Both the position numbers and the translations under genes were made by a program. A stretch of DNA of 64,000 nucleotides from Pseudomonadota bacterium (GTDB lineage Bacteria; Bdellovibrionota_B; Oligoflexia; Oligoflexales; RGVZ01), in assembly GCA_041178085.1 (NCBI GenBank), contig JBEGVZ010000043.1:1-64000 (forward strand), in the 5' to 3' direction. Below are positions 1 to 64,000 of the stretch, in pieces (the stretch's first letter is position 1; each line of letters starts with the position of its first letter). The notes beneath the pieces are model-generated. The model made no database searches, was not told the origin of the DNA, and saw only the letters and a program-made list of their open reading frames with translations.

Positions 1-53
1 CGGGCACCGGCCAAGGATGTGTCTACCAGCAAGATCAAGGGCCGGGCGCTCAT
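1..53 (-). CDS. tsaB: Probable tRNA t6A biosynthesis protein TsaB, 5' end only (runs off the window edge)
   Basis: ATG at 53, 1 bp after the rseP stop, reads MSARPLILLVDTSLAGA. This matches the TsaB N-terminal hydrophobic-D-T-S motif, and rseP-tsaB is a common order in this lineage. Confidence 0.6.
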   Translation of the reverse strand, partial: MSARPLILLVDTSLAGA

Positions 54-54
54 T

Positions 55-1755
55 TCAGTTACCTTCCCCGACCAGGGCCGCAAGCATGCTTTTCCAGAAA
101 CGACTGAAGTCATTGTAAGTAGCAAGAATCACAAGTGCGGCAACCAGCACGAAACCAAGGCGGTGAAACGCCTCCATGGCGCGCTCGCCAAGCGGTCGAC
201 GGCGAACCGCCTCGATGCTGAACAAAACCATTTGGCCGCCATCAAGCACAGGGATGGGTACAAGGTTGACCAGCCCAAGATTTACGCTGATCAGCGCGAG
301 CGATGAAAGAAATGCCTGCCAGCCAATTTTCGCTGAGTCGCCGGCAACCTTTGCAATCATGATCGGCCCGCCAAGTGCCTTGAGGGGAATTTCACCCGAA
401 ACAAGATGGAGCAATGCCTCTGACAACGTGGCCGTTTGGCGCCAGCACTCCGCGAAACCAAAGGCGAAGGCGGACAACCAGTTCCCGTACTTCTCAACGA
501 CAGGTTCGGGCTCACCAGGAGTACCCATCAACTGCACAGGAAGGGTGTAGACCACCACCTTGCCTTTTGCCTGCTGGGTGTCGATGCCTTTCAAATTCAC
601 ATCAAGTTGTAACGGTGAGAAATTCCTCTCGACGGTAACCTGGATTCTTGGCTCCTGGTTTTCGAGGATCATGTCACGCAGGCCAAACACACCCTTCACT
701 GGCTGGCCTTTGAACAGGATCAAACGATCCCCGGATTCAAACGGCGCCATGATATTTTCAGCACTGATAACAAGTTGGGCATCATCGATACCCAGGGCCT
801 TCAAATATTCGCGAAAGAGAGAAAACGGTGAACCCGGCCCAGCCGTCGCAGCCGGCCGTCTACCCGGCGGAATGTTCATGGCAAGGTTCAATTCAGCGCC
901 CGCACGTCGCAACCCAAGCTGGATTTTATCCGGACACTCCAACGCCAGCTTATGAGCCTTGATGGCAAGATCACCAAATCCGGTAACCTTGATTTCCGCT
1001 GAGCCAGCACACTGTAAAGAGACAACCTCATCACCGGTGTGCATGCCCGACTTTGCAGCGATGGAATCACCGCCAATGACGGCGACCCGCGCAGGAACAA
1101 TGCCGAGCGACACGCCAGCCCTGCCGATGCGGGTTTTCCGGCCCAATATGTTTTCGGTCTCGACCTGGGCGGGCGTCACGTCAATCTCAACTTGAGAGCC
1201 ATCCCGGTCCAAAACCCAGTGCATGCGGCGTCCTGCCGAACGGGATATCGATGTTTCAAGCTCACGCCAGCGCTGGATCTTTGCGCCATCGATCGATACG
1301 ACCCGGTCACCAGGGTAAACCCCCGCCGCCTCGGCCGCACCGCCTGGCAATACATCGCCGACCGAAGCCGGCGGATGAGGAATGCCGGCGCGCCCAAGGA
1401 CTGCAAAAGCCACAGCTGCCAGCAGGAAATTGGCCAGGGGACCCGCCGCCACAGTCGCCATGCGCCTCAAGTAGGAGGCGCGAAAAAACTCCTGACCACG
1501 CGCAGCATCGGGAACACTTTCAGCCGGCACGGCCCCATAGAACTTGACGTAGCCACCCAGAGGTACCGCACTCAAGCGATACTCCGTCACGCCACGCTTG
1601 AAAGAAAGAACAACAGGTCCGAAGCCAATTGAAAACGCCTCGACGGCAATGCCGCACCAACGCCCGACCAGGAAGTGTCCGAGTTCGTGCACAAAAACAA
1701 GCGCACCCAGGAGGATGACAACCGCGACAACCGGATGAGACAGGAATGCTTCCAT
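55..1755 (-). CDS. rseP: RIP metalloprotease RseP (site-2 protease with PDZ domains)
   Basis: VHELGH zinc motif, FSIGFGP, PLGGYVK, AGPLANF, NLVPIPVLDGG; follows cdsA. Confidence 0.95.
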   Translation of the reverse strand: MEAFLSHPVVAVVILLGALVFVHELGHFLVGRWCGIAVEAFSIGFGPVVLSFKRGVTEYRLSAVPLGGYVKFYGAVPAESVPDAARGQEFFRASYLRRMATVAAGPLANFLLAAVAFAVLGRAGIPHPPASVGDVLPGGAAEAAGVYPGDRVVSIDGAKIQRWRELETSISRSAGRRMHWVLDRDGSQVEIDVTPAQVETENILGRKTRIGRAGVSLGIVPARVAVIGGDSIAAKSGMHTGDEVVSLQCAGSAEIKVTGFGDLAIKAHKLALECPDKIQLGLRRAGAELNLAMNIPPGRRPAATAGPGSPFSLFREYLKALGIDDAQLVISAENIMAPFESGDRLILFKGQPVKGVFGLRDMILENQEPRIQVTVERNFSPLQLDVNLKGIDTQQAKGKVVVYTLPVQLMGTPGEPEPVVEKYGNWLSAFAFGFAECWRQTATLSEALLHLVSGEIPLKALGGPIMIAKVAGDSAKIGWQAFLSSLALISVNLGLVNLVPIPVLDGGQMVLFSIEAVRRRPLGERAMEAFHRLGFVLVAALVILATYNDFSRFWKSMLAALVGEGN

Positions 1756-1795
1756 TGATCAAGCTTCCAGAATAGCGCCCGACGTCCGAGACCTG

Positions 1796-2692
1796 TCAGG
1801 CAGCTGCAAGCACCGTGTACAAAAGCCACACACCGGGCGCGGCAACCAGCAAACCGTCCACGCGGTCAAGAAAACCACCGTGACCAGGGAAGATACCACC
1901 AGAATCCTTGACTCTGGCAAACCGCTTGATGACCGACTCGACAAGGTCACCGAGCTGACCGAGACTACCACCCACAACTGCCGCAGCCGTGGCTGCCAGG
2001 ATGCCACCGGTTGCACCACCCGTATAAAAATCAAGCGTGATGGCCGCTGCAATACTCGTAACCATACCGGCAATCGCACCTTCCCAGGTCTTCTTCGGGG
2101 ACTTGTTCGGCGAAAGCTTGTGTTTTCCGAAAAACCGGCCGCCAAAATACGCACCAGTATCGCCACCCCAGACTACCACCAGGAGCATGATCACCAAAGC
2201 TGGCCCCATCTGCATCTCGTAGAGTTGCCAGATCAACATCCAGGGCAAGCCTGCGTACACTAGCGTGACAAGCACACCAGCCATGCGCGACACTTCGGCA
2301 TCGATGCCACGCGTCAAAAAAATACTGGCAAGGGTTGCGATAGCCAGCGCGCATGCAACCAAACCAAGTTGCTGTGTGTACGGAGCGTTGGCCACGGCAA
2401 GAAACAATAAAAGCGAACCGGCCGCACAGGTAAGGGAGGCCCGCCCATAGGAAATTTGCGGATTTGATCCAGATGAAGAATCTCCGGCGGCAAGATCCGG
2501 ACTTTTTACATGATGGGCATGGAGCGCAAACAAGGCATCAAATTCAGGTAAGATCATCTTTGCTGCTTCGCGCACGGAAATCGCGCTGCATACCGCGAAA
2601 ACGGCCGCTACGAGCCCCGGGGTCCCATCAATCAGCGCCCACATCAACAGAGGCAAGCCAATCATGGATGTCACAATCCTGCGCATCAACAT
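1796..2692 (-). CDS. cdsA: Phosphatidate cytidylyltransferase
   Basis: DTGAYFGG, SPNKSPKKTWEG, KDSGGIFPGHGGFLDRVD motifs. Confidence 0.95.
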   Translation of the reverse strand: MLMRRIVTSMIGLPLLMWALIDGTPGLVAAVFAVCSAISVREAAKMILPEFDALFALHAHHVKSPDLAAGDSSSGSNPQISYGRASLTCAAGSLLLFLAVANAPYTQQLGLVACALAIATLASIFLTRGIDAEVSRMAGVLVTLVYAGLPWMLIWQLYEMQMGPALVIMLLVVVWGGDTGAYFGGRFFGKHKLSPNKSPKKTWEGAIAGMVTSIAAAITLDFYTGGATGGILAATAAAVVGGSLGQLGDLVESVIKRFARVKDSGGIFPGHGGFLDRVDGLLVAAPGVWLLYTVLAAA

Positions 2693-3504
2693 GATGTTTC
2701 ACCAGCGCGATCCGTGGATGCCTGCTGGCCCATCGACAGGTCTGCAACCAGCCCAAAACGCCGTTCACGGGCGCAATATTCAGTCAACGCCTGGCGGAAA
2801 TGCTTGCCGCCAAAATCCGGCCAAAGGACGTCCGTGAAATACAATTCGGCATAGGAAGCCTGCCACAGCATGAAGTTGGAGAGACGAAGCTCTCCACTCG
2901 TACGGATCAACAAGTCAAGATCCGGGAGGCCGTCTGATTGCAAGCAACGACTGAACAAATCGTCGTTCACATGCCCGGGGTCAATCACGCCTTCACGAAT
3001 CATCTGGGCGATCTGACGGGCAGCACCGACAATCTCGGAACGGGCTCCGTAGCTGACTGCAAGATTGAGAATCATTCCCGTGCACGAGGACAAATTCACA
3101 CAAGCATCAGTCAGCAACTTGCCCGTCTGCGCAGGCAGGCGATTGAGGTCACCCATGGTTCGAAGGCGAATATTTTGCTTCTTGAGAGCGGCCTGCTCCC
3201 TGAGCAAGTATGTGTCAAACAATCCCATCAGACCGCTGACCTCGGACTCGGGACGTCCCCAGTTTTCTTCACTGAACGCGAACAAAGTCAGGACCTTGAC
3301 CCCAGCTTGTGCCGCCGCAGTCACGACCTCGCGCACACTATCCGCACCGCGCTTGTGACCAAATATCCGGGGCATGAGCCGCTTTTTCGCCCAGCGACCG
3401 TTCCCGTCCATGATGATGCCGACATGCACTGGCACGGCGTCCGAAGGGATCCCGGTGCTTCCGGAGAGTTCTTCCGGATTTTTCGGCTTGCTGATCAAGT
3501 TCAT
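2686..3504 (-). CDS. uppS: Undecaprenyl diphosphate synthase
   Basis: HVGIIMDGNGRWA, FSEENWGRP, DLLIRTSGELRLSNFMLWQ. Confidence 0.97.
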   Translation of the reverse strand: MNLISKPKNPEELSGSTGIPSDAVPVHVGIIMDGNGRWAKKRLMPRIFGHKRGADSVREVVTAAAQAGVKVLTLFAFSEENWGRPESEVSGLMGLFDTYLLREQAALKKQNIRLRTMGDLNRLPAQTGKLLTDACVNLSSCTGMILNLAVSYGARSEIVGAARQIAQMIREGVIDPGHVNDDLFSRCLQSDGLPDLDLLIRTSGELRLSNFMLWQASYAELYFTDVLWPDFGGKHFRQALTEYCARERRFGLVADLSMGQQASTDRAGETSC

Positions 3505-3630
3505 CGAAGGCTGCCAAATGGTTAAAAACGAAGCTTTTCAGTAGCACAGCGGCGCGCCGGCCGTCTATCCACTTTGATGGGGCATGAAAACGGTGTAAGT
3601 ATCAGGATTCCCGGGAATAATGGAGCCCCC

Positions 3631-4449
3631 ATGCCGACCACTGACAAACCCGCCGGCAGACTGATCATGGCCAGCAACGGCCTGGGTCTGCCCCAGGATA
3701 TTCCGACCCGCAGCCTGGACGCGGTCAGGTCGGCCGACCTGCTCGTGTTTGAGGAGGATCGCGGTGGTCGCCCCGTGCTGAAAGCTGCCGGCATCCACCG
3801 GAGTTATCTGCGCTTCAATGAGCACAACCAGCAAGAAACATTGAACGAAATAAGGGCCGCGCTGCGCCAGGGCAGAACCGTCGCCTACCTTAGCGACCAG
3901 GGCTGCCCCGGACTCGCCGATCCGGGCCGTGCTGTCGTAGCAGTTGCGGTCCAGGAAAAGGCCCATGTCACGAGCATCCCCGGACCCAGCTCAATCACCT
4001 CTGCCATCGCCGTTTGCCCTTTCGATCTTTCGCGCTTCCAGTTCGCAGGATTCCCGGCCCGGGACGGGGAAGAGCGCCTGGTTCAACTCCGCTCACTGGC
4101 CCGCTCTGGCGAGCCGGTCATACTGCTCGACACACCCTATCGCATGCTACAGCTGCTTGCTGCATGCCGGGATGTGTGGGGGCCAGCCCATAAAGCCACC
4201 CTTGCCCTGGATATTTCTGGCCCTGAAGAAAAGAACATTACCGCCTCCCTTCAGACCTTGATTGAGGTCGCAGCGGATTGCGGGAAACTAAACTTTGTCC
4301 TGATTATCGATCGCGGGACGGCGAAGTCAGCGCCGCATCCGACGCCAGCTGCGCCTGCGCAGAAACCTGCTCCCACTGCCAATGGAGCCAAGGCGCGCAG
4401 CCGGGTTAAACCACCCAGATCCCGCAGACGCCAACCCGGAAGACCCTGA
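3631..4449 (+). CDS. rsmI: RsmI-like tetrapyrrole-methylase family SAM-dependent methyltransferase (16S rRNA C1402 2'-O-methyltransferase)
   Basis: YLSDQGCPGLADPG, IPGPSS, FAGF, DTPYR motifs. Start uncertain (3574-3667). Confidence 0.75.
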   Translation: MPTTDKPAGRLIMASNGLGLPQDIPTRSLDAVRSADLLVFEEDRGGRPVLKAAGIHRSYLRFNEHNQQETLNEIRAALRQGRTVAYLSDQGCPGLADPGRAVVAVAVQEKAHVTSIPGPSSITSAIAVCPFDLSRFQFAGFPARDGEERLVQLRSLARSGEPVILLDTPYRMLQLLAACRDVWGPAHKATLALDISGPEEKNITASLQTLIEVAADCGKLNFVLIIDRGTAKSAPHPTPAAPAQKPAPTANGAKARSRVKPPRSRRRQPGRP

Positions 4450-5502
4450 GTAGATCAATGACTGCCGGTAATACGGCATGAGTTCCGCCGACAAGGTTTT
4501 GGCTGTCGCCGCCAAGGGTATCGCAAACACGATACCCCAAACGCCCATCAACTTACCAAATGCGAGCACGGTTCCGATAACGACGGCAGGATGCAGGCCG
4601 GCGCGCCCACCAACCAGTCGTGGGGTCAAGATGAAACCATCTATCGCCTGCACCCCAAGGACACCGATGGACAACGCCAGGAACTGGGACAGCGTACCCT
4701 CGTGCGACACAATGGCAAGTCCGCCAAGCGAGATCGATACAATGGCATCAAGATACGGAACAATGCGGCACAAACCAGCTGCCAGCCCAAGCACTGCGCC
4801 ACCATCAATCCCCAGGGCAAGCATCAGGCCGGTGTAGAGCAAACTATCGACAAGGATCAAAAAGAATTGCCCTTGAAGGACTGCGCGCAGGGCTGACCCG
4901 GTTGACGAAAGGACACCGACGAAAACCGGCGCGACATCTGTTGGCAACAAACCGATGAACCATTGATTCACACGTTCACGCTCGATCAGCAGAAAAAAAG
5001 CGAAGAACGGAATCAAGGCAGCATCAATGAGTCCGCTGAGCAACCTGGTGCTGGTTGCAAGAACACCAGCAAATCCAGACTCCAGACGCCCGAGGATGTT
5101 ACCAAGAATTTGGGCCTTGTTACCCGCAAGGGTCGAAACTTCGCGAGAAGAGAATCCGTAGTTTTTCAAAGTCGCATTCAACTTCTCTGTGATCGAGCCA
5201 TATATTGCGGTGAACGCATCTGGCGCCTTTGAAGCAATGTGCGACACCTGCTCGACGGCCGAAGGAATAAAACCGCCCACCAGTGCCACTACGAAAAGCC
5301 CGGAGAAAATGAGGCAAAGGAATGCCCCGACCAGGCGCGGGACCCGGCGCGACTCCATCCAGTCGACCACCGGATTGAGAACGAGGGCAAGCATGCCCGC
5401 AAGGGCAAGCGGGATGATCAGGGGACGGAACAGCAAGTAAAACAAAAAACCACAAGCGATCAGCGCGAGCACCACCAAACCAATTTTTTTGTTTTTGGTC
5501 AC
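4327..5502 (-). CDS. AI-2E family (PerM-like) transporter
   Basis: Multiple TM helices; LNPVVDW, PRLVG..GLHP and G..GIVFAIP motifs. Confidence 0.85.
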   Translation of the reverse strand: MTKNKKIGLVVLALIACGFLFYLLFRPLIIPLALAGMLALVLNPVVDWMESRRVPRLVGAFLCLIFSGLFVVALVGGFIPSAVEQVSHIASKAPDAFTAIYGSITEKLNATLKNYGFSSREVSTLAGNKAQILGNILGRLESGFAGVLATSTRLLSGLIDAALIPFFAFFLLIERERVNQWFIGLLPTDVAPVFVGVLSSTGSALRAVLQGQFFLILVDSLLYTGLMLALGIDGGAVLGLAAGLCRIVPYLDAIVSISLGGLAIVSHEGTLSQFLALSIGVLGVQAIDGFILTPRLVGGRAGLHPAVVIGTVLAFGKLMGVWGIVFAIPLAATAKTLSAELMPYYRQSLIYSGSSGLASAGSGWFNPAARLGSIGSGSRFLRRRSWRRMRR

Positions 5503-5520
5503 GAGGGCATTCCGCCAGGT

Positions 5521-6441
5521 TCAACCAGGGTTCACTGCAATGACATTGCGGGCTAAACCCGCATAATCTGATTCTACGCGAACGTCCTGCCAGCCGTAAG
5601 CAGCAAGCAACTTTTGCACGGGGTCACCTTGGGACGCTCCGATCTCCAGGAAAATCTTGCCGGCCGGCGCAAGGCCAAGACGGGCAAGCTGGGCCAACGC
5701 CCGGTAAAACTCCAGCCCATCGCTATTACCGGAGAGCGCGAGCCGCGGCTCGTGGTCGCGGACGGAGCGATCCAGACAAGCAAGTTCCGCGTCGCTTATA
5801 TAAGGAGGATTGGAAATGATGATGTCCCATGCCGCCGGGGAGAATGCATCCTGCCTGCGCATGTCACAGACAGCGAAGGTTATTGTGTCTTCAACAGAGT
5901 TACGCCGGGCATTGTCGCGAGCAACTGCCAGCGCTGCATCTGAAACATCCCATGCGTGGACGCTGAGTCCAGCACCGGGATATTTTGCCACCAGGCGCTC
6001 ACGCCACCAGACGGCAATTGTAACCGGGATGCAGCCGCTGCCGGTACCAGCGTCCAGGACACGGAGCTTCCGCGCCGGATCCGCTACCAGCAAGCGTTCG
6101 ATTTCAAAAAAGGCTTTTTCAACCAACAGTTCTGTCTCCGGTCGCGGGATAAGAACTGCAGGCGACACAGTGAATTCCAGGCCAGCAAAACCTTTAGAAC
6201 CCAGAATGTAGGCGACTGGCTCACCGGATGCGCGACGCCGGATGTGGTCGCGATAGCGGGCTCGCTCGGATTCGTTGAGCGGCCGGTCAAATTTGGTGTA
6301 AAGCTCCACGCGTTTAAAGTCGAGTACCGCGCAGAGCAACAACTCAGCATCAATGCGTGGCGATTCAGACCCCTTCTCTTTCAGGAATCCGGCGGACCAT
6401 TGCAACGTTTCCATGACGGTCCAGATTTTATTTTCACTCAT
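5521..6441 (-). CDS. prmC: Release factor glutamine methyltransferase
   Basis: GEPVAYILG, VLIPRPETE, DAGTGSG, SNPPY; downstream of prfA. Confidence 0.95.
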   Translation of the reverse strand: MSENKIWTVMETLQWSAGFLKEKGSESPRIDAELLLCAVLDFKRVELYTKFDRPLNESERARYRDHIRRRASGEPVAYILGSKGFAGLEFTVSPAVLIPRPETELLVEKAFFEIERLLVADPARKLRVLDAGTGSGCIPVTIAVWWRERLVAKYPGAGLSVHAWDVSDAALAVARDNARRNSVEDTITFAVCDMRRQDAFSPAAWDIIISNPPYISDAELACLDRSVRDHEPRLALSGNSDGLEFYRALAQLARLGLAPAGKIFLEIGASQGDPVQKLLAAYGWQDVRVESDYAGLARNVIAVNPG

Positions 6442-7520
6442 GGTGCCTGCTCGAGTTCCTGCTTGAGCAATTCTGTCTGGTGATGGGTACCGAGCGCATC
6501 AAGCATTTCGTCCATCTTGCCATTGATGAACTCTGGCAGCGAATAAAGTGTCAGGTTGATCCGGTGATCTGTCACCCGTCCCTGCGGAAAATTATAGGTC
6601 CGGATCCGCTCGCTGCGGTCTCCGCTGCCGACCAGACTCTTCCTGGTAGCACTGATGGCGGCATGCTGTTCGGCCTGTGCTTTTTCTAGAAGACGCGCCT
6701 TAAGGATCTTCATCGCGCGATCCTTGTTCTTCAGCTGGGAGCGTTCGTCCTGGCATTCGACGACAATGCCGGATGGTCTATGGACAATCCTCACTGCCGA
6801 GTCCGCCGTGTTGACACTCTGACCTCCGGCGCCAGAGGACCGGAAAACAGAAATTTCCAGGTCTCCCGGGTTGACCGAGACCTCGACTTCATCGGCTTCC
6901 GGCAGGATCGCGACTGTCACGGCGCTAGTATGGATCCGCCCCTGCGCTTCCGTGGCGGGAACACGCTGAACACGGTGAACACCACTTTCAAATTTAAGGC
7001 GGCTGAAGACCTTCAGGCCCTCCACCATCATAATGACCTCTTTCAGGCCACCCGCCGATGCCGGCGTCGAACTGAGCACTTCCGTACGCCAACCTTTGTC
7101 ACCGGAATAGCGCGTGTACATGCGCAACAGGTCTGCAACGAACAGAGCCGCTTCCTCGCCGCCAGTGCCGGCGCGAATCTCGACCATGCAGTTTTTTGCG
7201 TCGTTGGGATCGCTGGGCAAGGTAAGGATGACAAGCTCGCGCTCGGACTCCTCAAGCAGGGACTTCACCTCATCCAGCTCAACCTTGGCCATGGTCCTGA
7301 GGTCGGGATCTTGCTCACCGAGCAACTCTCGCGCACCCTGCTCCCGCTTTTCTAGTTCCTTGAAACGACGAAAGGCCTCGACGATCTCCGCAAGGTTAGC
7401 GCGCTCTTTCGAGAGTCGCGTCAACTCGCGGCCGTCAAGGCCTTCCCGGGACAATGAATGCTCGAGCTCGACAAACCGCCGTTCCACTGCTTCCAGTTTT
7501 TCAAGCATCGAGCTGAGCAT
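6438..7520 (-). CDS. prfA: Peptide chain release factor 1
   Basis: GAGGQ, VHRVQRVPATE (PxT motif), RIRTYNFPQGRVTDHR. Confidence 0.97.
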   Translation of the reverse strand: MLSSMLEKLEAVERRFVELEHSLSREGLDGRELTRLSKERANLAEIVEAFRRFKELEKREQGARELLGEQDPDLRTMAKVELDEVKSLLEESERELVILTLPSDPNDAKNCMVEIRAGTGGEEAALFVADLLRMYTRYSGDKGWRTEVLSSTPASAGGLKEVIMMVEGLKVFSRLKFESGVHRVQRVPATEAQGRIHTSAVTVAILPEADEVEVSVNPGDLEISVFRSSGAGGQSVNTADSAVRIVHRPSGIVVECQDERSQLKNKDRAMKILKARLLEKAQAEQHAAISATRKSLVGSGDRSERIRTYNFPQGRVTDHRINLTLYSLPEFINGKMDEMLDALGTHHQTELLKQELEQAP

Positions 7521-7568
7521 GCGATGCCTGGTCTCCGTGAATCAATCGCGGCGGCGGTCAGGAGGCAA

Positions 7569-7769
7569 TCAGTTCTTGCCGTACTTCTTCTTGAACTTCT
7601 CGATACGGCCAGCCGTATCCATCAGCTTCTGCTTGCCGGTAAAGAACGGGTGGCAAGCGCTGCAGATTTCAACATGGATTTCCTTGCGGGCGGAACCGGT
7701 CACAAACTTGTGGCCGCAAGCGCACTGCACTTCAACCTGGTGGTATTCCGGGTGAATTCCTTCTTTCAT
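7569..7769 (-). CDS. rpmE: 50S ribosomal protein L31 (Zn-binding, C+ type)
   Basis: [26 protein letters not shown]. Confidence 0.97.
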
Positions 7770-7907
7770 AACGCCAATCCTTCACAAAATGGCCCCACCC
7801 TATCCAGGAGGGGGGCTCGTCGTTTCGTCTGCCTGTCGGCAGGAACCCAGCGTCTTACAACGCAAAAAGCCCTACCGTCAACTTCATCCGTCAACCTGGA
7901 CCTGCAC

Positions 7908-9347
7908 TCAACCGTTCATCGATTGGATGAACTCGGCATTGGTCTTGGTCTTCTCGATCTTGTCGAGCAGGAACTCCATGGCGTCCACAGTGTTCAGGGG
8001 CGCCAGCAATTTCCTCATGATCCACATGCGGTTGAGGACTTCCTTGGGCAGCAGGAGGTCTTCCTTGCGGGTTCCGGACTTGTTGATGTCGATTGCCGGG
8101 AACACCCGTTTTTCCGCCAACTTGCGGTCAAGGTGGAGTTCCATGTTACCGGTACCCTTGAATTCCTCGAAGATCACCTCGTCCATCCGGGAACCAGTAT
8201 CAATCAGAGCGGTCGCGATGATGGTCAGCGAACCACCTTCCTCGATATTCCGGGCCGCACCGAAGAAACGCTTCGGCTTGTGCAGGGCGTTGGAATCCAC
8301 ACCACCGGAAAGGATCTTGCCGCTGGGCGGGACCACCGAGTTATAGGCGCGGGCCAGACGGGTGATCGAGTCGAGCAAAATGACTACATCGTGCTTGTGT
8401 TCGACCAGGCGCTTGGCTTTTTCGATAACCATTTCAGCTACCTGGACGTGGCGCTGCGCCGGCTCATCGAAGGTCGAACTGATCACCTCACCCTTGACCG
8501 AACGCTGCATGTCCGTCACTTCTTCCGGACGCTCGTCGATCAGGAGGACGATCAGGATCGCCTCCGGGTGGTTTTTGGCCAGCGCGGTCGCAATGTTCTG
8601 CATCAGAACCGTTTTACCGGTCCTTGGGGGAGCGACGATCAGCGAACGCTGCCCCTTGCCGATGGGCGCCAGCAAGTCCATGACGCGAGTCGCATAGTTC
8701 TCACTCGCGTACTCCATCTTGAACTTCTGCATGGGATAGAGCGGGGTCAAGTTGTCGAAGATGATCTTCTCAAACTCGAGGTCCGGGCTTGCCCCGTTGA
8801 CCTTTTCCACTTTCAGCAGAGCGAAGTAACGCTCACTGTCTTTGGGCGGACGAATCTGGCCGGAGATCGTATCACCGGTCCGCAGATTGAAACGACGGAT
8901 CTGCGACGGCGACACATAGATGTCGTCCGGACCCGGCAAGTAGTTGTAGTCAGGGGCACGAAGGAAACCGAATCCGTCCGGCAGGGTCTCAAGGACACCT
9001 TCACCGTAAACCACACCACCACGTTCCGACTGGGCCTGGAGCAGGGCGAAGATCAGCTCCTGTTTGCGCATGCTGTTGGCGCCTTCAACGCCAAGGTCCT
9101 TCGCAAGGCGGCTCAAATCCGGGATCTTCCGTTCCTTGAGTTCCTTCAAATTGATTTCAGGAACTTCCTGGGCTCCTTGGGCTGCGCGGGGCGCCGCCGG
9201 AGCTGCTGGAGCTGCGCGTTCCGGAACAGAGGCCGGATCGACTTGCGCTGAAGCGTTGTTGTTCGTCGTTGGTTGCGCATCGGCAGCCGGCTGGTTGCCA
9301 TTAGTGGGTCGGCTGGTGCGCTTTTTGGTGGGGGTATCAGTGGACAT
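7908..9347 (-). CDS. rho: Transcription termination factor Rho with a low-complexity N-terminal extension
   Basis: [41 protein letters not shown]. Start placed at ATG 9347 after an AGAGAGG RBS. Confidence 0.97.
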
Positions 9348-9534
9348 TGGGCCTCTCTTGTCGCCTTTCGTGAACAAACTTGAACTTAATGGTTTCTTGA
9401 ACTTTCGGTGTCGGATTCTGGAAGATTAGGGCTTTTCAGTGGGGCTTTGGACTTGTCCTGCTCCGGACCGGGCCCAATTTGTAACAAAACCTCTCAAGGG
9501 TTACAATCACTTTTGAAACTGGAGGTCCGCCACC

Positions 9535-9945
9535 ATGACCAAGCAAACAGGAAAAGCCTCTGACCGGGGAAGAAGACTGACCCGGACGTTCGCCGCTACC
9601 CTGCTGGCTACCACCTTTTTCACCGGCCGGCCGGCTTTTGCCGACATGGAAACCGAAGAAAAATTCGAAACCGTATTTGTCACCGCAGGTTATTCGACCG
9701 CGCTGGGCGCCGGCATCGGCCTTGCCCTGCTCGCCTTCACCCCGGATCCGGGCGACCGAATGCAGCGTTACATCGCAACCGGGGCCGCCACGGGATTTTT
9801 GAGCGGTGCTGCCCTGGGGGGTTATCTGGTCCTGCGCCCCGACACCAAGCCGCCCGAGGAAAAACTCGATCCGCACAAGAAGGCCTTGGGCCCAGGCCCG
9901 TCCAGAGCTGGTTTAAGGCTGGACTGGACAATCGCCCGTTTCTGA
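9535..9945 (+). CDS. Hypothetical exported/membrane protein with two glycine-zipper helices
   Basis: GGAGG RBS, signal peptide ending AFA, GxxxGxxxG-rich hydrophobic helices, terminal Phe. Confidence 0.7.
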   Translation: MTKQTGKASDRGRRLTRTFAATLLATTFFTGRPAFADMETEEKFETVFVTAGYSTALGAGIGLALLAFTPDPGDRMQRYIATGAATGFLSGAALGGYLVLRPDTKPPEEKLDPHKKALGPGPSRAGLRLDWTIARF

Positions 9946-11334
9946 ACTCTTGATCCGGCCCGCTACCGGAGCATGGTCCGCACTATCATCAATCACTTCG
10001 CCGACCAGATCGTATTCAAATGCATCCGAGATCCGGACCTTCTGGATTTCGCCCTTACGAACCGGGCCGTCATTGATCAGAACGACGCCATCCACTTCCG
10101 GGGCTTGCACTGACATGCGCCCCTGCCACAGCAAATCAGATTCATCGCTGGGGCCTTCGGTCAGCACGTCCACCTCACGACCTACGTATTTTCTGAGGTT
10201 GTTCCGGGAAATCTCCTTCTGGAGTTTCATGACCTCATCCAAGCGGCGAGCCTTGGTCTCTTCGTCTATCTGCTCTTTCATCCGGCCTGCCACAGTGCCT
10301 TCTTCCTGGGAGTATGAGAAGCAACCGAGATGGTCGAACTGCTGCTCGGTCACGAACGACTTAAGCTGCTCAAAGTCCTCTTCGGTTTCACCCGGAAAGC
10401 CGACCATCACCGAGGTACGGATGGCAATGCCGGGAACCTTCTCACGCAAACGCCCGAAAACCTCGGCAAGCTGTTTGTGAGTGACGCCGCGGTTCATGGC
10501 TGCCAGGATCCGGTCGCTGCCATGCTGAACCGGAACATCAAGATATTTCACCAGCTTCGGTTGCGACGCCATGAATTCCATGAACTCGTCACTGATGTTT
10601 TCCGGGTACATGTAAAGGCACCGGATCCACTCGATCCCGTCGATCCCGGCCAAGGCGCGGAGCAAGGGAAGAAGCCCCTCTTCATTGCGATCGCGCCCGT
10701 AGGCCGCAAGATCCTGGGCGATCAAGTTGATTTCCTTGACACCTTCCTGCGCCAGTTGCCTGACTTCAGAAACAACGCTGCTCAGGGGCCGGGAACGAAG
10801 GCGCCCGCGGATCGCGGGAATGATGCAGAAAGCGCAGTTGTGCTGGCAACCCTCAGCAACCTTCACGTAGGCCGAATGCCGGGCCAGCGTATTCACGCGC
10901 GGCATGGACTCGTTGTAGAGGTAATGGGTTCGCTTTGCAAAAACGGAACCGGCGGGAACATCGGCAGCCAAAAGCTCCGGCAGGCGTGGAAATTCATCGG
11001 TACCGATGAAAAGATCGACTTCCGGCATGCCGCGTGAAAGCTGGGACTTGTAGCGCTGGGTGAGGCAACCGGCGACCACCACCTTCATCCCAGGTCGTGA
11101 CTTTTTCAGTTCAGCCGCCTGAAGTATCTGATCGATGCTTTCTTCCTTGGCAGACTGGATGAAGCCGCAGGTATTGATGATGATGGCATCGGAGTCGTTG
11201 GCTTCCTGGGAGATCAGCCAATCCGCCTTCAAAAGGGACCCCAGCATGACCTCTGAGTCCACTCTGTTTCGAGCGCAACCCAATGAAATCATGTGAACTT
11301 TTTTCTTGTTTTCGGCAAGATTTTGCAGCATCAA
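9913..11334 (-). CDS. rimO: Ribosomal protein S12 methylthiotransferase
   Basis: SLGCARNRVDSE, NTCGFI, radical SAM CQHNCAFC, APEVDG in the TRAM domain. Confidence 0.95.
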   Translation of the reverse strand: MMLQNLAENKKKVHMISLGCARNRVDSEVMLGSLLKADWLISQEANDSDAIIINTCGFIQSAKEESIDQILQAAELKKSRPGMKVVVAGCLTQRYKSQLSRGMPEVDLFIGTDEFPRLPELLAADVPAGSVFAKRTHYLYNESMPRVNTLARHSAYVKVAEGCQHNCAFCIIPAIRGRLRSRPLSSVVSEVRQLAQEGVKEINLIAQDLAAYGRDRNEEGLLPLLRALAGIDGIEWIRCLYMYPENISDEFMEFMASQPKLVKYLDVPVQHGSDRILAAMNRGVTHKQLAEVFGRLREKVPGIAIRTSVMVGFPGETEEDFEQLKSFVTEQQFDHLGCFSYSQEEGTVAGRMKEQIDEETKARRLDEVMKLQKEISRNNLRKYVGREVDVLTEGPSDESDLLWQGRMSVQAPEVDGVVLINDGPVRKGEIQKVRISDAFEYDLVGEVIDDSADHAPVAGRIKSSETGDCPVQP

Positions 11335-11427
11335 TGGTTCCGGGTTATAATATTAAAAAGCGCCAGTTTTTAACATTTTAATTAAAATAAATCAACAACC
11401 ATCCACACAGATCCGGGGGCGCAAACC

Positions 11428-12324
11428 ATGAAGGGTAAAGGCATCTTCGCCATCGACGGTCAGGCTGTCGATCCGCCTTGGTCGCTCCCCCCCTTCGATC
11501 GCGGCTTTCTATACGGTGAATCCGTGTTCGAGTCCATGAGCGGATTTGGCGACCATGTCTTCGACCTGACAAGGCATATGGAGCGCCTTGAATTCTCAGC
11601 CTCCCATCTGGGCCTGGAGCTTCCGCTGGCTCCGGATCGCATGTCCGTGATGATCAGGTCGCTTGTTGCAGCTGCCGGACTTGAGCGGTCCCACATCCGT
11701 GTTTTCGTGACCACTGGGTCGGGTAAAGGCAAACCGGCGTGGTTTACGTTCGTTACAGAGCCCGAACGGGAGTGGATCGAAGAGGTTGAACGCCTGGTGC
11801 GGGAAGGTGCGGCCCTGATGCCTGCTGAACTCGGCTTCACCGTGCGGGAGACCCAACCAAAGTGGGCAAACTACGGTCGTTCCGCGCGCCCGATACACAG
11901 GGCGATCAAGCAGGGATTCTCTGACATCCTGTGGATCAATTCGGAGCGCGAGGTTGTGGAGGCATCTGCCGCAAATATCTTTTTCATCGGGCGTAACGGG
12001 GAGCAACTCGAACTTGTGACTTCGCCGACACGCAGCGGAGCACTAGAAGGCACCATGCGTGCCTGGGTCATGGAGAGGCTCCGCGAGGCGGGCATCAAGT
12101 GTGACGTGGCGACCATCTATGGCGAGGAAATCCCGCGCTTCGACGAGGCATTCCTGACCTCAAGCCTGAAGGGAATCATTCCAGTCGCACGGATCGGCAC
12201 CCACAAGCTGAACACCTGCCGCACCAAAAGCACGTTCCATGAATTGCTGCGCCTTTTCCGGGCAGCTTTGACTCGCGAGCTCGGCGAACCACTCGACTGG
12301 ATTTCTGGACAAAAACAAAGGTAG
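11428..12324 (+). CDS. Class IV PLP-dependent aminotransferase (PabC/IlvE-like)
   Basis: DRGFLYGESVFES, HMERL, KWANY (PLP lysine), EASAANIF, LEGTMR, EAFLTSS. Confidence 0.85.
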   Translation: MKGKGIFAIDGQAVDPPWSLPPFDRGFLYGESVFESMSGFGDHVFDLTRHMERLEFSASHLGLELPLAPDRMSVMIRSLVAAAGLERSHIRVFVTTGSGKGKPAWFTFVTEPEREWIEEVERLVREGAALMPAELGFTVRETQPKWANYGRSARPIHRAIKQGFSDILWINSEREVVEASAANIFFIGRNGEQLELVTSPTRSGALEGTMRAWVMERLREAGIKCDVATIYGEEIPRFDEAFLTSSLKGIIPVARIGTHKLNTCRTKSTFHELLRLFRAALTRELGEPLDWISGQKQR

Positions 12325-12373
12325 CGTTGGTCCTGTAAAGGATCTCAACGCTACCTGAAACAACTCTAGGAAC

Positions 12374-12940
12374 TTACTTCTTCTTGTTGGCTTTGCTTTT
12401 TGCGGGTTTGCCAGCACCAACCGCTTCTTTCAACGGGGAAGCCGCTTCTTCCTTCGCCTTGGCTGCCGCCTGCTGGGCCTGCGCCGCGTCAATTTCCGCC
12501 GCACGCTTCTTGAGCTCTTCCATCACATTGTGACGGGTCGTGTAGGCCGGATTGTTCAGGACAAGCTGTTGGCCGCGGCGGTTTTTCAAGTTGAAAACCA
12601 GCGGAGCCTTCAAGTTTGCGGTCATGTTCTGGGGGTTGGACGGCATGGTCACGATCACGGAGATCACGGCGTCTTCTTCGGACCCCAGGGCCAGGTCTGC
12701 AACTTCCGCCTCAGAAACTTCGACCGTGTATTCCGGGTTGAACAGAAGCGGGTTAATCAGGACAAAAGCGATACCGCCATCCTGCAGCGACTGGAGCCAC
12801 TTGAACGGTGACTCTTTGTCGTGATCCAGCAACACGTACCTGGTCAACTCAGGGAAACCGATCAAGCCCCTTGGGAGTTCGATCACGTCGGATTCCCGTA
12901 CCTCAATTTCGCCAAATCGGGTTGTTTTGACCTGAATCAA
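12374..12940 (-). CDS. fliW: Flagellar assembly factor FliW
   Basis: TTRFG, GLIGFP, FKWLQS, TANLKAPLV. TTG start at 12940 after AGAGGAG; adjacent to csrA. Confidence 0.93.
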   Translation of the reverse strand: MIQVKTTRFGEIEVRESDVIELPRGLIGFPELTRYVLLDHDKESPFKWLQSLQDGGIAFVLINPLLFNPEYTVEVSEAEVADLALGSEEDAVISVIVTMPSNPQNMTANLKAPLVFNLKNRRGQQLVLNNPAYTTRHNVMEELKKRAAEIDAAQAQQAAAKAKEEAASPLKEAVGAGKPAKSKANKKK

Positions 12941-13072
12941 GGCATGCTCCTCTTTGCGTCGAGCGACAGCCAAAAGGCACGAATTCAAATTTAACTTATT
13001 TCCTGACTAACAGTGTAAACCACGGCTGCACAAAAGTTCAAGCTTTTCCTCAGATAATTACCGGCAATTGCA

Positions 13073-13375
13073 TCACTCATCGCCCTGTTTGGGCGGGCGC
13101 ACGGTCCTGCGAAGAGGGGATCTTTGCGGGGTTTGATCATCTTGATCCCGCGAACCGATAAGCTGCGAGGCCTGCTGCACAGCCCTTTCATCGGAAACCG
13201 ACGCCCGGCGGTTTTCCTCTTGGATCCGCTGGTAGATCTCCTCACGGTGAACAATGGTCGACGGCCCGGCCTTGATCCCAAGCCGCACCTGCTTGCCCTT
13301 GATTTGCATCACGACGATCTTGATATCGTCGCCGATGGCGATTCCTTCGCCAACTTTCCTTGTCAGTACCAGCAC
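13073..13375 (-). CDS. csrA: Carbon storage regulator CsrA with a C-terminal extension
   Basis: [18 protein letters not shown]...VRLGIKA...VHREEIY. Confidence 0.95.
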
Positions 13376-13508
13376 CTTACCCTCCCTGGTAATCCGGCGG
13401 CCAGGGACTTGGTCCCGGCGACCAGACAGGCGCCATCAAAGACTCACCGACTCAATTCTACGCCAATTCTCTGCAGGATCAAAAACCCTGCCGGCCGACC
13501 CGCCTTTC

Positions 13509-14414
13509 CTACTGCAAAAAGTTCAGCAATGAAGGTTGCAGGAGCTTGGTAGAAGCCAAAAGCGTACTCTGCAGGATAGCTTCACTGCGGCGGAATTCAG
13601 AAGACGTTTCGAAGATGTCTGCATCAAAGACATTGGAAATGGATCCCTTGTCGAGCTCGATCGTACGCGCAGAGCGTTCCGACGCCGCGTTCAAGGAGTT
13701 GACCACGCTTCCCACCTTGGCCTGGAAGGCAGAAGTCTTTTCCAGCTGAAAGTCCAGCTCACTCACCGCGAAGCGAATGCTGTCCTTCGAGTTGCTGACC
13801 AGGCCCGCAAGCAGGTTTTCCGCCGTATCAAGCAGGTCAGTATGCCCTGCGGCACGTTCATCCTGGTCCGCCTCGAAGAGCTGACGGGCCTGCAGGTTGA
13901 CCTGCTGAAACTGGTTGTCACCAACCTGCAACATCAGGGCTCCGTCATCGCCCATGTATTTTCCGTCCAGACTGAGAGTCGGCATGTTGGAACGAAAGCC
14001 GGAAAAGACGAAACGGTTGTTGAAGGTCGTATTGCCCTGCTGGACGATGTCTTTGATGACTTCCCGGACTTCTTCGGCCGCAGCCAGGCGGCTGGAATGG
14101 TCGTAGGTATCATTCGCCATGCCGATCGCAAGTTCCTTGAGGCGCATCAGGTTTTCCTGGATTGCGCTGACGGCCGTCTCGCTGCGTTCGAGCATCCCCT
14201 TGGAGAACTCGACGTTCTTCTGGAACTGGCCGTTGGTCGCGATCCGGTCCTTCAGACGCACGGCGCTGGCCACGCCGATCGGATCATCCGAGACACGGTT
14301 GATCTTCTTCTGGGTGGAAAGCTGTTCCAGGGACTTCGCGTTCTGGGCTTTGGCAGCCTCAACACGCGAACCCACCATTTCGTAACGATGCCGGTCTGTC
14401 ACTCGCACAAACAA
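13509..14414 (-). CDS. flgL: Flagellar hook-associated protein 3
   Basis: Flagellin-like N-terminus (KKINRVSDDP), FVFSG, C-terminal SLLNFLQ; follows flgK. Confidence 0.9.
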   Translation of the reverse strand: MFVRVTDRHRYEMVGSRVEAAKAQNAKSLEQLSTQKKINRVSDDPIGVASAVRLKDRIATNGQFQKNVEFSKGMLERSETAVSAIQENLMRLKELAIGMANDTYDHSSRLAAAEEVREVIKDIVQQGNTTFNNRFVFSGFRSNMPTLSLDGKYMGDDGALMLQVGDNQFQQVNLQARQLFEADQDERAAGHTDLLDTAENLLAGLVSNSKDSIRFAVSELDFQLEKTSAFQAKVGSVVNSLNAASERSARTIELDKGSISNVFDADIFETSSEFRRSEAILQSTLLASTKLLQPSLLNFLQ

Positions 14415-14435
14415 GCCCTCAATAGATCATCGGAA

Positions 14436-15857
14436 TCAACGCTTGATGCTCAACACGGTCTCGAGCATTTCATCAACCGTCGTGATCAGCTTGGATGAAG
14501 CTGCAAAGTTCGCCTGCCAGCGCATCAGGTTGGTTGCTTCTTCGTCAAGGGACACACCACTCACGGCCTCGCGCCGATTTTGCAGGTCCTTGACCAGAAC
14601 CTCCTCTGCATCGTTGACATGCTCAGCCCGCAGGACCTCGGTTCCGAATTCGCCGATCATGTCAGAATAGAATTGCTGGAAATCCGACCGCCCCCCGAGG
14701 ATCTTGCTGTCTTTCAATGCGATCAACTTGTTGCCGATCACGTTATCGCCGACAGCCATTGGAGTACTGGCAAAGGAGATTGCATTGGTACTGGCTTCGA
14801 TCGCGTCGTCCAAAGACATTTTGCCAGCGGCCGAGCGGATGTCGTCCACCGGCTTGAAAAGGTTCCGTCCCGCCGCATGCTGGAATTCACCAACCCCGAA
14901 CCCTTGCTGGTGCACTGAATTGATGCTTTCAGTCATTGCTGCGGCCAGCTGATTGTTCTTCATGGACAGCTCCGGGATCAACTTGTCGCGCACTTCCATC
15001 AGTGCGCTGATCTCCCCGTTACCGACATATTTTGAAAGGGTGAAGTCCATGCCACCTTCACTGCCCTCGACCCGTATGTCAAACAACCCGCCATTTTCCT
15101 GACTGGGTTCGCAATAAAGATGCGTGGCCATGACGCCATCGACCAGCATGCTATCGCCCGGGCCGCGGACACAAATCATGCCCCGGTTGTTTTCGTAGTA
15201 GCTGATGTCAATCTTGCGGGTGATTTCCCTCAGGATGCGGTCGCGCTCATCCCTGAGGTCATTGGCAAATACCCCGGGAACGACCTCTTGTTCCTGAATC
15301 TGCCCATTCAACCGGGCAATCTGCTGCATCGCATCGTCTACGCGGGTGACCTCGTGGGCAACCCTCTGGTTCAGGTCAGCACGCTCACGCTCAAGGCCAG
15401 AGTCAACACGTTGAAAAGCCTGGGCAAGGCTACGCGCCGCTTCCTTGAATGAGGTGCGGATGGTCACATCGTCCGGGAAACTCGACAGGTTCTGGGCTGC
15501 ATTGAAGAAATTCGAGATCTCAACATCAACTCCAGATTGCAAGTCCGGGCTAAAAATTCCCTCCAGCTGGCGCAGCGCATTCAACTTCGCGTTGCTGGCT
15601 CCCGCACTCTGATTGGCGCGGTTGAGTTGCTTCTCGTTCCACTGGTCGTGAGCGCGTTCGATATTTTCGGCGTACGCACCTGCACCAAGGAGCACGCCCC
15701 TTGTCTCATGCGGCGCACGCGCGCGGACGTTCACCCGCTGCCGGGAATATCCGTCCACCTGAGCATTGGCGATGTTATGACCAGCGGTATCGACACCCAT
15801 GCGAGTCACTGAGAGCGACTCGCTGCCGATATTCAGGGTCCTGAAGAGACCTGACAT
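14436..15857 (-). CDS. flgK: Flagellar hook-associated protein 1
   Basis: GHNIANA..GYSRQ, ANDLRDERD, SGVSLDEEATNLM. Confidence 0.93.
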   Translation of the reverse strand: MSGLFRTLNIGSESLSVTRMGVDTAGHNIANAQVDGYSRQRVNVRARAPHETRGVLLGAGAYAENIERAHDQWNEKQLNRANQSAGASNAKLNALRQLEGIFSPDLQSGVDVEISNFFNAAQNLSSFPDDVTIRTSFKEAARSLAQAFQRVDSGLERERADLNQRVAHEVTRVDDAMQQIARLNGQIQEQEVVPGVFANDLRDERDRILREITRKIDISYYENNRGMICVRGPGDSMLVDGVMATHLYCEPSQENGGLFDIRVEGSEGGMDFTLSKYVGNGEISALMEVRDKLIPELSMKNNQLAAAMTESINSVHQQGFGVGEFQHAAGRNLFKPVDDIRSAAGKMSLDDAIEASTNAISFASTPMAVGDNVIGNKLIALKDSKILGGRSDFQQFYSDMIGEFGTEVLRAEHVNDAEEVLVKDLQNRREAVSGVSLDEEATNLMRWQANFAASSKLITTVDEMLETVLSIKR

Positions 15858-15891
15858 GGGACACCCGCCAGATTAACAGTTACGAAAATGA

Positions 15892-16533
15892 TCACGCCTT
15901 GACACGGATCCCGGATGCAACATTCGTCGTGCGTTGGACACCGCGCGCATCGTATGGCGCCTGTGTCTCGGACGCCATTTCAAGCCAGAACCGGTAACTG
16001 TCCTGGTAACTCTGAGCCAGTTTCTCAAGAAGCAGGCGATTGGCCTCAACCTTTGGCTTTGCCTTCTCTGCCAGCTCAAGGAAAGCTTCAAGCTCAAGCG
16101 TACTCGATGCCAACAAGCGTTGCAGGATCTCGCGCGCAAGCACTGGAATGCCATCAAGGGCAGGTCCACCTGCCAGCGCCTCTGCCAGGTCGACCAGATG
16201 ACGCAAACTTTCAGAGATCGTAGCCGGCGCCTGGATCACCCGTCCCGTAAAACGCTGGACAATGGTTGGTATGCGACGCGTTTGTTCGATCAGCCCCGCA
16301 TGCACCGCACAAATCTCATCGCAGACGATGCCCTTGGCATCACCGGCCTGGCGGATGATGTTGAAATTACCAGTGACCACAGCATCGTGTTCGGCAGCGA
16401 TCAGGGCGGGAAGTTTTTCGTAGAGCTCGCCGAGGGCGCGGACACTGTTGCGAAAACTGGTCACCAGGTCGACGAGCTGGTCGATCCCACGCTGACTGGG
16501 CAGGTTTTCGTCGTATTTTCTGTCCTGGCTCAT
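15892..16533 (-). CDS. flgN: FlgN-like flagellar export chaperone (extended)
   Basis: Helical protein lying between flgM and flgK, with NRLLL and a C-terminal YDARG motif. Confidence 0.65.
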   Translation of the reverse strand: MSQDRKYDENLPSQRGIDQLVDLVTSFRNSVRALGELYEKLPALIAAEHDAVVTGNFNIIRQAGDAKGIVCDEICAVHAGLIEQTRRIPTIVQRFTGRVIQAPATISESLRHLVDLAEALAGGPALDGIPVLAREILQRLLASSTLELEAFLELAEKAKPKVEANRLLLEKLAQSYQDSYRFWLEMASETQAPYDARGVQRTTNVASGIRVKA

Positions 16534-16564
16534 GGCTTCCTGCTTCGCAATGGTTGGAGTTTAA

Positions 16565-16927
16565 TCACACCCTTGTCTTGGATTCGCCTTCGGCCAGGTA
16601 TTCCAGCAATGCCTCTCGGGCGATGCCGTCGGCGATCTTGCCGGCATCCGGCTTGTATGTCCCGGCCTGGATCTGCTTTTTCAGCGCTGCGACGCGTTCT
16701 TCACGCACGTCTGGAGTGGCCTTCGCAATCTCAAACGCCTTCTTGTGTGCCTCTGCAAGCTGGCGTGCCTGCGGTGACAACGCAACGTTGGCGCCCGATG
16801 TACCTGGCGAAGAGGCCTGCTGCTGACCTGCGCCCTTTACGCTCGTCGCAGTGCTGGTTCCGGTCTGTGCCGTCCCGGTTACATTACCGGGTTGCACGGC
16901 CTGCCCTGAAACCTTGCGCGTTTCCAT
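16565..16927 (-). CDS. flgM: Anti-sigma-28 factor FlgM
   Basis: VALSPQAR, PDVREERVAALKKQIQAGTYKPD..KIAD. Confidence 0.92.
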   Translation of the reverse strand: METRKVSGQAVQPGNVTGTAQTGTSTATSVKGAGQQQASSPGTSGANVALSPQARQLAEAHKKAFEIAKATPDVREERVAALKKQIQAGTYKPDAGKIADGIAREALLEYLAEGESKTRV

Positions 16928-17080
16928 TGTCGACCTCCGTCCGTTTCCTGGATGGTCCTGGCAAGTGACCAGTGACCCTGACTGTCTTCATTGTCGCCTG
17001 TTTTACCAAGCCAGACAATGTCCCCAAGCCTTGAAAGATGCGGGTTCCAAACATATTGTCAGTTGGCCCGCCCAAACAAT

Positions 17081-17515
17081 TCAGGGAATTTTTCCTTTTG
17101 ATACAGCCTGATATCCAGCCAGACCCTGAAACTTTGCCGCACGCAGGGCCGCCGCGTCCGTCTTGACTCCCATCGAGGAAAGCAGCTGGCTTTCAATGTT
17201 GCCCGCGATACCGGTCATGTTCTGCGCAGACATTTGTTTGGCGTACTCGGAATCCAGCATGGACTGGTACATCTGTTCGGCATTGCCGCCGTCAATCAGA
17301 CCGCTCTTCTGCACGCTGTCGCGCATTGTCTTGAGCATCATCTCCAGGAAAATCGCCTCAAATTCCTGGGCGGACTGCTTGACGCGCGCAATGTCTTTCG
17401 GGGAAACAGACTCCCCCTTCGCCACACCCGTCGCTGTTTTAGGAGCGATCGCCTGAGCAGGCGCGTTGCCCGTAGTGATCGCATTAGCGTTGGCTGATTT
17501 GATCGCAGTCATCAC
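17081..17515 (-). CDS. flgJ: FlgJ rod-binding protein (no muramidase domain)
   Basis: AQEFEAIFLEMMLKTMR and YQSMLDSEYA rod-binding motifs; follows flgI. Confidence 0.88.
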   Translation of the reverse strand: MMTAIKSANANAITTGNAPAQAIAPKTATGVAKGESVSPKDIARVKQSAQEFEAIFLEMMLKTMRDSVQKSGLIDGGNAEQMYQSMLDSEYAKQMSAQNMTGIAGNIESQLLSSMGVKTDAAALRAAKFQGLAGYQAVSKGKIP

Positions 17516-18543
17516 ATCACCCGCAGGTCGGCCTTGAGTGCACCGGCCGTCTTCAATGAGTTGAGGATGCTGACCAAGTCTGCAGGCTTTACGCCCATGG
17601 CATTGAGGGACTTGACCAGGCTACCCACCGATGTTCCGTTGACATCGACAATTGTCTCGCGACCGGCGGAATCCTTTTGCTTCCCGCCAACCTGGATCGA
17701 GAGGTCACCATGAGATATGGAAACCGGGCTGACGAGCACATCACCACCCATCACAACCGTTCCGGTGCGTTCGTTGAGAACCACCACCGCCGGACGATCG
17801 GCCGAAACCTTCAAGGATTCCATCTCGGAGACAAATTCGACCACCTTCCCCTCGAAGTTGGGCGGAATCCTGACTTTGACTGCCGATGGATCAACAGCTT
17901 CTGCGTAGAAACCACGAAAGTGGGCGTTGATCACGTCACAGATGCGTTGCGTAGTCGTGAAATCCGCGTCTTTGAGGGCGAGGGTGATGGCTCCGGTCTT
18001 CGCAAAATCAACCGCAATCTCACGCTCCACCGTCGCCGCATCCGGAATCGTCGCCACTGTCTGGACTTGCGTACCAGAACCAGATGCCTTTCCAATCACG
18101 ACGCTACCCTGGGCAACAGCGTAGGTTTTGCCATCGGCAGCGCGCAATGGCGTGATAACCAGATTGCCGCCAGCCAGTGACTTCGCGTCACCAACGGTAG
18201 AAACCTTGACGTCAAACTTGTCACCGTTGCGAGCAAAAGGCGGCAAGTCTGCCGTCACCATCACGATGGCCATGGTGCCCGGCACGATTTCCTCTTCCTT
18301 CATCTGCATGCCAAGGCGGGACATCATGCTGGCTGCAGCCCGGTTCGTCGCCAGGGATTTCTTGGAATCACCCGATCCGTTCAAACCCACCACCAGACCA
18401 AGCCCGTAAACCTGGTTGGTACGCACACCACGGATGTGAACCATGTCCTTCAACCGGACTTCCTGACCCCACGCGACCGATGGAATCCACAGCGTCATGA
18501 GAGCGACCAGGGCGAGTACCCAACCATCACTTCTTCTTGTCAT
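17512..18543 (-). CDS. flgI: Flagellar P-ring protein
   Basis: RLKD..GVRTNQVYGLGLVVGLNGSGD, GDAKSLAGG, NERTGTVVMG. True start at ATG 18543 with RBS and signal peptide. Confidence 0.95.
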   Translation of the reverse strand: MTRRSDGWVLALVALMTLWIPSVAWGQEVRLKDMVHIRGVRTNQVYGLGLVVGLNGSGDSKKSLATNRAAASMMSRLGMQMKEEEIVPGTMAIVMVTADLPPFARNGDKFDVKVSTVGDAKSLAGGNLVITPLRAADGKTYAVAQGSVVIGKASGSGTQVQTVATIPDAATVEREIAVDFAKTGAITLALKDADFTTTQRICDVINAHFRGFYAEAVDPSAVKVRIPPNFEGKVVEFVSEMESLKVSADRPAVVVLNERTGTVVMGGDVLVSPVSISHGDLSIQVGGKQKDSAGRETIVDVNGTSVGSLVKSLNAMGVKPADLVSILNSLKTAGALKADLRVM

Positions 18544-19546
18544 CGGTCTTCCCTCCCTTGGTAGCATCAGCTGCCTTGGCGTCGGTCGCTTTGGCGTCCG
18601 TGGTCTTCCCATCAGCAGCCGGGGCAGGTGCCGGGACATTTTTCTGAAGTTCGGCAACCTTTGCCTCTGTCTCACGCAACTTTTGCTGCAATTCGTCGCG
18701 TTGCTTTGCTGAACGGGTGCGTTCGTCATTCATCTTGCGCGACTCTTCAGCCAGCTTCTCACGGGCCAACTCGACTTGCCGGCGGCCTTCTTCAACGGCA
18801 ATCGCCTCTTTCGAACGCAGCTCCTCAAAACCGCTCAGGCGCAGAGAATACTCGTCTTCCCAGCTCGTGGAGCGACGCTCGGTCGCTTGAGTGCCGTCGT
18901 AATCAGTCCAAGCGACATCGTACAGGTCCGCAGTGGAGAGCTTCCCACCGGGCACCATCTTTTCGGCTGGGACAAGAGCTTTTGCATGAAACTCACGAAA
19001 CTCACCATTACGGGAGGAGCTTCGTGTCACGCTGATCACGCCATCGCCGCCGGGGAGTATTGTCTCCAGTCGAGCCTTGAAAGACTTCAGTGGTGCGGCA
19101 CCAGGCTCAAGAGGTTCCAGCTTCGGTATCGACGCGGTCAAACCATCCGCGGGAGCGGCCTCCGCCTTGGACGCACCCCCTTGCTTCTTGTCTTCCGCCT
19201 TCACGCCACGCGCGGTGATGACCTCGATGTCAAGAAACATGCCGGGACGCATGGGGCTGCGGACAAAAAGATTTGCCCCGGGATCATCCACCGGGAATAG
19301 CGATCCTGTGCCATCTGGATCAACCGGCGCTTCTTTGATCGATGTGCGGCGTTCCTTTACGTAAACATCCTGCTTCTGCGGTTCCATCGCAGGGCCGTGC
19401 ACAACAGGCGTTGCATCGACCGGGTCAATCGGACGTTCCGAAATGGTCTCGGTTGAATGGCATGCAGGAAACAACAAGGATACAACCACAGCAATCAGCG
19501 CCAGAATCGTCAAGTCAATCGATTTGTTCAATGTCTTGTCCATCAC
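18527..19546 (-). CDS. flgH: Divergent flagellar L-ring lipoprotein (FlgH position) with a C-terminal coiled coil
   Basis: Lies between flgA and flgI; lipobox LFPAC, GSLF motif, ARLETILPGGDGVI resembling the FlgH V.EVLPNGNL.I motif. Confidence 0.6.
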   Translation of the reverse strand: MMDKTLNKSIDLTILALIAVVVSLLFPACHSTETISERPIDPVDATPVVHGPAMEPQKQDVYVKERRTSIKEAPVDPDGTGSLFPVDDPGANLFVRSPMRPGMFLDIEVITARGVKAEDKKQGGASKAEAAPADGLTASIPKLEPLEPGAAPLKSFKARLETILPGGDGVISVTRSSSRNGEFREFHAKALVPAEKMVPGGKLSTADLYDVAWTDYDGTQATERRSTSWEDEYSLRLSGFEELRSKEAIAVEEGRRQVELAREKLAEESRKMNDERTRSAKQRDELQQKLRETEAKVAELQKNVPAPAPAADGKTTDAKATDAKAADATKGGKTDDKKK

Positions 19547-20739
19547 ATCGCCTCGACTACAGAACTGGATTGGACCATTGCACGAACACGTTTCTTCGTT
19601 GCTACAGACTGGACTTCAACAGCGTCACCGATTGCACCCTGGCCGATTGCGACGGCATTGGTGGTTACCGTGAGATCGCCGTTTCTTTGCAGAAGCTGGA
19701 CAGTATCGCCGCGCCGTATCGCGACCGGTCGCTCAAAGTCCTTGAGTAGTAAAAGCTGACCAGTCTGCACTGGACGGACGACGGAAAGACCGGCCAAAGC
19801 ACCAGGGTCACGCAAGGCGCGGGTCGCGGATCGAGTCCAGGGAACCCATGCCCAGGTTGCATCACCTGCCCGGAAAAGAGACTTCTGCGCAAGGTCGGTT
19901 GCAGCCACAGGCATCCTGCGTTCGACCTGGAGTTTCGGGGAAAACTGCACAAAAACCGGCGGTTCATCATCACCCTGCAAGCACTGGGCGTTAAGTTGCG
20001 CCCCATTCTGGAGGCGTGTCATCAGGTTTTCGATTTCTGCCTCTACGAGGGAAGGATCTTCACCACTGGATCTCTGGGCGATCAAGTCAAGCTGGGCAAA
20101 TCGGCAAGAAACTTCGCCGGGGCGGACTGTGGGCCTGCCGTTAAGGCGGACACTAAGGACTTGAATGCGGAAATCTCTGGCCTGGCCGAATACCTCATCA
20201 ATCTGGCGAGAGAACGGAGCCGCCAGGGAATCGGGCTCCAGGAGAACTCCCTTCGCTGACACGAAGACTGAGTCAGCCCCGTTGACCTGGATTTCAACAC
20301 CAGGAAATTCATTGGCCAGAATTTCCTTGATGGATGCACGTCCAAGGCGATTGGTTTTCCCAGCTGGCGGGGCCGCGGAGATATCGACCGCAAGCACTTC
20401 CGCACAGTCAACGCCAGTGGTGGCCGTGAGGTTGCACGAAGCAACCTGCTCAAGCATCAAACGGCTAGATTCCACTTCGACTGCCTGACGCAGGTCGATT
20501 GAGACACGTGCTGCCGGTAATAGCGGAGAAGGAGTTGCGGACTCCGCAACATCTGCCGTAGCGGCCGGACTTGCGAAGGAGGACCTGGAGGACGCCGGAG
20601 CGATGACTTCCTGGTCACTTGCAACCACGATGGCCGGTCGCACCGCACCAAAAGTCTCTGATGAAAAAAATAGCGCGCTCCAGGCGCCAAGCACCTGAAG
20701 CCGCTGTCGACCCGGCCATTTTCGCAGGGACATCGTCAT
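19543..20739 (-). CDS. flgA: P-ring formation chaperone FlgA (long form)
   Basis: C-terminal SAF-like region (IRRGDTV...GAIGDAVEVQSVATKKRV); follows flgG. Confidence 0.85.
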   Translation of the reverse strand: MTMSLRKWPGRQRLQVLGAWSALFFSSETFGAVRPAIVVASDQEVIAPASSRSSFASPAATADVAESATPSPLLPAARVSIDLRQAVEVESSRLMLEQVASCNLTATTGVDCAEVLAVDISAAPPAGKTNRLGRASIKEILANEFPGVEIQVNGADSVFVSAKGVLLEPDSLAAPFSRQIDEVFGQARDFRIQVLSVRLNGRPTVRPGEVSCRFAQLDLIAQRSSGEDPSLVEAEIENLMTRLQNGAQLNAQCLQGDDEPPVFVQFSPKLQVERRMPVAATDLAQKSLFRAGDATWAWVPWTRSATRALRDPGALAGLSVVRPVQTGQLLLLKDFERPVAIRRGDTVQLLQRNGDLTVTTNAVAIGQGAIGDAVEVQSVATKKRVRAMVQSSSVVEAM

Positions 20740-20794
20740 GACACACTCACCGCCTGGTCACATCCGGGCCGGGGCCACACCTGCCCCGTCACCA

Positions 20795-21574
20795 TTAACG
20801 GACGTTGTTGGTCGTCTGCAGCATCTGGTCACTGGTGCTGATCACCTTTGAATTGATCTCGTAGGCACGCTGGCCAGTGATCATATTGACCATCTCTTCC
20901 ACGATGTTGACGTTGGAATTTTCAAGCTGGTACTGGGCAATGCGGCCAACTCCGCTTTGATTTGGGTTGCCCACCACGGGTTCACCGCTCGCGCGGGTTG
21001 GGGTGTACAAGTTGCGCCCCGCAGCCTGCAGGCCTGCCGGGTTGATAAAGGTCGCCAGCTGTACCTGGCCGAGCTCCTGCGTCTCGCCATCGACCTTCAC
21101 GGTAACAATGCCGTCCATGCCGACATGGAGGTCTGTCGCATTCTGCGGGATTGTGACCTCAGGCACCACGGGGAATCCGTCCGACGTGACCAGGCGACCC
21201 GTGTTGTCCTTGTCGAAATGGCCATCGCGCGTATAAGCGATGGTGCCATCATCCTTCTGGATCCGGAAGAATCCCTGGCCTTCGATCATGAAGTCCAGGT
21301 TGCGTTCGGTCACCTTGATGCCACCTTCGGTGAACAGCTTGTCTACCGAAGCAAGGCGGGAACCCGCACCGATCTGGATGCCGCTCGGCACGACGGTACC
21401 GGTGGTTGCACTCTGACCGGCTGCACGGACCGTCTGATAAAGCAGGTCGTGGAAGTTGGCGCGCGAACGCTTGAACGCGTTGGTGTTCACGTTGGCCAAG
21501 TTGTTGGCAATGGTATCGATGTTTGTCTGCTGGGATTCCATCCCGGTTGCAGCGGTCAACAACGAACGCATCAT
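20795..21574 (-). CDS. flgG: Flagellar distal rod protein
   Basis: IANNLANVNT.AFKRSRA.F.DLLYQ, YTRDG, LENSNVNIVEEMVNMI.GQRAYE.NSK. Confidence 0.96.
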   Translation of the reverse strand: MMRSLLTAATGMESQQTNIDTIANNLANVNTNAFKRSRANFHDLLYQTVRAAGQSATTGTVVPSGIQIGAGSRLASVDKLFTEGGIKVTERNLDFMIEGQGFFRIQKDDGTIAYTRDGHFDKDNTGRLVTSDGFPVVPEVTIPQNATDLHVGMDGIVTVKVDGETQELGQVQLATFINPAGLQAAGRNLYTPTRASGEPVVGNPNQSGVGRIAQYQLENSNVNIVEEMVNMITGQRAYEINSKVISTSDQMLQTTNNVR

Positions 21575-21619
21575 GGTCTTATCCTCCGCCCGTCACGGGC
21601 ATGGTATTGATGAGGCGAA

Positions 21620-22408
21620 TTACGCCCTCACTTCACCGATTGAATTGCTGCCTTTTTCAAGCATCTTGTCGTAGTTTGAAATCGCCTTCTGGTACGCCTC
21701 GAAAGAACGGTGCGCAATGATCATCGCTGTCAGGCTCTTGATCGCGTTGACGTTGGAACCTTCCAGGAATCCCTGACGCACGTTTGTGTTCTGGGACAGG
21801 ACACGATCTTCGTCCGGACCACCAAAGAAGAAGTAGTTGTCACCAGTCCTCTCCAGCTGCCGCTGGTCCGCGAACTCATAGATACGCAGGCGATCGACGA
21901 GTTCGCCGTCCTGATAGATCTCGCCACGGTGGTTGACATCAAATGCGCTTGAGCGGACGAAGATGTTGCCCCGCTCACCCAGAACCGGATGGCCCGAGGA
22001 GGTCATAAGCACCCCGTCCGGACTGACCTTGAAGTCACCACTGCGGGTGTACCGCAAGCCGTCTTGCGTCTGGACCGCGAACAACCCCTCACCTTCCAAC
22101 ATCATGTCGGTAGGGTTCTTGGTGTCGATGGCCGGACCCTGGCTCAGGTCCCGCTCGATGTCTGATATACCAACGAAGGCGATCTCGTTGCCGCGGAACG
22201 GCATCACTTCACTCAAGTCCCGCTTGAAATTTGCTGGCGGGAGCGGACTGTTGTAATTCCGTTCCGGCTCGCTATCAAGGAGCTTGAAGGAGATGTTGTC
22301 TCCCTTGAACGCAGTCGTATTGACGTTGGCAAGGTTGTTGGCAATGATTTCGAGCACACGCTCCTGGGCGAGCGCCCCGGACAGCGGTGTGTAGATCCCG
22401 TGAAGCAT
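21620..22408 (-). CDS. flgF: Flagellar proximal rod protein
   Basis: IANNLANVNT, YTRSGDF, QGFLEGSNVN; upstream of flgG. Confidence 0.88.
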   Translation of the reverse strand: MLHGIYTPLSGALAQERVLEIIANNLANVNTTAFKGDNISFKLLDSEPERNYNSPLPPANFKRDLSEVMPFRGNEIAFVGISDIERDLSQGPAIDTKNPTDMMLEGEGLFAVQTQDGLRYTRSGDFKVSPDGVLMTSSGHPVLGERGNIFVRSSAFDVNHRGEIYQDGELVDRLRIYEFADQRQLERTGDNYFFFGGPDEDRVLSQNTNVRQGFLEGSNVNAIKSLTAMIIAHRSFEAYQKAISNYDKMLEKGSNSIGEVRA

Positions 22409-22472
22409 TGCAGCATCCTTGCTTTATGGTTTCATGGTCGAGTGTCAGGATTTCTTGTTACACAGCTAACGA

Positions 22473-22489
22473 AGCAATAAGCGGGCCAA
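22473..22489 (-). promoter_or_regulatory. Sigma-54 (-24/-12) promoter of the flgF operon
   Basis: The minus strand reads TTGGCCCGCTTATTGCT, matching TGGCAC-N5-TTGCW, about 65 bp upstream of flgF. Confidence 0.7.
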
Positions 22490-22679
22490 CATGATGGCGA
22501 CATTCTGCTTGTCATGCCTCTATCCCGGCAACACTCCGGAATCCGGCTTCAACTCACCATTTTTTTTCATTCAAACAAATCCTGGCGTGGCAGAAACTTG
22601 ACGTGTGTCAGGCGCCCAGCAGGCGATTTACCAGGCATTTTTCGCCGTGTGTCAAAATCACTGCGCCTGATTTTTGACG

Positions 22680-22708
22680 AAAAAAAATCCGCCCGAAGGC
22701 GGATTTTT
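22680..22708 (-). terminator. Intrinsic terminator downstream of flagellin
   Basis: Minus strand AAAAATCCGCC-TTCG-GGCGGATTTTTTTT: perfect stem, UUCG loop and U-tract. Confidence 0.85.
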
Positions 22709-22757
22709 GAGCGATGTCCTGAACTTTTTTCTCGAACTGAAGAACCTGGAATCTGAC

Positions 22758-23681
22758 TTATTGCAGTAGCTTCAAAGCAATATTCGGCAACTGATTTGCC
22801 TGAGAAAGCACCGAAACACCCGCTTGCTGGAGGATGTTTTGCTGCGCCAGCTCTGCGGACTCGGCCGCAAAGTCTGCGTCCTTTATCCGGGACCGTGCCG
22901 CGGAAAGTGCCTCGATTTGGATTCCAAGGTTTCGATCGGTGCTCTGGAAACGGTTCTGCACTGCGCCGAGAGTCCCGCGATAGGAAGCAACCTTGTTCAT
23001 CGCATTGTCGATCACGACGAGCGCATTCTGCGCCGATGCCTTGTTGTCGACCCTCGTGCCTTCAGAATTCTGGGCACTGCCCAGGCCCAGCGACCCTTCA
23101 CCATCCGTGGAAGCGTTGAAGGCGCCCAGGTTCATGCGAATGATATTGATCGGATTTGGATTCTCCAGCGAATCGGATACGTTGAAGTAATCCTTCCCGA
23201 CCTGGATCTCAAGAGGTGAAAAGTTGTGTTCCGCGAGAAGCTCTGGAGGAACCTCCTTCTCGCCTGTGAGCAACCTTGTGCCGTTGAATTCCGTCGACAA
23301 TGCAATCCGGTCGATTTCATCCTTCAACGCCATGTATTCTTCGTTCAAATATCCACGCTCACGGGCACCCAGCGTATCGGATGCTGCCTGCACGGACAGT
23401 TCCCGCAAACGAATCATGATGTTGTTGATTTCATCAAGACCGCCTTCAGCGACTTCCACCAACGACACAGCGTCGTTGGCATTACGCCTTGCCTGGGCCA
23501 GGGAGCGGATGTCGCCCTTCAGGCCTTCAGCGATGGCAAATCCGGCCGCATCGTCGGCACCCTTGTTGATGCGGAACCCTGAAGACAACTTTTCAGTCTG
23601 CGCTGCAACGCCTTTGGTCGCATGCCCAAAATGACGCTGCGCCACCAGTGACTGGACGTTTGTCCTGATCCTCAATCCCAT
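22758..23681 (-). CDS. fliC: Flagellin
   Basis: MGLRIRTNV, LSSGFRINKGADDAAG, RLRELSVQAA, SRIKDADFA.E, ILQQAG.SVLSQAN. Confidence 0.96.
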   Translation of the reverse strand: MGLRIRTNVQSLVAQRHFGHATKGVAAQTEKLSSGFRINKGADDAAGFAIAEGLKGDIRSLAQARRNANDAVSLVEVAEGGLDEINNIMIRLRELSVQAASDTLGARERGYLNEEYMALKDEIDRIALSTEFNGTRLLTGEKEVPPELLAEHNFSPLEIQVGKDYFNVSDSLENPNPINIIRMNLGAFNASTDGEGSLGLGSAQNSEGTRVDNKASAQNALVVIDNAMNKVASYRGTLGAVQNRFQSTDRNLGIQIEALSAARSRIKDADFAAESAELAQQNILQQAGVSVLSQANQLPNIALKLLQ

Positions 23682-23743
23682 AGCATTACCTCGCCATGTT
23701 CAGTGGCCGCAAAAGCGGCACAAAGGTTCACGAGTCGCTCAAA

Positions 23744-24394
23744 TCAGGAATTCTTCTGTACGGTATAATTCAAGAATACCAGATCACCATCGCGGTTGGA
23801 AGATTCCAGGCGAAAATGAACCGGCGCAGGAAGCGGCGGGGTCAAGAGATTGGATGCATCGGGTAGCCCCAACATCAAGGGGCACAAGGTCAAGCGCAGC
23901 TCGTCCACCAGTCCGGCCGCGTAGAACAGGCGGTTCACATGACCGCCACCGAATAGCAGGGTTTTTCTGTATCCGGCCAATTCAGCCTGCTTCGCCACAT
24001 ATTCTGCGATGTTTTCATCCTCAGGCGCTGCCAGGATCCGGGCATTTTTTGCCCAGGGGGGAATCGTCAAATTCTTGCTTCCGGCCGGACACACCAGCCA
24101 CTTTTCAACTTGATCCTGCTTCCAGAAGCGTAAATCGTGATCGAGCCCGCTCGTGGTCAGCACAATCCAAGTCGCAAACCGCCCCTCGTGGTTGGTCACC
24201 TGCCAGGCGCCTTCGCTGGCACGCAACGAGTTCGCACCCGTGATGACAGCATCCGCTGTCGCCAGCTGTGAGCGCACAAACTCCTGGTCGGTCTTGTTGG
24301 TAAAACCGTAATCACGACGAGCCTTGTCACTTTCATGACTGTGCCCGGCGATCTTGCCGTCTAGGCTGGATGCCATGACATTGACGATTTTCAT
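23744..24394 (-). CDS. RibD C-terminal domain (dihydrofolate reductase-like) protein
   Basis: MASSLDGKIA, DAVITGANSLR, LLFGGG, GLVDELRLTLCP. An alternative TTG start lies at 24409. Confidence 0.85.
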   Translation of the reverse strand: MKIVNVMASSLDGKIAGHSHESDKARRDYGFTNKTDQEFVRSQLATADAVITGANSLRASEGAWQVTNHEGRFATWIVLTTSGLDHDLRFWKQDQVEKWLVCPAGSKNLTIPPWAKNARILAAPEDENIAEYVAKQAELAGYRKTLLFGGGHVNRLFYAAGLVDELRLTLCPLMLGLPDASNLLTPPLPAPVHFRLESSNRDGDLVFLNYTVQKNS

Positions 24395-24473
24395 TCCACG
24401 AAAATTCAAAGGCCGGCCTCCCCCTCTTCGATATGAATGATTATGGGGGAAACCGGCCTGTGTCCAGAAATGC

Positions 24474-24959
24474 TTAGTGAGGCAGGAGCATGCTCGACAG
24501 TTCGGCCTGAACCTCGGCTTCCTCTTTGGCCAAGGCTGCGCTGATCTCGGCCACAATCATGCCGAGAGCCTTGTCCAGCATCTTCTTCTCGCCGAAGGAG
24601 AGATCCTTGTCGCCCTTGAGTGAGCAAAGGTCACGGAGTACCTCGGCGATATCTACCACCGACCCCGTGCGGAGCTTGTCGTTGAATTCCCGGAACCTGC
24701 GGTTCCAGGTGGTCTGGGAAACCCGCCCCGGGCTCTTGAGAATGTCATACACACGAGCGACTTCATTACGGGAAATCAGCTCCCGCATGCCAGCCTTCTC
24801 GCACCCCGTGGTGGGAACCATAAGAGTCGCACCGGAAGAGATAATCTGAAGGACGTAGAAATCCTGCTTGGAACCGCCGATATCCCGCGTCTCGATGCCC
24901 CTGATCACGCCGACACCGTGTGCCGGGTAAACCGCTTTGTCACCGATTTTGAATTGCAT
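24474..24959 (-). CDS. carD: CarD/CdnL family RNA polymerase-binding regulator
   Basis: FKIGDKAVYPAHGVG, WNRRFRE, EVLRDL, LSFGEKKML. Confidence 0.93.
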   Translation of the reverse strand: MQFKIGDKAVYPAHGVGVIRGIETRDIGGSKQDFYVLQIISSGATLMVPTTGCEKAGMRELISRNEVARVYDILKSPGRVSQTTWNRRFREFNDKLRTGSVVDIAEVLRDLCSLKGDKDLSFGEKKMLDKALGMIVAEISAALAKEEAEVQAELSSMLLPH

Positions 24960-25187
24960 GGGATCCCCGCTTTCTTCGTTTCCTGACAGTTCTGACACAA
25001 CTCAGAACCAACAATTTCTATTAAAAAATAGAATTAAAGTCAATTAATTTTAACTAATCATTAGTATTTCTTAATAAAAATCTATTTGTGGTGCGATTCA
25101 AGTTCCATTACAGCGGGTTCCAGATGAGAAGTTCATTAGAAGATCGTCTGGTGCACTCCGGCAATCGCATCTCAAATCAACAAATTC

Positions 25188-25216
25188 TTGCCAACCCGCG
25201 AAGGTTCCGATAGTTT
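25188..25216 (+). promoter_or_regulatory. Putative sigma-70 promoter of rpsO
   Basis: TTGCCA-17 nt-TAGTTT, about 80 bp upstream of the rpsO ATG. Confidence 0.45.
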
Positions 25217-25295
25217 CCCGCCTCTGACGTCCGTAGATCGCGGAAGGAAAGATCTGCAAGGCGTTATAATGATTGGAAATTGTGAAAGGTTTCTC

Positions 25296-25562
25296 ATGCT
25301 AGAAAGCGCTGACAAGGCAAAACTGGTCAAGAAGTTTGGCTCCAAAGCCGGAGACTCGGGTTCGACTGCGGTACAAATCGCCCTCATGACAGCCCGCTTG
25401 AACCAGCTGACTGGTCACTTCAAAACCCACGTTAAAGACCATCACTCCCGCCGCGGACTCTTCAAGCTCGTCGGCCGCAGGCGTCGCCTCCTGAACTACC
25501 TCAACCGGAAAGATCCGGATGGGTACCAGAAGCTGATCCAGGAACTGGATATCCGCAAGTAA
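25296..25562 (+). CDS. rpsO: 30S ribosomal protein S15
   Basis: [39 protein letters not shown] at 25296 after GAAAGG. Confidence 0.97.
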
Positions 25563-25685
25563 ACTGACCCAAAACAGCCGCCCCGGGAAGACAACCGCGG
25601 CGGCTGTAGTGCATCATAGGGTTTTCGTGTTTTTCCCCAAGAAGTGCCCGGAATAGAGGCCCAGAGAATTTTCAGAAAGGTTCTA

Positions 25686-27782
25686 ATGTCACTCGTTCGT
25701 GAAATTGAAATTGCCGGAAAAAAAATCAAGTTTGAGTTCAACAAGTTTGCCAAGCAGGCAAACGGTTCGGTCATGGTCACCTGTGGCGACACGCAGGTCC
25801 TCGTGACAGTTTGCGCCTCCGAGGAAGCTAAGGAAGGACAGGACTTCTTCCCGCTCACCGTCGACTATTTTGAACGCTTCTACGCAGCCGGCCGGATCCC
25901 GGGTGGCTTCTTCAAGCGTGAAACCAAACCGACCGAACGTGAGGTTCTTACTTCACGTGTGATCGACCGTCCGCTGCGCCCCTGCTTCCCGGAAGGTTTC
26001 CTGAACGAAACCCAGGTCATCTGCACCGTCATGTCATACGACCCCAAGCATCAACCAGCACCGCTGGCCTGCATGGGTGCATCGTTCGCGCTCATGATCA
26101 GTGACATTCCGTTCAGCGGACCTGTTGCGGCTCTGCGCATCGGCATGAAAGACGGCCAATACGTCATAGATCCATCGCCTGAAGAAACCGTCGACCTTGA
26201 CCTGAACATCGCCGCCAAGCCGGGAGCTGTTTTGATGGTTGAGGCAGGCGCCAACTTCCTGAGCGAAGCCCAGATGCTTGATGCGATCACCTTCGCCCAC
26301 AGGACGATGGAACCGATCTTCAATCTCCAGCTGGAAGTCCAGAAGGCGATCGGCAAGGAAAAACGCGGCGTGCCTGTCAACCAGCTGCATGAGCAGCTCC
26401 TGGCGCCCGTTCGCGACCTGATCGAGGCCGACGTTTCAAAGGCGTTCCAGATCCGCACCAAGCAAGAACGCCGCAAGGCGTTGTCCGAGGCGACCAAGAA
26501 AGCCGTCGCCGCCCTGAACCCGGACAGTGATGTTGCCAAGACCCGCGCCATCAAAAAGATCGCCGAAGAGGTCCAATATAACGTCGTCCGTCACCAAATC
26601 CTGAAGACACACAATCGCATCGATGGTCGCGGCCTGGAGGACATCCGTCCGATCAGCTGTGAAATCGGAGTGCTGAGTCGTCCGCATGGTTCGGCGTTGT
26701 TCCAACGCGGTGAAACCCAGGCACTTGCCACCGTTACCCTCGGTGCCGGCGATGACGAGCAGCGCCTGGACACCATCGCAACTCCAGACGCCATGAAGAG
26801 CTTCATGCTGCACTACAACTTCCCGCCGTTCTCCGTCGGCGAAGTAAAGCCGCTGCGCGCCCCGGGCCGCCGTGAAGTTGGCCACGGTGCCCTCGCCGAG
26901 CGCGCCATCCAGCAGGTGATCCCGGCCAAAGGCAAGTTTGGTTACACGATCCGCCTGGTGTCGGAAGTCCTCGAGTCCAACGGCAGCTCGTCCATGGCGA
27001 CGGTCTGCGCAGGCACGATGGCCCTCCTGAACGCCGGTGTGCCGATCACTGAGCCAGTGGCAGGCATCGCGATGGGCCTGATCAAGGAAGGCAACGACTT
27101 TGCCATCCTGTCGGACATCCTTGGCGACGAAGACCACCTTGGTGACATGGACTTCAAAGTATGCGGCGGAGCCAAAGGCATCACCGCATTGCAAATGGAC
27201 ATCAAGATTGGTGGCCTTACCCGTGAAATCATGGCTCGCGCACTCGAACAGGCGAACCGTGGCCGGATGCACATCCTGGGCAAAATGACCGGCACAATCA
27301 ACACGCCAGGCGAACTGTCCGAATACGCGCCGCGCATCTTCCAGATCAAGATCAAGCCCGACAAGGTCCGTGAACTCATCGGACCCGGTGGCAAGGTGAT
27401 CAAGAAGATCGTTGCCCAGACCGGCGTCAAGATCGATATCGAGGACGACGGCATGGTTAATATCGTGTCGCCAGACGTAACCTCGGCCGAAGCCGCCAAG
27501 CAGATGATCCGTACGATCACGGCCGAGCCGGAGATTGGCGCAATTTACCTGGGTACCGTGAAGAAGATCATGGACTTCGGTGCGTTTATCGAGATCAAGC
27601 CGGGCAGCGAAGGCCTTTGCCACATCTCGCAACTTGCTGATCGCCGGGTTGAGCGCGTTGAAGACATCCTGAAGGAAGGCGAAGAAGTCCTGGTGAAGAT
27701 CCTTGAGATCGATCGCCAGGGCAAGATCAAGCTCAGCCGCAAGGAAGCGCTTGGCAAAAAGCCGACCGCGACCGCGAACTGA
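25686..27782 (+). CDS. pnp: Polyribonucleotide nucleotidyltransferase
   Basis: DFFPLTVDY, HGSALFQRGETQ, RREVGHG, ESNGSSSMA, GDMDFKV, plus KH and S1 domains. Confidence 0.98.
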   Translation: MSLVREIEIAGKKIKFEFNKFAKQANGSVMVTCGDTQVLVTVCASEEAKEGQDFFPLTVDYFERFYAAGRIPGGFFKRETKPTEREVLTSRVIDRPLRPCFPEGFLNETQVICTVMSYDPKHQPAPLACMGASFALMISDIPFSGPVAALRIGMKDGQYVIDPSPEETVDLDLNIAAKPGAVLMVEAGANFLSEAQMLDAITFAHRTMEPIFNLQLEVQKAIGKEKRGVPVNQLHEQLLAPVRDLIEADVSKAFQIRTKQERRKALSEATKKAVAALNPDSDVAKTRAIKKIAEEVQYNVVRHQILKTHNRIDGRGLEDIRPISCEIGVLSRPHGSALFQRGETQALATVTLGAGDDEQRLDTIATPDAMKSFMLHYNFPPFSVGEVKPLRAPGRREVGHGALAERAIQQVIPAKGKFGYTIRLVSEVLESNGSSSMATVCAGTMALLNAGVPITEPVAGIAMGLIKEGNDFAILSDILGDEDHLGDMDFKVCGGAKGITALQMDIKIGGLTREIMARALEQANRGRMHILGKMTGTINTPGELSEYAPRIFQIKIKPDKVRELIGPGGKVIKKIVAQTGVKIDIEDDGMVNIVSPDVTSAEAAKQMIRTITAEPEIGAIYLGTVKKIMDFGAFIEIKPGSEGLCHISQLADRRVERVEDILKEGEEVLVKILEIDRQGKIKLSRKEALGKKPTATAN

Positions 27783-27797
27783 GAGAGGTCGCTGGCG

Positions 27798-28256
27798 GTG
27801 TTCAAGCTGCGTTGTGAAAAGGGCTATGAACCAGTCTACATGACGCAGCACAGCGCTGGCGCGGACCTCAAGGCGACGGAAGCAATGACAATACCCCCGG
27901 GGGCAGTAGCCGCTGTACCCACGGGGGTTTTCATTTCCGGCGTCGAATGGGACAAGGTGCCCGCAGGACTGATCCCGGAGCTCCAAATCCGTGCAAGGTC
28001 TGGCCTGGCCTTCAAAAAACGAATCATGCTCGCCAACGGCGTCGGCACCATCGATGCCGACTACCCGGAAGAAATCAAAGTCCTCCTCATCAACATGGGG
28101 GATCAGCCCTTCGAAATCTCTGCAGGCGACCGCATCGCCCAGCTGGTGCCCGCACTGGTTGCCCGCCTGGAGCTCGCCGCAGCCCAAACGGAGAAGCAGA
28201 GAACCGGGGGTTTCGGCTCCACCGGTGTCGAGGCTGCCTCCAAGGCCCGGATCTGA
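27798..28256 (+). CDS. dut: dUTP diphosphatase
   Basis: AGADL, RSGLA, GTIDADY, GDRIAQL, RTGGFGSTG. Confidence 0.95.
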   Translation: MFKLRCEKGYEPVYMTQHSAGADLKATEAMTIPPGAVAAVPTGVFISGVEWDKVPAGLIPELQIRARSGLAFKKRIMLANGVGTIDADYPEEIKVLLINMGDQPFEISAGDRIAQLVPALVARLELAAAQTEKQRTGGFGSTGVEAASKARI

Positions 28257-28316
28257 TAAAATCCAGAGTCGGCGCAATCGCAACTCAAAGCATCCCTGTA
28301 AAAGTCAGGAGAAGTC

Positions 28317-30650
28317 ATGGGCAAGGTATGGGCTCCATCCCGTTTGATGTGGACGCATTTTGCGTTTATCCTTCTGGCTGCCGGAAGCCTGTTCTACCTG
28401 ACCCAGAACTGTGGTCGCCTGGGGGGCGCAAACACCAAGGATATCGCAACCCGTGACCGGCTCAAGACGGGGCTTTTTTCACCACAGCCCAACATCGACC
28501 TCGTGCAGACAGAAGTCGCAAGGAAGATGACTCCGGAACAACTCGCGGCAAGGGCCGGAATCAAGCTGGAGAGGGAACACCACCTGGATAACTTCTCTGT
28601 GGTGATGGCCCACGATGGCGAACAGATCCTGATGCTCGAAAAAGTCGGGATGTATCCCCAGCCACTCGCTTCACTCGACAAGGCAGGCAAGGTCAATGTC
28701 TGGACATTTCAGGTATTCGCGAACAAGGAAACAAGAGCCCAAGGCACCGCCTGGGTGAAGGTCCCTTCCGGCATGCCTCCTGCCGTTTATGTCAGCGAAG
28801 ATGGCAACCAATCCAATTTGTACTTCATGCGCCATCCCACAAACGCATCCGGTCGCAAGACGCCAGCCATCATCAACATGCTGAACCACGCAATCACGTC
28901 CAACGGAATGGTGCTCTACAAAGCGGGCAACGTGGCGTTTGAAGCAAAAACCAACATGCCGGTGATGACCTACATCCGCGTTGCGGAAAAAATCTGGCGG
29001 GTGAAAGGCGTGTACTCGGACCGAAACATACAAAACGGCACGGTATTCTGGACGCCCGATTTCAAAACTTATTTCAGCAAGACTCCGGGTGGGTCTGATG
29101 TGGTGGAATGGCGCACCCAGGATGACAATTCCATCGATGTGGTCAGGCGTCGGGGAATTCGTGAACTGGAAATTCCCAAAGCGGTCGAACTTGCAGTCGC
29201 AGGGGGCAAGGAAGCGATTGATTCGGGCATCAAGCGGACGTCTGCGCTTGGCTTCGACGAACTAGCACCGGGACCACGTGTGATCCCCGTGTATCAGGGC
29301 AGGACGACATTGCCAGTAAACCAGCGCAAGTTCCGCCTGGGACTCGCAGAGGATGGGAACCCGGATGACGGTTTTACAGACCCGACGGCACAGTTCACCA
29401 GCGACAAAGCCCCAGCACTTGAACTTGGTGGCGGACAGGTGGAACAGTCCCTTCCCGGATCAACACTCCAGCTTCGGAACCAGAACAATGGCGCATGGAT
29501 GAACGTCAGGGCACTCAAATCAGATCCGATCTTCATCAATCGGGGAACGCTGAACTCGTTTTTTACTGGTAGCAACGAATACGTCGGACGCGACGAAACC
29601 TATGAGATCCTTACCGCTGATGGCTCACCGACAGGTCAATACATCCGGCAGCAATGGTATCCATCCATGGGTCTGAACAGCGCATATTCAACCCAAAAGC
29701 ACGTAAGCCTGAATGAGCTGGATGCAGAATTGGCCCGGACCCAGGAGGGCCGCGATGAGCGTTTGCGCGCCCTGCATGAGCGCAATGCAGAACAGCAGGC
29801 GCAAAGCGAGGCCGCCCTGGCTGCAGGGGCCAAGGCCGAAAAGGATTTTCACAAGGCGCTGCAAGCCGCTCCAGCAAACATCGCCATCGGTACTGTAAAG
29901 GACACGTTCAAGGTTAATGGACTTGGCAACAAGGTGCTCGCGGATGTGGCCGGCGAGGGAACAAGACAGGCACTGGCCGCAAGCACGACCGCCGTGCTGA
30001 ATTATTCTCTTGGCGACACCGGGATCGATGCGACATCACAACTCGATGCCTCCAAGATCGTCACATCTGGAGTCAACTCACTGGTCAAGAACGGTGGCCT
30101 GAAGGACGCTGGAAAAGAACTCGGATTCAATTTTACCGCCTACCAGAAATCCAATCTTGGTGATTCTGTCCTGTCATTCCAGCAAGCCCAGGTTGCTGGC
30201 GGTGCCGTCCTTGGCTCAGGGGTCACAAAACTCTCCGACGGTCTTGTCGTGCGCCCCCTGGTTTCGGGCAATGATCCAAACGTTCCCATCGAATTTTTCA
30301 AGACAGGTGTCGATACAACCAAGGAAATCGTAGTCGGGTTGCTACCGACACCGCTCAGTCCAGGGGCTGCGCTGGTTGCAAATGTCGCCGCGGAAGAAGC
30401 CAAGTTATTGGCTGTTGGCGGCGACGCACTGCGAAGCAACGTAAACGCAGTCAATGTGGTGCAGCAACAAGCCGCAACCCTTACACGGATCGCGAACGAG
30501 ACCGTTGGCAAAGGCCAGGGCGAAATTCAGGATTTGCGCAGCCAGCTTGCGGATCGTCGTACTGAATTGCAACAAGACTCACCCTCGCAAGGACCAGCAA
30601 GTCAGCAAAACGACTCAGGTTACGATGAGGATCAATCGGGAGACTATTGA
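28317..30650 (+). CDS. Hypothetical 777-aa exported protein or lipoprotein
   Basis: Long ORF with an AGGAG RBS. An N-terminal hydrophobic segment ends LTQNC. The N-half is beta-rich; the C-half is Gly/Ala-rich helical with coiled coil. Confidence 0.75.
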   Translation: MGKVWAPSRLMWTHFAFILLAAGSLFYLTQNCGRLGGANTKDIATRDRLKTGLFSPQPNIDLVQTEVARKMTPEQLAARAGIKLEREHHLDNFSVVMAHDGEQILMLEKVGMYPQPLASLDKAGKVNVWTFQVFANKETRAQGTAWVKVPSGMPPAVYVSEDGNQSNLYFMRHPTNASGRKTPAIINMLNHAITSNGMVLYKAGNVAFEAKTNMPVMTYIRVAEKIWRVKGVYSDRNIQNGTVFWTPDFKTYFSKTPGGSDVVEWRTQDDNSIDVVRRRGIRELEIPKAVELAVAGGKEAIDSGIKRTSALGFDELAPGPRVIPVYQGRTTLPVNQRKFRLGLAEDGNPDDGFTDPTAQFTSDKAPALELGGGQVEQSLPGSTLQLRNQNNGAWMNVRALKSDPIFINRGTLNSFFTGSNEYVGRDETYEILTADGSPTGQYIRQQWYPSMGLNSAYSTQKHVSLNELDAELARTQEGRDERLRALHERNAEQQAQSEAALAAGAKAEKDFHKALQAAPANIAIGTVKDTFKVNGLGNKVLADVAGEGTRQALAASTTAVLNYSLGDTGIDATSQLDASKIVTSGVNSLVKNGGLKDAGKELGFNFTAYQKSNLGDSVLSFQQAQVAGGAVLGSGVTKLSDGLVVRPLVSGNDPNVPIEFFKTGVDTTKEIVVGLLPTPLSPGAALVANVAAEEAKLLAVGGDALRSNVNAVNVVQQQAATLTRIANETVGKGQGEIQDLRSQLADRRTELQQDSPSQGPASQQNDSGYDEDQSGDY

Positions 30651-30665
30651 TCGTGCAGGCCGCAT

Positions 30666-32120
30666 TCAGGCAACAAACCGTTTTATGTCTTCAAGATTGA
30701 TGTGATCAGTGAATGTTTTGCCATAAAAAGCCTCAACGATGACTCCACTCTCATCAATCAAGAAGTGTGACGGTAGCTGACCGAACTTGCCATCGATGGA
30801 ATCCTGCCTGAAATTCTTGAAGAACGCCCTGATCAGAGTCAGAGCTGTTTTTGGGGTGAAAGCCGCCAATGAATCCTGCCGGGTCTTGAAAGCCCGGTAT
30901 AGCTTCCGCTCCCGGTCGGCTATCATTGGAATTCCTGCCGCCCGGAGCATTTCCGAAGTTGCGCCGCACCTCGAATTCTCAAACTCTTCTGGCGACGATT
31001 CATAGACAGCAATCACGAAAACACCGCGTTCCTGCGCCCGGCTGATGACTTCTTTCAATCCGTCGAGGTGAAGCGCACAAAGCGGGCACGTCGCATACCG
31101 ATAGAATATAATCCAGGCCTTCCTGCCAAGAATTTGCGCTGGATCAAACAAGCTTCCATTACTAAGCAAACCGTTTACCTCAGGCGCAACCTCACCGGGG
31201 ACAAGGGGTGTCGACACAATACCGGCCCCGTCGTTGAAGCTGCTGAGAAACCTGTCCGCGATGCCTTCAAGCTGCTTCAACTCATCATTCTGCCTGAGCC
31301 TGAATTGACGCCGCTTGCCGTTGATGGAGTCACTCAGGAAGTTTTCGAAGGCCCTGACCGGTCCGACGATCTGGTGGCTCAAGTGAACACCGGTAAAGAA
31401 AAGCACGACGAAGAAGGCCGCACTCACGCTGGCGTAGATTGCGATAAAACTGCGAACCAATTGCTGGGCAGATTCGAAGGGCAGAGACTGAACCTGGGAC
31501 ACCAGTACCGTAACATACGTGTATGAGACCGCGCCCGCAATCAGGCCAAAACAGACACCGGCGGCCAGCAACTTCAGACAGTACCTGGTTTGAAAAGAAG
31601 GATCTATCCACTTGCGCCCCCGCCGTTGCTCGACCGGGTATAGCAATTTTCCATTGGCCAGCCAGGAAACAAGGACCATACCAAGACCGACCCACTGCAG
31701 CACATCAGCAACGTTGAAAACCCCTGAGTAAAATCCGCCTGCATGGATTTGCATGAAATCCACAACATGGCCACGCATGATGCGGTCAAGGACATTGCTG
31801 ATCATGGAGCCTGCGAGAAGGCTTGTGCCAAATCTCAAGGCAGGAGAATAAATCGGCAGGAAATACTGAATGACCAGCAACGCGAACAACAACAGACCTG
31901 CCAGGCTTGATGGCAGCACAACCGTATAAATCCTGTCCAATTCCCTGAGCGAGCCCAGCGCGAAACCCTCGTTCGCAAAAAAGAAAAAAGAAATATTCGG
32001 GAAGTGAACCGGACTTGTAATATCCATCGCCAGAATCTTGGTTGCCTGATCGAGGCAGATCGCCGCGAAGAACGGCAGCGTGACGTACATGACCCAGCCA
32101 CGTGCCGTCAGCATGATCAA
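30666..32120 (-). CDS. lspA: Fusion of signal peptidase II (LspA), two TM helices with a HAMP-like linker, and a peroxiredoxin-like (AhpC/TSA) CxxC domain
   Basis: DQATK, NEGFA, SNVLDR, GHVVDF, FNVAD; then SHQIVGP..LRQNDEL; then FYRYATCPLC..PSHFLIDESGVI. Confidence 0.82.
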   Translation of the reverse strand: MIMLTARGWVMYVTLPFFAAICLDQATKILAMDITSPVHFPNISFFFFANEGFALGSLRELDRIYTVVLPSSLAGLLLFALLVIQYFLPIYSPALRFGTSLLAGSMISNVLDRIMRGHVVDFMQIHAGGFYSGVFNVADVLQWVGLGMVLVSWLANGKLLYPVEQRRGRKWIDPSFQTRYCLKLLAAGVCFGLIAGAVSYTYVTVLVSQVQSLPFESAQQLVRSFIAIYASVSAAFFVVLFFTGVHLSHQIVGPVRAFENFLSDSINGKRRQFRLRQNDELKQLEGIADRFLSSFNDGAGIVSTPLVPGEVAPEVNGLLSNGSLFDPAQILGRKAWIIFYRYATCPLCALHLDGLKEVISRAQERGVFVIAVYESSPEEFENSRCGATSEMLRAAGIPMIADRERKLYRAFKTRQDSLAAFTPKTALTLIRAFFKNFRQDSIDGKFGQLPSHFLIDESGVIVEAFYGKTFTDHINLEDIKRFVA

Positions 32121-33892
32121 CCATCCGCCATTGAATCAAGCGCTTTTTCCAGCATGGGGTGCTCCCCAATGATACTGGTAAGCTGGTTCACTGCGCGAAT
32201 TGCTGCGGGTCGGTCAGGACAGGCAAGCAATGTCTGGGTGAATGCAACCAAGGCAGCCTCATTGATTCCGGAACTCCGGTCCTCCGACACAGAGCGCCCA
32301 AGCCAGTGGAGGGCCTCCTCATGAAGATCGAGCTTTCGGTAGACGGCTCCAATTCCCGAGCATGTTTCCAGGTCAGCAGGATACAGGGCATGGGCACGCC
32401 GGAACAAGTCAAGCGCCTCCTGGTACGAATGCACCGCAAGGGCAATCTGGGCGAGCGCCTTGTAGCATTTTGACGCCTGCTGGCTTTCTTTACTGGAGGC
32501 ATCCTCAAATGGAGTCCCCGCCAATGCAGCCAGTGCAGAACGGAATGCATCGGTGGCAGACTCAAGGTTTCCAGCTGCAAAAAGAGCTGTGCCTTTACAA
32601 GCATGCAGGCGTGACACAATGTCGCCTGCCGGTGGTGCCAAAAGAAGAAGATGTTCGACTTCATGCAGGACTTCATCCGTTCCCTGCCTCATCCCTGGGG
32701 ACTCCAGGATGGATAGACGGTCATGCCAGGATGGGGCGGCCGAGGTCTGACTCGTAACTGGTTGATTTTCGTGTTCGGTGGAAACCAGCAGCGAACTGAA
32801 AATCCCGTCAAACTCAATTGCCGCCCGTGCATAAGGACAAGGATCTGCCAGCAGCGCTGGACCGTCGCTCCGCCGTTCAAAAGTCTTGAGCAGGCGTGCA
32901 AGCGCCATGGCTGAAAAATCCATCACTGTAAACCCGGAACTCCCTGCCATGTCACACTGGCCGGCAGCAGGCGACAACACGACCTTGGTTCCCGAAAGAG
33001 CGGCAAGCCTTGCCAGATGAAGGACAGAGGACGACTGTCCCGGCTCTGCTAAAAACCAGAGATCTGAACTGGCAACCAAGTCAAATGCGAATGGAGTTGT
33101 ATCCTGGTGCAGGAAGCGAAAGTTTCGGGCAACACCAAGGTCTGCGATCAAATATTTAAGTCGTTCCGATCCCTCCCGTGGAGTCGCGACCACAACAACT
33201 AGATTACTTATATCAACGGCGCTTGTTGATATATCTCCATTCCTGAGCACGGATTGCAGTGCCCTGGCGAGGTTGCCGGCGACTCCAGAGGGATCCGAGG
33301 ATCCCTCGTACAACATGACGTTTGCAGAGTCCGCAATACCTATGTGCCGCCGGAATCGGGCGCGGCCGGATTGCGCTACAGACAGCACCAAAGCCCTGTC
33401 TGGGGCAAATGGCATTTCCCGCACCCGATCAACCGAATATCTCTCAAACTCAAGAGCCTCGATCGTCCTGCGATCCAAGGTCCACACGACATCGCTCCTG
33501 CCCAGAATGTCGTGCCGGATCGCGCGGATGTTTGACCACGAATCGAAGATGTGAGGCGCTGTCTCAAAAGCAATGCAATGGAATGGCGTATCACTCTTGA
33601 GGCATGCACGGAGGGCCTGAAAAGACGCGAGGTTTTCTGAGCCGGCAGCAACGACCAAGTCGACTCCTTCAAGCTGCCTTTCAAGGCCGGTCATGTAACC
33701 AGGCTTCACGGGATCTGATGCATATATCGCCATTCCGATTCCGGCTTCTCGAATGAGAGGCGACACCGATGATTCAAATGCATGCAAGCGAACTTCATGC
33801 TGCAATGCGATGCGCGCAAAGCTGATGAGCGGCCATGTCTGCGCACCGTTGCCCGCCACCAGCGCAATCCTTTTGCATCCTGCAAATCCCAT
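32117..33892 (-). CDS. Glycosyltransferase-like (GT-B) protein with C-terminal TPRs
   Basis: The N-terminal alpha/beta region resembles GT4 (RFRRHIGI, LVASSDLW). The C-terminal helical repeats have a TPR pattern. Confidence 0.55.
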   Translation of the reverse strand: MGFAGCKRIALVAGNGAQTWPLISFARIALQHEVRLHAFESSVSPLIREAGIGMAIYASDPVKPGYMTGLERQLEGVDLVVAAGSENLASFQALRACLKSDTPFHCIAFETAPHIFDSWSNIRAIRHDILGRSDVVWTLDRRTIEALEFERYSVDRVREMPFAPDRALVLSVAQSGRARFRRHIGIADSANVMLYEGSSDPSGVAGNLARALQSVLRNGDISTSAVDISNLVVVVATPREGSERLKYLIADLGVARNFRFLHQDTTPFAFDLVASSDLWFLAEPGQSSSVLHLARLAALSGTKVVLSPAAGQCDMAGSSGFTVMDFSAMALARLLKTFERRSDGPALLADPCPYARAAIEFDGIFSSLLVSTEHENQPVTSQTSAAPSWHDRLSILESPGMRQGTDEVLHEVEHLLLLAPPAGDIVSRLHACKGTALFAAGNLESATDAFRSALAALAGTPFEDASSKESQQASKCYKALAQIALAVHSYQEALDLFRRAHALYPADLETCSGIGAVYRKLDLHEEALHWLGRSVSEDRSSGINEAALVAFTQTLLACPDRPAAIRAVNQLTSIIGEHPMLEKALDSMADG

Positions 33893-33946
33893 TACGGCCT
33901 CCCTGGCCTTGATAATTCATTTCCGCACCGAGGCGCGGATCGTTAT

Positions 33947-36550
33947 TCACTCCGCTGACTTTCCGCCCAGTGATCCAATCCTGCCCGCAATGGTCGACAC
34001 TGGCAGAGTCACATTCTGAACAAGGGGACCATCAAGCGCCCGCGACTCGAGGCTAATGCCAACATCCAACTCATCCGCAGATACACCACCATGAAATACT
34101 AGCGGCACATCGACAAACCCGACGCTGCCACCCTTGATACTCAATTTCCCAGGTTCACTATCACTCAGAGAAATCCGCTCACCACTCAAGTTGGTCAAAG
34201 TGACGCTAAGATCTGAAACATCAACCGTTCCGGTATTATTAATGACGACATGGAGTTTGGCTTGCTCCCCCGGGTCAAGGACCCCATTGGAGACCCCACC
34301 TTTCTCTTCGACGATGGAACTCGAAACCGACAGAACTGGACGATCCCGGCCGGGAATCTTGACTTCAATTTTGCGTGAATGCAGCGCCACTGGCCATCCG
34401 TCAACTGCAATACCGGAGTCGACTTCCCAGACACCGTCTGCCGGAAAGAACGGCGGTTTTGCCGAAAATGACCCAGATCTGCTCTGACCCGCTTCAAGCG
34501 TACCGACAAGGGACTCCTGAGTCTCCCCACTGACCCCGGTTGTGCGTAGAAAAACAGATATGCGACGCACGGGCTGCTTGCCTTTGTTTGCGACCGTCCA
34601 AACCACACGAATGTCATCGCCGGGGCCAGGATTTGCCGAAGCCAAGACTTCTGCCTGGAAGGCAAGTGCGTTGGGATTGGTCGCAACCTCAACCAGCTGC
34701 CCTTTGTCATTCGGATCGTCCCAGTAAACGGCGAAGCGGTCCCTTAACCAACTGGAGACGTCGGAAATTGTTTTCTTCAAGTGAGCGCCCACTGGTTCCA
34801 GGTTCATTGTGGTCCGGGTGCGGACACTTCCTGATGAATTCAACGGTGCAGAAGCCATACCGTCTCGCGGGTATGCCTCGATGATGGTTCTTGCCACAGC
34901 CATGTCCTCATCGACCTCGGTCCCCTGCGCCTTCCAGTTCATGAAATAGGATTTTCCGCAGCAACTGCCCGACATCCTTTGGTCAAGATCTGCGACATGG
35001 TTCCTGGCGTCGGAGTTCGCATCCAGATTATGCAGCAGGAATGACTCGTTGCGATAACGCGAGGCGCCGAGCAAGTTGAGATTCTGCTCACCTTCCACCA
35101 CTGGTTGTAACCAGACATCAGGGACAATACCGACATTCTGAATCGACCTGTCGGCCGGAGTGTAGTAGCGCGCAATCGTCAGTTTGAGCGCAACCTCAAA
35201 TGGCAACTCGAACACGGTCTGGACAGATCCTTTCCCGAAAGTTGGCTGGCCAACCACCACAGCACGTCCATGGTCTTGCAAGGCACCCGCAACAATCTCG
35301 CTGGCTGAAGCGGATTCCTCATCGACAAGCACAACCATTGGGAAGTCAGTCTCGTCATATCCTTTGCCAGCGAGCTCAACTTCCTGCCTTCGCCCCCTGG
35401 TTGAAACAATTACACCGTCTTCAAGAAAAAGGTCGGCCACCTGAACGGCTTGATCGAGCAAACCTCCTGGGTTTGATCTCAGGTCAAGGACGAGTCCATC
35501 AAGCCCGCCAGTGCGACGTTTGAACTCCTTGATTGCACTCAAAATCTCGCGCGATGTCTTGGCAGAAAATGTTTCAACAGCAACCTGTAGCACCCTGAGC
35601 TTGCTGTCGGGAAGGGGCGTGGCGGTCACCGAGTCCACCTGGATGACCTCCCGGTTTAGAAGAATATCCAGCGGCGCCTGCCGTCCCCGGCGCAGGATTC
35701 GCATCTGCACTTGGGTCCCTGGATTTCCCCGCATGAAGTCCATCAGATCTTCAAGGGCCATGCCGAAGGTTGCCTGGCCATTGATCCTGACAATCCGGTC
35801 GCCAGGCAGGATACCGGCGCGGATGGCAGGACTGTTTGGCAACGGCTTGATGACCGTCAACACGCGATCCTTGATCGTAACCAAGACACCTAGACCACCA
35901 AAACTACCCTCTGTCCCTTGCCGGAGTTCGTTGTACGCCGACGGCGACATGACAGAGGAGTGAGGGTCCAACTCAGAGACCATCTCATGCAGAATCTCAC
36001 GCACGCGGTCTAAAACCTTCACACCACCGCTGGCCGTTGCCACTGCCGCCGCTGCCACAGCATCAGACAGACCAGCCACGGTTAGCGGATATTTCGCCTC
36101 CCCGGCTTCGATATTCATGCTGAACATTCCTGACGGGGCAATCGACGATTCAAGCGATGGCGACGACTTCTTCAGAACTTTGAGCAGGACTTCAGCCAGT
36201 TGCCGTTCCGAGACCCGAGCTGCATCGACGTAGAAGTTCCGCGCCGTTGCCAACACCGACTGCGACAACTGCAACGCCGCATCGAAATCATTCCCGGTAA
36301 ATTTCTCACCCAACCGGGGCTGCTGCCGCTCTTTCAATCGGTTCTGTCTGACCGAACCAGGGCCCGGCGAATTCTCCAGCGATTTACCAAGCCAACGGGT
36401 GTTTTCGAGCAGTTGCGCAGGAAACAGGTTAGGTGAAAAACGCAATAACAGAACCGTTCCAGCAACACCCGCAACCAGTAATGACACTGGTAGAAGTGCG
36501 CGCCGATTGGCCTCAATCCTGTCCTTGAAATTTTCCCAATGATTTCTCAT
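33947..36550 (-). CDS. S41 family carboxy-terminal processing protease with PDZ domain and long C-terminal Ig/CARDB-like extension (MXAN_5808-like architecture)
   Basis: LDPHS, GSFGGLG, DLRSNPGG, SASASEIVAGALQD, TFGKGSVQ, KLTIARYYTP. Confidence 0.9.
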   Translation of the reverse strand: MRNHWENFKDRIEANRRALLPVSLLVAGVAGTVLLLRFSPNLFPAQLLENTRWLGKSLENSPGPGSVRQNRLKERQQPRLGEKFTGNDFDAALQLSQSVLATARNFYVDAARVSERQLAEVLLKVLKKSSPSLESSIAPSGMFSMNIEAGEAKYPLTVAGLSDAVAAAAVATASGGVKVLDRVREILHEMVSELDPHSSVMSPSAYNELRQGTEGSFGGLGVLVTIKDRVLTVIKPLPNSPAIRAGILPGDRIVRINGQATFGMALEDLMDFMRGNPGTQVQMRILRRGRQAPLDILLNREVIQVDSVTATPLPDSKLRVLQVAVETFSAKTSREILSAIKEFKRRTGGLDGLVLDLRSNPGGLLDQAVQVADLFLEDGVIVSTRGRRQEVELAGKGYDETDFPMVVLVDEESASASEIVAGALQDHGRAVVVGQPTFGKGSVQTVFELPFEVALKLTIARYYTPADRSIQNVGIVPDVWLQPVVEGEQNLNLLGASRYRNESFLLHNLDANSDARNHVADLDQRMSGSCCGKSYFMNWKAQGTEVDEDMAVARTIIEAYPRDGMASAPLNSSGSVRTRTTMNLEPVGAHLKKTISDVSSWLRDRFAVYWDDPNDKGQLVEVATNPNALAFQAEVLASANPGPGDDIRVVWTVANKGKQPVRRISVFLRTTGVSGETQESLVGTLEAGQSRSGSFSAKPPFFPADGVWEVDSGIAVDGWPVALHSRKIEVKIPGRDRPVLSVSSSIVEEKGGVSNGVLDPGEQAKLHVVINNTGTVDVSDLSVTLTNLSGERISLSDSEPGKLSIKGGSVGFVDVPLVFHGGVSADELDVGISLESRALDGPLVQNVTLPVSTIAGRIGSLGGKSAE

Positions 36551-36577
36551 CGATCCCTTTGGCACCCCGCTCAGGAG

Positions 36578-36604
36578 ATATCGACAAGAACCGCAATTGA
36601 CTTA
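36578..36604 (-). promoter_or_regulatory. Putative sigma-28 promoter of the S41 protease operon
   Basis: Minus strand TAAG-N15-GTCGATAT versus consensus TAAA-N15-GCCGATAA. Confidence 0.5.
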
Positions 36605-36808
36605 GTCCATGGGATTTAACTCCCCGTAACTAGTGAAAAAAAAGACGGTCTAATCCGCCTCGCTGGGAGATTGGAAAGGAAGCCTCCAAGTCAGCGAGGC
36701 TCCAGCAGCAGGCCATGGCCAGGACAAGGATATTCACCCTCAAAGAGACGTAACAGGCTGATTTATAGATATTTTTTTTCAAATTTAAATCTCTTCATCA
36801 AATTCTTC

Positions 36809-36835
36809 TAACGTTTCCCCGTAAAACCCCGATCT
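36809..36835 (+). promoter_or_regulatory. Putative sigma-28 promoter of the TPR gene
   Basis: TAACGTTT-N11-CCCGATCT versus consensus TAAAGTTT-N11-GCCGATAA. Confidence 0.45.
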
Positions 36836-36874
36836 TTTTAAAAAATGGGATTAGAGAGGCGGTTTGACCAAGTC

Positions 36875-38461
36875 ATGAAGTTTCCATCGAATCGACAGAT
36901 GTTTGCCGCGCTACTTAAGCCGGTGACTACTATCTCTGCTCTGCTGCTCGGCGGAAATGGCCTTGCATCACCCCCGCCCCAGCGAGCTGAGGACAAGATC
37001 GCCAATGCAGAATTCAGGGTATGGACCAGCGACGACGATAATTTGCCCGCTTTGGAGCGTGAGATCGCACGCAAAATTCAAATTGCACCCGACTCATCTT
37101 ACGGACATTTCCTGCTTTCTCATGTCTACCTGCGAATGTTTGCAAACAACCCACAGGACACGGAATCACTTCGCGTGTCGGGAGAACTTGCGACTCAGGC
37201 GCTCGAACTGGACCCGGAAGCAGAGTACGGATATGTGGCAATGGCAGACGTCCTGGAAGCTCTGGGGCAGACCAACAAGGCAATCGCCGTGCTACGCGAA
37301 GGTCAGAAACGCACGGATGGATGGCGGATAAAGTTTACACAGGCAAGGCTTTCTGCAGATCGCAGCAATGCCGAAACAACCAGTGAACTTCTTGTTTCGG
37401 CCATCAAGACGCAAGGAAGTCTTCAGAGGGTCATCGCTCCCTACATGGTGATCCTGGCGCAGACTGATGGAAACTCTCCTGCCATCGTTGAATCCATGCT
37501 AGCCCGCTGGCACGAACAGTTCCCAGAAGCGGGTTTTGATGACTCACTGGCATCTTTCCTGGCAGAAAAAGGTGACCACGAGAAGGCACATAGAATTTAC
37601 CAGTCCATCCATCAGTTTCAATCCACAGCAAAAAAGTCGAACAAGTGGCTCGCCAACCCAGAAGCGCTTTTTAGTGATTCACTCCTGTGTTACCGGAAGC
37701 TTGACAAGTCCAAGGTCGCCATTCGCCAGCTGCAAGCCCTTCGCGATGCCATAAGATCCGGGAGGATCCCCGGGCGCGACATGAGTGCCAAGCTTCCTGC
37801 GCTCGTCGACATACACCTGGCTGCTGCGCAATTGCGTATGAAAAACCATAAAGAGGCGCACTCTTTGATCTCTGAAGCTCTGGCCAAAGTCCCGGACCAA
37901 GGCCCAGCAGTGGAATTCCTGTTCAAGGAGTATCGGAACGCAGGCGCGTTCCGGGAACTGATCCAACTCTTTGCTGATTTGGTCGACAGTGGAACCATCA
38001 ACGGTTCCTCGAGGAACGTTCATCTCGGGATGATCCACGCATTCATGGCGGAGGTTTTCTCGGAAAAGATTGGCAACCAGTTCGAAGCTGAAAACTATTA
38101 CCGGCGAGCCATCGCACTCGAGCCGACAAGGAGTGAATACTATAACGGCCTCGGCCTTGCGCTGTACCGCCGTTCAGACATGAAGGCAGCCCTGGGCGAA
38201 TTCACCAAAGCGGCGGAGATTGATCCAGGTGACGCTTCAGCGCGCTACAACGAGGCGTGTGCTCTGGCCCTTCTTGGTAGACAGGAAGAAGCACTGGTCT
38301 CGCTCCGTGAAGCCATCCAGCTTGAACCGCGGCTTTCCGAGCAGGCGCGGATCGACAAAGACTTTGCGTCGATCAGTGCCTCCAACGGCTTTCAGGAAAT
38401 CCTTGCCTCCGAAACCGTCATGGAAGAGGGAGTCAGTACCGCATGGTCGCCAGAACCTTAA
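36875..38461 (+). CDS. Exported tetratricopeptide repeat protein
   Basis: Signal-like N-terminus and multiple TPRs (YYRRAIALEP..YYNGLGLAL; ARYNEACALALLG). Confidence 0.85.
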   Translation: MKFPSNRQMFAALLKPVTTISALLLGGNGLASPPPQRAEDKIANAEFRVWTSDDDNLPALEREIARKIQIAPDSSYGHFLLSHVYLRMFANNPQDTESLRVSGELATQALELDPEAEYGYVAMADVLEALGQTNKAIAVLREGQKRTDGWRIKFTQARLSADRSNAETTSELLVSAIKTQGSLQRVIAPYMVILAQTDGNSPAIVESMLARWHEQFPEAGFDDSLASFLAEKGDHEKAHRIYQSIHQFQSTAKKSNKWLANPEALFSDSLLCYRKLDKSKVAIRQLQALRDAIRSGRIPGRDMSAKLPALVDIHLAAAQLRMKNHKEAHSLISEALAKVPDQGPAVEFLFKEYRNAGAFRELIQLFADLVDSGTINGSSRNVHLGMIHAFMAEVFSEKIGNQFEAENYYRRAIALEPTRSEYYNGLGLALYRRSDMKAALGEFTKAAEIDPGDASARYNEACALALLGRQEEALVSLREAIQLEPRLSEQARIDKDFASISASNGFQEILASETVMEEGVSTAWSPEP

Positions 38462-38462
38462 G

Positions 38463-39665
38463 CTACCATGTGCTCCGTTCATAAAGCAGGACTGGCCCGA
38501 CTGCGGACTTGTAACCTGAAATGCCTTCGTGCCAGAACGGATCGCCCAAAGAGAACGTGGAATCCATGAATTTGCGATCAGCAACCTGGGAGCCGATGAT
38601 CAACTTCATGGGCAAGGTGACGAGGTCGTATTCATAGGGTGGATCTTTCCAGGCAAACTGCCCTTCCCCCAGCTCGATGCAAGCGCGCACGAGCGCAACA
38701 GCAAAATCGAAGCTTCTTGTGGCATGGGGATCCAGGACATGCACTTGGATTCCACGACAAACTTGCCTTGCCCATTTGCCTGATGTGGGTTCGAAGGCAG
38801 CGTCCCGCAAATGCAGGCCCGGCGGATCTTCGTGAGCTTTGAGGCCCATGATTTTCCGGATGCGGGCAGCAAGTTCTCCGTGAGTCTTGATAAAAGGTGC
38901 GCCACAGAACTGGAAGGGAAGACCTGTGCCCCTGCCCTCTGAGATGTTCGTCCCTTCAAGGATCACCAAACCAGGGTATACGTAGACCGGGTCAACGGTT
39001 GGTAGATTTGGGGAGGTCAAGACCCATGGCCTGCCAAGATCACACCAATGGCTGGCAGGATTCCAGCCTTCCAACTTGACGACTTCAAGATCTGCCTTGA
39101 TCGATCTATTGAAAAAACGAGCAGCCTCAGCCGCTGTCAACCCATGACGCATGGGAATCGGAAATTCACCAACAAAGGAGGTCGCATCCATGTCCAGGAC
39201 TCGACCCTCCAGGATCTCTCCACCAATTGGATTGGGACGATCCAGTATGACCACCCGCTTGCCATGCCTTGCAGCAGCGCGAAGACAAGCCGCTATGGTT
39301 GCCTTCCAGGTGTAAATACGGCAACCAACAACCTGCAAATCAATGATCAGGGTATCGAGACCATCCAGCATTTCAGCCGTCGGCTCACGGGTTTCGGAAT
39401 ACAAGCTGTAAATGGGAATTCCGCTGCGCCCATCCCTCTGGTGGGAGGTCTCGATCATGTTGTCCTGGGCTGTCCCATAAAATCCATGTTGTGGTCCGAA
39501 CAAGGCAGACAGACCGCGACCATTCAGATCCTTGAGGGCTTCCCAGGCAGGAATAAAATCCTTTGTAACGGAAGCCTGATTGCACAAAAGGGCACAGCGA
39601 CCCCAGCCACGAGCGATCTGCGGCCTGGCAAGCAAAGCCTCCAGGCCAGTCAAAAATGATGACAT
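38463..39665 (-). CDS. namZ: Exo-beta-N-acetylmuramidase NamZ family (DUF1343) protein
   Basis: LFGPQHG, YSLYS, DLQVVGCRIYT, LDRPNPIGG, TSPNLP, SEGRGT..PF. Confidence 0.88.
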   Translation of the reverse strand: MSSFLTGLEALLARPQIARGWGRCALLCNQASVTKDFIPAWEALKDLNGRGLSALFGPQHGFYGTAQDNMIETSHQRDGRSGIPIYSLYSETREPTAEMLDGLDTLIIDLQVVGCRIYTWKATIAACLRAAARHGKRVVILDRPNPIGGEILEGRVLDMDATSFVGEFPIPMRHGLTAAEAARFFNRSIKADLEVVKLEGWNPASHWCDLGRPWVLTSPNLPTVDPVYVYPGLVILEGTNISEGRGTGLPFQFCGAPFIKTHGELAARIRKIMGLKAHEDPPGLHLRDAAFEPTSGKWARQVCRGIQVHVLDPHATRSFDFAVALVRACIELGEGQFAWKDPPYEYDLVTLPMKLIIGSQVADRKFMDSTFSLGDPFWHEGISGYKSAVGPVLLYERSTW

Positions 39666-39686
39666 GATGGACTGCCTTTAATCAGC

Positions 39687-39986
39687 TCAGGTGTGGCGAC
39701 CCTGGATGCGCTCAATCAGGCCGACCAGACACTCGTTCAGCGTGCGACCGCTAACAGACTCAACAAAAGTGTTGCGATCGGCCGAGTGCTCGCCGTGTCC
39801 GGTGAATGAGCCATCTGAATACTCATCAATTTCAAGATGGTAAGTGCTGCCCTTCACCATGAAGGTAAAGGTGTGCGACTTGAAAAGTTTTGCCCCAGGG
39901 GGAACCTTGATGTTTTTCCATTCCACTTGCCATTCTCCCGCAGGTCTATTGACCGGCTGCTCGAAGTCCTGAGGAGATTCTAGCAT
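39687..39986 (-). CDS. Hypothetical protein (99 aa)
   Basis: ORF fills the gap between co-oriented genes and has protein-like composition. Confidence 0.65.
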   Translation of the reverse strand: MLESPQDFEQPVNRPAGEWQVEWKNIKVPPGAKLFKSHTFTFMVKGSTYHLEIDEYSDGSFTGHGEHSADRNTFVESVSGRTLNECLVGLIERIQGRHT

Positions 39987-40003
39987 GCACAGTGATGGGG
40001 ATG

Positions 40004-40426
40004 CTATGCGGCGCCCTCTGAACCCTCGCTCGCCTGGCTGGCCTGGCGCTGTTGTTCCGCGTAAAGCTTGTCAAGAAACCCACGCAGGACGTTTTCAAAC
40101 TTGGCGTCAATCTGGACAATCTTGATGCCAATGCCCGGACCGGTTTCTTTTGACGCCGGATCCTCTGGCTGAACGACACGAGCCACCTTGCCGTTGAAAA
40201 AGATCGAAGTTCCGTCCGGGAAAGTTAAGCGGACCTCAAGGATGGAAGCTGGATTGAAGGGGAATCGTGACGGGCGGTCGTATTGCAGGAAAAAACCGGT
40301 TTGCGAAATGTTCCTGGTGGAAGTCTCGTAAGCCACCATGTCACCCATGGAGTTGATCGAGACTTGCAATGGATCCTTCAGGCGCATCCTTGCTGTGCGC
40401 CGGTTTTCCTTGGATGCTGCAGCCAT
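40004..40426 (-). CDS. PilZ domain protein (c-di-GMP receptor)
   Basis: RRTAR (RxxxR) and NISQTG (D/NxSxxG) motifs, GKVARV, GIGIKI; AGGAGG RBS before ATG 40426. Confidence 0.85.
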   Translation of the reverse strand: MAAASKENRRTARMRLKDPLQVSINSMGDMVAYETSTRNISQTGFFLQYDRPSRFPFNPASILEVRLTFPDGTSIFFNGKVARVVQPEDPASKETGPGIGIKIVQIDAKFENVLRGFLDKLYAEQQRQASQASEGSEGAA

Positions 40427-40551
40427 AAAAAAAACCTCCTGATCCTGGGCCTTCGTGTCGGCAGTCAGATCAGGAGGTTTACTCGCAAGAATCAAACCGG
40501 AAGCAAAAGGCCTGCAGTTCAGCAGTCTGAACAGCAGCTTGCGGCTCCCGA

Positions 40552-41655
40552 TCAGCCCCTCTTCCTGGAGGCAAGTTCGTCTTCGATCACGCGACGGAAA
40601 TCCGCGAACGGAACCGCACCGGGCAATTTCCGGCCATTGATGAAGAACGCGGGCGTACCATTCACACCCAAAGCCATCCCTGATTTCATGTTGGCATCAA
40701 TCTGGGCTTCGATTTCACCCGGGTTCTTGATGCATGCCTGCCACTGCTTCATGTCCACACCGGACTTCTTTGCATGCTGCTCAAGATCCGCGTCAGCCAG
40801 TTTTTGCTGGTTATCGAAGATGATCTTGTACATCTGCCAGTACTTGTTCTGCTTTCCTGCGCAGGTTGCCGCGATTGCTGCTGGGCGGGCACGGTCGTGG
40901 AAGCTGAGCGGGAAATCGCGGACGATCCACCTGGCCTTACCCTTGTATTCAGTCATGACCTGCTCTGCCGCTGCCAGTGTGCGCTTGCAGAACGGGCACT
41001 GAAATTCGGAGTACTCGACGATCGTGACAGGGCATTCGTTGCCTGCACAACCTTGCGGGGCAGTTGGATCAATGCCGTCTTTGATCGCGGCGTAACGCAC
41101 CTTGTCGTCACTATTGACGGTGATGTTGAAGACCGGCTCCTTGGGGGCTTGCACCATGATCACCAGCTCCTTGGACTTGCGGCCGGCGTCAACGATCTTC
41201 TCAATCGCTTCTTCTTCCTTGCGGCCCCGGAGGTGGTCTCTGACTTGCTTTTCCTGGTCCGCCTTTGGCATCTTGGAAAGCTGAGGGTGGTCCTTGAACT
41301 GCTCAAGAAAGGACTTTAATTCTGCGTCAGATACGACGGCGTTCTTCTCAAAGTGCTCTGCTTTGACCGCCGCCACCGACTTCTTGGCTTTCTTGGCTTC
41401 TTTCTCCCAGTAATACTCCAGGTACTTTTCGCGAGCCGCCTGCTCAACAAGGCCAAATTTTCTTTTCTCGAGTTCAAAGAACTCGCCCTCGTTGGCTTTC
41501 TTGACTTCCTTCATGGTCACGACTTTTCCGCCAACCTTGAATGCCGCGTCAGAGTCAGCGGCCAGAGCCGGGCGTACGGAAGTTAACAGCGCCAGTGTCA
41601 GGAACGGCAGCGAGAAGAATAGCTGGAATCGGGACAGTTTTTTTGTTCGGGTCAC
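40552..41655 (-). CDS. DsbA-family thioredoxin-fold protein with helical N-terminal domain
   Basis: IVEYSEFQCPFC, RDFPLSFH, GVNGTPAFFING; signal peptide; GTG start after AGGAG. Confidence 0.9.
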   Translation of the reverse strand: MTRTKKLSRFQLFFSLPFLTLALLTSVRPALAADSDAAFKVGGKVVTMKEVKKANEGEFFELEKRKFGLVEQAAREKYLEYYWEKEAKKAKKSVAAVKAEHFEKNAVVSDAELKSFLEQFKDHPQLSKMPKADQEKQVRDHLRGRKEEEAIEKIVDAGRKSKELVIMVQAPKEPVFNITVNSDDKVRYAAIKDGIDPTAPQGCAGNECPVTIVEYSEFQCPFCKRTLAAAEQVMTEYKGKARWIVRDFPLSFHDRARPAAIAATCAGKQNKYWQMYKIIFDNQQKLADADLEQHAKKSGVDMKQWQACIKNPGEIEAQIDANMKSGMALGVNGTPAFFINGRKLPGAVPFADFRRVIEDELASRKRG

Positions 41656-41896
41656 CGGAATTACTCCTGTAGCTAAAACTTGATGAAAGAGCGCAACACC
41701 CAGCATAGTATCAGGAGTCTCGGACCTTTCTAGCCTAAAACTTGCCCGTCCCACCCTGAGCAACCGACCCTCAACCCGCCAATGAAACCCGGGAAGATCT
41801 CGTTTTTTTGGTTTTTGCCAAAAAAAAATTTCTAAAAATGAAACCGCATTTGCCGACTCCTCCTGTGCCCGGCTTGCTGGGCAAGGAGGCAAAATT

Positions 41897-42670
41897 TTGA
41901 ACAGGCTCCTGAAAATTCAGGCACTCACATTGGCCCTGCTAGGGACCCCTTGCACGGAACTGTACGCTCAAAGCGCCCCCAGTTGTACCGGGATCCCGGT
42001 TGACGACCCGGCCCCCCCGGTTCTTGTTTGCGAGTTCCCGGATCGCTACCTCTTCCGCATCGCCGGTGAACAGCACGTTTATGACAAGGCCGAATGGCGT
42101 GCGCGCGCCCGCAGACTCATAACGGACTATGGCGAGGGTGCGGGAATCCCCGCATCAAGCATGGCTGATGGACATGTTACCTTCTGGCTTTCTGTGCCGG
42201 AATCCGCGCCTGGGGACGCCCATGGGCGGGCCATCGTGACCGCTGGAAAGCACACCTTTGTCGTCAACCTTCCCATCGGGCTCGACCTCGACCTGGTATC
42301 GCGCCAGCAGGTGGCAGATCTGGACACTAAGGAGTATCCGCAATATCTGGGCCATCGCGTCGGCTCGATTCTGGTCAAAAAAGCTGGGGGATCCAGCGAA
42401 CAGGAATTCACCCGCTACCTTCAGCAGTGCGGGGCCACCGGCATGGGGGAAACAGCCGGAGGATGGACAAGCGTCTTGACGAGGGATTTTGATGAAAACC
42501 GGGTCTTGCGCAACCTGACCAAAGATCCACATGGAAAACAGCACGTAGCCGGTGCTACCCTCAACACCATATTTGAATGGATCGCCTGGCGGGAGCCTGT
42601 CTTCGAGTTTTCCCTCGGAGAAAATCCGGTTCATGTCGAACCAGTGACCCAGGCGGATGACGGGAATTGA
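41897..42670 (+). CDS. Hypothetical exported protein
   Basis: AAGGAGG RBS with TTG start, signal-peptide-like N-terminus; ends 3 bp before orn. Confidence 0.7.
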   Translation: MNRLLKIQALTLALLGTPCTELYAQSAPSCTGIPVDDPAPPVLVCEFPDRYLFRIAGEQHVYDKAEWRARARRLITDYGEGAGIPASSMADGHVTFWLSVPESAPGDAHGRAIVTAGKHTFVVNLPIGLDLDLVSRQQVADLDTKEYPQYLGHRVGSILVKKAGGSSEQEFTRYLQQCGATGMGETAGGWTSVLTRDFDENRVLRNLTKDPHGKQHVAGATLNTIFEWIAWREPVFEFSLGENPVHVEPVTQADDGN

Positions 42671-42673
42671 CTG

Positions 42674-43246
42674 ATGAACGACGCCCAGAAGCCGACCGCC
42701 GAATCGCACTCCCCGCTTGTCTGGATCGACATGGAGATGAGCGGCCTCGACCCGGAAAAGGATGTCATCCTTGAGGTCGCAACCATAATCACCAACGAGG
42801 CCCTTGAGGTCATTGCAGAAGGTCCAGACTTTGTCTTGTCCCACAACCTGGAACGACTCAAGTCCATGGACGACTGGAACCGGGAGCATCACAAGAAGTC
42901 TGGCCTCTGGGATGCGGTGCTCGCTTCACAGGTTTCCCTGGCCGAGGCCGAGGAGAAGACCCTGGACTTCATCCGCCAACACACACAGCCGCGGAAAAGC
43001 CCTTTGTGCGGCAACTCGATCTGGCAAGATCGCCGTTTTATTTCACGCTACATGCGCCAGATTGACCACCACCTGCACTACCGCATGATCGATGTCAGCA
43101 CCGTCAAGGAGCTGGCCCGCAGGTGGCATCCTTCCATTCTTGATAAAAAAACAAAAAAATCTGGAAACCACCGTGCTCTTGACGACATACGGGAGAGCAT
43201 CGAAGAACTGCGATACTACAAAGACCACCTATTTGTTAAACTGTGA
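42674..43246 (+). CDS. orn: Oligoribonuclease
   Basis: LVWIDMEMSGLD, HKKSGL, LCGNSIWQDRRF, LHYRMIDVSTVKELARRW, HRALDDIRESI. Confidence 0.97.
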   Translation: MNDAQKPTAESHSPLVWIDMEMSGLDPEKDVILEVATIITNEALEVIAEGPDFVLSHNLERLKSMDDWNREHHKKSGLWDAVLASQVSLAEAEEKTLDFIRQHTQPRKSPLCGNSIWQDRRFISRYMRQIDHHLHYRMIDVSTVKELARRWHPSILDKKTKKSGNHRALDDIRESIEELRYYKDHLFVKL

Positions 43247-43301
43247 AGTGGGGCTGGAATACGCCCCATGGACCAGCGGTCCAGGAAAGGAGGTGGTGCT
43301 C

Positions 43302-43349
43302 ATGGGTCAAGGTTGTTGTTCCTGTAGCACGGAGGTGACGGTCTTCTAA
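43302..43349 (+). CDS. Candidate 15-aa Cys-rich small peptide MGQGCCSCSTEVTVF
   Basis: Extended SD AAAGGAGGTG (43286-43295) lies 6 nt before the ATG; the ORF is embedded in a structured intergenic region. Confidence 0.4.
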   Translation: MGQGCCSCSTEVTVF

Positions 43350-43557
43350 ATGATTTGACCGTGCCTCCAGGTTCCAAGACCGGCCTCCCTCCTTTCGAGT
43401 TCGTGTTTGTGGGGGCCGGTTCCTCGATTCACCCGACCACTGCCTCCACCACCCTGAAACCCAAAATCCCAGCAAATTCCCGGCGAAGCTTGCGTTAGCG
43501 TCTTGCCAAGTTGAACAAAAACGGCAAAAACAGCAAGGACCACGGGAGAACCAGACA

Positions 43558-44904
43558 GTGAACAGGAACCATCAAAACCAGAGTGCCTCCGAATCGACAA
43601 TCCTATCGCCAATCGATTATCGCGCCCGCATGGAGCGTTGCCTTGAGCTGATTCCGGGTGGCGCGATGCTTGTCCTTTCCCAGCCTGCCGCCCTGCGCAA
43701 CAGCAACGTCGAACATCCGTACCGGCAAGATAGCGTGATGCATTACCTCACCGGGTTTGAAGAAGCGGAATCCGCAGTGCTTCTCCTGTCGAAGGGAGCG
43801 CCTGGGGAACGCATGATTCTTTTCTTGAGGGAGAAGGACGCACTCGCGGAATTGTGGGAAGGCCTTCGCCTTGGCACCGCGGCGGCGCCAGCAAAAATCG
43901 GGGTCGACAAGGCTTTCCCCATCAACCAGCTCTGGGAAATGTTGCCGAAGCTGCTCGGAGAATCCGAAACCCTTTATTATCATTTTGGCACCAGCCCCCA
44001 CGATGATGAACAAGTGATCCAGGCAGTGGCCAGGCACAAAAAACTGATCGGCCGGACGCGTGGCTGGCAACTGCCCGTGTTTGATTCCTGGGGAATTGCC
44101 GGGCAATTGCGCCTGCGCAAGACCGCCGTTGAAGTGGAACGCATGCGCGCTGCCGCAGCCATCACCCGGACCACATTCAACAAGATTTACGAGACCGTAC
44201 GCCCCGGCCAGAACGAGCGGGACGTACACGGCCTGATTCTTGGTGAGTTCCTGCGCAATGGCGGCGACATGGAGGCTTACGGTTCCATCGTTGCAGGGGG
44301 GGCAAATGCCTGTGTCCTGCACTACCGAAGCAACAACATGCCCCTTGCAGAAGGCCAGTTGCTGCTGGTCGATGCCGGCGCACAACTGCAATATTACGCT
44401 TCGGACGTAACGCGAACTTTCCCTGTTGGCAGGCGTTTCACTGCGGAGCAAAAGGCATTGTACGAGATTGTTCTGGCCGCCCAGGCCGCCGCACTGGAAA
44501 CAGCAAGGCCGGGCTCCACATTACCCGCAATTCATGAAGCTGGGCTTGATGTGCTCGTCGACGGACTACGCGAAATTCGACTCCTCGACGGGTCACGGGA
44601 TGAAATCAAAACGAAACAAACTTACAAGCGATTCTTCCCACACAACACCAGCCACTGGATCGGCATGGACGTCCATGATGTCGGGGACTACACCTTGGAA
44701 GGCAAGCCCCTGCCGCTGGAACCGGGAATGTACTTCAGCGTCGAGCCCGGACTTTACGTTGATCCGACCGACATGGCTGCACCGGAAAGTTTCAGAGGCA
44801 TTGGCATCCGGATCGAAGATGATGTCCTGATCACTGCGGCAGGACATGAGATCATTACGGCCGGGATTGCCAAATCTGTCGCTGAACTTGAGAACCGGTA
44901 TTGA
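43558..44904 (+). CDS. pepP: Xaa-Pro aminopeptidase
   Basis: YRQDS.MHYLTGF, LHY, LVDAG..YASDVTRTFP, HWIGMDVHD, VEPGLY, GIRIEDD. Confidence 0.95.
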   Translation: MNRNHQNQSASESTILSPIDYRARMERCLELIPGGAMLVLSQPAALRNSNVEHPYRQDSVMHYLTGFEEAESAVLLLSKGAPGERMILFLREKDALAELWEGLRLGTAAAPAKIGVDKAFPINQLWEMLPKLLGESETLYYHFGTSPHDDEQVIQAVARHKKLIGRTRGWQLPVFDSWGIAGQLRLRKTAVEVERMRAAAAITRTTFNKIYETVRPGQNERDVHGLILGEFLRNGGDMEAYGSIVAGGANACVLHYRSNNMPLAEGQLLLVDAGAQLQYYASDVTRTFPVGRRFTAEQKALYEIVLAAQAAALETARPGSTLPAIHEAGLDVLVDGLREIRLLDGSRDEIKTKQTYKRFFPHNTSHWIGMDVHDVGDYTLEGKPLPLEPGMYFSVEPGLYVDPTDMAAPESFRGIGIRIEDDVLITAAGHEIITAGIAKSVAELENRY

Positions 44905-46328
44905 TGACCGGAACCGCCAGGTTCGCCGGAAATCCGTGGTTCAAGACCGGCGCATGCTGGCTCGCCCTTTCAGCTCCTGCCATGGCAAGCCCGCGGGCCA
45001 GTCAGAATGGTCCATCGTTTATTCTCCAGACCGCTGCGCAAGATTCACCCCAGCGGCCTGCCCTGTCTGCCGCGGGGCTTCAGGCGTGGGTGAAGACGGA
45101 GCATGGATGGCAAGAGGTCCCCGTCCAGGTCGATGAGCGGGACAAGAACGGTGATTACGTCCTTGAAAATGGAATTCCTTTTACCGCGCACGGGGGCGAT
45201 GGCCTGCTCAACGGCAGCGATGAAATCGTCTTCGCGTTGCCAGCAGGCAGCATCGATTTTTCCCAAGATCAGGCGATAAAAAAATTGCAGCAGGCGGGCG
45301 CTGGCCTTGAGGGTCGCCGCGCCCTGACGGGCTGGACCGTAAACTTACTCAGCTCGACCTCGGGAGCCAGACAACGCTCATTCCAGGTCCTGATCACCAA
45401 CAATCCCCAATCGCGAAGCCTTCCCCGGCCGCAAGTGACCTTCGATCCAGCAGCACATACCGTGACCACCAGCTCGTACCGCTATACTTTCAATTCAACG
45501 AACCCCGCGGCCGTCGGGGAACTCTCTTTAACACGTTCCAGAACAGAGGGCGGATCAACCAAGGGACAACCGGAATTGCCTGCAGGCGGAATCAATCAGG
45601 GCGGTGGCTTCGCTGTATGGTTGCGACCGCCTTGGGGTTTCCCGGCCCTGCATCGAAGTGATCGTGACCTGAACGGCGCCATCGAAAGCTGGCGTGCGGG
45701 GCCTGTCAGAGCGATCGTGGCGGTGGGCAGCAGATATTCAGCCTTATGGAGCACGATCAACGCCCATTTATTCAGTGAACTGGTTTTCTACCGGGACCGC
45801 TTCCAGATTCCGTCGGTGATCGACATCACGTTTTCGCCTGATCGCCTTCTGGGTCATGGTAGTGGCTTCGCTTACGGCATGAAGCTGGCAAACTCAGAAA
45901 CCACCGGTATCCAGCTCAACAAGCGATTCCCTGGCGAGATCAGTGCCCGCCACCCTTCGGGCCTGGTCTTGAGGGCCAGGACGGATCCTGCACTTGTCGC
46001 GGCGGGGGTGGCGCCAGCGGTGTGGATCGACCCGGGGAAAACCATTTCTGGGAGGCAAAACGTCGGTGACCCGGAGCAGGATATTCCTGCGGAAGTAGCT
46101 GCCTGGTTTCGGCAAACTTCCGCAAACATAGGGTTTTTTGTGGACATCAGCCGGATGAAGAAAGGCCGCTACGATTTCTCCCTTGACTTGGAAAGCCAGG
46201 GTGAGGCAAACCTGCCCCATACTGATTTCCTGATCTGTAAGTCAGTCTGGACGCCGCTTGATTCCATGAAATCCGCCAAAACGGTCGCTCCAGTCCCGAA
46301 GCAAGAGTCTAAAGCGCAGCACAAATGA
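44901..46328 (+). CDS. Hypothetical exported protein
   Basis: Overlaps the pepP stop; signal peptide ending AMA; VPVQVDERDKNGD..DGLLNGSDEIVF acidic loop. Confidence 0.7.
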   Translation: MMTGTARFAGNPWFKTGACWLALSAPAMASPRASQNGPSFILQTAAQDSPQRPALSAAGLQAWVKTEHGWQEVPVQVDERDKNGDYVLENGIPFTAHGGDGLLNGSDEIVFALPAGSIDFSQDQAIKKLQQAGAGLEGRRALTGWTVNLLSSTSGARQRSFQVLITNNPQSRSLPRPQVTFDPAAHTVTTSSYRYTFNSTNPAAVGELSLTRSRTEGGSTKGQPELPAGGINQGGGFAVWLRPPWGFPALHRSDRDLNGAIESWRAGPVRAIVAVGSRYSALWSTINAHLFSELVFYRDRFQIPSVIDITFSPDRLLGHGSGFAYGMKLANSETTGIQLNKRFPGEISARHPSGLVLRARTDPALVAAGVAPAVWIDPGKTISGRQNVGDPEQDIPAEVAAWFRQTSANIGFFVDISRMKKGRYDFSLDLESQGEANLPHTDFLICKSVWTPLDSMKSAKTVAPVPKQESKAQHK

Positions 46329-46375
46329 AAGCCGGCACCCCACAGTGCCCGACACCAGGAAATCTGAGGTAATCC

Positions 46376-46885
46376 ATGCCCAGCAGGTCCAAAAAGGACG
46401 CCAAACCAATGTCCAGTGACGAGGAAAATGTGCACCAGGAAACCCACGCGACCGAATCTTTTTCAGCCCCCGCAACTCCCAGCGAATCAGACGGCCTGAG
46501 CCTTCAGGTATCCAAGGCATTGCGCAAACGCCTCGAGCTCAGCGCACGTGAAGAGGGCGTCAGTGTGGAAGATCTCGCCTCCGAGCTTCTCGCCGAAGGC
46601 CTTGTGCTCCGCGCCTGGGAAATTGTCGAGCGTAAGAGTGCAATGCGCGGCGGCGGCAGCGGCCAGCAGCAACATCAGCAGCAGCAACGCCAAGGGAACA
46701 CCCGCCAAGGTCACCAAGGCCACGGCGGAGGAAACAACAAGCAAGGCCACGGCGGAGGCGGCAACAAGCACGGCGGCGGTCGCATGAACAAGCGCCATGC
46801 AGCCCACGCGACGTCCCTGAACCTGATGGAAGACAAAGCGGCGTTTCTGGAATACGTTCGCAACCAAGAGCGCAAGCAGCGCTGA
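46376..46885 (+). CDS. Hypothetical protein with a ribbon-helix-helix-like segment and a Q/G/H/N-rich low-complexity region
   Basis: LSLQVSKALRKRLELSAREEGVSVEDLASELL fits the CopG/RHH pattern; GAGG RBS; followed by a terminator. Confidence 0.75.
   Translation: MPSRSKKDAKPMSSDEENVHQETHATESFSAPATPSESDGLSLQVSKALRKRLELSAREEGVSVEDLASELLAEGLVLRAWEIVERKSAMRGGGSGQQQHQQQQRQGNTRQGHQGHGGGNNKQGHGGGGNKHGGGRMNKRHAAHATSLNLMEDKAAFLEYVRNQERKQR
46715..46768 (+). repeat. Two tandem 27-bp coding repeats (QGHGGGxNK)
   Basis: caaggccacggcggaggaaacaacaag followed by caaggccacggcggaggcggcaacaag. Confidence 0.85.
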
Positions 46886-46911
46886 TTCATCTCAAACCAG
46901 CTTTCGCACAT

Positions 46912-46946
46912 AAAAAAAACCAGGTCTCGCGACCTGGTTTTTTTTT
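46912..46946. terminator. Bidirectional intrinsic terminator
   Basis: AAAAAAAACCAGGTC-TCGC-GACCTGGTTTTTTTT between convergent genes. Confidence 0.9.
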
Positions 46947-46964
46947 CCCAAAAGCAACAACTTG

Positions 46965-47375
46965 TTAGTTGTTTGCTTTTTCCTTGAGAGTCTTCAGCGG
47001 GCGAATCTTGACAACGTTGCGGGCCGGCTTGGCCTTGAACATTGTTTCTTCACCGGTGAAGGGGTTGATGCCTTTGCGAGCCTTGGTTGCCGGCTTGTGA
47101 ACGCGGGTAACCTTCATGAGGCCTGGGATCGTGAACACGCCCGGACCTTTTTTGCCAATGTCCATTCCCATCATGTCCGTGAGGGTCTGGAACATCTGGC
47201 CGACATCTTTACGGCTCAAGCCGGTTTGAGCGGAAATAACGCTCATGATGTCGCTCTTGGTACGAGCACGAGAAACGCTCGGGATCGGGCCAACCTTGAC
47301 AGGCTTTGCAGCCGGTTTCGCCTTACCCTTGGCAACAGTCTTTACGGCCGTCTTCTTCTTTTTCTTTGCCGCCAT
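46965..47375 (-). CDS. HU family DNA-binding protein with a Lys/Ala-rich N-terminal tail
   Basis: TKSDI..I...TGLSRKDV, FTIPGL, KARKGINPFTGE..KAKPAR.VKIRP. Confidence 0.9.
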   Translation of the reverse strand: MAAKKKKKTAVKTVAKGKAKPAAKPVKVGPIPSVSRARTKSDIMSVISAQTGLSRKDVGQMFQTLTDMMGMDIGKKGPGVFTIPGLMKVTRVHKPATKARKGINPFTGEETMFKAKPARNVVKIRPLKTLKEKANN

Positions 47376-47458
47376 CTTTTTTTCTCCTCCATGGATTCAG
47401 ATGTACGTGATTTAGAAAAGATAGGGCGCAAATATCGAAAAATCAAGGAGCAAACTGA

Positions 47459-48646
47459 TCAATGTGCAGATTTTCCAGACGCAGCGCTTTGCCAAGAGGA
47501 CGGGTGTTCAATCATGAAGCGCACAAGAACGTGACCCAGATGCGTGTCAAACACCTCTGGCGCAAGCCTTTGCTGCATATCGCGGATCATGCTGCGGCCC
47601 GCTGGATCGAGTGACTCGAAGTATTTTTGCTTCAGCCTGTGGTACTGGCCACTACCGCCTGCTCGCATTTTTTTCAGCTCATCCGCAGCCACGAGCCGCA
47701 TTTTCGCGTGCAAGGTTCCATTCGCTTGTTCAGGGAGGGATGCTTCAACGCCAACATCGGACGCAATCACTGGCACGGAAAGCACAGGCGGGATAGTGGT
47801 CGGAGCCTGCGCACGCTGGGACTCGATCTCCCCGGGGATCTGCCCAGCCCGGGACGGATGCATGGTCCAAAGCACACGCAGGCACGGAGCGGAGCCACCC
47901 GCGCGCGGATGAAAAAGCACCGCACCATCATCGACAGAAGAAGTAATCACGCCGTGCCGGATGAGGCTTCGTCCAAGTCCAGCCAGGCATTTCAATACAC
48001 CCGGCAGGGATTGTCCGGACTGCAAAGGAAGATCCATCTGCACGCAACCGTCCAGGCGTACCCAGTTGAATTGCCATCTGGCGGACGCTTCAAGCACCAG
48101 AAGCCAAGACCTTTCCGCTGCGCCCAGTTCCCGCCACAAGGCCGCGGGAAACGTCAGGGCCGGGTGTTCAACACCAGCGCCTCCAAGAAGGATGCGGTCC
48201 ATTCCATTTCCGGCAACAAGCCGTGCGCAGTAGCCACTGCCAATTGACTGCGTCCGTTTGAGCAAAATCTCACCCGTGAAAAACGGCTGGACGGGCTGGG
48301 CTTCCAGCGAACCAGCGTGTCCCTCCCGAGACATGAGTCGCAGCCCGAACGCGTGCGCACAAAAGTCGCCTGCCACGTCCCGCAACTCATCCGGCAGGAT
48401 GCTCCGCAAGGATGCAAGGTCCAGATGAAACTGCTCCGGACTTGATGGATCACGAGCCCAGGTCCCGATCACCCAGGGCAGCAATTGAAGCTCGGTTTGG
48501 GAAAGCCCCACAGGAGCAAGGCCGCAGGCATATGGGGACAGAATCTCAGCATGACCTGGCACGCATGCGAGGGACGCCGCAAGCCATGCGGGGATGACCA
48601 CATTTCCCGGAGGAAACGGCAGATTTGGAACCTGGTTCTCGGACAT
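47459..48646 (-). CDS. Hypothetical protein (395 aa)
   Basis: Long ORF in a co-oriented run; no recognisable family motif. Confidence 0.65.
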   Translation of the reverse strand: MSENQVPNLPFPPGNVVIPAWLAASLACVPGHAEILSPYACGLAPVGLSQTELQLLPWVIGTWARDPSSPEQFHLDLASLRSILPDELRDVAGDFCAHAFGLRLMSREGHAGSLEAQPVQPFFTGEILLKRTQSIGSGYCARLVAGNGMDRILLGGAGVEHPALTFPAALWRELGAAERSWLLVLEASARWQFNWVRLDGCVQMDLPLQSGQSLPGVLKCLAGLGRSLIRHGVITSSVDDGAVLFHPRAGGSAPCLRVLWTMHPSRAGQIPGEIESQRAQAPTTIPPVLSVPVIASDVGVEASLPEQANGTLHAKMRLVAADELKKMRAGGSGQYHRLKQKYFESLDPAGRSMIRDMQQRLAPEVFDTHLGHVLVRFMIEHPSSWQSAASGKSAH

Positions 48647-48690
48647 GGCGCAAGGAAAACACAGCCGTGCCCCACCGTCAACGCCGAGCC

Positions 48691-49377
48691 TTAACCACCT
48701 TTGCCAGAACCTGCAGGGCGCTCAAGGGTGGCAGACAGGACCTCTCCACAACGTCTTGTTTCAACACCGGATTCACGCTTGAGAAGGCGGGCGGAATCCT
48801 GCAAGGCCATCTCGTACTGGTCCCGGGGGAACAGGACCAGAACATGGATGTTGTAGACATATCCTGCCTTGACAACCCTTTCGTTGCCGGAATCGGGTGC
48901 TTCAACCTTCTCGTAATAAATGTCCGCAACCCGGGCGGTCGCACCGAACTGTTTCTTGACGGAAGAGCCGACCACTTCACTGATACGAGTGTTGCCGGGC
49001 TGCGAGAGGTCCAGTTTGCAGGATTCAGCGACCCGCTTGCGGGCGGCTTCGATGATTGCCACCTCACTGAGCTGGGTGGCGGATAGCTGGGCTTTCTTGA
49101 CGCCAAGGGGCAGGTCCATTTCGTCAATCAGGACGCCGTGAAACTGGTAACCAGTCTCCTGCCAGGTCAGCTGGGAGGGCTTGACCGACACCCATGGCGG
49201 GGTCTGTTCCTTGCTCTTCTCAAGCACCCGCGGACCAAAGAACCCGCTGACCGAGAAGCAGCCTTGAAGGAAGCCTCCCGACAAAGCTACCAGCAATCCC
49301 CGCTGAGCTGCGGACTTCAATGTTCTCAATGTGCAACGCAACATCCAGTCAACTCCCCGGAATCTTTCCGACATCAC
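48691..49377 (-). CDS. Hypothetical lipoprotein (LPP20-like)
   Basis: Lipobox FLQGC followed by TPPWV, and YYEK..YNIHVLV; start uncertain. Confidence 0.65.
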   Translation of the reverse strand: MMSERFRGVDWMLRCTLRTLKSAAQRGLLVALSGGFLQGCFSVSGFFGPRVLEKSKEQTPPWVSVKPSQLTWQETGYQFHGVLIDEMDLPLGVKKAQLSATQLSEVAIIEAARKRVAESCKLDLSQPGNTRISEVVGSSVKKQFGATARVADIYYEKVEAPDSGNERVVKAGYVYNIHVLVLFPRDQYEMALQDSARLLKRESGVETRRCGEVLSATLERPAGSGKGG

Positions 49378-49574
49378 AGCTTGTTCATCTTGCGGATGGC
49401 CTTCATCTTGTCCAGGACACGCTGGCGAAGGGACGGATTCTCGTCAAGGATCAGTTTCAAGATCTCGACTTCGTCCTGGGTGCCACGGTCCTTTTCAGCA
49501 ACCAGGCTTCTGCCAAAAGACCTGTTTTTTTTCTTGTCGTTTGTCGAATCAGCCACGGCTTCCCCCTTGTTCAC
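49374..49574 (-). CDS. Small hypothetical protein
   Basis: 4-bp overlaps with both neighbours, consistent with translational coupling. Confidence 0.6.
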   Translation of the reverse strand: MNKGEAVADSTNDKKKNRSFGRSLVAEKDRGTQDEVEILKLILDENPSLRQRVLDKMKAIRKMNKL

Positions 49575-50341
49575 ATCAAATGATAGACCAGCCCGGCACC
49601 AATCCAGCGATCGTATCGCTCAAGCGAGGCATTGACCGGCTTGCCCTCTGGGCTGCGCGGCTTACGGTACTTCTGGTACCTGTCATGGTACCCGGCACGG
49701 ATGGCAAGCGGCAGGGATACAAAGATGTCCATTGCGGCAGCCACTTCATAGGACTCCATCGTCATGGATATCTCGACATCCTGATCCACACCGTCCGACT
49801 CGACGAGGCCATCGTATCTTTCTAGATTGACGCCGCCGGACAAAAGTCCACGAACCGCTGGGGAAAAGTTGTAGACGAAGCCAGCGACCAAACCCGGATA
49901 AATGAAGGAAGTCGGTGGCTTGACAGGCTCTGAGCTGCCTGTCCTGGTGTATGTAGCTCCCATGCTACTGCCGAGGAAATAGCCGAAACCTTCGTAAATC
50001 TGCAGGTGGTAGGTGTATTCCGCCCGGGCCCAAGCGCCGTCGTCAGCGACCGTGCGATCCTTTACCGTGCCCATGGAGTGAACATTCCAGCTACCACGGG
50101 TGTAACCGCTGGTGGCGGCAAAATTGTGCTCCCGGCGAAAGCCACGAACAACCCTTTCCCATCGTGTAAAGCCGGGATTTGCCAGATCGATCGTGTCAAA
50201 ACCGGAAGCGAGGTCATCCCCCCCAACCACGGATGCCGGCGGGGGCTGAGCCAAGGCCAGACGGGGTGCCGAACCGGTAAAAAGCGCTAAAACCAGCAAG
50301 CACCGGCCGGGCAAAACAGAGGCTTTGACAATTTCGGGCAT
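49571..50341 (-). CDS. Hypothetical outer-membrane beta-barrel protein
   Basis: Signal peptide (ALA-Q), alternating aromatic beta strands, C-terminal GAGLVYHLM. Confidence 0.65.
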   Translation of the reverse strand: MPEIVKASVLPGRCLLVLALFTGSAPRLALAQPPPASVVGGDDLASGFDTIDLANPGFTRWERVVRGFRREHNFAATSGYTRGSWNVHSMGTVKDRTVADDGAWARAEYTYHLQIYEGFGYFLGSSMGATYTRTGSSEPVKPPTSFIYPGLVAGFVYNFSPAVRGLLSGGVNLERYDGLVESDGVDQDVEISMTMESYEVAAAMDIFVSLPLAIRAGYHDRYQKYRKPRSPEGKPVNASLERYDRWIGAGLVYHLM

Positions 50342-50402
50342 CCAGAGCAATGAAGTATCCGCGTGGAATCTTGATGACCATTATAACCGGAAAGTCGCGA
50401 AC

Positions 50403-51551
50403 ATGCAGGGAAATGAGACTTCGACCAGCCAAATGGACCCGATCGCCGTCCTGATCAACGGAGACCCCTTCCTTGCGATCCTGGTCGCCGTGGCAGTCCT
50501 GTTGGCACTGGTGGCAATCACCGGACTGCTAATCCGCCGCGCAAGGATGCGACACGACGAAGCAGATCTGTCAGAGGCAATGCAAAAAGACTTTATCGCT
50601 GCGCCGGCACCGCCTGCCAGCATGCCGGTTACAGCAGCTGCTGAAAGCTGGCAGGACCGCCTGAGCTCCGGGCTATCAAGAACCCGCGCCGCACTTTCGG
50701 CCACCCTTTCTGCTTTGTTCCCGGCGGGAGCAAAGCTGGGCGACGCTCTGCTGGAACAGGTACACGAGGCACTTTACCGGGCAGATCTTGGCGTCAAAAC
50801 CACGGACCTGCTGGTGGAGGAACTGCGCCGCGAGTTCGGCGGCAAACAGGACGCCGGATGGGACTCGGTCAGGCCATTCCTCGTTGACCGCATGAAGTCT
50901 ATTTTTGCAACCGCTCCAGCCGCTGATTCGGTGCCAGAAGTCCACCCCAAGGTAATCCTCGTGGTCGGCGTAAATGGTGCCGGCAAGACCACAACCATCG
51001 GTAAACTGGCAGCCTGGTACAGCAGTCACGGGAAAAAAGTACTGCTCGGCGCTGGAGATACCTTTCGCGCAGCAGCCATTGAACAATTAGAGAAATGGGC
51101 GGAGAGAACGGGCTCAGACCTGGTCCGGCAGCCTGCCGGTTCCGATCCAGCGGCGGTGGCCTTCGATGCGGTCAAGGCGGGCAAGGCACGGGGAGCTGAC
51201 GTGATCATCATTGACACGGCGGGTCGCCTGCACAGCAAAGAAGACCTGATGGCCGAACTGGGTAAAATCAACCGCAGCATCGGCAAGGAGATGCCTGGGG
51301 CTCCGCATGAAACCCTTCTCGTGATCGATGCGACGACGGGGCAAAACGCAGTCCAGCAAGTGCGCGCATTCAGCGAAGTGGTGCCTCTGACGGGGCTCGT
51401 GGCCACCAAACTGGACGGTACGGCGAAAGGTGGTGTGCTGGTTGGCATCGCGCACCAGTTCAAGGTCCCGGTACGCTTCATCGGCATCGGCGAAAAAACG
51501 GACGATCTGCGCCCGTTTGATGCTGGTGCATTCGTCTCCGCGATTGTCTGA
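50403..51551 (+). CDS. ftsY: SRP receptor FtsY with an N-terminal TM anchor
   Basis: GVNGAGKTTTIGKLA, DTFRAAA, DTAGR, DATTGQN, TKLDGTAKGG; start uncertain. Confidence 0.96.
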   Translation: MQGNETSTSQMDPIAVLINGDPFLAILVAVAVLLALVAITGLLIRRARMRHDEADLSEAMQKDFIAAPAPPASMPVTAAAESWQDRLSSGLSRTRAALSATLSALFPAGAKLGDALLEQVHEALYRADLGVKTTDLLVEELRREFGGKQDAGWDSVRPFLVDRMKSIFATAPAADSVPEVHPKVILVVGVNGAGKTTTIGKLAAWYSSHGKKVLLGAGDTFRAAAIEQLEKWAERTGSDLVRQPAGSDPAAVAFDAVKAGKARGADVIIIDTAGRLHSKEDLMAELGKINRSIGKEMPGAPHETLLVIDATTGQNAVQQVRAFSEVVPLTGLVATKLDGTAKGGVLVGIAHQFKVPVRFIGIGEKTDDLRPFDAGAFVSAIV

Positions 51552-51618
51552 CGAGGACCGCAGTTTACCCGGAAGTAAATGAGGACCGCAGACAAGGAAC
51601 AACGCAGCAGATGACCCT
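51552..51618. repeat. Truncated 67-bp copy of the internal/right part of the adjacent MITE-like element
   Basis: Direct repeat of 51673-51739 with 3 mismatches. Confidence 0.85.
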
Positions 51619-51631
51619 TAAGACTCAAAAG

Positions 51632-51753
51632 CCGGATGCTGAGATAGGGTCAGATGCAAGGCGTGACGTTGTCGAGGACCGCAGTTTACCCGGAAGTAAA
51701 TGAGGACCGGAGACAAGGAGCAACGCCGCAGATGACCCTATCTCGGCATCCGG
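51632..51753. mobile_element. 122-bp MITE/REP-like element with 21-bp terminal inverted repeats
   Basis: CCGGATGCTGAGATAGGGTCA (51632-51652) versus TGACCCTATCTCGGCATCCGG (51733-51753), 1 mismatch; non-coding; between convergent genes. Confidence 0.7.
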
Positions 51754-52533
51754 TCAGGATTCAAAGGACTCGGTCTTGAAATGATCCCCGGCCACCCCAT
51801 TGGCCAACGCATGCGCACGAGCCATGTCCATCATTTGCTGGGGACCACAAGACATGAAGGTGGTGGAGGCATATTCGCCACCAATTGCTTCCCTGAGCAT
51901 CTCCTCACTGATGCGACCATAAAGGAAACCTTCTTTTTCCGCGTGCTCCCGCGATAGCGACACGAGCACCCGGCAACCAGGGAAAGTCTTTATCTCCTGC
52001 AGGGCATCCCAGCAGATCAAATCCTTGGTTGAGCGGTAAGAGACAAGCAGCGTCATACGCTCAGGTGCGCCCGGCTTGCCCAGATTGTTGGAAAATTCGC
52101 GCATGATGCTGACAAACGGGGTGACGCCACTGCCAGCAGCGATCATGAACAAATGCTTCATGTCATGCTCCGGGTCATAGCAAAAACGCCCGATCGGACC
52201 GCGAGCGCGCAGGATGCTCCCTTGGCGGACATTGTCACAGAGCCAGTTGCTGATCAGGCCCTTTTCGACCCGCTTGACAGTGAAAGCGATGTGATCTGCC
52301 TGACAGGGTGAACTGGACATCGTGTAACTGCGAACAACCGGCTTGTCCCCGACATTGTCAAAGCGGAAGGTCAGGTACTGGCCAGAGATATAATCGAAAG
52401 CGCGAACACCATCTTCGGCGTCCACCATCAAGAAAGTGTCCGTATCCGGAGTCTCGTGGATGACATGCGTAACCCGGAGGTTCATCCAGCCACGCTTCAC
52501 GCGGCGTTCCGTTGACGGTGCAAAAATATTCAA
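51754..52533 (-). CDS. FAD/NAD(P)-binding ferredoxin reductase-type oxidoreductase (no 2Fe-2S domain)
   Basis: GQYLT, RSYTMSS, GLISNWL, GPIGRF, AAGSGVTP, CGP, ESF. Confidence 0.88.
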   Translation of the reverse strand: MNIFAPSTERRVKRGWMNLRVTHVIHETPDTDTFLMVDAEDGVRAFDYISGQYLTFRFDNVGDKPVVRSYTMSSSPCQADHIAFTVKRVEKGLISNWLCDNVRQGSILRARGPIGRFCYDPEHDMKHLFMIAAGSGVTPFVSIMREFSNNLGKPGAPERMTLLVSYRSTKDLICWDALQEIKTFPGCRVLVSLSREHAEKEGFLYGRISEEMLREAIGGEYASTTFMSCGPQQMMDMARAHALANGVAGDHFKTESFES

Positions 52534-52573
52534 GGCAAGACTCCCACAGGAAAAATTAGGCAGCGCGTTGCGT

Positions 52574-53524
52574 CTAAAGTCTGGACTGCAATGTTTTCAC
52601 AGCCATTGCATATTCGTTTTCAAGCCGGGCCACAAGATCGGCACAGGTCGGGACATCCCGGACCATTGAACAAGCTTGACCGATTTCCAGCTCCCCACTG
52701 GACATGTCACCATCGAGCATCCCTGCCTTGGCGCGCCCTTTGCCCAGGTGAGCCGCCAGCTCCTCTGGACTCGCGCAGCGGGACTCCAAGGCACGGACTT
52801 CCTCATAAAACTGGTTTTTCAGCAATCTGACCGGGACCAGCTGCTTCATCATCAGAAAAGTTGAATCGGGTCGCGCACTGACGATCGCCCGCTTGAAATT
52901 TTCGTGTGCGCTGGATTCCACAGTGGCAGCAAATCGGGTGCCAATCTGGACTCCCCGGGCGCCCAAGGCCATGGCCGCTGCGATTCCGCGACCATCGGCA
53001 ATGCCGCCTGCTGCGATGACCGGGATCTTCACGGCATCGACTACCTGCGGGATCAGGACCAGAGTGGTGATCTCGTCACGACCGTTATGTCCGCCGGCTT
53101 CAAAACCCTCTGCAACGACCGCATCGCACCCTGCGTCCTCGCATTTTTTCGCCAGGTCGGGCGTTGAGGTGACGTGGACCACGACGCAGCCATGGCTTTT
53201 CAGCATCGGGGTCAATTTTTTAGGGCTGCCAGCAGACGTGAAAAAAATTCGCACGCCGGCATCCAGCGCAACCCTCACCTGATCCTCGACCCCCGAATAA
53301 AGCAAGGGCAGGTTGATGCCAAAAGGCTTTTGCGTGAGCGCCTTGCACTTCTCAATGTGATGCTTGAGCAGGTCAGGCTTCATCGAACCGGCACCGATCA
53401 AACCCAGAGCCCCTGCGTTACTCGCTGCGGCCGCGAGCTTGCCCCCAGAAACCCAGACCATGCCTGCCTGGACAATCGGCAGGCGCGTGCCCAGGAGGGA
53501 GTTCAAGGCACTTGTGTCATTCAT
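52574..53524 (-). CDS. Nitronate monooxygenase / FabK-like flavoprotein
   Basis: PIVQAGM, AEGFEAGGH, IAAGGIADGRG, GVQIGTRF. Confidence 0.88.
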   Translation of the reverse strand: MNDTSALNSLLGTRLPIVQAGMVWVSGGKLAAAASNAGALGLIGAGSMKPDLLKHHIEKCKALTQKPFGINLPLLYSGVEDQVRVALDAGVRIFFTSAGSPKKLTPMLKSHGCVVVHVTSTPDLAKKCEDAGCDAVVAEGFEAGGHNGRDEITTLVLIPQVVDAVKIPVIAAGGIADGRGIAAAMALGARGVQIGTRFAATVESSAHENFKRAIVSARPDSTFLMMKQLVPVRLLKNQFYEEVRALESRCASPEELAAHLGKGRAKAGMLDGDMSSGELEIGQACSMVRDVPTCADLVARLENEYAMAVKTLQSRL

Positions 53525-53638
53525 TCGAAGCCCTCACAATAAAATCACATGAAATTCGTATAAAATAGTCGCCGCAAGCGGGCCTATGAGATATTAAACA
53601 GGCCCGTTGATTGGTGCCAACAAACTACCGGACCGGAC

Positions 53639-54553
53639 GTGGAAAAACCAGCCCGTCAAACCTCAGAAAACGCTTATAAATTGCTGGACTGCGGCAATTT
53701 CATGAAGCTTGAACAAGTCGGCCCGTGGCGCATCGCGCGTCCAGCAGCCCAGGCCGTCTGGCGCCCGCGCTTGCCAGAAAGCGACTGGCGGCGGGTCGAT
53801 GCCAGCTTTGAACGCTTCAAGGGAGGGGACGGCAAATGGACCGTCCACAACCGGAAGCTTCCAGCGAACTGGCTGCTGCCTTGCGGACCCGTGACACTGA
53901 ACGTCAAGCTGACGGATTTTGGCCACCTCGGGATTTTTGCCGAGCAAGACCGCAACTGGCCGCGCCTCGTAGAATTGGTCGAAGACGGGATCCGAAAAGG
54001 CAAACGGGACGCCGCGAAACCCTTCCAGGTCCTAAACCTCTTTGCCTACACGGGTGGATCAAGCCTCGCCTGTGCGCGGGGAGGCGCTCATGTGGTGCAC
54101 GTTGACGCATCAAAGACCAGTGTCGCCTGGGCGCGCGAAAATGCCGAAGTTTCGAAGCTTTCCGACCACCCCATCCGGTGGATCGTCGATGATGTGCGGA
54201 AATTCGTCCAGCGTGAAGTACGCCGCGGATCGCGTTACCACGGAATCATCCTGGACCCCCCGACCTACGGACGCGGTGCTAAGGGAGAGATTTGGCAGAT
54301 TGAAGAACACCTTCCCCCACTTCTTGACGACCTTGAGCAGATCCTTGCAGAAGATTTTACGTTCGTCATGCTGTGCGCACATTCCAACGGTTACACGCCG
54401 CTTGCGCTCAAGAACCTTGTGCAAGACATGCTGAAGGGCAGAAAGAACCTTCGCTGTGAACACTTCGCGGAGGAAATGGTGATCGAGGAATCACAATCCG
54501 TCCCCCCGCGCATGCTGCCCAGTGGTGCAATGTGCCTGACCGTATCGAAGTAA
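53639..54553 (+). CDS. Class I SAM-dependent methyltransferase (RlmI/RlmK-like)
   Basis: HLGIFAEQ, VLNLFAYTGG, VDAS, IILDPPTYG. Confidence 0.85.
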   Translation: MEKPARQTSENAYKLLDCGNFMKLEQVGPWRIARPAAQAVWRPRLPESDWRRVDASFERFKGGDGKWTVHNRKLPANWLLPCGPVTLNVKLTDFGHLGIFAEQDRNWPRLVELVEDGIRKGKRDAAKPFQVLNLFAYTGGSSLACARGGAHVVHVDASKTSVAWARENAEVSKLSDHPIRWIVDDVRKFVQREVRRGSRYHGIILDPPTYGRGAKGEIWQIEEHLPPLLDDLEQILAEDFTFVMLCAHSNGYTPLALKNLVQDMLKGRKNLRCEHFAEEMVIEESQSVPPRMLPSGAMCLTVSK

Positions 54554-55377
54554 TCACCAGCCCTCAAAACGCAAAGTTGAAGGCCCTCGCGGCCTTGCGC
54601 GAACGCAAGGAACGGACTGCAACCGGTCTTTGCCTGGTGGAGGGGGCGCGCGAAATCCTGATGGCGGCGGCCGGGGGTTACGACATCGAGTCCCTGTTTT
54701 TCTGCCCCGCTGAAATCGAGCCCGCAAGTGACGCCGAAAAAGTCCTGACAAAAACCGCGCAGATTGCCCGGCAACGCTTTGAGCTTTCCCCGGTTGCCTT
54801 CGCCAAGGTCGCCATGCGAGAAGGGCGGGACGGCGTGATTGCCACTGTCCGCACCCGGACTTGGACCTGGGATGAGGTGTTTGGAGGCGCACCGGCTGAT
54901 GAAAAAAAACCAGCGCTGATCCTTGCTGCCCAGAATGTCGAAAAACCCGGGAATCTTGGCGCACTGCTGCGCACTGCGGAAGCAGCCGGCTTGAATGCAT
55001 TGGTCACCCTGGATGAAGCCGTGGACGTGTGGAATCCCAATGCGATTCGCGCGAGCCTTGGCTGTGCGTTCAGGGTACCCGTGCTGCAACTTTCCTCTGA
55101 GGAATTTGTGCGGAAGTGCAGGGCGACAGGATTGAAGACGGTCGCCGCCGCACTGGCGCCAGGTAGCAAGCCACATCACGATATCGACATGCGTGAGTCC
55201 GTTGCGATTGTCATGGGCGCAGAGGCTTCTGGACTTTCACCATGGTGGCTCGAAAATGCAGATGTGACAGCCGTAATTCCGATGCTTGGAGAGGTCGATT
55301 CCATGAACGTCTCCGTCGCCGCAGGAATCATGGTGTTCGAAGCTCTACGCCAACGCAGACAACAGCAAAAACAATAG
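54532..55377 (+). CDS. TrmH/SpoU family RNA methyltransferase
   Basis: ITSPQN, EKPGNLGALLRTA, IRASLG, VMGAEASG, IPM.G..DSMNVSVA. Confidence 0.92.
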   Translation: MPDRIEVITSPQNAKLKALAALRERKERTATGLCLVEGAREILMAAAGGYDIESLFFCPAEIEPASDAEKVLTKTAQIARQRFELSPVAFAKVAMREGRDGVIATVRTRTWTWDEVFGGAPADEKKPALILAAQNVEKPGNLGALLRTAEAAGLNALVTLDEAVDVWNPNAIRASLGCAFRVPVLQLSSEEFVRKCRATGLKTVAAALAPGSKPHHDIDMRESVAIVMGAEASGLSPWWLENADVTAVIPMLGEVDSMNVSVAAGIMVFEALRQRRQQQKQ

Positions 55378-55537
55378 AACCAATAATATCGATATCTTAA
55401 TCCCGCGCACAGGACGCGACACTAAGACCTTTCAAGCTTCGTGTACCTTCGGCCGATCTCCCCTGTGCCATCCCTGCCAAGGGAAACGGACGATGGCACT
55501 GTCTGGGCTGGGGGCAATGCCGGTCAGCTGGAAGTCA

Positions 55538-56578
55538 TCAACACTTGAAACGACCGACGATGGCGGCCGCGACGAACTGCGCCGCCGCATGACCTGAGAC
55601 CCACGCGCCTTCAATCCTGGCTCCACTGAATGCATCACCAGCAAGGTGCAAGGAACGGCCCGGGTCCAACGTCACAAAACCATCCATTACTGGATGGATC
55701 GGTGTCGCATAACGCCACTTTTTCAGCTGCCAGATTGCAGGCAACACTTTTGCGGGGAGCCCTGAGGCGTCAAGCATCATGCGCGTAACGGTTGCAGGAT
55801 CAGCATCGAAGTGTTGCAGGCTGAACGCGGGAGACGCGTGCAAAGTTATCCCGCCTGGCAACGGTGATACTCCTTTGCGGTGATTGTCCGCACCCCACGA
55901 CAACACCTCCCCGTCGTAGCGACGTGCACCGGGAGCAGGAAAAACCGCCGCCGCAATATCCGGATCAATCACCAGCATCAAGGCAAGGCATGGATCGAAT
56001 CCAATTGAGGCGGCATGCTTTTCACAGGCATTGCTGATCGCAGCATCCTTGAAAAGAGGGACCGCCTGCACCACCGGAACCGTCACCAGCACCTGCCTTG
56101 CGGCAAGGGATCCGTCACCCTCACAATCAATCGACCAGAGCCCATCGATGGAACGGATTGCGGAAACCCTTTGATCCAGCCGCAAAGCGCCGGCTGGCAG
56201 ACGTGCAGCCAGATCCTTGGCTAGGGCGGTCATTCCGCGCGGACAGAAATACCGCGGATGGCCATCTGAAAATCCCACGGAATCGCCCGGATCAGCGGAT
56301 CCGCCACCGGGAAAACCACGACACCACTCTTCAACGATCCCGGCGCGATTCCATGTTTCGACCTGGGCACGGAATTCTTCCGACCGGACGGTAAAAAACT
56401 GCGCCCCGTGATCGAAGACATGCCCCTCAATCCTCCGGGTGGCAAGACGCCCTCCCGGCGCACGGCCTTTGTCCAACAAGACGATTTGCTTTCCAGCTGC
56501 ACGCAAAACGGGCTCAAGATGAACCGCTGCAGATAATCCACTGAGCCCCGCACCGACAATGGCCACGTCAAACATCAT
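55538..56578 (-). CDS. Renalase-like FAD-dependent oxidoreductase
   Basis: IVGAGLSGL, DKGRAPGGRLATRR, FDHGAQFFT, KWRYA, GD...RIEGAWVSG. Confidence 0.88.
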   Translation of the reverse strand: MMFDVAIVGAGLSGLSAAVHLEPVLRAAGKQIVLLDKGRAPGGRLATRRIEGHVFDHGAQFFTVRSEEFRAQVETWNRAGIVEEWCRGFPGGGSADPGDSVGFSDGHPRYFCPRGMTALAKDLAARLPAGALRLDQRVSAIRSIDGLWSIDCEGDGSLAARQVLVTVPVVQAVPLFKDAAISNACEKHAASIGFDPCLALMLVIDPDIAAAVFPAPGARRYDGEVLSWGADNHRKGVSPLPGGITLHASPAFSLQHFDADPATVTRMMLDASGLPAKVLPAIWQLKKWRYATPIHPVMDGFVTLDPGRSLHLAGDAFSGARIEGAWVSGHAAAQFVAAAIVGRFKC

Positions 56579-56627
56579 TTGTTACGATCTCCCCGCGGAA
56601 AACACTTTACGCGGGAAAGATCACTTC

Positions 56628-57380
56628 ATGCAAACCTACAACCTGTCGGATCGCGTCTACGTCATCACAGGAGCTGCCGGCGGTGTCGGTTCAACGCTCG
56701 CCCGTCACCTTCGTTCTTGCGGCGCCCGCCTTGCTCTGGGCAGCCGGAACCCCGAAAGTCTAAATGCACTGGCCGCGGAAACGGATTCGATTGTCGAGCG
56801 GTTCGACGGGGCGGATTTCGCCTCTGCCGAAACCCTCGTCAATGCCGCGCTGGAAAAATATGGCCAGATTGACGGTGCCATTTGCTGTTCCGGATCCATC
56901 TTGCTCAAGCCCGCCCATCTGGTCACGGAAGCCGAATACAACGCCACGATGGCGGCAAACGCGTCCGCTGCATTCGCTTTGGTGAGAGCCGCCGCGAAAC
57001 CCATGATGGCGAAAGGGGGATCCATTGTCCTGTTCGCCTCAGCGGCCTCAGTCGCAGGACTTTCCAACCACGAGGCAATTGCGGCGGCAAAAGGAGCCGT
57101 GATGGGGCTGACTTTATCTGCCGCTGCGACCTACGCGCGCTACGGAATCAGGGTCAACTGCGTTGCGCCTGGGCTGGTTGAAACACCACTCACCGCGCGC
57201 ATCACCGGCAACGAGGCATCACTGAAGGCCTCCCAGGCCATGCACGCACTTGGGCGCATAGGAAAACCAGAGGACATCGCTGCAGCGGCGACCTGGCTGC
57301 TGTCTGATGACAGTTCCTGGATGTCTGGAAATACCTTGAGCGTGGATGGTGGTCTTGGTCACCTGCGGAGCAAGGCATGA
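56628..57380 (+). CDS. SDR family oxidoreductase (atypical, IxxxK in place of YxxxK)
   Basis: TGAAGGVG, GSILLKP, HEAIAAAKG, IRVNCVAPGLVETP, SVDGG. Confidence 0.88.
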   Translation: MQTYNLSDRVYVITGAAGGVGSTLARHLRSCGARLALGSRNPESLNALAAETDSIVERFDGADFASAETLVNAALEKYGQIDGAICCSGSILLKPAHLVTEAEYNATMAANASAAFALVRAAAKPMMAKGGSIVLFASAASVAGLSNHEAIAAAKGAVMGLTLSAAATYARYGIRVNCVAPGLVETPLTARITGNEASLKASQAMHALGRIGKPEDIAAAATWLLSDDSSWMSGNTLSVDGGLGHLRSKA

Positions 57381-58243
57381 GCCGGGCTATCAAAAAAATC
57401 GTGGTCACCGGCGCTTCTGACGGCATCGGCAGGGTAACGGCCCTGCGACTGGCACAGGCCGGAAACCATGTGACCATTGTCGGACGCAGCGCCGAAAAAA
57501 CAAAAAAAGTTGCCGATGAAATCACGGCCAGCATCCCTGCCGGCACCCAGGGCTCGCTCGACTGGCTGGTAGCCGACCTCTCGCGCCCCGCTGAAGTGAG
57601 GCGCCTTGCGGATGAATGGCTGGCGCGTCACGACCACCTTGACGTTCTGGTCAACAATGCCGGCGCCATGTTTGAAAAGAACGAGGTCACGCCGGACGGG
57701 TTTGAAAAGACCTTCGCACTCAACCACTTGAACTATTTCTTGCTGACGGATCTTTTGATGCCTGCCATGCGCAAGGCGCCGGCCGCGCGGATCGTCAACG
57801 TGGCCAGCGAAGCCCATCGCGCCTGCGACCTTGATTTTGATGCGCTCGAGCAAAGGCATTCGGGAAAATACAACGCATGGCGCGCTTACCAGCGTTCGAA
57901 ACTCGCCAATATCCTGTTTACCCGGGAGCTGGCCCGACGCCTTGAAGAAACAGGCATCACTGCGAACTGCCTGCACCCCGGCCTGGTCGCGACTCGCTTC
58001 GGGCACAACAACCAAGGATTCTGGGGCATCGGGATGAAGCTGGCACAGCATCTGTTCGCCATCGACGAGGAAGCAGGCGCCAGCACGTCGATCTTCCTGT
58101 CGCTCGATCCTTCTGTGACCGGCAAGACGGGCGGCTACTACATCCGCTGTAAGCTCAGAAATCCGTCTTCAGCGGCACGGAACGAGGAAAGCGCAAAACG
58201 CCTGTGGACAGTCAGCGAAACCTTGCTTGGACCATTTCGCTGA
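57377..58243 (+). CDS. SDR family oxidoreductase (retinol dehydrogenase-like)
   Basis: TGASDGIG, NNAG, FALNHL, NVAS, YQRSK, LHPGLVAT. Confidence 0.9.
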   Translation: MSRAIKKIVVTGASDGIGRVTALRLAQAGNHVTIVGRSAEKTKKVADEITASIPAGTQGSLDWLVADLSRPAEVRRLADEWLARHDHLDVLVNNAGAMFEKNEVTPDGFEKTFALNHLNYFLLTDLLMPAMRKAPAARIVNVASEAHRACDLDFDALEQRHSGKYNAWRAYQRSKLANILFTRELARRLEETGITANCLHPGLVATRFGHNNQGFWGIGMKLAQHLFAIDEEAGASTSIFLSLDPSVTGKTGGYYIRCKLRNPSSAARNEESAKRLWTVSETLLGPFR

Positions 58244-58723
58244 TCAAATGATCATCAAAACCGCGACCAGGCCTTTTGCGAGCCAAGCCACCGTGCGCAG
58301 CCAATTGGTCACAACCAGGCGCCGGATCGCTGGAAGGTCGTATCGCTTGGCAAGGATCGCATGACAAGGAATGCTGAATAGCGCAGTTGCCCCGAAAATG
58401 AAAATCACCAGAGAAATGTTCCAGACAGCAAGACTGCCGTCGAGCAAACGCTCACCGTTGGGCGTGGTCAGCCAGACCAGCAGGCACGCCGAGAGCAGCG
58501 CTTCAACCACCATGGGAGGTCCGACGACAATGCTGGTCAACCACTGGTTGCGTTCACTGTATTCGGCGAACCCGTCCGGACCGATGTCCCGGAACAAAGG
58601 ATAGTGAACAACCTGGACAAACAGGATCACGCCAATCATGTACCAGCTGGCAATGGCGTTGATGATCAAGGCGCCCCGGATATGATCCGGGCTGGCAAGG
58701 CTGGCGATCCAGGCATCAAACAT
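58244..58723 (-). CDS. Hypothetical 4-TM membrane protein
   Basis: GVILFVQVVHYPLF, VGPPM, SIPCH..L, LVVTNWLRT; hydrophobic helices. Confidence 0.75.
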   Translation of the reverse strand: MFDAWIASLASPDHIRGALIINAIASWYMIGVILFVQVVHYPLFRDIGPDGFAEYSERNQWLTSIVVGPPMVVEALLSACLLVWLTTPNGERLLDGSLAVWNISLVIFIFGATALFSIPCHAILAKRYDLPAIRRLVVTNWLRTVAWLAKGLVAVLMII

Positions 58724-59636
58724 GGGAAGCTCCCCTGTCATTGCTGGTCACGAGAGAACCATAGCCGTCACGATAGCCTGGGAATTTCCAGGAAAAACCT
58801 GTGGAAGCGAGCAATCCGTTGCGCACGCGCTTGTTCGTCTCTGGCAAATCCTTGTGTGCCAAGGGCATTCCGTCTGGCCCAGTGAAGACCACGCTCAATG
58901 GCTTCAGTCCGAGTTGCTGCCGTAACCAGACGATAATCTCGTGCTGCGGAGCCGGATCTGAATCGGTCACACAATAAGTCCTCGCTGGATTTTGAAGCTC
59001 AAGGCAATGCACGACAGCGCGGGCGCCATCTTCCACATGAATCCGGTTGGTATAAGCAATTTCCCTCACGGTCATGGGATCCTGGGCATCGCGAGCAACA
59101 TTCAGCATCCTGGTCCGCCCAGGACCATAGATCCCGGAAAATCGCAGAACGAGCGAATTGGAGCGTTCATTGACGAATTGTTCCCCGGCCAACATCGCTC
59201 GCTGCGTCGGGGCTACCGACTCTTCATCGATCTGATGGAATTCGTCCACCCAACGGCCATCATCCTCTGGATAAACTCCTGTACTGGAAACAAACACCAG
59301 CCGCGCCGTCGCGGGCAGAATCGAAATCACATTGGCCAGCCCATGCTGGTAAGCGTCACGGTATGCGTCGACGGAGGGTGTCCCTGCGGACACACAATAA
59401 ACGACGGCATCGAAGGAATGCGCGAAGCTGTCAATCGCCGTACGAAGATCGTCGATCTTCAAGACATCCATTGATAGCCAGGCAGAGAAACCGGGAACCG
59501 GAGAACTGCCATCCGGAGCATTGCGTCGCGCACCCACTACCCGCCAACCGGCTGCAGCCGCCTCAGAGGCGACAGCTTTCCCGAGGTAACCGGCCCCGAT
59601 AATCAGGACTGATTTTTGTTGGCGTCGGCCAGACAT
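58716..59636 (-). CDS. NAD-dependent epimerase/dehydratase family (atypical SDR, YeeZ-like)
   Basis: IIGAGYLG, FVSSTGVY, LRFSGIYGPGR, NRIHVED, NKRVRN. Confidence 0.88.
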   Translation of the reverse strand: MSGRRQQKSVLIIGAGYLGKAVASEAAAAGWRVVGARRNAPDGSSPVPGFSAWLSMDVLKIDDLRTAIDSFAHSFDAVVYCVSAGTPSVDAYRDAYQHGLANVISILPATARLVFVSSTGVYPEDDGRWVDEFHQIDEESVAPTQRAMLAGEQFVNERSNSLVLRFSGIYGPGRTRMLNVARDAQDPMTVREIAYTNRIHVEDGARAVVHCLELQNPARTYCVTDSDPAPQHEIIVWLRQQLGLKPLSVVFTGPDGMPLAHKDLPETNKRVRNGLLASTGFSWKFPGYRDGYGSLVTSNDRGASHV

Positions 59637-60901
59637 CGCTCAATCATCCCTTCCAGCAACGGGCGCCCATCAATCCTTGCTCCAAGGTGGGAAAGGAAGA
59701 CAAACACCCCGCCCAGTTTGCGATCAAGGAACAGTAATTCCCGCGGGGGCGAAGGCAATTTTTGTTCTACCACAAGCTTCAAGCCAAGGGCCGTCGTCCG
59801 CCGCGGCAGCTCATTCGCACGCCAATCATACTTGCCGCCCGCAAAAGGTTCCACGACGGCAAGACACAACTCAACAAAGACCTGTTCCATGACTGGCGGT
59901 GCATCAAGAGGCAGTATGCCGAGCCGCTTGCCTGCAGACGCGATGGCGGCTGGATCGGAGTCCAGGGCAGCCTTTACCATTCCGGCATATTTGCGCACGA
60001 AATCAGCTGGAAACTTGCGCACCGCACCGAAATCGAGCAGCACCAGCTGGTCCGGGGAACCATCCTTGCCTGGACGAATGCGGTAATTGCCAAAATGTGG
60101 ATCTGTCTGGACAAAATTCCAGGAAAAATATTCGTTAAAAAAGAGCTCAAGAAAGTTTTCTGCCAACTGGTTGCGCCGGTCAACCGACAGGCGAGACACT
60201 TTGGGATCCTCGACATCCAGGCTCTCGATCCAACGGGTAGCAAGGATCTTGCTGCCGGAAAACTCCTCGAAGACATCAGGGACAAGGTACCTTGGATCAT
60301 CCCCCGCGAGCCTGCGATATTCACGCGTCGCCAGCAGTTCCTGTCCGTAATCAACTTCGCGCCGGAGCATGTCGCGGACTTCCGAGAAAATAATCCGCTC
60401 ATCGATCTCAACTGGCAGGACACCAGCCATGCGCAACACCATGCGCAGGTTGCGCAGGTCGCCCTCGATCGCCTTGGCAACTCCCGGGTATTGGATCTTC
60501 AGGCAAATGCGTTCACCGGAATTTTTAATCGTCGCGAGGTGCACCTGGCCCAGGCTGGCCGCGGCCAGCGGGGTCGGCTCGATTTCCAGCAAAGCCAGCT
60601 TCGCCGGACCAAGGCGCCGGCGCAGGGTCCGTTCCATGACTGGCCAGTCAACGGGTTCCGACTTGGCATTCAGAGTCCTGAGAACTGCGTTAATTTCCGG
60701 GGGAAAGAAATGTTCCCCCGCGAGCCCGAGCAGCTGCCCAGCCTTCATCATGCTGCCCTTCATCTGCCCGAGGACCTTGGCCAAGGCCTCCGCCTGTTGC
60801 AAGACGGTGCGAGTGCGCGTTACCGCAGTGATTCCACTCTGGATCCCGAAGCCGATCACGCGCAAGGAACGTTCGATGGCGGATGCAGGTATACGCTTCA
60901 T
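59603..60901 (-). CDS. ABC1/AarF/UbiB family atypical kinase
   Basis: MKAGQ, AAASLGQVH, KIQYPGV, QTDPHFGN, LLDFG. Confidence 0.92.
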   Translation of the reverse strand: MKRIPASAIERSLRVIGFGIQSGITAVTRTRTVLQQAEALAKVLGQMKGSMMKAGQLLGLAGEHFFPPEINAVLRTLNAKSEPVDWPVMERTLRRRLGPAKLALLEIEPTPLAAASLGQVHLATIKNSGERICLKIQYPGVAKAIEGDLRNLRMVLRMAGVLPVEIDERIIFSEVRDMLRREVDYGQELLATREYRRLAGDDPRYLVPDVFEEFSGSKILATRWIESLDVEDPKVSRLSVDRRNQLAENFLELFFNEYFSWNFVQTDPHFGNYRIRPGKDGSPDQLVLLDFGAVRKFPADFVRKYAGMVKAALDSDPAAIASAGKRLGILPLDAPPVMEQVFVELCLAVVEPFAGGKYDWRANELPRRTTALGLKLVVEQKLPSPPRELLFLDRKLGGVFVFLSHLGARIDGRPLLEGMIERCLADANKNQS

Positions 60902-61107
60902 GGGGAAGATTTCGATTTGGCAGGCACCGCCGGATAGGGACAATGACGGCAACCGTTGCCACAGCAATATCCCCTGCGCGCCAGGAAGGACGAAGTAAAA
61001 ACCATGAAACCAGTGTCGGGATCGATATAGTAATCGGGCTCAGAACTGGACGACTTGCGATCGCCCTCCTTTCGTTCTGTACCCTTAATCCCTGTTGTAG
61101 TGCTCAT
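60898..61107 (-). CDS. DUF5522-like small Cys-rich protein
   Basis: YYID..G.MVFT..LARRGYCCGNGCRHCPY; its stop overlaps the kinase ATG (ATGA). Confidence 0.8.
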   Translation of the reverse strand: MSTTTGIKGTERKEGDRKSSSSEPDYYIDPDTGFMVFTSSFLARRGYCCGNGCRHCPYPAVPAKSKSSP

Positions 61108-61390
61108 AACGTTCAGGTTCCGCCTGCCACGGAGTGTACTCCCACTCTTCGGACAGTGGAATCGTCAAGGTGGCCAGTCCTACCGCAAGGATGGGAGGCA
61201 GAAGCGAAGTCCAATGGCTGACCATGCCTGTGAGCAGCGGATAAACCAGCAACCCCAAAAACATGCCCGCACCGATACACCAGGTCAGCAAAGAAGCTCT
61301 GCGCCGAAGATAGACCACCATGTGCGCGTAACGCAACTTGGGGTCCTGTTTCGACTTGTCCCCTGCAGCAGCTTTTTTATCAGTCGACAT
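61085..61390 (-). CDS. Hypothetical 2-TM membrane protein
   Basis: GGGAG RBS; two hydrophobic helices; C-terminal EEWEYTPWQ. Confidence 0.65.
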   Translation of the reverse strand: MSTDKKAAAGDKSKQDPKLRYAHMVVYLRRRASLLTWCIGAGMFLGLLVYPLLTGMVSHWTSLLPPILAVGLATLTIPLSEEWEYTPWQAEPERYEHYNRD

Positions 61391-61442
61391 GATCAACTCC
61401 CGCTTGTCCAATAAAAGTCAAACTTTGAAGGCCAGGCTGAAA

Positions 61443-61802
61443 TCACTTGCTGGGCTTGACGCCCTCTTTACTTTTGGCGGTCTTGACCACCACCTTGACC
61501 TCGTTGCCACCCAACCGGAAGCGCACGAGCGCCAAACTGCCGACGAGAAGGCAGAAAAACAGCGTGTAAAGAACACCCACACCATGGAGCCACACTTGCG
61601 GGACAGCGATCACGGAAGTCACGCCGGCGGCCGTTACAGCGATTGCGTAGTTGAGCCCGGCGAATTCGTCGCTATGCTCCACTCCATTGAAGGGCATGAA
61701 AAGAATAATCAGGAGGGTGATCACACCGACGCCTGTTGCAACGGTCCCAGTCAACCCCCAGGATTCAATCAGAGCCTCAACCTTGTTAAACCAAACCCAC
61801 AT
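61443..61802 (-). CDS. Hypothetical 3-TM membrane protein
   Basis: GAGG RBS; three hydrophobic helices and a basic tail. Confidence 0.65.
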   Translation of the reverse strand: MWVWFNKVEALIESWGLTGTVATGVGVITLLIILFMPFNGVEHSDEFAGLNYAIAVTAAGVTSVIAVPQVWLHGVGVLYTLFFCLLVGSLALVRFRLGGNEVKVVVKTAKSKEGVKPSK

Positions 61803-61965
61803 CGGAGTACCTCTCGGGAGTCAGTTCCCATAAGAGTGGTTTCGGTGATCCCGGAATGGACTGAAGTGGGAAAAATTTGCCCGCAAAAACAGCTTCCGGG
61901 TCCGCCCTTGTCCGGTATAAGATTACGAAATTGCAGCCATTTCGTAAGTGTCGATGGGAGTCAAA

Positions 61966-63084
61966 ATGCACCAAGGAAACGCGCTTCCAGTCAATGTTTC
62001 CCGTCGGTTACCTGCCCGGGTGGCATGGTTCCACCTGATCGCTGCCGCACTATTTCTGGCCCCTGCAGGTCAGCAGGCACTGGCGACAGACCAAAAAGAC
62101 GAAAACGGCGAAAGCGATACCCTGGTCAAAACAGCCCGTCAGGTACACCTTGGACAGATTCGGTTTGAAGACAGCTCTCACGACTTCGGCAGGGTAAAGC
62201 GCGGCGAAAAGCTGACGCACCGCTTTGCTTTCCGCAACGAGGGCAAAGGACCACTCAAGGTCTACGGCGTCCACGCGGCCTGTGGATGTACTGCGGCAGA
62301 AGTCGCCTCGGGCAAAGAATACGCACCCCAGGAAACTGGTGCCATCGACGTCACGTTTGACACCACGGACTTTGATGGCAGCGTGGTCAAGACCATCACG
62401 GTCATGACCAACGAACGCCATGTGTCGGATCGCACCCTGTCGCTCCGTGCCACCGTGATCGGCGAATTTGAAGTGAACCCGCCATTGGCGGACTTTGGCG
62501 AAACCCTCATCCGGGATGGCGGCATGCAGCAGGTCGTGATCAAGCCCCAGCCCGGCAACAAGTTCGTGGTGGACAAAATCAAGTTCAATGCCGAGACCCT
62601 TGATGTTTCGTCGGTCGCAAAAGACGGCGGTTACGTCATCTCAATTCAGCTGAAGAAGGATATTCCGACCGGATTCCTGAAGGAAACCGTCTACGTCAGG
62701 AACAATTCCAAGAGTCTGCCAGAACTGCGCATTCCGGTCCGTGCGACCATCCGCGGCAACATCGAAATCGAGCCCAAGTACATTGAGTTTGGCGCCATAT
62801 CACCAAGCGACAAGAGCAGCCGCTCGATCACACTTAACGGCCTCAAGGAATTCGACATCAAGAATGTCCGGATGGACCTCAACCTCAATGGCGCCAAAGT
62901 GAGCGACTCGGCCGATCTGTTAAAGGTGAACCCGGTAAGCACGGACAAGCAAAAGAAATTGATTGCAGTCGACTTGCTAAACAAGATCGACAAGGCCGGT
63001 AGCGTCCATGGCCGCCTCTTTATCGAGACTACTGATCCTCAGCAAAAAGAAATCCCGGTCGACTTTTACGCGTTCTTCCGGTGA
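61966..63084 (+). CDS. DUF1573 domain-containing exported protein (tandem Ig-like domains)
   Basis: HDFGRV...F.FRNEG..PL......ACGCTAA...PQETG.I.V.FD; repeated DFG/EFG domain starts. Confidence 0.85.
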   Translation: MHQGNALPVNVSRRLPARVAWFHLIAAALFLAPAGQQALATDQKDENGESDTLVKTARQVHLGQIRFEDSSHDFGRVKRGEKLTHRFAFRNEGKGPLKVYGVHAACGCTAAEVASGKEYAPQETGAIDVTFDTTDFDGSVVKTITVMTNERHVSDRTLSLRATVIGEFEVNPPLADFGETLIRDGGMQQVVIKPQPGNKFVVDKIKFNAETLDVSSVAKDGGYVISIQLKKDIPTGFLKETVYVRNNSKSLPELRIPVRATIRGNIEIEPKYIEFGAISPSDKSSRSITLNGLKEFDIKNVRMDLNLNGAKVSDSADLLKVNPVSTDKQKKLIAVDLLNKIDKAGSVHGRLFIETTDPQQKEIPVDFYAFFR

Positions 63085-63269
63085 TGGAGGCAGAAACCAT
63101 GGGTTCCGAGACTGTTTTCTGGGCTCTTTATACGATTTCAGGGCTGAGCCTGTTGATAGCTTCCACAATGTATTGGATCAGCCCAACCGATCATTTGGAG
63201 AACGCAGACCAACAAGGCGCTGATGCGCAACTCGGGCCTTCGGCGAATGGAACCGTCAGCACTGAATGA
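63084..63269 (+). CDS. Possible small membrane protein
   Basis: Overlaps the upstream stop; one hydrophobic helix; start uncertain. Confidence 0.4.
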   Translation: MEAETMGSETVFWALYTISGLSLLIASTMYWISPTDHLENADQQGADAQLGPSANGTVSTE

Positions 63270-63346
63270 GATGCGTTACAGCCAGACTCAGGCGTAACTC
63301 TGTGTCGACTGGCGCCAACGCGAAAAGTATCGTCATCAAAGTTAAC

Positions 63347-64000
63347 TTAAAGGCTTATCTGGCCAGCTTTTTCTTTCATTCGCTTGGAATTGATCCGGTT
63401 CAGCGTCTCTCGCGTCACGCCAAGGTAGGAGGCCAGGGCGGCCTGAGAGACCACCCCGACCAGATCACGATGAGATTTGTAGAGGCATTCCAGCTTTTCC
63501 GTGGCATTCCGGCGGGACACCGCATCCATGCGGCGATGCAAGGATCCGACATAATCGTTGGCAAGAATTAAAAGCACTGCTTGCAGCTCATGGTTTTCAC
63601 CGGCCAATTGCTGCAGTTTTTGCAAGTCAAACACCCATCCAGAAAGATCCGTCAAGGCTGTCCAGTAATGCTGGAGTGGTTGGTCGCCTGAGAACTCGGC
63701 CCATGGACTCGCGAAACTGCCTACGCTGAAGAACTGAGACGTCAGCTCCCCGTCAATCGCATCACGACGCCAAACACGAATTGCACCGTGACCAATCATG
63801 AAAGCACGAGTTGGACGGTTCCCGGGTACAAAAACGCTATCACCTTGCGGCACTGAAATACGCCGTGCGCACGTGGCTAACTGCTTCCAGGAAGCCTCCT
63901 GCAGGTTCAAACGGCTGCGCAGGGCCATACGCAGAAGGGCGTCTTCTGTTTGCGATAATTCAGACCTTTCAGTCGTCTTGAATGCATCTTGAGTCGTCGC
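63347..64000 (-). CDS. Crp/Fnr family transcriptional regulator; the frame stays open to the window edge, so the start may lie outside
   Basis: cNMP-binding-like beta region and C-terminal HTH LASYLGVTRETLNRI; no stop codon between 63929 and 64000 in frame. Confidence 0.85.
   Translation of the reverse strand, partial: ATTQDAFKTTERSELSQTEDALLRMALRSRLNLQEASWKQLATCARRISVPQGDSVFVPGNRPTRAFMIGHGAIRVWRRDAIDGELTSQFFSVGSFASPWAEFSGDQPLQHYWTALTDLSGWVFDLQKLQQLAGENHELQAVLLILANDYVGSLHRRMDAVSRRNATEKLECLYKSHRDLVGVVSQAALASYLGVTRETLNRINSKRMKEKAGQISL

Follow-up and report, generated by a model that had tools for sequence, protein, structure and literature searches.

A single open frame of 484 codons on the minus strand of the analyzed window (the whole stretch of 64,000 nucleotides) encodes a protein in which a signal peptidase II (LspA) paralogue is followed by a module of two transmembrane (TM) helices with a HAMP-like segment and by a SelL-like CxxC domain (Table 1). 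The plus strand of the same interval contains stops throughout. The TTG start codon overlaps the stop of the upstream gene, and in the alignment Met3 is the position where most relatives of the protein begin. The end of the gene lies 15 bp from that of a convergent gene for a 777-aa protein.

Table 1 Features of the locus. Positions are those of the window.
Feature	Position	Strand	Basis
dUTPase gene, left flank of the two-gene insertion	27798..28256	plus	Pfam, comparison with congeners
Adjacent convergent gene, 777 aa, predicted lipoprotein and proposed substrate	28317..30650	plus	genome signal scan, homologues
Polar lipobox T-Q-N-C (Cys32)	28401..28412	plus	alignment with homologues
Whole gene, 484 aa: signal peptidase II paralogue, 2TM-HAMP-like module and SelL-like CxxC thioredoxin-fold domain	30666..32120	minus	ORF, Pfam, relatives, structure model
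Thioredoxin-fold domain, aa 305-484, with R341-x3-C345-P-L-C348 and invariant Pro450	30669..31208	minus	Pfam, NCBIfam, alignment, structure
Basic cytoplasmic linker, two membrane helices and HAMP-like helix-connector-helix, aa 160-300	31221..31643	minus	hydropathy, profile comparison
Cys181	31578-31580	minus	cytoplasmic start of the fifth helix
LspA (Peptidase_A8) domain, aa 1-158	31647..32120	minus	Pfam, residue comparison, structural match to 5dir_A
Catalytic Asp139, then Gln142-Trp143 paralogue signature	31692..31706	minus	tree alignment, three-part set
Catalytic Asp121 (VVDF)	31758..31760	minus	invariant in 30/30
Glycosyltransferase-like/TPR gene, right flank	32117..33892	minus	Pfam, comparison with congeners

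In Pfam searches with the 484-aa protein, Peptidase_A8 scored 69 bits over aa 18-153 (cut-off 25) and AhpC-TSA scored 46.8 bits over aa 309-463 (cut-off 26). Both domains were present in 29 of the 31 matches of a homologue search, at 38-78% identity over full-length relatives, and Asp121, Asp139, Cys345, and Cys348 were invariant in an alignment of 30 sequences. A contig from another sequencing run (X2, 30341-32036) covered both domain junctions without gaps. The two-domain matches and this junction-spanning contig rule out a misassembly or a lost stop, and the one continuous three-part ORF described in an earlier sequence-only reading is real; every motif quoted there was found in the translated frame. 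An AlphaFold model of the protein had a pLDDT of 81 and a pTM of 0.50.

The signal peptidase domain and its housekeeping counterpart

The LspA domain keeps 13 of 14 residues given as conserved among LspA proteins in the available part of PMC6952399, the exception being Gly102 of S. aureus LspA, which corresponds to Ser105 here. In a structure comparison the modeled domain aligned with 5dir_A over 151 residues (Z 16.2, rmsd 3.5) and showed the four-helix fold. The PF01252 score, the catalytic Asp pair, and the predicted four-helix membrane fold with its beta-cradle place the domain in the LspA family, and the complete LspA part with both catalytic Asp motifs that had been read from the sequence was thus confirmed. 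Both catalytic Asp residues are kept in 40 of 40 three-part proteins and in 100 of 105 other members of the family described below. Cleavage before a diacylglyceryl-Cys is the likely activity predicted for the paralogue.

The domain nevertheless differs from housekeeping LspA. In a tree of 61 LspA domains, the 35 fused domains separated from the 26 canonical ones with a support of 99, the tree having been calculated with a quick method and containing two long branches that join near this split. Within the same set, position 142 is Gln in 28 of the 35 paralogues versus Ile or Val in all 26 canonical domains, and Gln142 was found in 41 of 41 three-part proteins. Position 106 is Ala or Gly in canonical LspA versus Ile, Met, or Val in the paralogues, and the pocket motif shifts from GAA in the former to G-F/A/V-I/M in the latter. 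On the model of the housekeeping equivalog (TIGR00077) the 484-aa protein scored 47.4 bits, below the cut-off of 73.95, and a short LspA encoded elsewhere in the genome of the window (G000:C85) scored better. The separate lspA for which a search had been suggested therefore exists. A higher-scoring short LspA was likewise present in all six fusion genomes of the window's phylum and in five of five Bdellovibrionales carriers, that is, in all 11 carrier genomes checked, which rules out the three-part gene as the sole or housekeeping lspA.

The middle module and the CxxC domain

Hydropathy indicated two helices in addition to those of LspA, at approximately aa 181-207 and 225-250, preceded by a linker with seven Lys/Arg residues. 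The termini of LspA are cytoplasmic and lipoboxes are processed at the outer face of the membrane, according to the available passages of PMC8689077. Since the C-terminus of LspA is cytoplasmic and two more helices follow, the predicted location of both the HAMP-like part and the CxxC domain is the cytoplasm, on the side of the membrane opposite to the Asp pair, as the earlier reading had expected for the CxxC domain.

The assignment of the linker to HAMP held at the level of likeness and failed for HAMP proper. Pfam HAMP matched neither the 484-aa protein nor any of 13 fused segments, and HAMP was absent from the 25 families listed, of 54, for 75 members. Four of four stand-alone relatives of the module, in contrast, matched PF00672 (best E 2.5e-6), and a comparison of the module with five kinase- or chemoreceptor-type HAMPs by hhalign reached a probability of 70% (E 3.9e-5), against 0.35% for a reversed control; the value rose to 97% when three relatives of the module were inside the template set. 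A fold search with the middle module alone gave WalK as the top match at E 0.35, none at E ≤ 0.001, and otherwise generic helical matches. The fused HAMP-like segment appears to have drifted below Pfam detection. Six further 2TM-HAMP module proteins are encoded in the genome of the window (contigs C95, C67, C19, C60, C10, and C97). They are mostly small and without an output domain, and relatives have several copies per genome.

The best NCBIfam match of the CxxC domain was the SelL-related redox protein NF040769, which it matched over nearly the whole model at 54.3 bits, below the cut-off of 120; scores on the AhpC and BCP models were far under their cut-offs. In structure comparisons the domain was closest to AhpE (5id2_A; Z 16.6, rmsd 2.3, 147 aligned) and Bcp1 (Z 16.3), and it also matched prostamide/PGF synthase (9us9_A; Z 14.5). 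The peroxidatic motif of peroxiredoxins is PxxxTxxC, and its place is taken here by the invariant R341-x3-C345-x2-C348. All 46 proteins that carry the domain together with the module keep the CxxC as RxxxCxxC together with the invariant Pro450. The former description as peroxiredoxin-like is hence correct with regard to the fold, as indicated by AhpE and PF00578 (46.8 bits), and incorrect with regard to the catalytic motif. CxxC domains of the same SelL-like kind form the C-terminus of two Ser/Thr protein kinases (P0100 and P0139), and from its fusion to kinases elsewhere we conclude that the domain behaves as a mobile module.

Distribution of the protein family

Among 176 proteins collected, with the best 150 of 3373 matches of a search of cluster representatives listed, 147 combined LspA with the middle module. 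Their C-terminal parts differ: in 41 the CxxC domain follows, in 98 the chain stops within 50 residues of the linker (some of these may be fragments), and eight have other tails. Three of the latter (P0064, P0105, and P0143) consist of LspA, the 2TM-HAMP-like module, two CxxC-type motifs, and a SAM methyltransferase. One or both catalytic Asp residues are gone in two of these three fusions, and such Asp-less forms are candidate pseudo-protease sensors.

Nearly all named loci are labelled as Bdellovibrionota or its subgroups, a few having vaguer or older labels, and the Atlas concurs. Cultured B. bacteriovorus strains carry the two-part form (L028, L039). In the window's phylum, five of 104 genomes contained a three-part frame and one (G001) a two-part frame, and 53 of 161 genomes of the Bdellovibrio phylum contained the full core of LspA and module. 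A different LspA fusion of 907 aa, with about 740 residues after an LspA-like N-terminus, was observed at L021:6936-9659 (G071:C4). Its tail, judged by eye, resembles TPR repeats and a lytic transglycosylase, and a lost stop is possible in this case.

Lipobox type and presence of the paralogue

The 777-aa product of the adjacent gene matched no Pfam or NCBIfam family. Its N-terminus consists of a hydrophobic stretch followed by T-Q-N-C-G, which departs from the canonical lipobox [LV][ASTVI][GAS]C as defined in the available part of PMC8689077. A scan of the 3.0 Mb genome of the window with a home-made signal-peptide filter, used in place of a trained predictor, found 99 canonical signals versus one QNC signal, which was that of the adjacent gene, and this result was unchanged at three thresholds. 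The genome also contains a few boxes with a single polar residue at -1. In four of five congeners the site is empty and the dUTPase gene directly abuts the glycosyltransferase-like/TPR gene, from which we conclude that the QNC gene and the fusion represent a two-gene insertion. The sequence-only reading was silent on this neighbor, whose QNC lipobox suggests that the paralogue exists for reasons of substrate specificity.

A QNC gene was located within 1.4 kb of the fusion at seven of eight distinct three-part loci (the window, L004, L005, L006, L007, L011, and L017). At the eighth (L003), a contig of 3.5 kb, no QNC gene was seen. The two-part gene of G001 also adjoins one. These neighbors belong to at least three unrelated protein families, one of them a DUF4331 half, and share only the signal. 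At two loci (L006:6499-7989 and L007:6434-7891) DUF4331 is divided between two genes, of which the one for the second half carries a QNC signal of its own; a HupE/UreJ-type gene and the three-part gene lie beside the pair.

The lipobox type was then compared among homologues. Homologues of the 777-aa neighbor occurred in eight of 104 genomes. The box was QNC in all three genomes with the fusion (G000, G058, and G072), and at the same Cys residue -1 was G, A, or S in seven of seven copies from five genomes without it. For a second family, picked for flanking the paralogue in another group, 60 loci were read. At the 15 loci from fusion genomes, residue -1 was polar in 12 of 14 readable copies (11 called by script and one, FQNC, by eye where the script had picked an earlier Cys), small in two, and uncallable in one, the genomes being kin and 11 of the polar copies possibly representing one event. 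At the 45 loci from fusion-less genomes, it was polar in one of 36 copies and small in 35, and nine were not called.

Genome-wide patterns were consistent with this association in part of the genomes. The DNA pattern for QNCG matched 30 times in G001 versus 0-6 times in each of the other 103 genomes, and 11 of 13 checked sites in G001 were signal peptides. In the Bdellovibrio phylum, the 34 genomes with the closest two-part form had 2-33 matches to [FY]QNC (median 12; two genomes had just 2-3), whereas the other 19 fusion genomes had 0-4, which is the background, and 108 fusion-less genomes had 0-4 except for G300 with seven, none of which was a signal peptide. In G105, nine of 20 checked pattern sites were real signals, and a random 400-kb sample of this genome contained 14 canonical signals and no QNC signal. 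All these comparative counts come from kin genomes rather than independent events and may represent perhaps four to five origins.

The flanks of the two-part genes differed between groups. Only one of 56 Bdellovibrionales two-part loci (L023-L078) had a QNC gene in its flank; hence, for these forms the QNC link is genome-wide only. L008 and L009 had no QNC gene in the flank either. Among 20 loci from the 19 fusion genomes with background counts, 12 had a gene with a polar box nearby (FNHC, YTHC, YNQC, FNQC, YTQC, QNC, and similar), frequently just upstream within an operon, whereas eight had none. A genome-wide search for the DNA pattern [FY][NT][HQ]C was too noisy and did not separate the groups. 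A conserved operon surrounds the two-part gene at L130:5291-12173 and L137:7635-12495. It encodes a weakly PSCyt2/DUF1549-like protein and another whose start is twin-arginine-like, together with two polar-box lipoproteins, of which one contains CxxCH motifs, and a barrel-like protein that also carries CxxCH.

Single polar residues at -1 also occur without the paralogue, as in VINC of G075 and LIQC of G042, which rules out that Asn at -1 alone requires it. Ordinary LspA thus probably tolerates some single polar residues at -1, and, as far as the compared signals go, the signature of the class linked to the paralogue is polar residues at both -2 and -1. Fourteen VWA loci had FQNC at one and canonical boxes at five. 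A link to the Bd0875 adhesin was not established, since its lipobox is not printed in the searched passages and supplements of PMC11003981.

Function of the paralogue

We consider it probable (roughly 70%) that the paralogue is a signal peptidase II dedicated to lipoproteins with polar lipoboxes. Its substrates would be polar at -2 and -1, with QNC here and NHC, NQC, THC, and TQC in relatives, and in the genome of the window the 777-aa neighbor is the probable substrate. This reading would start from two observations, namely that the paralogue clade is distinct from the short LspA kept by the same genomes, and that polar-lipobox genes flank the paralogue and the lipobox type co-varies with its presence. 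As the paralogue travels with secreted proteins bearing a polar signal, these proteins likely form a separate lipoprotein class. Lgt would lipidate the Cys, ordinary LspA would cope poorly with the polar box, and the altered pocket, with Gln142 in place of Ile, Ile/Met in place of Ala at 106, and G-F/A/V-I/M in place of GAA, would admit it. Gln142, located one turn past the second catalytic Asp, would help to accommodate polar side chains. The 2TM-HAMP-like module would likely dimerize or anchor the enzyme. In the least certain step, the cytoplasmic CxxC domain would be a later, optional add-on confined to one clade, which may tune the enzyme via Cys181 or act independently.

A dedicated peptidase leaves the retention of the HAMP-like module unexplained. 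Conceivably, although we regard this as unlikely, Bdellovibrionota would have a second lipoprotein maturation pathway with an address code of its own, in which a dimer of LspA and HAMP-like module alone would read polar lipoboxes and so allow release of one lipoprotein class on a signal. In the clade of the window the signal would be the cytoplasmic redox state, passed from the CxxC domain via Cys181 and then the HAMP bundle to the protease site on the far side of the membrane, and in another clade the protease would have decayed to a sensor that feeds a methyltransferase.

The mechanism favored before, in which the CxxC domain senses redox conditions and gates a general lipoprotein signal peptidase via the HAMP linker, or else maintains the lipobox Cys in reduced form until lipidation, now appears quite improbable. 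It is in line with the universally kept CxxC and with a fusion that is stable across the identity range given above, and Cys181 occurs in 36 of 41 CxxC-bearing members versus 28 of 106 others, a contrast that is one of 18 clade-specific positions and confounded with clade. We take this enrichment as a weak hint of redox control and as a lead only. However, the CxxC domain is missing from 106 of 147 members, and with 41 carriers and 98 almost tailless proteins, redox gating is not the core function of the family. The domain also behaves as a mobile module, and its predicted position in the cytoplasm, away from the Asp pair and from a lipobox processed at the outer face, fits poorly with protection of the lipobox Cys. 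The co-variation of lipobox type and paralogue would be left unexplained. Redox gating could, in turn, sit on top of a peptidase dedicated to polar lipoboxes.

HAMP domains normally relay a signal from the membrane to a C-terminal output. Accordingly, the LspA domain might be an input sensor for prolipoproteins, signal peptides, or LspA inhibitors, from which the HAMP-like segment relays to exchangeable cytoplasmic outputs (the CxxC domain or the methyltransferase) or to partner proteins. The 41 CxxC and three methyltransferase tails, two of the latter without the full Asp pair, would suit such a role, and LspA3/4 of M. xanthus are thought to regulate myxovirescin levels according to the available part of PMC8689077. 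We nevertheless judge it distinctly improbable, as the 98 members that end at the linker have no output, 140 of 145 members have kept both Asp residues, and the fused HAMP has diverged beyond recognition by Pfam.

Still less probable is that the paralogue is a backup LspA, or one that resists inhibitors (globomycin or myxovirescin), and acts on ordinary substrates; the distribution of lipobox types would then reflect shared ancestry. Additional lspA copies have been described in Streptomyces and Myxococcus (PMC8689077, available passages), many of the scanned genomes contain two short LspA copies, the pocket changes could reduce drug binding, and kinship inflates the co-variation counts. This explanation does not predict the unrelated adjacent QNC proteins in varied arrangements, the two-gene insertion, or the two exchanges of lipobox type, and the flanks listed showed no sign of an antibiotic cluster.

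It is similarly very unlikely that the pairing is right and the chemistry different, with the polar box escaping Lgt and the paralogue cleaving before an unmodified or differently modified Cys: QNC does depart from the canonical lipobox, which serves both Lgt and LspA (PMC8689077, available passages), and no Lgt paralogue tracks the fusion, but homologues have QNC in some genomes and a canonical box in others, with the Cys in the same place, which suggests that the same lipid anchor suits both, and the conserved LspA residues are kept. A matching Lgt paralogue was not supported, as at least two Lgt-like matches were obtained in five of five genomes tested, including the fusion-less G074. The second, divergent Lgt-like gene of the window's genome (L150:1465-2178, G000:C6; 55 bits) has Ser where the His of the HGG motif of Lgt, as given in the available part of PMC8689077, is expected.

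Relation to known systems and implications

With LspA/SPase II (PF01252; 5DIR, 6RYO/6RYP) the paralogue shares fold, Asp pair, and conserved residues. It differs by its score below the TIGR00077 cut-off, its own clade and changed pocket motifs, the added 2TM-HAMP-like module, its co-occurrence with a short LspA, and its tie to polar lipoboxes instead of the canonical one. LspA1-4 of M. xanthus and the extra lspA of Streptomyces are likewise SPase II paralogues beside a housekeeping copy; in contrast to the family studied here, they are associated with antibiotic clusters and can rescue an lspA-depleted E. coli from which lpp has been deleted, and the available passages of PMC8689077 mention neither a fusion nor a separate lipobox class for them.

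The middle module resembles stand-alone 2TM-HAMP proteins and the TM-HAMP part of kinases and chemoreceptors (PF00672) in its helix-Pro-helix-connector-helix after a membrane helix, and its stand-alone relatives also match the TM-HAMP regions of CtpM, WalK, MtrB, and NarQ models. Here, however, the module stands behind a protease, usually without an output domain, and is too diverged for Pfam. The CxxC domain resembles SelL-related and PRXL2-type proteins (NF040769; 9us9) in its best NCBIfam match, its RxxxCxxC motif, and its structural similarity to 9us9_A. It differs by the score below the cut-off, the equal or higher structural scores of peroxiredoxin folds, and the fusion to a membrane protease. 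The largely open-access literature searched, mostly by title and opening of the abstract, contained no description of the paralogue or of QNC lipoboxes, and within it the three-part architecture appears to be undescribed, as previously suspected.

Lipoprotein maturation is taught as one lipobox and one LspA. If true, a paralogue for a second class of lipoboxes would add a new level of sorting to this process. Tools that demand G, A, or S at -1 would miss polar-box lipoproteins, by pattern counts roughly at least 10 per Bdellovibrio genome and more in G001. The matched pair of enzyme and signal would reveal how LspA reads positions -1 and -2, which bears on the design of LspA inhibitors, and is a possible orthogonal tool for lipoprotein display.
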